A stretch of 30,608 nucleotides of DNA, taken from an uncultured Acidobacteriota bacterium (GTDB lineage: Bacteria; Acidobacteriota; Polarisedimenticolia; J045). The translations under genes were made by a program, and so were the position numbers. The notes beneath the pieces are model-generated. The model was not told the origin of the DNA. It made no database searches and was given only the letters and a program-made list of their open reading frames with translations. The stretch spans positions 1 through 30,608 of the forward strand of contig CAVPCQ010000001.1 in assembly GCA_963702425.1 (NCBI GenBank). Reading direction: 5' to 3'. Below, piece by piece: positions 1-30,608 of this stretch. The stretch's first letter is position 1; the number at the start of each line of letters is the position of its first letter.

Positions 1-30
1 CTTCGCCGTTCGCTCGACGACCCTCGCCAA

Positions 31-682
31 TTACGAGATGTACCGCTCCCCGGATGGCCTTGGCCACCGCCTCGCTCTTCGAGTGCACCTCGAGCTTTTC
101 GTAGATCCGCCGAAGGTGAAACGAGACCGTGTGCGGCGTGACTTCGAGTTCCTTCCCGGCCGTCCTGTAGCTGTGGCCCTCGACCAGCAGCTTCAGGATC
201 CTCTGCTCGTGAGGGGTCAGATCGTAGTCGGCGCGTGGCGGGGGGCGGAACTCGCGGAACAGGGTGACGACCTTGCGCGCTACCTCGGGTGTCATCGGCG
301 AGCCCCCCGCCTTCGCTTCGCGAAGCGCCCCGATCAGCTTCTCGGGAGGCGTGTTCTTCAGAAGGTAGCCACAGGCGCCGGCGCAGAGCGCTTCGAAGAT
401 CCGTTCGTCGTCGTGATAGATCGAGAGCACCAGCATCGGCAGTTCCGGGTGCATCTGGCGCAACAGGCGGATCCCGTCGATGCCGCTCATGCCGGGCAGG
501 CCGATGTCGATCAACGCGACATCGACTTCGGCCTGGCGTAGCGCCGAGAGCGCCGCTTCCATCGACCCATAGGTGCCGGCGCACCGGAATCCGGGCTCGG
601 AGTCGAGCAGCGACTGGAGCAGTGAGCGCAACTCGGGACGGTCTTCGACGACCGCCACCCGGAGCGGCGTGCTGTCGCTCAC
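31..682 (-). CDS. NarL/FixJ-family response regulator (REC + LuxR HTH), probable +1 indel near the 3' end
   Basis: Absent from the ORF track; translated by hand from GTG 682, which overlaps the kinase stop: [87 protein letters not shown]. As written the frame runs off the window. Removing one C from CCCC (48-51) gives ..AIRERYIS* ending at TAA 31-33. Confidence 0.92.
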
Positions 683-3600
683 GCCCGCTGCGTCCGCGGC
701 ACGGATTCCGGCCGCAGTGGCACGAAAAGCACGACGCGGGTCCCCTTCCCCGGCGTCGAGAGCACCTCCAGCGAACCACCGATCGCGGCGGCGCGTTGGC
801 GCATGCTGATCAAGCCGTTCCCCTGGCCGACCGCGATCGCTTCGAAACCCTGCCCGTCATCGGCGATCCGGGCCTGCACTCCGCCCTCCTTGCGCTCGAT
901 GTCGAGTGCGAGCGATCGTGCTCCGGAGTGCTTGATCGCGTTGTGAATCGCTTCCTTGCTGATCAGGTAGAGAGCCCGGCGGGTGTCGGGGTTCAGGCTC
1001 AGATCGCCCTCCCCCTCGCCCGAGTTCAGCTTCACCGCGATCCCCTTCGGCTCCGCCAGCTCGGTCGCGAACCAGCGCAGCCTGTCGATCAGATCGCTCA
1101 GCCGATCCCGCTTCGGGTTGATCGACCACACGATGTCGCTCATCGAGTCGACCAGCTCGCGCGAGACGCTCGCGATCTTGTCGAGTCCCGCCCCCGTGTC
1201 CGCGCGACCCGTGGCGGCCTGGCGCCTCGTCATGTCGCTCAGCAGGGCGATGTGCGTCAGGCTCGCGCCGATCTCGTCGTGCAGGTCGCCCGCGATCCGG
1301 CTGCGGAGGCGCTCGACCGCGAGCAGCTGCCGGACCCGCTGCCGCACCAGCAGGGCGGGAACGCCTGCGATGACGGCGCCCACGGCGCACAGGAACCACC
1401 AGCGCTGCCAGACGGGAGCGGGCAGGGTCCACCGCAGCGTGGCCGGCCGGGAGCTGGGCGTACCGTCTCGACTGGTCGCGCGCACCTGCAAGTCGTAGCG
1501 GCCAGGTGCAAGCTGCGCCAGCTGCAGCGCCGGGACGGCGCTCGGCGCGCTCCACTCGCCGGGCTCGTTCTGGAACCTCACCTGATAACTGACGGCGCCG
1601 GAATCGAGCAGGGCCGGCGACGTGAAGTGAACCTCGAGGTTCCTGTCGTCGACGGCCAGGCCTCCGAGCTCCAGGCGATCGGATCCGGAGAGCGGCAACG
1701 CCACGCCGCGACCCGCGATCCTCAGGGCGCTCAGTACGGCGGGCTGAGCCTCGACATCACGCGGCTCCCTCGGCTCCAGCTTGAAGAGACGTCCCATGCC
1801 GCCGAACCACAGCGTGCCGTCATCCGTCGCGAGCATCGTCCGGACCGGAGGAGCGTCCATCCCGAAGTCCGGTCCGAGATGCTCGATCCGTCCGCTCGCC
1901 GGCGTGAGTCGGTCGATCCCGCTGTCCGTCGCGAAGTAGAGCCGGCCGAAACGATCCTGGGTCATCCCGTACACCCGATCCGAGGCCAGTCCGTCCTTTC
2001 GGGTCAGGAACAGGAAGCGCGGCCGATCGGCTTCCGGGTCGTCGCACCGCGCCACGCCGAAGCCGGTCGTGGCTGCCCACAGCCGTCCTTCGCTATCGGT
2101 CAGCAGGCGGAACCCGACGCCCCGGCTGTCGCCCGGGACGATCGCGTGACGGTCCCACGCGCCACCGCGCCGGCGGTAGAGCGTCCCGCCGTACACCCCC
2201 GCCCAGATCGTGCCGCCCGCGGTTTCGGCGAAGTCGGTGGGAACGGCATCCGGCGGCACGTCGGCCGGCGCCGGGGCCTCGAAGCGGCGTGTCCGCGGAT
2301 CGTAGCGCCCGACGGTCGGCGGGCTCGTCGTCCGGCCGACCCAGATCCCCCCGTCGCGAGCCTCGAACAGCGTGAAGATCTGGTCCCAGCCCGAGTCCTC
2401 GGTGTCGAAGATGATCCGCTCGGGCTGCGTGCTCGCGAGCCGCTCGGGGGCGATGGCCGGCCAGTGCAACAAGCCCCACTCGCTGCTCATCCAGAAGGAG
2501 CCGTCGCGCGCCCGCAGCATCGTGCGCGCGCCCGTGCGGGACGGCGGTGCGACGTCGGGCGGGCGCGCGGCCTCGAGCCGCAGCGCGCGCTGACCGGGAC
2601 TCAGGAGGTAGCAGTCGAAGTCCCGTCCGCGCGCCAACACGCGGCCGTCGTCGAGGCTGCACAAACTCGTGAACTTGGCATCGCGCACACCGTCGAGGGC
2701 ATCGAAGCCGAGGAACCCCTCGCGCGGCAGCGCCGCAAGCCCGGCCGGGGTTCCGATCCAGAGCGTCTCGTCACGATCGAACGCGGCGGAGTTCGCGGTC
2801 CCCGCGGTCAGGCCGTTGGTGCTGTCGATCACGCTCCAGGTGGACGAATCCGTCAGCGGGAGCGCCGCGCTGGCCACGCCGTTGCGCGTGACGATCAGCA
2901 CGCGCGAGGATCCGTCGAACGTGATCGCGTCGATCACCGCACCGTTCTGCCAGGGATCGACCCGCCAGCACGTCTCGGCCTGCGGCTCGCGGAGCGAGGT
3001 GCGGCAGATCGTCGCCAGTTCGACGCCGAACCAGAAGGCGCCGTCGGCGTCCGCCGCGAGGGTCGTCACCGTCCCGCGGGAAAGCGCCGGCGAGGGCAGA
3101 TCGTGGAGCGTCCCGCCCGCGTCGATCGCGACGAACCGGAGCAGGGCGGGTTCGCGCTGGCCGCCATAGAGCAGGAGATCACCCGCGGGGCCGGCGGCGA
3201 GCCGGTTGATCGGGACGTCGGGCTGACCGAAGAACGTCGAGAGGTCGACCTTGGCGATCGACGATGGATCGGCATCCGGCGCGAGTCGATAGAGACCGCG
3301 CGAGGTCCCGAACCAGAGCGTCCCGTCGGGCGACTCCGCGATCGTCAGCACTCCGGTATCCGCCGGAAAGGGCGCGGTGATCGCGGAGAACGGTGGCCCT
3401 GCGTCCGGCAACCGCTCCAGCTCGCCGACCGCCAGCCCCGCCATCGTTCCGACCCACAGGCGCTGGCTGCGATCGATTCTGAGGCTGACCACCCGCTCGC
3501 CGGGCAGACCCTCCGCCTTGCCGTAATTCACGAACTGCCTGCCGTCGAAGCGCGAAAGCCCTTCGGCCGTCGCGATCCAGAGAAAACCGCGCCGGTCCTG

Positions 3601-3735
3601 GGTGGTCGCGCCGACCGTGTTGCTCGGCAGCCCGTCGACCATCGACCAGTGGCTGATCGGCAGGCGTTCGCCCCGTGCCGGCCCGAAGCCCAGCAAGAGC
3701 ACGACGGCGATGAGAACGGCGCGGGCGGCTGTCAC
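679..3735 (-). CDS. Sensor histidine kinase with extracytoplasmic beta-propeller repeats, Y_Y_Y-like domain, TM helix, HisKA_3 and HATPase
   Basis: Signal peptide; repeated [24 protein letters not shown] type blades; [10 protein letters not shown]; [18 protein letters not shown]; H-box [10 protein letters not shown]; [35 protein letters not shown]. Confidence 0.93.
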
Positions 3736-3809
3736 GGCGACAGAGTGTTCGTCGATCCAAGCGTCCGGTCAAGCCGCTTGGCCGGAATGGCACGGCTGAC
3801 CGTCGTTCG

Positions 3810-3853
3810 CTACGTGGTCGCGTAGTGCCCCCCGGCCCTGCCCCCCGAATACT
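3810..3853 (+). promoter_or_regulatory. Candidate response-regulator palindrome CTACG-N6-CGTAG plus -10-like AATACT
   Basis: Inverted repeat at 3810-3814/3821-3825. Its centre falls at about -42 if AATACT (3848-3853) is the -10 box of the 3892 operon. Confidence 0.45.
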
Positions 3854-3891
3854 CCTCGCAGCCGGCAACAGCCGCCGAGACGGAGAACCCC

Positions 3892-6013
3892 ATGCGCCTG
3901 TCTTCCCTTCTGGTCCTGTCGTCCCTCTGTGGCACCGCGGCGCTGGCCGCCTCGCCGCCGAGCCTGATCAACTACCAGGGCGTGCTGCGCGGCTCGAACG
4001 ATGCGCCGCTGACGGGCAGCTACGACATCACGTTCACCTTCTACGACGCCGCCACTGCCGGAACGGAGATCATGATCGACGCACACCGCGCGGCCGAAGC
4101 GAATGCCGTCACCGTCAGCGGCGGGCTGTTCAACACTCAGCTCGGCGGCGGCGTCGTCACGGACGGCAGCGGCGCGGGCACCTACACCAGCGTGGCGCAG
4201 GTGTTCCGCGACTACAGCGCTGTCTTCGTTCAGATCAAGATCGGAACGGAGACGCTGAGTCCGCGCACGCGGGTCGCTGCCGCCGCATACGCGCAGAACG
4301 CGCAGGTCGCGCAGGATTCGAATGCGTTGAGTGGACGCACCGCGAGTCAGTTCGTCGATACGAGCAGCAGTTTCCAGTCGAAGTCAGGGCGGCTCGATAT
4401 CGGCTCGGGCGGACTTCAGAGTCGCGCGCTGCTCGTCCAGAACGGGAGTGCAGATCCTGCCGCGATCTTCTCGAGCGCGAACTCTGGAGCGCTCGTGGAA
4501 CTTGCGGGAACGAATCAGGCCGCGAAGTTCGTGTCGGGTGGCGCCGCCGACGGGGTTCTCGCCACCGCGGCTGACGGCTTCGGAGTCAGCGGGAATGAGC
4601 ACCGCGGGCGCTGGCGTTGCAGGGCGCAGCGGGAGGGACTATGGGGTGGCGGGGTACGGTGTCCTCGGCGGCGGTTGGTTCGAAGACTCAGACAACACGA
4701 GTTGGGCGGCAGTCGCGAGAGGTGATACGGCGGTCGTTGGCACTGGAAGCGGCGCGGGTGCGGAGTTCAGAACGACCTCCTCGAGCGCATACGCCTTCCT
4801 CGCGCGCGCTCGCACCGGTATCGAGGCCTACTCCGTGACCGCCGGTGACAACCCCGCCTGGTTCGAGGATTTCAGTGCCGGGAGCTTCGCGGCGGTCGGC
4901 AGGGCCGGTTACAAGATCCAGGGCAGCGGCGCCGTCAGCTTCGTCCAGAACGATCCCGACGATGCATCGCAGGTGATCGTCTACGCTGCACCCGAGGGGG
5001 ATGAAGTCGCGGTCTACACCCGCGGTTCGGCGAGACTCGTGGACGGCGAGGCGCGCGTCGCGCTCGGTCCGACATTCCGCAAAGTCGCGAATCCGGATCT
5101 GGGCATCACCGCACAGTTGACGCCGACCGGTGCCTGGGCCGACCTGTACGTCGTCTCGAAGTCGACCGAGGAACTGGTCGTCCGCAGCCGCGATCCGCAG
5201 GCGGACGACGTCACCTTCGACTACCAGGTCTGGGCGCTCCGGATCGGCTTCGAGGACAAGGCCGTCGTCCAGCCGAAGCTGCACGAGGCGTTCATCCCCT
5301 CGCGCTCGCCGGACGACACGATCTACGCCAAGCATCCGGAACTTCGCAGCTTCGCCGCCCGCCAACGCCATCTGGCAGAGCGCGCGCAGGTCGAGCCGCT
5401 GGCGAAGGCTGTCGAAACACAGCGCTCGCGGACACTCGAGAACGCGATTGGGGTCTATGACAAGGCGCGGGACTTCAAGCGCGTCGCGCCGCCTGAGTAC
5501 GAAGCCGAGACCGCGCGCAATGGGGCGATTGCGCGCGAACGGAATGCCAGTCGACCTGAACCGCCGCTCGAGGCGCGCGACGCGGCGGCACGCGCAGCCG
5601 CCCGCCCGCGTCTCCCGGAGGCTGTCGTCGAACCTCCACTGCCGGTTCTCAGCCAGTGGGTCGCTGTCGGTGAGAGCGTCGAGGCGGGTGACCTGCTCGT
5701 CCTCGCCTCGGACGGACTCCTGCTCCGCAGCTCGGTTGGCGGCGATGCGCTGGTGTACGGCATCGTCGCAGGAACCACGGGACAGCGGTTCTCGGACCAA
5801 GCCCCGGTGGCACTCGCGGGGGTGGCGACGTTGTGCCGTGTCGATGCGAGCGCCGCACCGATCGCAGCCGGTGACCTGCTCACCTCTTCGCCTTTGCTCG
5901 GCCACGCCATGAAGGCGCCGGAGGGCACGCGCGCGGGTTCGGTGGTGGCCAAGGCGCTCGAAGCTCTTCCCAACGGCATCGGCACGATCCGCGTGCTCGT
6001 GATGTCCCGATGA
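3892..6013 (+). CDS. Secreted phage-fibre-like protein, paralogue 1 (~706 aa once a +1 frameshift at ~4591-4595 is corrected)
   Basis: ORF 3892-4725 supplies the signal peptide and INYQGVL domain. ORF 4331-6013 supplies the Gly-rich stalk and C-terminal domains. Together they are collinear with paralogues 2 and 3. The DNA offset to paralogue 2 changes from 2187 to 2186 across the break, consistent with one extra base. Confidence 0.8.
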
Positions 6014-6063
6014 GGAACCTCGCGAGCCACGACCACCCCCTCTCTTCCATACGAGGAATGAGT

Positions 6064-8199
6064 ATGCGTCTGTCTCGCCTCAGCTCTCTTGTCGTGGGAA
6101 TCGTCGCGACGGCCTCCGCATTGGCCGCCTCGCCGCCGAGCCTGATCAACTACCAAGGCGTGCTGCGCGGCGCGAACGACGCGCCGCTGACGGGCAGCTA
6201 CGACATCACGTTCACCTTCTACGACGCCGCCTCTGCCGGAACGGAGATCATGATCGACGCGCACCGCGCGGCCGAAGCGAATGCCGTCACCGTCAGCGGC
6301 GGACTGTTCAACACCCAGCTCGGTGGCGGCGTCGTCACGGACGGCAGCGGAGCGGGCACCTACACCAGCGTGGCGCAGCTGTTCCGCGACTACAGCACCG
6401 TCTACGTGCAGATCAAGATCGGAACGGAGACGCTGAACCCGCGGACGCGGATCGTCGCCGCGGCGTACGCGCAGAGCGCACAGAACGCGCAGGTCGCGCA
6501 GGATTCGAACGCGCTGAACGGACTCCCCGCGAGTCAGTTCGTCGATACGAGCAGCAGTTTCCAGTCGAAGTCAGGGCGGCTCGATATCGGCTCGGGCGGA
6601 CTTCAGAGTCGCGCGCTGCTCGTCCAGAACGGGAGTGCAGACCCCGCCGCGATCTTCTCGAGCGCAAACTCCGGAGCACTCGTGGAACTTGCGGGAACGG
6701 ATCAGGCCGCGAAGTTCGTCTCGGGTGGCGCCGCCGGCGGGGTTCTCGCCGCCGCGGTTGACGGTTTCGGAGTCCGCGGAGGGAGCACCACGGGAACTGG
6801 CGTTCGCGGGGACAGCGAGTTGAGCTGGGGGGTGGTGGGGGTGGGTCTCGTCGGTGGCGGGTTTTTCTCGGACTCAAACAACGGCGGCTACGCGAGCCTC
6901 GGCTCTGGGGATGTCGGGGTGTACGGCGAGGGCGCCTTCGCCGGAGGGGAATTCCGGTCGACACAGTCCTCTGTCGTCGCCCGGCTCGCGTACGGCGGTA
7001 CCGCCGTCGCGGCGTACACCTACGTTCCCGGTGAGAACCCCGGCTGGTTCCAGGATTTCACCGCCGGAAGCTACGCGGCGGTCGGCAAGGCGGGTTACAA
7101 AATCCAGGGCACCGGCGCCGTCAGCTTCGTCCAGAACGATCCCGACGATGCATCGCAGGTGATCGTCTACGCTGCACCCGAGGGGGATGAAGTCGCGGTC
7201 TACACGCGCGGTTCGGCGAGACTCGTGGATGGCGAGGCGCGCGTCGCGCTCGGTCCGACATTCCGCAAAGTCGCGAATCCTGACTTGGGCATCACCGCAC
7301 AGCTGACGCCGACCGGTGCCTGGGCCGACCTCTACGTTGTCTCGAAGTCGACCGAGGAACTGGTCGTTCGCAGCCGCGATCCGCAGGCGAACGATGTCAC
7401 GTTCGACTACCAGGTCTGGGCGCTCCGGATCGGCTTCGAGGACAAGGCCGTCGTGCAGCCGAAAGTGCACGAGGCGTACATCCCCTCGCGCTCGCCGGAC
7501 GACGCGATCTACGCCGCGCATCCGGAACTGCGCAGCTTCGCCGCCCGGCAACGCCATCTGGCGGAGCGCGCGCAGGTCGAACCGCTGGCGAGGGCCGTCG
7601 ACACACAGCGCTCGCAGACGATCGAGCGCGCGATCGGGGTCTACGACCAGGCGCGCGACTTCAAGCGCGTCGCGCCTCCTGATTACGAGGAGGGGACCGC
7701 GCGCAGAGAGGCGATTGCGCGCAAACGGAATGCCGAACGACCCGAACCACCGCGCATGGCAGACGACGTCGCGTCGCCCGCGGAAACCCGTCCGAGGCTG
7801 ACAGGGTCCGTCGTCGAACAGATGCCACCGAGCGGAAGTCAGCTGGTCGCGATCGGTGAGAGCGCCGAGGCTGGTGATCTCCTCGCGGTCGCCTCGGACG
7901 GGCGACTGCTGCGCAGTTCGCTGGCCGGCGACGCGTTGGTCTACGGGATCGTCGCAGGGGCACCGGGACAGCGCTTCTCGGACCAGGCGCCCGTGGCGTT
8001 CGCGGGCGTAGCGACGTTGTGCCACGCCGATGCGAGCGTGGCGCCAATCGAAGCCGGTGACCTGCTCGTCTCCTCTCCGCTACCCGGCCATGCGATGAAG
8101 GCGCCGGAGGGCGCGCGTGCGGGCACGGTGGTAGCCAAGGCTCTCGAAGCTCTTCCCAACGGCAGCGGCACGATCCGCGTGCTCGTGATGTCCCGATGA
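6064..8199 (+). CDS. Secreted phage-fibre-like protein, paralogue 2 (711 aa)
   Basis: GAGGA at 6053-6057 before ATG 6064. Signal peptide, INYQGVL..TFTFYDA..GLFNTQLG domain, Gly-rich beta stalk, YAAPEGDEVAVYTRG..AQLTP domain, and terminal GDLL..GIVAG..PVAFAG..PIEAGDLL..GHAMKA..AKALE domain resembling tail-fibre intramolecular chaperones. Confidence 0.82.
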   Translation: MRLSRLSSLVVGIVATASALAASPPSLINYQGVLRGANDAPLTGSYDITFTFYDAASAGTEIMIDAHRAAEANAVTVSGGLFNTQLGGGVVTDGSGAGTYTSVAQLFRDYSTVYVQIKIGTETLNPRTRIVAAAYAQSAQNAQVAQDSNALNGLPASQFVDTSSSFQSKSGRLDIGSGGLQSRALLVQNGSADPAAIFSSANSGALVELAGTDQAAKFVSGGAAGGVLAAAVDGFGVRGGSTTGTGVRGDSELSWGVVGVGLVGGGFFSDSNNGGYASLGSGDVGVYGEGAFAGGEFRSTQSSVVARLAYGGTAVAAYTYVPGENPGWFQDFTAGSYAAVGKAGYKIQGTGAVSFVQNDPDDASQVIVYAAPEGDEVAVYTRGSARLVDGEARVALGPTFRKVANPDLGITAQLTPTGAWADLYVVSKSTEELVVRSRDPQANDVTFDYQVWALRIGFEDKAVVQPKVHEAYIPSRSPDDAIYAAHPELRSFAARQRHLAERAQVEPLARAVDTQRSQTIERAIGVYDQARDFKRVAPPDYEEGTARREAIARKRNAERPEPPRMADDVASPAETRPRLTGSVVEQMPPSGSQLVAIGESAEAGDLLAVASDGRLLRSSLAGDALVYGIVAGAPGQRFSDQAPVAFAGVATLCHADASVAPIEAGDLLVSSPLPGHAMKAPEGARAGTVVAKALEALPNGSGTIRVLVMSR

Positions 8200-8207
8200 G
8201 GTGCTTG

Positions 8208-8759
8208 ATGACGCGACGACACGCACTGCTGGTGGCGATGGCGAGCCTCGCTGCCGCGCTTTCGACTGCCTCGGCCCAGACCAGCGCCAGCTTCAAGCTG
8301 CAGGAGGCGGTGATCAACGCCGGCGGTAACCCGCTGCAAGGCAGCCTGCTCAGCTCGGCAAGCTATCGGATCAGGCTCGATTCGATCGGCGAGGCGTTGG
8401 TCGGCATCGGCGCGTCCAGCAGTTCGTACCGGATGGACAGCGCCTTCGTGTCGGCCTACCGCCCGCCCGGTGAGACGCTGGGCCTGCGCTTTTCCAACCG
8501 GACCACGCTGGTCTGGAACCCGGAGCCATCGATCGGCAAGTACGAGCTGTATCGCGGCCTGATCTCTTCGCTGCCGGGCACGTGGGGCGCGTGCTTTGCG
8601 GCGAACCTAGCGAGTGCGACGGCCCCCGACCCGCAGGCCCCGAGCAGCGGAACGGGCTACTTCTACCTCGTGACGGCGCGCAACCGCCTGGGCGAGGAGG
8701 GAACCAAGGGGCCGCGGTCCAACGGTTCCCCGCGCGCCAACACCAATCCCTGTCCATGA
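8208..8759 (+). CDS. Small secreted protein (183 aa): Ser-rich N-domain plus Cys-Pro-terminal domain
   Basis: GAGGTG before ATG 8208. Signal peptide ending ASA-Q; SASFKLQEAVINAGG..SSASYRI..SIGE domain; C-domain LVW..YELYRG..C..YFYLVTARN..G..NPCP*. Tightly packed between paralogues 2 and 3. Confidence 0.85.
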   Translation: MTRRHALLVAMASLAAALSTASAQTSASFKLQEAVINAGGNPLQGSLLSSASYRIRLDSIGEALVGIGASSSSYRMDSAFVSAYRPPGETLGLRFSNRTTLVWNPEPSIGKYELYRGLISSLPGTWGACFAANLASATAPDPQAPSSGTGYFYLVTARNRLGEEGTKGPRSNGSPRANTNPCP

Positions 8760-8773
8760 TCCGAGGTACTCTC

Positions 8774-10912
8774 ATGCGACGTTCGACGCTCAGCTCATTC
8801 GTTGTAGGGTTCGTCGCTGCGACAGCCGCGCTGGCCGCCTCGCCGCCGGCACTGATCAACTACCAGGGCGTGCTGCGGGGCTCCAACGACGCGCCGCTGT
8901 CCGGCAGCTACGACATGACGTTCACCTTCTTCGATGCCGCCACCGCGGGGACCGAGATCATGATCGACGCGCACCGCGCCGCCGACGCGAATCCCGTCAC
9001 GGTCAGCGGCGGCCTGTTCGACACGCAGCTCGGCGGCGGCGTCGTCACCGACGGTAGCGGAGCAGGCACCTACACCAGCCTGTCGGACCTGTTCCGCGAC
9101 TACAGCGCCGTCTACGTGCAGATCACGATCGGCACGGAAACGCTGACACCGCGCACGCGCGTCGTTTCGTCGGCCTACGCGCAGAGCGCGCAAAACGCGC
9201 AGAACGCGCAGGTCGCACAGGACTCCAACGCGCTCGGTGGGCGCGCGGCAAGCGACTTCCTCGATACGAGCAGTGCCTATCAGGGGAAACCCGGGCAGCT
9301 CGACGTCGGGTCGACCGTGCTTGCGGGACAGGCAATGGTCATCCGGAACGCGGGCCCCGCACCGTCGGCGGTGCTCGTGAGCTACGAAACGGGCACCAGC
9401 GTGGAACTCACGGGAGCTGCGCAGGCCGGCAGCTTCACGGCCAACAGCAGCGCCAACGGGATCGTCGCAAGGTCTATTGACGGCATTGGAGCGTGGGGAA
9501 GGAGCGACAGCAACTTCGGTGTCAGAGGGGACAGCCCCGGCTGGTGGGGCGTGGCTGGAACCGGTCTTCGCGGAGGAGGTGCATTCGCCAGCAACGACGG
9601 TACGAGCCACGCCCAAGCGGGGGTGGAGGGTGGCACGGCCTTCTACGGCCGCGGGGACCGGGCGGGTGCGGAGTTCAGGACGGACTCGTCGAGCGCATAC
9701 GCCTTCCTCGCGTACGACCGCACCGGCATCGCGGCCTACTCCGTGAGCGCCGGCGACAACCCCGGCTGGTTCCAGGATTTCAGCGCCGGGAGCTACGCGG
9801 CGGTCGGCAAGGCCGGTTACAAGATCCAGGGCAACGGCGCCGTCAGCTTCGTGCAGAACGACCCCGACGATGCCTCGCGCGTGGTCGTCTACGCCGCACC
9901 CGAGGGGGATGAAGTCGCCGTCTACACCCGCGGTTCGGCGCGGCTCGTCAACGGCGAGGCGCGCGTTGCGCTCGGACCGACGTTCCGCAAGGTGGCCAAT
10001 CCGGACCTGGGGCTGACCGCGCATCTGACGCCTCGCTCGGAGCAGGCGGTCCTCTACGTGGCGCAGCTCACGCCTGAAGAACTCCTCGTGCGCGGCCCCG
10101 CCGGCTCCTCGGCCAGCTTCGATTACATGGTCTGGGGCCTCCGGATCGGCTTCGAGGACAAGGCGGTCGTGCAGCCGAAGGAGCACGAGGCGTTCATCCC
10201 CTCGCGCTCACCGGACGAGGCGATCTATGCGCAGCATCCGGAGCTGCGCGGTTTCGCCGCCCGGCAACGCCACCTGGCGGAGCGCGCGAAGGTCGAGCCG
10301 CTGGCGAAGACCGTCGCCACCGAGCGCTCGCTCGCGCTCGAGAACGCGATCGGGGTCTATGACAGGGCCCGGGACATCGCACGCATCGCCCCGCCGGACT
10401 TCGAGTCGGCAGCCGATCGCCGAGCGTCGTTCGAGCGGGATCGTGCCTCCGGGCTTCCGGAGCCGGTGACGACGGGCGATGCGGCCGCACGGCCGGACAC
10501 TCGCGGACGACCGCCGGAGGCCGTCGTCGAACCGGCACTGCCGAGCGGCAGTCAGTGGGTCGCGGTCGCGGAGAGCGTCGAGACGGGCGATCTCCTCGCC
10601 GTCGGTCTCGATGGCCGACTGCTGCGCAGTTCGGTCGCCGGCGATGCGCTGGTGTTCGGGATCGTCGCCGGACCACCGGGACAGCGCTTCTCCGGCCAGG
10701 CGCCGGTCGCGTTCGCGGGGGTCGCCACGGCGTGCCACGTCGACGCGAGCGTGGCACCGATCAAGGCCGGTGACCTGCTCGTGTCAGCGCCTTTGCCCGG
10801 CTACGCGGCGAAGGCGCCGGAGAAGGTCCGCGATGGGACCGTGGTGGCCAAAGCCCTCGAGGAGCTTTCCAGCGGCAGCGGCATGATCCGGGTCCTCGTG
10901 ATGTCCCGCTGA
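8774..10912 (+). CDS. Secreted phage-fibre-like protein, paralogue 3 (712 aa)
   Basis: GAGGT at 8763-8767 before ATG 8774 (MRRSTLSSFVVG). Same architecture and the same IRVLVMSR* terminus as paralogues 1 and 2. Confidence 0.82.
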   Translation: MRRSTLSSFVVGFVAATAALAASPPALINYQGVLRGSNDAPLSGSYDMTFTFFDAATAGTEIMIDAHRAADANPVTVSGGLFDTQLGGGVVTDGSGAGTYTSLSDLFRDYSAVYVQITIGTETLTPRTRVVSSAYAQSAQNAQNAQVAQDSNALGGRAASDFLDTSSAYQGKPGQLDVGSTVLAGQAMVIRNAGPAPSAVLVSYETGTSVELTGAAQAGSFTANSSANGIVARSIDGIGAWGRSDSNFGVRGDSPGWWGVAGTGLRGGGAFASNDGTSHAQAGVEGGTAFYGRGDRAGAEFRTDSSSAYAFLAYDRTGIAAYSVSAGDNPGWFQDFSAGSYAAVGKAGYKIQGNGAVSFVQNDPDDASRVVVYAAPEGDEVAVYTRGSARLVNGEARVALGPTFRKVANPDLGLTAHLTPRSEQAVLYVAQLTPEELLVRGPAGSSASFDYMVWGLRIGFEDKAVVQPKEHEAFIPSRSPDEAIYAQHPELRGFAARQRHLAERAKVEPLAKTVATERSLALENAIGVYDRARDIARIAPPDFESAADRRASFERDRASGLPEPVTTGDAAARPDTRGRPPEAVVEPALPSGSQWVAVAESVETGDLLAVGLDGRLLRSSVAGDALVFGIVAGPPGQRFSGQAPVAFAGVATACHVDASVAPIKAGDLLVSAPLPGYAAKAPEKVRDGTVVAKALEELSSGSGMIRVLVMSR

Positions 10913-10918
10913 GGTCCG

Positions 10919-11062
10919 TGAGGATCTTGCGACACGCATCGCGCGGGGTGTCCGACCCGTGACATCTTGTCCGGCCATTCTGTCCGGCCACTCCTGAACG
11001 TCGTCCCCGGGAGCGCCGCAAGTCCTTTGTTTTCAACAGATCCACGGCGGCTCGCTCCTTGC
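10919..11062 (+). promoter_or_regulatory. Candidate sigma54 promoter with upstream activator sites
   Basis: CGGCTCG-N4-TTGC at 11048-11062 (GG-N10-GC). TGTC-N8-GACA at 10949-10964 and a degenerate TGA-N10-ACA at 10919-10934. An AT-rich tract AAGTCCTTTGTTTTCAAC (11020-11037) lies between them. Confidence 0.6.
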
Positions 11063-11122
11063 GATAGGCGTCGGTGCAGTTCCTGCCGGCCCGCGCCGGG
11101 AAAGAGGTATGACGTGCTCGCC

Positions 11123-13264
11123 ATGGTTGGTTCGAACCCGGATAGGCCCTCCCAACGCGCGGTCTGGCTGCGCGCACTGCTGACGGCGCTCCTCGTCGCG
11201 CTCGGAATGGGACCGGCGGTGCTCGCCAGACCGCCGGGCAGAGCGGCCCCCGACCTCGGTGCCGCCGCGCAGGCCGCGAACCCGGCGCAGCCGTTCCGGA
11301 TCATCATCGAGTTCGAACCGAACGCGGACCTCTCCTGGCTCTCGCTTTTCGAAAGCACGACGATGAAGTACTACTCCCACCTCGGGATCGTCGTCCTCGA
11401 TCTCCCGCCGGGCAGTCAGAACGCGCTGCTGGCGAGCGTACTGGACAGGGTGGGTGTGAAGTACGTCCTGCCGAACCGGCCGCTCGAGGCGTCCAAGGCG
11501 TCGAAAGCTCCCGTCGGATCGAGAACGTCCTCGATGACGACGTCGGTACCGGCGGATGGGGTGGTGCTGGACAGGATTCCTGCGCTGGACAGCCATGTCC
11601 GCTCGACGACCGGTGCGTCACTGCTCCCCTACGACGGCTCCGGCGTGACAGTGGCCGTGATCGACTCCGGCATCGCGAAGCACCTGGACTTCGGTGACCC
11701 CGCGATCAAGAAGGGCGACCGCGTCGTTCAGCGGGTCGACTTCACCGGCGAGGCCCTCGCGAGCGGCGTGACCGACGGCTACGGCCACGGGACCCACGTC
11801 GCCGGGCTGCTGGCCGGGAACGGAACGGTCGCCGCGGGCCAGTCGGACCGATCGCTGAAAGGGGTCGCCCCCAGGGCGTCACTCCTCGACCTGCGCGTCC
11901 TCCGCTCGGACGGCAGCGGCCGGATCGACTCGTTGTTCGCGGCGCTCGACTGGGTCCTGGCCAACAAGGACGCGCGGTCGATCCGGGTCGTGAACCTGTC
12001 GGTCGGGATGGCGCCGCACGAGAGCTACGAGCGCGACCCGCTGTGCCACGCCGTCGAGAAGCTGGTCGATGCCGGCATCACCGTCGTCGTCGCCGCCGGC
12101 AACTTCGGCAAGGACGCAGGGGGCCGCACGGTCAACGGCGGGATCGTCTCCCCGGCCAACGACCCGAAGGTAATCACCGTCGGTGCCGCGAACACGATCC
12201 AGACCGACGCACGCGGCGACGACACGGTGACCAGCTACTCTTCGCGCGGACCGACACGGTCGTACCGGGCGCAGGATCTCGACGGTGACGGCACCTTCGC
12301 GATCAACGAGCGGGACTACGACAACCTGGTCAAACCGGACGTCGTCGCGCCGGGCAACAGGCTGGTCGCCCCGCTCGCGGTCGGCTCGAGGCTGGCAGCC
12401 CAGCACCCCGAGCTGGTGCGCCGAAGCAGCTACTTCGAGCTGTCCGGGACGTCGATGGCCGCTCCGGTCGTGTCCGGCATCGTGGCCCTGATGGTCCAGG
12501 CTCGCCCGGACCTCACGCCCGCGCTGATCAAGGGGATCCTGATGTACACGGCCCAGCCGCTGGCTGGCGCCGGATTCACGGACCAGGGCGGCGGCCTCGT
12601 GAATGCCGCTCTGGCGGCGGCGATGGCCCTGCAGATCAGCGCCGACCCCGCTGTGCTGGCGGCCGGCGCGACCGCGACGCCGAACCTGAACCTCGCGGCG
12701 CTGCCGGCGACGGTGATCGTCGACGGTCAGCCCATCGGCGCCGGCCGTCGCGTGCTCTACTGCGACGGCTGGGCGTTCCTGGACAGGGTCTACCGCTCGA
12801 ACGGTCTGCGCTTCGGGACGCCGGATGACCCGGGCACGCTGCGGGGCGACGGGATCCTCTGGGCCGACGGCGTGCTGTGGGGCGACGGGATCCTCTGGGC
12901 CGATGGGATCCTCTGGGCTGATGGGATCCTCTGGGCCGATTCGGCGGGACCGCACGATCTGGCCGCCGAGGCTCAGCGGCTCGGTCCGAACGGCATCCTC
13001 TGGGCTGACGGCATCATCTGGGCCGACAGCCGGCTCGGACCCGATGGCATCATCTGGGCCGACGCCCAGCTCGCGTCCAACGGCATCCTGTGGGGCAGCG
13101 GGATCCTCTGGGCCGACGGCTACCTGCAGCCGGACGGGATCCTCTGGGGTGACGGCATCCTGTGGGCCGACAACCAGCTCGTCGGCGACGGGATCCTCTG
13201 GGGTGACGGCATCCTGTGGGGCGACGGGATCCTCTGGGCCGACGGTCTCCTGCTCGGCGACTGA
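11123..13264 (+). CDS. S8 subtilisin-family serine peptidase with C-terminal GILW(A/G)D repeats (713 aa)
   Basis: Catalytic motifs VAVIDSG, HGTHVAG, AAGN and SGTSMAAP. Signal peptide and propeptide follow ATG 11123. The longer ORF start at 10967 runs through the promoter region. Confidence 0.93.
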   Translation: MVGSNPDRPSQRAVWLRALLTALLVALGMGPAVLARPPGRAAPDLGAAAQAANPAQPFRIIIEFEPNADLSWLSLFESTTMKYYSHLGIVVLDLPPGSQNALLASVLDRVGVKYVLPNRPLEASKASKAPVGSRTSSMTTSVPADGVVLDRIPALDSHVRSTTGASLLPYDGSGVTVAVIDSGIAKHLDFGDPAIKKGDRVVQRVDFTGEALASGVTDGYGHGTHVAGLLAGNGTVAAGQSDRSLKGVAPRASLLDLRVLRSDGSGRIDSLFAALDWVLANKDARSIRVVNLSVGMAPHESYERDPLCHAVEKLVDAGITVVVAAGNFGKDAGGRTVNGGIVSPANDPKVITVGAANTIQTDARGDDTVTSYSSRGPTRSYRAQDLDGDGTFAINERDYDNLVKPDVVAPGNRLVAPLAVGSRLAAQHPELVRRSSYFELSGTSMAAPVVSGIVALMVQARPDLTPALIKGILMYTAQPLAGAGFTDQGGGLVNAALAAAMALQISADPAVLAAGATATPNLNLAALPATVIVDGQPIGAGRRVLYCDGWAFLDRVYRSNGLRFGTPDDPGTLRGDGILWADGVLWGDGILWADGILWADGILWADSAGPHDLAAEAQRLGPNGILWADGIIWADSRLGPDGIIWADAQLASNGILWGSGILWADGYLQPDGILWGDGILWADNQLVGDGILWGDGILWGDGILWADGLLLGD
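12851..13261 (+). repeat. Coding 18-bp repeat array (consensus GGSATCCTSTGGGSCGAC) encoding 15 G(I/V)(L/I)W(A/G)(D/S) units
   Basis: Counted from the translation as blocks of 5, 2, 1, 2, 2 and 3 units. Most blocks are separated by in-register hexapeptides (SRLGPD, AQLASN, GYLQPD, NQLVGD). The array ends GLLLGD*. Confidence 0.95.
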
Positions 13265-13288
13265 CCCGCATCACCCGCCGGACCCATC

Positions 13289-13315
13289 CGGCCTCGCCAG
13301 AGGGTGGCGAGGTCG
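13289..13315 (+). terminator. Stem-loop downstream of the S8 gene
   Basis: CGGCCTCGCCA-gaggg-TGGCGAGGTCG, an 11-bp stem with one G-U pair and no U tract. Confidence 0.4.
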
Positions 13316-13454
13316 AGGCGAACTGACAGTTGTTCTCCGATTAGACGCACTGCAACGAGCGCGCATCCCGGCGCGATCGTCGTACCATTCCCTTGTCGCC
13401 TTCCGCCCCGGGCCGGAAGCGCCCGCGGGCGCGTCGCGAGAGGGACAACCCGCC

Positions 13455-16400
13455 ATGAGAACGAGTGCAGTCCTCGCGCTGCTGCTGGCCGCGGCCACGG
13501 CGGCGCAAGCGGCCGTCGTCCACGTCAGCAAGCAGGGTAGTGACGCCAACAGCGGGGCCGACTGGGCGCACGCGAAGGCCACGGTCGGTGCGGCGCTCGC
13601 GGTCGCAACGGCGGGCGACGAGATCTGGGTCGCGGCCGGAGTCTACGACGAGCGGATACGCAACCGGGTGGTCGGCGGGCTGTCGGTCGACGTCGGTCTC
13701 TACGGCGGCTTCGCCGGGAACGAGACGACGCGCGACAACCGCGACCTCGCGGCCAACGTCACGGTGCTCGACGGCGGCCGGCTCGGGTCGGTGGTCACGA
13801 TCGACTCGTCGGCCGGGCCGGGCTGGCGGATCGACGGCTTCCGGATACGCAACGGCGAGGCCAGCTCGGGCGGCGGCATCTCGGTGCTCGCGTCGGCTCC
13901 CACGATCGTCAACAACAGCATCCTCGGCAACGTCGCCGACTTCGGCGGCGGGATCCTGGTCTGGGGCGATCGCAACGTGCCGCCCGTCGCGCAGGCTCAG
14001 GTCCTCTTCAACGCGATCCAGGCCAACTTCGCCTACGACGGCGGGGCGGGGATCACGCTCGTCGGCTCGTCGGCGGCGATTCGCGGGAACGTCATCCGGC
14101 TGAACTCGACCTACGGGCGGGGAGGCGGGATCGGCGTCTGGATCTCCGAGTCGGCGCTGATCGCGCGACCGGTGATCGAGGGCAATTGGATCCACGAGAA
14201 CCGCGCGAACGCCGCGACCGACGGCGCCGTGATCGGCGGCGGGGGGATCTTCGCGACGGAACGGAACCTCGCCGACGAGCCGCTCGGCGGGATCAGTGCG
14301 CCGCGGATCCGGAACAACGTGATCGCGGCGAACGCGGCGACGGCGATGGGCGGCGGCATCGCGATCATCAACTCGGAGAACGAGTCGACCCCGATCGTCA
14401 ACAACACGATCGTCGCCAACAGCGGCTCGGGGATCGCGTGGGGAAACGCCGCGCCGACGATCGTCAACAACATCGTCGCGTACAACACCTGGGGGCTCGA
14501 CGAAGACCTCGGCAACCCCTATCCGGAGACGATCCGGTCCAATGACGTCTACGGCAACGCGGTCCACGGCCGGTCGACGGACTACTACCAGCTCGCGGAT
14601 CTCACCGGGATCGACGGCAACGTCTCGGTCGATCCGCTGCTCGTCACGTATGGCAGTGGCCGGCAGCACCTCCAGCCGGGCTCACCGTGCATCGACGCGG
14701 GCGACCCCACGGCGGTCGGCGGCGACTGGCTCGACATCGACCTGCAGCCGCGGACCGCGGGAGTGCGGGTCGATCTCGGCGCCGACGAAGCCGACGGGAC
14801 CTCCTGGCCCGACCTGCCCGCGATCATCCGCGTCAAGCCGGGCGGCAGCGACGCGCTCGACGGCTCGAGCTGGGCGACGGCCAAGGCGACCGTCCAGGCG
14901 GCGATCGACGCACTCCTGGCCCTGCGCGGCGGCGAGGTCTGGGTCGCCGAGGGAGCCTACGTCGAGCACCTCACGCTCGGTGCGTGGATCCACGTCTACG
15001 GCGGGTTCGCAGGGACGGAAGACCGCGCGGTCGCAGCGCGATCCGGCGGCGCACCTCACCGTGCTCGACGGCGGCGAGGTCCCGCCGGTCGTCAACTGCG
15101 GTGCCGCCGGTTATCGCGCCGCGACGCTGGACGGGTTTCGGATCACCAACGGTGGGCGCTACCGGGGTCCGACGATCCCGCCGGCAGGGCTGCCGATGGG
15201 GATGGGCGGCGGCATCCGCTGCGACGCCAGCTCGCCGGTCATCAGTCACAACGAGATCGTCCGGAACTCGCTCGGCGACCCGTTCAGCGGCCTTCCCGGC
15301 GACGTGGCCCAGGGCGGCGGGATCAGCCTGCTCGGCAGCCACGCGCTCGTCACCGGCAACACGATCGCGGACAACGAAGTCCTCCGGAAGGACGGCCAGG
15401 GCGGCGGGATCTACTGCGAGTGGTCGGTCGCCGACATCGTCGGGAACACGATCGCCCGCAACCACGCGCCGACCGGCCCGGCCCTCTACGCGCTCTACTC
15501 CCGGCCGAGGATCGCCGGCAACGTGATCCAGGCGAACGAGCACTACTACGTCTTCGCGCTCTACTTCGGCAACGCCTGGGGTGCGGTCACGCTGGAGGGC
15601 CTCTGGGGCCTCGAGATCGTCGACAACCTGTTCGACTCGAACCGGGCCACGATGGGCGGCGGCGCGATCTACCTCGCGCAGCCGCCGGAAGGGACGATCG
15701 CGGGGAACGTGTTCCGGAACAACGCAGCCTACAACCCTCAGACCTCGTCCGGTGGTGTCGGCGGCGCGATTTTCCTGATGACGCAGGCGTCTCCGCGGGA
15801 CGACGTGAAGATCCTCGGCAACACGTTCGTCGGCAACGAGGCGATGCACTTCCTGGGCGAGCGGGGCGGCGCGATCGCGCTGATCCTGCAGTCGGGGCGG
15901 GTCGTGATCGCGAACAACGTGATGGCCTACAACTCGTCGGGCATCCACCGCGATCCATCGACGTCATTCCAGCCGTCGCTGCTGGACAACGCGATGTGGA
16001 ACGGGACGCAGGACTACCTGAACCTGGCGGCGGGACCGGGCGACTTCCACTTCGACCCGCTGTTCGTCGACCGGCCCGGCGGCAACTACCGGCTGACCCT
16101 CGCCTCGCCGTGCGTGGACAGCGGGAGCAACCCGCACGCCACATACCCCGTCGACATGGACGGTGCGACGCGGATCCAGGATGGCCGCTGGACCGGCACG
16201 GCGATCGTCGACCGCGGTGCCTACGAGTACTCGCCCGACTTCGACGGCGACGGCAGCGCCGACTGGCGCGACCCGGACGACGACGGTGACGGGGCCGCCG
16301 ACCTCTCGGACTGCGCGCCGCTGAACGCGAGCGCCTGGAGCGCGCCCGTACCGGTCCGCAGCGTGCGCCTCGGCGGGATCTCGCCGGTCACGCTGAGGTG

Positions 16401-16653
16401 GGACGCGCAGGACCCGGCGACCCGCTTCGACGTCGCCGGCGGCTCGCTGACCGCGATGCTCGACGAGCGGAGCTTCTCGAACGCGGAGTGCCGGGCCGAC
16501 GACCTGACCGCGCCGCCGTGGGCCGACGATCGCCCCGGCCCGGCCGCGGGCGATGCGCGTTACTACCTGCTACGCGCCGTCAGTGTCTGCGGCGACGCGG
16601 GCTGGGGACGCAGCAGCGGCGGTGAGGAGCGCGCCGTCGACGCGTGCCCGTGA
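13455..16653 (+). CDS. Secreted protein with two right-handed beta-helix modules, Ca-binding motifs and a Cys-Pro-terminal domain (~1065 aa after correcting a +1 frameshift at ~15019)
   Basis: Signal peptide MRTSAVLALLLAAATAAQA. Two modules start GSDA..G..WA.AKATV..E(I/V)WVA.G.Y.E, contain GGGI and NN.I..N rungs, and end in SPC(I/V)D.G..VD.GA.E caps. DFDGDG..DPDDDGDG..DCAP follows. Module 1 GFAGNETTRDNRD aligns with module 2 GFAGTE|TARSQRD across the frame switch. Confidence 0.85.
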
Positions 16654-16729
16654 GCGGGAGATGCGGGGCCGCGGGGTCCGGTGGGCGCTCCTCCCCGCGG
16701 TCGGCGACGAGTTCGCCACCGCGAGCGCG

Positions 16730-18010
16730 TCACTCGGGGGCGTACAGCGTGCGTCCGACGACGCGCGACCACGCGTCGAGCTCCGAGCAATCGCGCAGCG
16801 ACGTGCCGGGCGCGGCGGGGTGCGCGCGCACCGTGCGGCCGTCGAGTTCCAGCAGTACGCAGTCCGGGTGAGCGAGGTCTTCATCGTCGTACGTCACGAA
16901 ATACGGCGTGCGCGCGTCGTCGTAGTACGAGATCCTGAATCCTGCGAACACCCTGTGCGGTGTGCGACGCTGCGCTTCGGACCCCGCAATGGCCGCGCCC
17001 GCAGGCGCTTCCACGGCGCCGCCCGTGATCGTCGCCGCGCCCTCCGGCGCGGTGCCATGATCCGCACGGATCACGGCCGCCTCCCCGACCGGCTGCCCCT
17101 GGATGTCGAGCCGCTGGAACCGTACTGCGGTGGGAACGCCGATCGCCGGCCCGTCAACGAACCCAAGACAGTCGATCGCGTTCCGTCCGGGCGGCAGCAC
17201 GCCGTACTCGTTGTTCCCGCACACGAAGTGCGCCTGCCGTTCGCCGCGCCGGATCAGCTTTCTGCGCCCCGGGATGGAGACCAGCACCGTATCCCGGTCG
17301 AGCGCGATCACGGGGCCGACCGCGACCTCGTCCAGCTTCCACCAGAGTCCCCAGCTCCGGACGCGGCACTCCGAGGATCGTGAGCCGGTCCAGGGGCCGA
17401 AGCTCGGCCCGACCGTCGAGCGGCGGATGCACCAGTCGGTGACGCGCGTATCGGTGACCTTCGAGCACCCGCCGCCGGCGAGCAGCGCGACGAAGACCAC
17501 GGACAGCGCCGCGGACGGGCGCGGCACGCGGCGCCGCACCGCGACGGTCCAGTACGCCGCGGCCGACGCCGCACCGCACAGCCCGCCGAGCGCGAGCCAC
17601 GCCAGGGCGCGCGGCGCGGCCCGCACCTGGCGCGCCAGGGCTGCGAAGAGCCCGAACGACGAGTCGCCAGGCCCGCGCCGCACGGCAGCGAGGAGCTCGT
17701 AGCCGACGACGTAGATGTCGAACAGGACGAAAGGCGCGATGCCGAGCGCCGTCCCGAGCAGCAGGTAGGGGCGCAGGCCGCGCACGCCGCGCCGCTCGAA
17801 CCGCAGCGCCAGCGGCAGCCCGAGAGCGAGCGCGACCGCGGCCGCGAGGGGGAGGGCGAAGAGGGCGAAGAGCCCCTGCAGGCCGGCCGCGGCGAGCCGC
17901 GAGGGCGCGAGCGAAGGGCCCCGCCCGAACCAGGAAAGCACGACAAGGACGACCCCGAACACGACGGGGGTCGTCAGCACCGCCAGAACCACGCCAAACA
18001 CCCGGCGCAT
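16730..18010 (-). CDS. Hypothetical membrane protein (about four TM helices, then a lipoprotein-like C-half)
   Basis: GGAGG before ATG 18010. Hydrophobic segments in the first ~155 aa, then VPRPSAALSVVFVALLAGGGC and a soluble domain with several Cys. Confidence 0.6.
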   Translation of the reverse strand: MRRVFGVVLAVLTTPVVFGVVLVVLSWFGRGPSLAPSRLAAAGLQGLFALFALPLAAAVALALGLPLALRFERRGVRGLRPYLLLGTALGIAPFVLFDIYVVGYELLAAVRRGPGDSSFGLFAALARQVRAAPRALAWLALGGLCGAASAAAYWTVAVRRRVPRPSAALSVVFVALLAGGGCSKVTDTRVTDWCIRRSTVGPSFGPWTGSRSSECRVRSWGLWWKLDEVAVGPVIALDRDTVLVSIPGRRKLIRRGERQAHFVCGNNEYGVLPPGRNAIDCLGFVDGPAIGVPTAVRFQRLDIQGQPVGEAAVIRADHGTAPEGAATITGGAVEAPAGAAIAGSEAQRRTPHRVFAGFRISYYDDARTPYFVTYDDEDLAHPDCVLLELDGRTVRAHPAAPGTSLRDCSELDAWSRVVGRTLYAPE

Positions 18011-18088
18011 ACAAGCCTCCGTCCCGAACTTAGGTCCTCCGGGAGGAAAGCGGTCCTGCCCTCGTTCGCCGGGATCGCTCGAGGCGCG

Positions 18089-18203
18089 CGGTTCAGGCGC
18101 CGACCTCCCCGCTCCCGTAGTACCTGCGGCCCAGCCAGAGCGCGACGTTCACGAGGCCGATGAGGACCGGCACCTCGACCAGCGGCCCGATCACCGCCGC
18201 GAA
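18089..18203 (-). repeat. Duplicated 3' end of acr3 (direct repeat of 23451-23565)
   Basis: 112 of 115 bases identical by hand alignment (mismatches at 18113, 18126, 18129). Encodes [36 protein letters not shown]. Confidence 0.95.
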
Positions 18204-18204
18204 C

Positions 18205-18477
18205 ATGGAACGCGACAGCCCGATCGTCCCGGTCATGATGTTCAACGCCAAGCTCGGCCAGGACACCGCGCGCAACCTGTTCTACGAGGGGATCCATGTG
18301 ATCGGCTTCTTCTTCCCGGTCGTCCCCGCGGGCCAGGCCCGGATCCGGACCCAGATGTCGGCCGACCACGAGATCCCGCAGCAGGAGCAGGCGCTCCTGG
18401 CGTTCAAGAAGATCGGGGCCAAGTGCGGAATCCTCGGGCTGGAAACGAAGGGGATCATCGAGAAGTACGGAATCTGG
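18205..18477 (+). pseudogene. kbl: 3' fragment of glycine C-acetyltransferase (2-amino-3-ketobutyrate CoA ligase, Kbl/BioF family)
   Basis: [45 protein letters not shown] matches the Kbl C-terminal domain. The PLP-lysine region and N-terminus are absent. Confidence 0.8.
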
Positions 18478-18489
18478 TCGTCGCGACGG

Positions 18490-18515
18490 GGGCGGCCGGC
18501 GCGCGCCGGCCGCCC
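18490..18515. repeat. Perfect 26-bp GC palindrome
   Basis: GGGCGGCCGGCGC|GCGCCGGCCGCCC, located between the kbl remnant and the antitoxin-like remnant. Confidence 0.85.
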
Positions 18516-18596
18516 GATCGCTTCCTCCATGGTCACGTCCGGAGGCAACTGCTGTTCGACATCGAAGAGCTTCTGTCTCACGGTTGATGCGCTCTT
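18510..18596 (-). pseudogene. Possible 5' remnant of a small type II antitoxin
   Basis: Reads (AAG)SASTVRQKLFDVEQQLPPDVTMEEAIGR, preceded by GAGGG and a TACCAT -10-like box. It resembles LPxDxTxEE-type antitoxins paired with RelE/ParE toxins. AAG stands where the start codon would be. Confidence 0.4.
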
Positions 18597-18760
18597 GGGA
18601 AACCCTCGCGCAGAATGGTATCGGCGCTCCGGACGCGGGGTAACCGAGATCGTTCCTTCGCCGGGAGCCTCCCCGCAGTGGCCGTGCGGCCTTGCTGATC
18701 CTGGCCCGGGATCGCGGCGCGAGCGCAACGTCGTGAGCGGCTCGGCACGACCACCTTGCC

Positions 18761-18831
18761 TGGGCGCCGACCGCCTCATCACAAGAACGGTGACGACGGC
18801 CTTGGAGTGCACGATCTGTCCCTGGCGAGGG
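18761..18831 (+). repeat. Degenerate ~70-bp direct repeat, copy 1 (copy 2 at 23379-23448)
   Basis: Identical 20-mer TGGGCGCCGACCGCCTCATC, then patchy identity through to TGGCGAGGG. The copies translate as GADRLITRTVTTALE and GADRLIEATMATALE. Confidence 0.8.
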
Positions 18832-18860
18832 CTAGGCTGCCGACTCGGACGGAAGATACG

Positions 18861-18889
18861 TCGAGGGCGGGTCATCCGCCCGCCCTCGA
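18861..18889 (-). terminator. Probable intrinsic terminator of the FG-GAP gene
   Basis: Perfect 11-bp stem TCGAGGGCGGG/CCCGCCCTCGA with a 7-nt loop, ~30 bp past the stop, followed on the minus strand by CGTATCTT. Confidence 0.6.
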
Positions 18890-18916
18890 GCCCAAAGCCA
18901 TGAGGGGCGCCTCCGC

Positions 18917-21900
18917 TCAGGGGCAACGCTGCGACGACGCATTGATCTCCGCGTCGCGGCTGCCTGTCTGGCCGCCGCCGCTGTCGTCGTCGTATGTACC
19001 GTTCGCGGCACAGCTGCTGCCGCGAACGAGGTACCAGAAGCCGTCCTCGGCATCCGGAGTGTCCGAATCGAGAATGCGGGTTTCGCTGGTGTTGTTCGCG
19101 AGGCACTGAGTCGTCGCCTGCGTGAAGTCACCGCTCGTGCTCCTGAGGTACGACAGCCAACCGCGCACGGCGTCATATCTGGCGGCGTTCGCGATCGTCG
19201 TCCACGCCACGTCCGCGGACCCACTCTCGCGCGTGACGGTGACATGCGGCGAGCCCGTCGGAGTGCTGCCGATGCACCGGGTGCGGATGCTCGTCTCGCC
19301 GTTGGTGAATGCCGGCCCGGGAATCCACGGCCCATGCTTCACGAACGGTGAATCGCTCGAGTAGACCGGGCGAATCCGCCAGTGATATGCGGTGCCCTGG
19401 AACAGCCGGCGGGGGAAAGTGTCGCTGATGCGCACGCCACCCAGCCCCGTGTCAAGCCACGACGTGCTACTCGACCCGCTGCCGTCGAACGGCGCACCGA
19501 GCGGTTTCACCTCCTTCTCGAGCTTAACCTTCCCGCGTCCGAGGGGATTCTTGATCGTCAGCGCCACACGGAACCCGTCCGCGAGGTTCGACGCACCGAG
19601 CAACACGACAGGCAGCGTGTCATCCGTCCGCCGCTGTTGCGGCCGCGCGTTTGGCCGCAGCAGTCCTCCGTAGTGGAGGAATGCGTGTCCGCTTTCAACG
19701 TTCGGGCCATCGTAGTGGTAGGCTCCGACGAGCAGGTCCGGGACGCCGTCACCGTTGACATCGGCACTGCCCGCAACCGCGGCACCGAAGGAAGAGTCCG
19801 TCTGGTCGCTCTTCAGGATCATCGGTGATCCGCCACTGCTCGGATAGACGTACACGCCGCCCTTGCGCGATTGGGTGTCGTAGTAGCCCGGCACACCGAC
19901 CAACAACTCCGACTTGCCGTCTCCGTCAAGATCGCCCGCGCTGCCGACGGCCGCGCCGAAGTGCGCATAGCTCTCGACGATCGTCTTTTCGTCGTCGGGC
20001 ACGGAGGGGAGACCGGCGCTCGAACCGTGGAACACGACCACGTACCCCTGCTCCGGCTGGTCGATGCTGTAGTACGGTTGACCCACCACGAGATCCGAAT
20101 AGCCGTCTCCGTCGAGATCTCCAGCCGACGCGACGGCTGCGCCGAGTTGCGTGTTCCTTCCGGCCCGGGCGTAGTGCCAGTTGGACAAAGCCGTGAGCCC
20201 CGAGAGCGATCCGAACCACACGTCGACTCGTCCCGAATGGAACTGCGGGTTCGGGTCCGGCAAGACCCGGCCGGTGTAGAACGGTGATCCCACCGCGATG
20301 TCCGAAATGCCGTCCCCGTCAAGATCACCGGCACACGCCACGGCAGCACCGAAGCGCGACCCGTCCTGGACGCCGGTCAGCGTCCACGTCGGAGCCGTGC
20401 CGAAACCGGACGCAGATCCGGCATAGCCCTGCACCGTGCCCGCTCCGCTCCCGGGTTGCCCGACGACGAGATCCGCGTACCCGTCCCCGTTGACGTCGCA
20501 GTTGGTCGCGACCGCGGACCCGTACTGCGAGCCTGCCGTTCCCGGAATCCACCACCACGGCGTCGCCGCGAGGCCAGTTGGCCCTCCGAGGTAGAGTGGC
20601 GCGAACCCATTGTCGACCTGCCCGCTCACTGTATGGTGCGGTGCGCCGACGACGAGGTCGGCGTAGCCGTCGTTGTTCACGTCCCCCGCGAACGCAAGCG
20701 ATGTGCCAAATCCTTCGCCAACCTGCGTCCCGAAGGCGCTCCACGACGGTGAGGCCGCGGGACCGGCCGCGGCGCCATGCCACACCCACACGGCGCCCTC
20801 CCCACCGAGACCGACGTCGTAGTCGGGCACTCCGACGGCGAGGTCGGCAAAGCCGTCGCCGTTGGCATCACCCATGGCCACCGAATACCCGGCGTGCGCG
20901 TCGTCCTGCGCGAGTCCAGCGTTCCATGCCGCCGTCGACTTCATCCCGTCCCGCGAGCCGAGGTAGACCAGGGCCTTGCCCGTGCTTCCGCTGTAGCCGT
21001 ATGCCCCGATGATCACGTCGGAGTATCCGTCTCCGTTGACGTCGCCGGCTGTCGCGACGGCGGCACCGAACTTGTCACCATCTCCGGACGACTGGACCGA
21101 CCAGAACGGACTGGTCTGCACGCCGCTCGAGGACCCCGCGAAGGCGTACGCGGCCCCGTAGAACTCGGAGTCCTGGTTCCATTCCGGGGCACCGACGAGA
21201 AGGTCGGCATATCCATCCGCGTTGACATCTCCGGCAGTCGCCACCGCCGCACCGAAGCTGTCATCCCGACCCGTCCCCCAGAGGACTACGGCCGGTGTCG
21301 TGCTCGAGACGGACGCCGAGCCGTGATAGGCGAGCGCAGCTCCGGTGTTCATCCAGTAATTCGGCGGCTGCGGGTTGTCCGACAGCGGCGCGCCGACGAT
21401 CCAGTCCGCGTATCCATCGCCATTGATGTCGCCGGCGAATGCCAACGCCTCGCCGTAGCCATCGATCGAGTAGCCCGAACCGCTGCCATCGGACTGCCAC
21501 GCCGCGACTGTGTTGAGCCCGCCGGGTGCGCCGGTATGGAGGTAGGCTTTGGCAGTAGGATGAGCGCACGGCGTGGACGGGTGATCGACGATGAGTATGT
21601 CGCCGTAACCGTCGCCGTTGGCATCTCCGCCACCGGCGACGATGTGCCCGAGGTGGCAGGACGGCGATCCTTGGATCACGGTGCTCTGCGATGGTCCGGA
21701 CGCCGAGCCGAGATACGTGACAACAGCGCCATTGCTCACGTCTGGAGCACTGGCCACGAAGTCGGCGTATCCGTCGCCATTGATGTCGCCCGCAGGCGAG
21801 ACGCTGGCCCCGAAGTGCTGACCACCGTTGGTATTCTGGAATTGAAGCTTGACGGGCGAGCGGGTCCCGTCGATGCCGTTTGCGCCACCGTAGTAGAGCC

Positions 21901-22999
21901 ACACCTCGCCGACTTCGAGCGCGTACGACGTTACGGAGTCCTTGCGCGGGACGCCGACGACGATGTCGTCGTAGCCATCCCCATCCACGTCTCCCCCCGT
22001 GGACACCGCGTACCCGATCTGCTCCTCGGGACCGTCGCCGGCGTACGATGAATGGTCGGAGAAGTTCGCCGACGGTGATCCAAGACCGACATAGAAGGCG
22101 CCGTCGTACTTGCCGTCTGCCGCAGTGGTCTGGTGCGGCGCACCGTAGATGATGTCCGAGTAGCCGTCCTTGTTGACGTCACCGGCAGTACCGACGCTGT
22201 ATCCCAGCCAGGGAGCATAGTAGGAAGAGTGACCGGTGTCCTGCCATGCCGCAGTCGTTGCAAGCGGATCGACCGTGATCGGATAGCGTGCATCGCGGTC
22301 GTCCAGCACGATGCGCACGCCGGACTCGCCCGAATAGGAGAAGGGCTCCAGGTGCGCCGGCAGAGAACGATCGTCGGCATCCTTCACGACGAGGGAGCCG
22401 TAGTGGATCACCGGCCTTCCGTCAGGCGCGAGGAAATCGATCGCCTGGCCGTCGACGCTGTACCGCGGCGTAAGTGAGCCTGTCAGCGCGAGATCGAGCA
22501 GCACGGACGACGTGGCATGCTTGTCCGAGAGGGAGGCGGTCGTACCGGGCAGCTCATTCAGAGTGAAGCCCTGCTCGAGGCCGCGCGCATCGTTGACATA
22601 CCACTCTGAGAGCGTGCCCCGATCGTACTCGACCCGGTTGTCGTGGACGCTCAGGCGCGCCTCCGCTACGGCTTCCACTGCCCCGCGCCCCGCGCGCTGG
22701 AGCGTGAGCGCCCATTCCCACGGCGCACCGTCCGGACGTCGAGGAAGCACGCGGATGCCGGACGGCGTGAAGAACGTGCGGAAGCCCTGCGCACGATTCG
22801 GCGCCTGCCACGACGCGGCGAGTCCCTGTAGCGGCGTCGCGTTCGCCCATGTGATCTCGTACTCGGCGGTCTTGATCTGTAGCAGTACAGCGGCCAGCGG
22901 TGACTCCTGTTGACCCCGTGATCCAGGTGTCGATGCGTGAACGAGAAGGAAGCCGGACGCCAAGGCGAGCAGGGGAGTGAGGACAACCGCGCGCTTCAT
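18917..22999 (-). CDS. Secreted FG-GAP (integrin-alpha-like) beta-propeller protein with Cys-Pro-terminal domain (1360 aa)
   Basis: GGAGG before ATG 22999; signal peptide; N-domain ending YPITVDP. About 14 FG.AVA.AGD(V/L)(N/D)GDGY.D..VGAP repeats, enough for two 7-blade propellers. C-terminus VAW..YDAVRG..C..FWYLVRG..RCP*. Confidence 0.92.
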   Translation of the reverse strand: MKRAVVLTPLLALASGFLLVHASTPGSRGQQESPLAAVLLQIKTAEYEITWANATPLQGLAASWQAPNRAQGFRTFFTPSGIRVLPRRPDGAPWEWALTLQRAGRGAVEAVAEARLSVHDNRVEYDRGTLSEWYVNDARGLEQGFTLNELPGTTASLSDKHATSSVLLDLALTGSLTPRYSVDGQAIDFLAPDGRPVIHYGSLVVKDADDRSLPAHLEPFSYSGESGVRIVLDDRDARYPITVDPLATTAAWQDTGHSSYYAPWLGYSVGTAGDVNKDGYSDIIYGAPHQTTAADGKYDGAFYVGLGSPSANFSDHSSYAGDGPEEQIGYAVSTGGDVDGDGYDDIVVGVPRKDSVTSYALEVGEVWLYYGGANGIDGTRSPVKLQFQNTNGGQHFGASVSPAGDINGDGYADFVASAPDVSNGAVVTYLGSASGPSQSTVIQGSPSCHLGHIVAGGGDANGDGYGDILIVDHPSTPCAHPTAKAYLHTGAPGGLNTVAAWQSDGSGSGYSIDGYGEALAFAGDINGDGYADWIVGAPLSDNPQPPNYWMNTGAALAYHGSASVSSTTPAVVLWGTGRDDSFGAAVATAGDVNADGYADLLVGAPEWNQDSEFYGAAYAFAGSSSGVQTSPFWSVQSSGDGDKFGAAVATAGDVNGDGYSDVIIGAYGYSGSTGKALVYLGSRDGMKSTAAWNAGLAQDDAHAGYSVAMGDANGDGFADLAVGVPDYDVGLGGEGAVWVWHGAAAGPAASPSWSAFGTQVGEGFGTSLAFAGDVNNDGYADLVVGAPHHTVSGQVDNGFAPLYLGGPTGLAATPWWWIPGTAGSQYGSAVATNCDVNGDGYADLVVGQPGSGAGTVQGYAGSASGFGTAPTWTLTGVQDGSRFGAAVACAGDLDGDGISDIAVGSPFYTGRVLPDPNPQFHSGRVDVWFGSLSGLTALSNWHYARAGRNTQLGAAVASAGDLDGDGYSDLVVGQPYYSIDQPEQGYVVVFHGSSAGLPSVPDDEKTIVESYAHFGAAVGSAGDLDGDGKSELLVGVPGYYDTQSRKGGVYVYPSSGGSPMILKSDQTDSSFGAAVAGSADVNGDGVPDLLVGAYHYDGPNVESGHAFLHYGGLLRPNARPQQRRTDDTLPVVLLGASNLADGFRVALTIKNPLGRGKVKLEKEVKPLGAPFDGSGSSSTSWLDTGLGGVRISDTFPRRLFQGTAYHWRIRPVYSSDSPFVKHGPWIPGPAFTNGETSIRTRCIGSTPTGSPHVTVTRESGSADVAWTTIANAARYDAVRGWLSYLRSTSGDFTQATTQCLANNTSETRILDSDTPDAEDGFWYLVRGSSCAANGTYDDDSGGGQTGSRDAEINASSQRCP

Positions 23000-23454
23000 G
23001 GCATGACCTCCGGTTGGGATCGGCACGGTCCCGCGACGACAGAATCCGCCCGTTGCGCGAGTGCTTTCAACACCTGCAAGGGCGAATTACTTCTATTGTT
23101 TGCAGGCTACGCGAGAATGATTCCGGGTAAGCGATCGTGTCCTTTGCCTCAACTCGATCCCCATGAACCCCCAACAGCCCGCGCGCGGCGCCCTCGTACC
23201 TCGGAACAGAGTCTCCGGGAGGCTTCACCTTCGTCGTGCTCCCCGCCGTGGCCGCCGCATGCTCCTCTGCCATTCCGCCCCTATTCGCAGGCTGCCGGGC
23301 GTGTTCTCGCGCCGAGCCGACGTCATCTCCGGGCGCTGCTGTCGTCTCTCGGACTCGGCACGGCACTGGGACCTGGCATGGGCGCCGACCGCCTCATCGA
23401 AGCGACCATGGCGACTGCCCTGGAGACCGGGATTTTCCGTGGCGAGGGACCGGT

Positions 23455-24558
23455 TCAGGCGCCGACCTCCCCGCCCCCGTAGTACCTCCGCCCCAGCCAG
23501 AGCGCGACGTTCACGAGGCCGATGAGGACCGGCACCTCGACCAGCGGCCCGATCACCGCCGCGAAGGCGGCGCCGTGGTTGATGGTGAAGGTCGCGACGG
23601 CCACGGCGATCGCCAGCTCGAAGTTGTTCGACGCGGCGGTGAACGACAGCGCCGCGGTCTGGCCGTAGGTCGCACCGACCTTCCTGCTCATGAAGAAGGA
23701 GAGGAAGAACATCACCACGAAGTAGATCAGGAGCGGGAGGGCGATGCGGACCACGTCGAGCGGCAGCTCGACGATCTTCTCGCCCTTGAGCGAGAACATC
23801 ACGACGATCGTGAAGAGCAGCGCAACGAGCGTGATCGGGCTGATCTTCGGGATGAACCGGGTGTCGTACCAGCTCCTGCCCTTGAGCCTGATCAGCGAAA
23901 ACCGAGTGATGATCCCCGCCAGGAAGGGAATGCCGAGGTAGATGAAGACGCTCTCGGCGATCTCGCCGATCGTGATGTGGACGGCCACCCCCTGAAGACC
24001 CAGCCAGGTCGGCAGGATCGTGATGAAGAGGTAGGCGTAGACCGAGTAGAGGAAGACCTGGAAGACCGAGTTGAGGGCCACGAGCCCCGCGCAGTACTCG
24101 CTGTCGCCCCGGGCCAGGTCGTTCCAGACGATGACCATCGCGATGCAGCGGGCGAGTCCGATCAGGATCAGGCCGACCATGTACTCGGGCTTGTCGCGCA
24201 GGAAGAGCACCGCCAGGACGAACATCAGGATCGGGCCGATGATCCAGTTCTGGACCAGCGACAGCCCGAGGACCTTCGTGTTGCGGAAGACCCGGCCCAT
24301 CTCCTCGTACCGCACCTTCGCCAGCGGCGGGTACATCATCAGGATGAGCCCGATGGCGATCGGGATCGAGGTCGTCCCGACGTTGAACCGGTTGATGAAC
24401 GGCACGACGCCCGGAAACAGGAACCCCGCGCCGACCCCCACTGCCATCGCGAGGAAGATCCAGAGCGTGAGGTAGCGGTCGAGGAACGACAGGCGCTTCG
24501 CCACACCAGCCGCTTCGCGCGGGGCCGGGCCGTTCACGGCGGTAGATCCCCTGCTCAT
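23455..24558 (-). CDS. acr3: ACR3-family arsenite efflux transporter
   Basis: [67 protein letters not shown]. Confidence 0.97.
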
Positions 24559-24571
24559 CGAGTGCCTCCTG

Positions 24572-24814
24572 TCAGCGCGCGCCGGCCAGCCAGCCCGTGA
24601 TCTCGGCTTCCGTCGGAACCCGCCCCGAGCAGACCAGCTTCCCGTCGACGACGAGCCCCGGCGTGGCGAGGATCCGGTACTGCACGATCGCGCCCATGCC
24701 GGTGACCTTCTCGACCGACGCCTCGACGCCGAGGCCGGCCGCGGCCCGCGTCACGAGATCGGCCAGCCGCGAGCAGTTGGGGCACCCGGGTCCCAGGACC
24801 TTCACCTCGATCAT
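24572..24814 (-). CDS. arsE: Small thioredoxin-like redox protein (MTH895/ArsE family), 80 aa
   Basis: [44 protein letters not shown] 24814 overlaps the OsmC stop. Confidence 0.85.
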
Positions 24815-25275
24815 CGGTGTCCCTCCTCGACGATCTCTATCGAAGGCTCGACGACGAGCGCGGACTTGATCGAGTTGGCGACCAGGCTGTATTTCTGCGC
24901 GCCCTCGAGCGCGCGGCGGGTCCGGGCCTCGACGACTGCCGGCGCTTCCGCCCCGGCCGCGACGCGGATGCGCGGCGTCAGCCGGACCTCCGTGAAGATC
25001 TCGGTCCGGTCGAACTCGATCCGCTTGGTCCCCTCGGCCCGGCACTCGTACGCCAGCAGCTCGAGCTTGAAGCGCTCGGCCGCCCAGACGAACATCAGCA
25101 TCACGCAGGTGTTGACCGCGGCGACGAACGCGTCCTCCGGCGTCAGGACCCCGGCATGGCCGTGGGCGTCAGGGGGCGCGGAGAACGTCATCTCCGGGCC
25201 GTTCCCCAGCGCCACCCGGCCGAGGTGCTCCCCGGTCCAGGTGACCGTCGCGTGGTAGATCGCGGTCCGGCTCAC
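24811..25275 (-). CDS. OsmC-family protein, 154 aa, second canonical Cys replaced by Ser
   Basis: GTG 25275 overlaps the upstream stop. YHATVTW..SAPP..G..TPEDAFVAAVNTCVM..FTEVRLTPRI..AQKYSLVANSIK. Confidence 0.85.
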   Translation of the reverse strand: MSRTAIYHATVTWTGEHLGRVALGNGPEMTFSAPPDAHGHAGVLTPEDAFVAAVNTCVMLMFVWAAERFKLELLAYECRAEGTKRIEFDRTEIFTEVRLTPRIRVAAGAEAPAVVEARTRRALEGAQKYSLVANSIKSALVVEPSIEIVEEGHR

Positions 25276-25727
25276 GGGCCGGCCGACGGCAGCGTCGCGG
25301 TGAAACGGCGCCCGCGCGGTGGCTTCAACAGCCCGTCGACGAGGGCGACCACCCGCGCGGCCGTCGCCTCGACCGCCTGCCGGCCCGCGTCGTTCAGGCG
25401 GCGCCGCCCCTCGACCGCCCCGATGCCGCACTCGGTCACCAGCTCGCTCACCACGACGGACGCCGCGGGCTCCGCCGAGTAGGTCGCGGTGCCGTGCGCG
25501 GCGCAGCGCTTCTCGCAGCCGTCGATCGTGACCGTCGGGTAGAAGCGCGCGAAGGCGCGGTCCCCTTCCCCGCCGGCGAGGAACAGCGGCAGGCAGATCG
25601 TCACCGTGTCCTCCGGGCGCAGCTCGTGCAGCACCCGCAGCGCCGCGAGGCGGGTCACGGTCCCCTCGGCGATCTCCTCGCCGGAGCAGGCCACGATCCC
25701 GACCTTGCGCTTCGGCAGCTCAGGCAT
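25272..25727 (-). CDS. DGC-domain putative zinc-binding protein 2 (151 aa)
   Basis: MPELPKRKVGIVACSG..TICLP..TIDGCEKRCA. GGAGGGG lies upstream of ATG 25727. Confidence 0.88.
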   Translation of the reverse strand: MPELPKRKVGIVACSGEEIAEGTVTRLAALRVLHELRPEDTVTICLPLFLAGGEGDRAFARFYPTVTIDGCEKRCAAHGTATYSAEPAASVVVSELVTECGIGAVEGRRRLNDAGRQAVEATAARVVALVDGLLKPPRGRRFTATLPSAGP

Positions 25728-26143
25728 CGGTCCCCTCCCTGCGGGCGTGCTCGTCGACGATCGCGGCGATCTCTTCGGCGAGAACGCGGGCAAGCTGCTG
25801 CCCGGCCTCGTTCAGCTCCGCGATCCCCTCCGGCTTCAGCTTCGGGTGGCGGCGGAAGGTGTCGATCACGGCCAGCTCGCGCACCGTCGCGCGCGCCGCT
25901 CGCCTTCGCCATCTTGGCCGCGCACGCCAGCTTGCAGCCGTCGATCGTCACGACCGGACGGCTCGCCACCGCGTCCCGCGCCTCCTCGTCGCCGAGGACC
26001 AGGCGCGAGAGCGCGACCAGGCGCGCGCGGCCCGGGCGCAGCGCCTCGACGACCTCGTAGGCGGCCTCGCGGCTGACGGAACCGAACGGCTTGCCGATCC
26101 CGCTGCACGGGATGACCACGGTCTCGCTGCTCGTCCGCTTCAT
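25720..26143 (-). CDS. DGC-domain putative zinc-binding protein 1, frameshifted in a (CG)n run at ~25888-25896
   Basis: MKRTSSETVVIPCSGIGK..TIDGCKLACAAKMAKASG continues in another frame as TVRELAVIDTFRRHPKLKPEGIAELNEAGQQLARVLAEEIAAIVD..TDA*. That tail aligns with LNDAGRQAVEATAARVVALVD of the neighbouring DGC protein. Confidence 0.8.
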
Positions 26144-26601
26144 CGCCCGCCGATCTCCTCTTCCGCGCGCCGCTTCATCAGCTCGAAGTAGGCCGGCGGC
26201 TCGAGCAGCGGCGGGCCGGCGGGGGCCGACGGGTCCAAGGCCACGCGGGCCATCCACCCCGCGCCGTAGGGGTCCTGGTTGATCCGCTCCGGGGCGAGAA
26301 CCAGCTCCGGGTTGACCTCGACGATCGTCCCGGCGACCGGGCTGCCCAGCTCGGTCACGATCTTGATCGTCTCGAAGTCGACGAACGGGTCGCCCGCGGC
26401 CAGGTGCGTCCCGGCCGGGCGCACGGTGGCGAAGGTCACGTCGCCGCTGCTCTGCTGCAGGTAGTCGCTCACCCCGAGGCGCATCGTGCCGTCCGACTCG
26501 GGGCGCGCCCAGACCCCTTCCGCGGTGTAGGCGCGGTCCCGCGCCACCCGCAGGATGAACTTGTCTATCCTTGCCTCGAGGTAATCCGGACCCTGCGTCA
26601 T
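26140..26601 (-). CDS. Glycine cleavage H-protein-like lipoyl carrier (153 aa)
   Basis: YTAEGVWA..LGVSDYLQQSSGDVTF..FETIK..SPVAGTIVEVNPEL..PERINQDPYGAGW. The lipoyl-Lys position is retained (codon 26362-26364). Confidence 0.9.
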   Translation of the reverse strand: MTQGPDYLEARIDKFILRVARDRAYTAEGVWARPESDGTMRLGVSDYLQQSSGDVTFATVRPAGTHLAAGDPFVDFETIKIVTELGSPVAGTIVEVNPELVLAPERINQDPYGAGWMARVALDPSAPAGPPLLEPPAYFELMKRRAEEEIGGR

Positions 26602-26640
26602 GCTCGCGATTCTCCGGGCGACGCGCCGAGGAACTTAGAG

Positions 26641-26666
26641 TACACTATTTCGGGAATTGGAGAAAT
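26641..26666. promoter_or_regulatory. Candidate ArsR operator and -10 box in the divergent promoter
   Basis: TACACT (26641-26646) is followed by the inverted repeat ATTTC-GGG-AATT-GGA-GAAAT (26647-26666), which overlaps the arsR start region. AT-rich island in GC-rich DNA. Confidence 0.65.
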
Positions 26667-26667
26667 G

Positions 26668-27105
26668 ATGCCGGCCTCGATCCCCTCGACCGCCTCGCGG
26701 CTGAAGGTCCTCGGCCACCCGGTCCGATTGCGCCTTCTGGCCGCGCTGGCGGCCGGGGAGCTGTGCGTCTGCCAGCTCACCGCCCTGCTCGGGCTCGCCA
26801 ACTCCACCGCGTCCGAGCACCTGGCGGAGCTGCGTGCGGCCGGGCTGGTCGTCGAGCGGAAGGACGGGCGCTGGGTCCTCTACCGGCTCGTCGAGCCGTC
26901 GTCCCGGCCGGCGTGGCTCGACGAGGTCCTGGAGGACCTCGTGCGCGACGCCCAGGTCGTCGAGGATCGCCGCATCCTGCGCTCGCTCCGGGCGATCCCC
27001 CTCGAGGAAGTCTGTCGCGCCGACCGCGATCTGGTCCGTCTCGGCATCGTCAAGCCCGCGCGCCGCGCGCCGCGGCCCAAACAGGTAAGGAGCAACGCTC
27101 GATGA
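26668..27105 (+). CDS. arsR: ArsR/SmtB-family repressor
   Basis: LKVLGHPVRLRLL..GELCVCQL..STASEHLAELRAAGLV..RKDGRWVLY. ELCVC is the As(III)-sensing box. Start is 26665 or 26668. Confidence 0.93.
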   Translation: MPASIPSTASRLKVLGHPVRLRLLAALAAGELCVCQLTALLGLANSTASEHLAELRAAGLVVERKDGRWVLYRLVEPSSRPAWLDEVLEDLVRDAQVVEDRRILRSLRAIPLEEVCRADRDLVRLGIVKPARRAPRPKQVRSNAR

Positions 27106-27539
27106 CAAGACGCGCTTTCGTCCCGGTCGCGCTGGCCGTCCTCACCCTGCTCTCCACCTTCGGCGTTACCGCGTTCGCCGGCGACGGGCCGGCGGCGGGC
27201 GACCGGCAGGTCGTCGCCTACTACTTTCACGGCAAGGTGCGCTGCCGAACCTGTGTCGGGATGGAGGGCATGACGACCGCGGTCCTGAAGACCGACTTCC
27301 CTGCCCAGCTCAAGGACAAGTCGATCGACTGGCGCGTCGTCAACTACGACGAGGCGGCGAACGAGCACTTCATCGAGGATTTCAAGCTCGTCGGCCCGTC
27401 CGTCGTGCTGGTGGAGACGGTCGGCGGCCGGCAGGTTCGCTACCGGAACCTCGACAAGATCTGGCAGTTGGCGCACGAGGAAGACGAGTTCAAGCAGTAC
27501 ATCAGGACGCAGATCGCAGGCTTCCTGAAGCAGGGCTGA
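27102..27539 (+). CDS. arsF: ArsF-like exported thioredoxin-fold protein (145 aa)
   Basis: AAGGAG before ATG 27102, which overlaps the arsR stop. Signal peptide; AYYFHGKVRCRTCVGME..NEHF..NLDKIW. Confidence 0.75.
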   Translation: MTRRAFVPVALAVLTLLSTFGVTAFAGDGPAAGDRQVVAYYFHGKVRCRTCVGMEGMTTAVLKTDFPAQLKDKSIDWRVVNYDEAANEHFIEDFKLVGPSVVLVETVGGRQVRYRNLDKIWQLAHEEDEFKQYIRTQIAGFLKQG

Positions 27540-27555
27540 TCCGTGCGACCGGCCC

Positions 27556-28245
27556 GTGGCTGAACTGCTCGCCGGCGCCGCGACGGCGCTGTGGCTGGGG
27601 ATCCTGACCTCGATCAGCCCCTGCCCCCTGGCGACCAACGTCGCGGCGGTGTCGTACGTCGGGACGCAGGTCGACCGTCCACGGCGCGTCGTCTGGGCCG
27701 GCCTGCTCTACGCGGCCGGGCGCGCGGCGGCGTACGTCGCGGTCGGCGGCCTGCTCGTGCTCGGCCTGCTCTCCGCCCCCAGGCTGTCGCACGGGCTGCA
27801 GCGCTGGATGACGGCGGCGCTGGGGCCGATCCTGCTGCTCACCGGACTCGTGCTGCTGGGTGCGGTCCGGCTGCCGCTCGGCGGCCGCGGCGTCTCGGAG
27901 TCGCTGCAACGCCGCGTCGATCGGATGGGATTGCCGGGGGCCGCACTGCTGGGCTTCGTCTTCGCGCTCAGCTTCTGCCCGATCTCGGCGGCGCTGTTCT
28001 TCGGCAGCCTGGTGCCGCTCGCGCTCGAGACGCGGTCCAGCGTGCTGCTGCCGTCGGCCTACGGGCTGGGGACCGCGGTCCCGGTGCTCGGCTTCGCGAT
28101 CCCGCTGGGCCTCGGCGCGAGCTGGGTCGGATCGGCGTTCGATCGCGTGACGCAGGTCGGGCGCTGGGCGCGCTGGCTTACCGCCGCGGTCTTCCTGGCC
28201 ATCGGCGGCTGGTTCACCGCGCGCGCGACGCTGGGGCTGTTCTGA
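27556..28245 (+). CDS. arsG: ArsG-like / CcdA-DsbD-family membrane protein
   Basis: LGILTSISPCPLATN and FALSFCPISAALFFGSLVP; about six TM helices; directly follows the arsF-like gene. Confidence 0.8.
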   Translation: MAELLAGAATALWLGILTSISPCPLATNVAAVSYVGTQVDRPRRVVWAGLLYAAGRAAAYVAVGGLLVLGLLSAPRLSHGLQRWMTAALGPILLLTGLVLLGAVRLPLGGRGVSESLQRRVDRMGLPGAALLGFVFALSFCPISAALFFGSLVPLALETRSSVLLPSAYGLGTAVPVLGFAIPLGLGASWVGSAFDRVTQVGRWARWLTAAVFLAIGGWFTARATLGLF

Positions 28246-28414
28246 GCGGCGTCGCAGGCCGGGAAGCCGGCCCGGAACACGTCAGGAGCGCGAACGGCCG
28301 GGATGCGTTATCATTATTGTTCGGCGTCCGTCGAAGTGACCGGTGCGACGTCACCACCCAGTAAGCCGGTCGCGAGCCTCGCCTCGCGGGCGTTTCCCAG
28401 GAAGGACTTAGCCC

Positions 28415-28642
28415 ATGTCCAAGACCTCTTCGACCTTCGGCGTCAGCGAGCGGGTGATTCATCCCATCTACGGGACCGGGACGATCGCGGACGTGACCCA
28501 GCCCTACACCATCATCGACTTCGACAAGGGCGGGCGGAAGAAGTTCGTGACCAGCATGGTCCAGCTCGAGGCGACCAGCGTCGAGGCCCCGACCAAGCCG
28601 GCGTCCAAGTCGCGCGCCAAGAAGGCCAAGTCCGCCAAGTAG
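28415..28642 (+). CDS. Small SH3/Tudor-like protein with a basic tail (75 aa)
   Basis: AAGGA before the ATG. ERVIHPIYGTGTIADV..IIDFDKGGRKKF resembles the UvrD/PcrA C-terminal and CarD-type Tudor folds. Tail KPASKSRAKKAKSAK. Confidence 0.7.
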   Translation: MSKTSSTFGVSERVIHPIYGTGTIADVTQPYTIIDFDKGGRKKFVTSMVQLEATSVEAPTKPASKSRAKKAKSAK

Positions 28643-28676
28643 CGGCGGTCGGGCGCTGCGGTCGTCGGTGCCCCTG

Positions 28677-30567
28677 TCACCGACGCTGTGGTTTCGCCAG
28701 CCGCGCCAGCTGCTCCGCCGTCAGCGGACTGCACCAACCCGAGTAGTTCACCAGCGGCTTCGGAGGGTCGGCCAGGGGAACCCACTTCCCGTCGGCGCGA
28801 TCGAGCCACGCGATGTCCCAGCTCATCCCCTCCACCACCGGGACCACCCCCTTCACGCTCCGCACCTCGCCGTTCTCCCACCAGAAGGCGCGGATCTGGC
28901 CGTCCGCGGCGTCCAGCACGAGCGGGCTCGCGTGGCACGCTTCGCACGGGCGTCCCTCCTTCATCACCGAGTGCGAGAACCAGGGCGCGAACGTGATCAT
29001 CGTCTTCCCGCGGTAGACGTAGCTCAGGAAGTTGCCCAGCGTCACCTTCCCGCGGCGGTTGACGAGGAAGAGCATCTCGGTCAGGAGGACCGACTCGTCC
29101 CGGTTCTCGGCGACCCGCGTGTCGACGTGGCAGTTCACGCAGGTCCAGTACTCGTGGGTGTGGCAGGCCGTGCAGTCGACCTTGCCGGCGTGCACGGTGT
29201 GGCTGCGGCTGGGCGGGAGCGCGGTGTGGCAGCCCTCGCAGCTCGCCGAGACGGCGCCTTCCTGGAGGCACGAGTCGTAGGCCACGCCGTCGCCGTGGAG
29301 GTCGCGCGCGGCATGGCAGCTAGTGCAGGTCATGCCGCGCGCCGCGTGGATGTCCTTCGTCGCGTTCTCGGGATCGACCGAGTGGCAGCGGGGACAGGCC
29401 TGCTCGGCGCGGGCCGCCGTCGCGGCGTAGGCCGCCTGGCCCGCGGCCTCGACGCGGTGGCAGACGTCGCAGCTCTTCACGTGGCACTTGGCCTTCATGC
29501 AGCCCATCTGGTCGACGGTGAGGCCCGTCAGGCGCTCGAGGCCTCCCTGCTCCTTCGCGTACCAGTACGCGATCCCGCGGTTCGTGGAGTGCAGGCTCTT
29601 CTCGTAGAAATTCGTGCCGGCGGTCAGCGCCGGCGCGGGCAGCGTGCCGAGGAACTCGAGCACGGCGGCGCTGAACTCGCCGGGCTTCTCCATGTTCACC
29701 GCGTGGCCCGCCCCGGGAATCGAGACCCGGCGGGTCCGCGGCACCTGCTTTTCGATCAGCGCCGCGATCTCGTGGATTCCGGCGGCGTCCAGTTCGCCGA
29801 GCCACGAGCAGCACCGGGGCCTGGATCTCGCGCAGCCGCCCGATCGCCGGCGGATCCGGGCGCAGCATCGGCCCGCTCCCCTCGAACTTCGCGACGGAGT
29901 TCCGCGCCATCGCGCCGACCTTCTCCCGCACCGCCGGATCGACCTGGCTCGGGGCGCGCTTCGGCCCGTCGGTCCAGGCCCGCTGGTAGGCCTCGACGAA
30001 CGCCGCGGCGTCGCCCTCGTGCGCCGCCTTCTCCTGCTGCCGTTCCGCGGCCAGGACCTCCGGGTCCTTGAACTCGTACCCGGAGAGGCCCGGACCGACC
30101 AGGACCAGGGCCGCGGGCTCCTCCGGGTGTGCGATCCCGAAGTCGATCGCGACGCGCCCGCCGAGCGACATCCCGACCAGCACCGGCCGCTCGAGCTGCA
30201 GCGCGTCGATCAGCGCCTGCAGGTCGGCTTCCGGCGAGTAGGTCTGGGGCCCGGTCTCGCTCAGGCCGTGCGCGCGCGCATCGTACCGCACGACGCGGAA
30301 CCGCTTCGCCCACTCGAGGAACTGCGCGTCCCACATCCGCCGGTCGAGCAGGCCGCCGTGCAGCAGGACGAGCGGGCGGCCCTGCCCGGCGTCCTCGTAG
30401 TAGAGCCGTGCCCCGTTGGTCTCGACGAAGCCGGTGCGGACGGTGGGGGCGCCGGGGGGAGTGCCGGGAGCGTCGCCGGCCATGACGAGGCCCGGAAGCG
30501 GCGTCAGCAGGGCCAGCAGAGCCACGAGGAGAACCGAGCACGCGCGCGGGCCGCGATCGTTCGACAT
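28677..30567 (-). CDS. Secreted alpha/beta-hydrolase fused to a multiheme cytochrome c (~629 aa after correcting a +1 frameshift at ~29802)
   Basis: Signal peptide; LLHGG and GMSLGG. After removing one base the frame reads LVLGELD..PGAGHAVNMEKPGEF, then seven CxxCH motifs and one CX4CH motif. Confidence 0.85.
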
Positions 30568-30608
30568 GGGCGCCCCCTCTCCCGGGACGTGGGGCCGGTC
30601 GGCTGACC

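Follow-up and report, generated by a model that had tools for sequence, protein, structure and literature searches.

Organization of the divergent arsenic locus

The window, a stretch of DNA that spans 30,608 nt, contains an arsenic locus that consists of two divergent gene groups. The minus-strand group begins with a gcvH-like gene (26140..26601) for a 153-aa lipoyl-carrier paralog, GcvHL, which matches Pfam GCV_H with 92 bits and scores 98 bits on the NCBIfam GcvH model, under the cut-off of 117. It continues with two DGC paralogs, the three-Cys DGC-A (25720..26143; Pfam DGC on the first 81 aa) and the 151-aa, four-Cys DGC-B (25272..25727; Pfam DGC, 56.6 bits), an atypical 154-aa OsmC-like protein with C57 and C78 (24811..25275; Pfam OsmC, 42.3 bits), a small thioredoxin-like protein of the ArsE type with a GCPNC motif (24572..24814; TIGR00412, 91 bits, cut-off 62; Pfam Thioredoxin_3) and the arsenite efflux permease Acr3 (23455..24558; TIGR00832, 463 bits, cut-off 283). 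The plus-strand group encodes an ArsR/SmtB repressor whose As(III)-type site is ELCVC, read as GELCVCQ from the translation (26665..27105; NF033788, 88 bits; Pfam HTH_5), an ArsF family protein that contains a CRTC motif as well as a hydrophobic N-terminal segment (27102..27539; NF040494, 108 bits, cut-off 60) and an ArsG family membrane protein that is DsbD_2/CcdA-like (27556..28245; NF040495, 265 bits, cut-off 200; Pfam DsbD_2).

Open reading frames and Pfam/NCBIfam profiles agree with the gene set, order and strands given in the first-pass annotation. The start-to-stop overlaps that it described are present from the gcvH-like gene through arsE (ATGA, GTGA and ATGCCTGA) and do not extend to acr3, which is separated from arsE by a 13-nt spacer with AGGAGG. 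The four-gene cassette of gcvH-like, DGC-A, DGC-B and OsmC-like genes is thus translationally coupled to arsE, followed by acr3, in the window. Profile searches of the remainder of the window found no gcvT, gcvP, lipoate ligase or arsC, in agreement with their reported absence. For arsC, the absence holds at the locus and not genome-wide, given that an arsR-arsC pair of the LMWP type lies on contig C17 of the same genome.

The divergent intergenic region (26602..26664) presumably contains the promoter or promoters and the ArsR site. Its length of 63 bp fits the approximately 65-bp promoter region proposed earlier. The single operator placed there is not borne out, as a repeat search of 26602-26664 found no inverted repeat and a promoter scan of the same interval returned 0 sites. 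A 12-bp near-palindrome, TAGaGTACaCTA, was noticed in this region by eye only.

Both DGC genes are present as claimed, but in the window copy one surplus base within a GC run near 25886 breaks the DGC-A frame. Contig C10 carries a second, 98.85% identical copy of the locus that does not have the surplus base and encodes an intact DGC-A of 140 aa. Two public runs each contain one contig that likewise lacks a base at 25886 or 25888. Because further frame breaks are present elsewhere in the assembly, the DGC-A frameshift is likely to be an assembly error.

A conserved cassette linked to ars genes

Is the cassette a feature of one genome or a general arsenic-associated unit? A scan confirmed 583 relatives, and locus counts were taken from the best 80 genome loci. 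GcvHL is located next to DGC and/or OsmC-like genes in 57 of these 80 loci, and the 57 cover at least seven phyla, Archaea included. Clustering of the ORFs in the 57 loci identified DGC in 55 loci (102 ORFs), ArsR in 50, OsmC-like in 49, ArsE-like in 42, Acr3 in 23, LMWP ArsC in 20, ArsD in 7 and ArsA in 6. The LMWP ArsC count contradicts the view that a missing arsC is a trait of the module. Besides acr3, arsC and arsD/A, arsP is among the frequent companions of the cassette. Three planctomycete loci are rearranged to GcvHL-OsmC-ArsE-DGC-DGC-ArsF-ArsF-ArsG, and their gene content indicates that the cassette survives changes in gene order.

Of the loci with at least 5 kb of upstream and at least 7 kb of downstream sequence, 25/31 contain a specific ars gene; within the flanks covered, none was found in 6/31 of these well-flanked loci and in 23/56 overall. 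Conservation and neighborhood together mark the cassette as a genuine, conserved unit linked to ars genes. The first-pass annotation had stated that a module found mostly without ars genes would refute its proposal; the cassette is conserved and ars-linked, so this objection fails. Literature searches turned up no account of an ars module of this kind, consistent with the earlier statement that no characterized ars system contains it.

ArsR/SmtB regulators respond to many signals, and the loci in which no specific ars gene was found (6/31 well-flanked, 23/56 overall and 10/22 long loci of the fusion form described below) would fit a cassette that is unrelated to arsenic, either as a hitch-hiker in mobile ars islands or under the control of an ArsR/SmtB sensor of another signal. 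This explanation is highly improbable, however, given that same-strand ArsR genes located at most 1.8 kb upstream have a CxC site in 32/32 cases (C[VA]C in 29/32), that the linkage persists over at least seven phyla and through changes in gene order, and that in the window the cassette genes show translational coupling to arsE, with acr3 after them.

ArsEFG confers organoarsenical resistance, and the window locus contains ArsE, ArsF and ArsG family members, all above the NCBIfam cut-offs. In contrast to an ArsEFG unit, arsE of the window shares its transcription unit with the lipoyl cassette and acr3, not with arsFG; among the 57 loci, ArsE accompanies the cassette in 42, whereas ArsF/ArsG are close to it in only 5 to 6.

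Lipoyl-lysine and cysteine sites of the cassette proteins

GcvHL is extended at its N terminus (DKFxF) and contains the lipoyl-lysine motif ETIK (K80). The earlier claim that the H protein retains its lipoyl lysine is well supported, as K80 is invariant across 38 aligned sequences of the family and the motif is found in 56/57 GcvHL ORFs. GcvHL and ordinary GcvH fall into distinct groups. Genes for an LplA/B catalytic domain and for LipA were each detected in 12/13 module-bearing genomes; the LipA search was also positive in 12/14 well-known control genomes and found none in the window's own genome, which is 91% complete. Lipoylation of GcvHL is plausible from these data.

The two DGC proteins are paralogous (hhalign probability 99.8%). 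C13, C70 and C74 of DGC-A and C14, C45, C71 and C75 of DGC-B are invariant in 42/42 sequences each. DGC-B of the window is a short form that lacks the C-terminal CxC domain present in most relatives, and its AF2 model (pLDDT 88) adopts a flavodoxin-like fold. A profile comparison of DGC with LMWP ArsC gave no similarity (hhalign probability 0.2%), and DGC has no CX5R loop. Loci with a single DGC gene in the phylum sample belong to ArsR-ArsP-ArsE-DGC type cassettes in 9/13 cases, and excerpts of the literature note one operon of this type in P. mercurii. This distribution indicates that DGC is ars-linked in general.

The OsmC-like protein has the OsmC fold (AF2 model, pLDDT 92.5; nearest structures 2onf and 2d7v), and Ohr-dihydrolipoamide structures (6ebg, 6ebd) are among its fold matches. 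It keeps the peroxidatic Cys and the Glu, and C57 and C78 are found in 51/51 and 50/51 aligned sequences. At the position of the Ohr catalytic Arg, however, it has a His (His17; His in 47/51), and Ser130 occupies the usual place of the second, resolving Cys (48/51). Excerpts of a bioRxiv preprint (10.64898/2026.10.01.755906) describe the use of lipoylated proteins by Ohr/OsmC and propose a GcvH-like protein as donor to OsmC in H. denitrificans, and the OsmC and H-protein pair of Trichomonas hydrogenosomes is a second precedent, cited in the excerpted literature. An H-protein-type carrier and an OsmC-fold Cys protein are thus common to these hydroperoxide reductases, as far as the excerpts describe them, and the cassette. 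However, the cassette protein has His for Arg, Ser for the resolving Cys and a new Cys78, and the cassette adds two DGC proteins, ArsR control and an ars-operon setting. Because two peroxidase-defining residues, the Arg and the resolving Cys, are absent, the precedent of OsmC using lipoyl proteins, invoked in the first-pass annotation, transfers only in part. By the same token, the OsmC-like protein may act on a substrate other than peroxide or may even lack a redox function.

These residues bear on whether the cassette is a plain lipoyl-dependent hydroperoxide reductase, in which the GcvH-like protein is the donor, the OsmC-like protein is the peroxidase, DGC only recycles the lipoyl group and ars co-regulation exists solely because arsenic brings oxidative stress. 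The H-protein/OsmC precedents, the conserved fold, peroxidatic Cys and Glu, and the recurrence of AhpD-like CMD genes (4/57 cassette loci and also fusion loci) are compatible with such an enzyme. We nevertheless consider it unlikely, given the His and Ser substitutions, a near-universal ArsR(CVC) linkage that is unusual for a general oxidative-stress gene, and the absence of the OsmC-like gene from 8/57 unfused loci and from all but 1/80 fusion loci, with GcvHL and DGC retained.

The fusion loci represent a sister form of the cassette. DGC::GcvH fusion proteins are encoded in three genomes of the window's phylum; a database search returned 1086 matches, and all 120 among the matches listed contain PF01597 and PF08859, so at least 120 database proteins combine DGC with a GcvH-like domain. 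Four Cys and an ES.K lysine motif are retained in 121/121 fusions. Directly upstream of the fusion, genes for a ferredoxin of the 2x[4Fe-4S] type and for a five-Cys protein of 125 aa, which aligns weakly to the HdrA N-terminus (7bkb_A, E 0.027), are present in 47/47 loci with upstream DNA. A gene of the lipoate-protein-ligase type lies directly downstream in 9/38 fusion loci, which adds to the plausibility of lipoylation, and thioredoxins with DsbD_TM lie downstream in 8/38; thioredoxin and DsbD-type partners are recurrent, in line with an electron-donor function. OsmC-like genes occur in 1/80 fusion loci versus 49/57 unfused loci and are nearly mutually exclusive with the ferredoxin/HdrA-N-like pair. 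Because the fusion form lacks it, the OsmC-like gene is dispensable. The window's form of the cassette encodes neither a ferredoxin nor an Hdr-like protein.

The sister form resembles sHdr-LbpA sulfur oxidation, as outlined in excerpts of the literature, in that a GcvH-like paralog occurs outside glycine cleavage together with Hdr-related and ferredoxin partners and, in some loci, a lipoate-protein ligase of its own. In contrast to that system, the cassette has no HdrB/CCG or full HdrA and has DGC proteins instead, its likeness to HdrA is weak (E 0.027), its context is arsenic rather than sulfur oxidation, and the window form lacks any Fe-S gene. A similar build could serve an enzyme that reduces or desulfurizes arsenicals in pentavalent or thiolated form (arsenate, methyl or aromatic As(V), thioarsenates), with the lipoyl arm bringing substrate or sulfur to the DGC proteins as catalytic Cys/Fe-S subunits. 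The partners shared with LbpA-using Hdr-like systems (again from excerpts), the single DGC genes that accompany ArsP and ArsE, the absence of arsC from the window locus and the related DNA in sediment and freshwater metagenome runs (shares 0.17 to 0.32) are in keeping with this enzyme. It is very unlikely all the same, since LMWP ArsC is also present in 20/57 loci, DGC has neither profile similarity to LMWP ArsC nor its CX5R loop, and sulfur-transfer genes are not recurrent (rhodanese in one locus, DsrE-like in one).

A putative lipoyl-based relay for arsenic detoxification

What is the function of the cassette? We favor, at roughly even odds, an arsenic-regulated dithiol-disulfide relay in which GcvHL, DGC-A, DGC-B and the OsmC-like protein operate on a lipoyl swinging arm. 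The operon would be derepressed through ArsR with its CVC As(III) site, and the H-protein paralog would be lipoylated by the cell's own ligase. Its (dihydro)lipoyl-lysine would dock on the Cys centers of the DGC pair, which would be dedicated partners possibly holding a metal or cluster, and would exchange electrons with them; we infer the direction of flow, all protein contacts and the final substrate. The reduced arm would then serve the Cys proteins of the same locus, namely the atypical OsmC-like protein (C57/C78) and thioredoxin-like ArsE, and ArsE may pass reducing power to CcdA-like ArsG and exported ArsF or, alternatively, to an ArsC that is coupled to thioredoxin and encoded elsewhere. 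As(III) would be exported by Acr3. The electron-donor function, one of the options of the first-pass annotation, gains indirect support from the ferredoxin and HdrA-N-like genes beside the sister-form DGC-GcvH core. Several observations weigh against the relay: the window's form lacks such genes, the OsmC-like protein has His17 and Ser130 at the two peroxidase positions, OsmC-like genes and the ferredoxin/HdrA-N-like pair nearly exclude each other, ArsF/ArsG accompany the cassette in only 5 to 6 of 57 loci, the HdrA alignment is weak and LipA was not detected in the window's own genome.

Dihydrolipoyl groups are a classic As(III) target, and for this reason an As(III)-induced lipoyl electron carrier is paradoxical unless arsenic itself is the cargo. 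Dihydrolipoyl-GcvHL might trap As(III) or a trivalent organoarsenical in a cyclic dithiol adduct, acting as a decoy that spares lipoyl enzymes, and the metalloid might then move over the DGC-A/B cysteines (Cys3/Cys4 sites) and the OsmC-like pair C57/C78 to Acr3, while ArsE reduces the thiols. As(III) binds vicinal dithiols, dihydrolipoamide among them, with high affinity, and S3 sites are known from ArsR, ArsD and ArsA. Arsenic as cargo would also fit the strict linkage of the cassette to ars genes and to ArsR of the As(III) type, the invariant Cys residues (three in DGC-A and four in DGC-B, placed by the model at the C-terminal ends of neighboring strands), the OsmC-like protein that lacks peroxidase residues yet has gained a second Cys (C78), and the position of the cassette before acr3 in the window. 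We regard it as a tentative possibility, somewhat doubtful, because Acr3 lies within the covered locus in only 23/57 cases, five proteins are many for a chaperone, and the ferredoxin and HdrA-N-like protein of 47/47 sister-form loci with upstream DNA point to electron transfer rather than metal hand-off. The ArsD metallochaperone, which is encoded with ArsA in some cassette loci (7 and 6 of 57), is likewise a Cys-rich ars-operon protein and putative As(III) holder; however, the cassette proteins are unrelated to it in fold and family and need no ATPase partner.

The relay that we favor shares its logic with known systems. The mycobacterial AhpC-AhpD-SucB(lipoyl)-Lpd proteins form a peroxidase chain, and arsTX genes are ars-encoded thioredoxin systems; in both, as proposed for the cassette, a lipoyl or thioredoxin relay is dedicated to a thiol enzyme, and AhpD-like CMD genes recur close to the cassette. 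Unlike these systems, the cassette has no Lpd or thioredoxin reductase, and it would rely on a free-standing H-protein paralog as carrier, partnered by DGC proteins. The cassette looks like a thiol-based helper system of arsenic resistance, undescribed so far, in many bacterial and archaeal phyla. If the relay exists as proposed, arsenic detoxification would have a private source of thiol reducing power.

The arsenic operon and its genome

The arsenic operon of the window, which lies on the minus strand, opens with four genes that form a cassette. These encode an H-protein paralog of 153 aa (GcvHL; 26601-26140), two proteins with the Pfam DGC domain (DGC-A, 26143-25720; DGC-B, 151 aa, 25727-25272) and an OsmC-like protein (25275-24811; Pfam OsmC, 42.3 bits). 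The cassette is followed by an ArsE-type thioredoxin-like gene with a GCPNC motif (24814-24572; TIGR00412, 91.2 bits against a cut-off of 62) and by acr3 (24558-23455; TIGR00832, 462.7 bits against 282.8). The first-pass annotation had described these genes as overlapping start to stop, and the first five are indeed coupled by ATGA, ATGCCTGA, GTGA and ATGA. It also had arsE run into acr3, which does lie downstream, but the two genes do not overlap and are separated by a 13-nt spacer that contains AGGAGG.

The arsR (GELCVCQ), arsF and arsG genes, each above its NCBIfam cut-off, diverge from GcvHL across 63 bp. ArsR is an ArsR/SmtB helix-turn-helix protein with the ELCVC-type motif (NF033788, 88 bits), which places it with the repressors predicted to sense As(III) through a CVC site in the DNA-binding region. 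A divergent promoter with a single operator had been claimed for this gap. The gap is there, but the operator was not found: a repeat search detected no inverted repeat within 26602-26664, and a promoter scan of the intergenic region returned 0 sites. The comparison with a same-genus genome, at 95% identity overall, is too close to inform. Short contigs at least 90% alike to parts of the cassette (e.g. 25334-25499) are all that was found in two RNA-library runs and a third run that may be RNA, which is not proof of transcription.

The remaining genes of the window encode a histidine kinase, a subtilase, beta-helix proteins and a 1369-aa FG-GAP protein. After arsG come a 75-aa putative ORF with no family match (28415-28642, plus strand) and, just past arsG, a 355-aa ORF (28677-29744, minus strand) with many CxxCH motifs and a weak Pfam Cytochrome_C7 match, a multihaem cytochrome c that adjoins a hydrolase ORF. 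No gcvT, gcvP or ligase gene was found among the window's genes, in agreement with the first-pass annotation. Its statement that arsC is missing is true of the window, but the genome carries an arsR-arsC (LMWP) pair on contig C17.

Near 25886, inside a GC run, the frame of DGC-A is broken. Contig C10 carries the whole locus a second time, spanning window positions 23459-30608 at 98.85% identity (82 differences including 4 indels); this copy lacks the extra base and encodes an intact DGC-A of 140 aa. In two public runs, one contig each also lacks a base at 25886 or 25888, and frame breaks occur elsewhere in the same assembly. Thus, the DGC-A break is a probable assembly error. The assembly seems prone to indels in general: one near 29801 disrupts the alpha/beta-hydrolase ORF of the window (29320-30567, minus strand), a single-base indel (window position 23876) disrupts acr3 in the C10 copy, and Lpd genes are split on contigs C30 and C35. 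About 115 bp at the acr3 end (23451-23565) are duplicated with 97% identity 5.2 kb away (18089-18203), so that the repeats flank the FG-GAP gene, and the C10 copy (C10:125032-132181) terminates exactly at this repeat. This arrangement suggests either a pair of haplotypes or strains or else an insertion beside acr3.

The genome (5.1 Mb, 42 contigs, 91% complete, 5.85% contaminated) also encodes a canonical gcvT-gcvH pair at C6:83264-84762. A third, weaker GCV_H paralog (70 bits, very long tree branch) at C39:25367-25705 (L086:7191-7880, minus strand) adjoins an NrfD-like membrane protein and a histidine kinase, a context of neither glycine cleavage nor arsenic. The genome contains Lpd-like genes, and an LplA/B catalytic-domain gene lies immediately behind one of them. 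LipA and LipB were not found in this 91% complete genome; LipA is present in a same-genus genome (G313). A candidate lipoate ligase beside an LMWP gene on C6 was rejected, as it proved to be birA-coaX with a housekeeping phosphatase.

Distribution of the cassette and its linkage to ars genes

A scan with the GcvHL-family alignment, using one genome per species, confirmed 583 relatives, of which the best 80 loci were kept. In 57 of these 80, DGC and/or OsmC-like genes adjoin the GcvH-like gene (tblastn), and the order is almost invariably GcvHL-DGC-DGC-OsmC. The remaining 23 comprise 22 ordinary gcvH loci and one decayed module (L031:6299-8632), which retains ArsR, a radical SAM gene and a GcvH-like gene whose frame is broken; its DGC-A is truncated after ~40 residues, and a DsrE-like gene lies upstream. 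The 57 loci come from Chloroflexota (40), Acidobacteriota (7), Planctomycetota (3), Aminicenantes (2), Bathyarchaeota (2), Verrucomicrobiota (1), Myxococcota (1) and Nitrososphaerota (1). A tblastn search of a plasmid collection with the OsmC-like protein gave no match, and hence no cultured copy on a plasmid in that collection.

What accompanies the cassette? All ORFs of the 57 loci were clustered and the recurrent clusters were named by Pfam; many contigs are short, and the counts are therefore lower bounds. GcvHL occurs in at least 56 loci, DGC in at least 55 (102 ORFs), ArsR in at least 50, the OsmC-like protein in at least 49 and an ArsE-like protein in at least 42. Acr3 (at least 23) and LMWP ArsC (at least 20) follow, then a radical SAM/SPASM protein (at least 11), a PF04060 Fe-S protein (at least 8) and ArsD (at least 7). 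ArsA, ArsP, ArsG and TauE are each found in at least 6 loci, ArsF and DsbD_TM each in at least 5, and CMD in at least 4. The radical SAM/SPASM protein (~417 aa; e.g. L008:7735-8985), which recurs in ars loci with the cassette (11 of 57) and is also seen in L125, L127, L129, L133, L135, L137 and L139, is closest among NCBIfam models to a tungsten-cofactor oxidoreductase maturase (318 bits, short of the 380 required).

Of 56 loci, 33 contain a specific ars gene; among the 31 loci with at least 5 kb upstream and at least 7 kb downstream, 25 do. Where an ArsR gene lies on the same strand within 1.8 kb upstream, its product always contains CxC (32/32) and mostly C[VA]C (29/32). Three planctomycete loci are reordered to GcvHL-OsmC-ArsE-DGC-DGC-ArsF-ArsF-ArsG; the content of the cassette survives rearrangement. 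In a sample of 401 genomes from the window's phylum, 26 encode a DGC domain. Leaving aside the window's own genome, 12 of them have several DGC matches side by side, and in all 12 these are flanked by GcvHL and ars genes. Nine of the 13 single-DGC loci in this sample belong to cassettes of the ArsR-ArsP-ArsE-DGC type, and four have no ars match. A cassette with no arsenic role at all would be in keeping with the cassette loci in which no specific ars gene was found; the CxC-type ArsR and the linkage across phyla and gene orders speak against it, and we regard it as extremely unlikely. A P. mercurii preprint mentions one single-DGC ars operon, with DGC given as a protein of unknown function.

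The proteins of the cassette

GcvHL contains the GCV_H domain (PF01597, 92 bits against a cut-off of 22) and falls below the GcvH equivalog cut-offs (NF002270, 98 bits against 117; TIGR00527, 80.5 bits against 115.85). The lipoyl lysine had been reported as retained, and K80, which lies in an E-[ST]-x-K hairpin, is invariant across 38 sequences, including the canonical GcvH of the genome; the motif is found in 56 of 57 GcvHL ORFs of the module. A search of 5.8 billion proteins yielded 71 relatives, most of ~149 aa and 45-62% identical. In a maximum-likelihood tree (quick search; branch 0.73, SH-aLRT 81, not starred), 58 module-linked proteins and that of the decayed module L031 form one group apart from 24 ordinary GcvH proteins. 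GcvHL shares the GCV_H domain and the lipoyl-lysine hairpin with GcvH proper but is not encoded with gcvT or gcvP. Its lysine is likely to be lipoylated, given that a dedicated ligase occasionally accompanies the sister form described below and that 12 of 13 module genomes contain lipoylation genes.

We know of no function for the DGC family. DGC-B (56.6 bits), the DGC-A fragment of the window (47.4 bits) and the intact DGC-A of the C10 copy (52.3 bits) all exceed the Pfam DGC cut-off of 27, and DGC-A and DGC-B are paralogs (hhalign probability 99.8%). DGC-B has four invariant cysteines (42/42) and DGC-A only three (42/42). The Pfam description of the DGC domain (PF08859) names four conserved cysteines. 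Most DGC-B proteins are ~245 aa long and have an extra C-terminal CxC domain that is absent from the 151-aa protein of the window. This domain of ~90 aa (residues ~150-245; e.g. L007:8853-9593) contains a conserved ATCSCGSGIP and has no Pfam match; DGC-B also lacks it in L047, L051 and L065.

The AF2 model of DGC-B (pLDDT 88) is a four-stranded flavodoxin-like a/b domain with the cysteines at or just past the C-terminal ends of strands 1, 2 and 3. A Foldseek search of the PDB with this model returned nothing at E <= 0.001, the PDB sequences gave chance-level matches only, and the ESM Atlas contained only other DGC clusters. A wide VIA-align search ranked the uncharacterised 3pu6_A first (Z 8.9), followed by transketolase-C/PFOR domains and HybD proteases (Z 7 to 8.5), scores that fall in the range common for that method. 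As modelled, the fold is therefore a generic flavodoxin-like a/b fold that does not indicate a function. DGC was also considered as an LMWP-type arsenate reductase and rejected: hhalign of DGC-A against 19 LMWP ArsC proteins gave a probability of 0.2%, and the DGC motifs are C-S-G-x-G-K and C-S-G-E-E with no CX5R loop. The likeness in fold is generic only (2l17, Z 6.4; 8p5n, TM 0.40). Complex prediction of DGC-A, DGC-B and GcvHL, run without controls, gave ipSAE values of 0.01 and 0.01 against a mark of 0.32 and is evidence neither way.

The OsmC-like family is ~70% identical between phyla. Its AF2 model (pLDDT 92.5) has the OsmC fold and is closest to 2onf (TM 0.79) and 2d7v, OsmC-like proteins of unknown function, and then to OsmC/Ohr entries. 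C57 (51/51) aligns to the Cys of the SACF motif of Pseudomonas aeruginosa Ohr, the peroxidatic Cys on helix 1, and E47 (51/51) aligns to the PE motif with the conserved Glu of Ohr. His17 (47/51) occupies the position of the Arg of Ohr GGRDG, the catalytic Arg in the N-terminal loop. Ser130 (48/51) replaces the helix-2 Cys of Ta0195 (KYS versus KYC), and an additional Cys78 (50/51) lies in the strand after helix 1. The family shares the fold, Cys57 and Glu47 with Ohr/OsmC peroxidases but lacks the catalytic Arg and the helix-2 resolving Cys. A plain peroxidase would be consistent with the shared features and is quite improbable in view of the missing ones; judged by these residues, the OsmC-like protein is not a standard peroxidase.

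The fusion form and the proposed role of the lipoyl arm

A sister form of the system encodes the DGC and GCV_H domains, in that order, in a single protein. It was found in three genomes of the phylum sample (G032, G051 and G090), in operons that start with ArsR, an AhpD-like CMD protein, Thioredoxin_3, a 125-aa protein and a 2x[4Fe-4S] ferredoxin, proceed to DGC::GcvH and two DGC genes, continue with either a lipoate-protein-ligase-type gene (TIGR00545, 99.8 bits, under the cut-off) or a thioredoxin and DsbD_TM, and end with LMWP ArsC and Acr3. With the fusion as a query, 1086 proteins were retrieved at E <= 1e-5, and PF01597 and PF08859 are both present in 120 of the 120 matches listed. Four Cys of the fused DGC and the ES.K lysine motif are retained in 121 of 121 fusions.

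A metagenome scan provided the best 80 of 397 relatives of the fusion. Among these, every locus that extends 1 kb or more upstream (47/47) has the ferredoxin immediately before the fusion and the 125-aa protein before the ferredoxin. Downstream, a DGC-A-like gene is found in 70 of 80 and a DGC-B-like gene in 64 of 80; directly behind DGC-B are a ligase (9/38), thioredoxins (8/38), or other genes or nothing recognised (21/38). These 80 loci contain ArsE (44/80) and ArsR (37/80), an OsmC-like protein only once (1/80) and a specific ars gene in 17, or in 12 of the 22 that are at least 10 kb long. An unfused version in the same order occurs in a Bathyarchaeia locus (L068).

Five cysteines are invariant in the 125-aa protein (e.g. 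L132:9835-10209, minus strand; L134:7361-7735; L119:7143-7517; L068:6085-6438). It has no Pfam or NCBIfam match and resembles the N-terminal Fe-S domain of HdrA weakly (7bkb_A residues 9-96, E 0.027). In L121 it accompanies a lone DGC gene, and GcvH is absent. A processor of thio-arsenicals or As(V) on the Hdr/LbpA plan would accommodate the weak resemblance to HdrA; no Hdr-type Fe-S subunit was found in the window, and we consider such a processor very unlikely.

The cassette and fusion forms have a common core of a lipoyl-type H domain and two or more DGC proteins, which an ArsE-type thioredoxin and ArsR usually accompany. The DGC::GcvH fusion is strong evidence for a joint function of DGC and the H domain. 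The nearby ferredoxin, HdrA-N-like protein, thioredoxins and DsbD/CcdA-type membrane proteins point to electron and dithiol-disulfide traffic around this core. The finding also suggests that ArsE, ArsF and ArsG may form a CcdA-type thiol relay. On the basis of the fusion, the redox neighbours and the likely lipoylation, we favor a lipoyl-arm thiol relay dedicated to arsenic detoxification, to which we give an even chance. In the window, the lipoyl arm would serve the OsmC-like protein and ArsE-ArsG-ArsF.

Several observations count against this thiol relay. No obvious electron source accompanies the window form, the OsmC-like protein differs from a standard peroxidase, and the OsmC-like protein and the ferredoxin pair are nearly exclusive. 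In addition, reduced lipoate is a classic target of As(III). Arsenic may ride on the lipoyl arm as a decoy or shuttle, as the first-pass annotation had proposed besides electron donation; the redox neighbours favor the thiol relay instead, and we judge a decoy or shuttle to be unlikely. We also offer, tentatively and with similar doubt, that the lipoyl arm carries the substrate for a multi-protein arsenic enzyme of a new kind, one that follows the logic of glycine cleavage or sHdr-LbpA. Its dithiol would capture a trivalent or thiolated arsenical, and the DGC proteins would act as Cys/Fe-S catalytic or receiving subunits that are fed by ferredoxin in the sister form.

Very few roles of lipoate are known: it serves the 2-oxoacid dehydrogenases, glycine cleavage and sHdr-LbpA, and it acts as a donor to Ohr/OsmC/AhpD. 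AhpD-SucB is a near precedent for the cassette. Lipoyl-dependent Ohr/OsmC, including the GcvH-like/OsmC pair of H. denitrificans, and the sHdr-LbpA system are others. Full-text searches, with few subscription journals among the sources, found no description of the module, in keeping with the earlier impression that no characterised ars system has it. We would file the cassette both with the accessory thiol systems of ars loci and with the lipoyl-dependent systems of Cys proteins, two kinds that are known, with a real chance that it is categorically new.

What emerges is a dedicated lipoyl-carrier paralog that is placed under a putative arsenite sensor and conserved together with two Cys-rich proteins that are uncharacterised. 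It is found in Chloroflexota, Acidobacteriota, Planctomycetota, Verrucomicrobiota, Myxococcota and two archaeal phyla, and in at least 120 proteins it is fused to one Cys-rich partner. The finding also provides an annotation handle for proteins that are at present named "glycine cleavage system H protein", "putative zinc-binding protein" and "OsmC family protein", the first two being the source names of the fusion proteins. The role of the DGC domains can now be tested directly, as can the way in which organisms known mostly from uncultured genomes back arsenic detoxification with reducing power or a protected dithiol. If the lipoyl arm is a substrate carrier, the system would represent a new role of lipoate, the first DGC function and oxygen-independent processing of arsenicals in mainly uncultured sediment and soil lineages.
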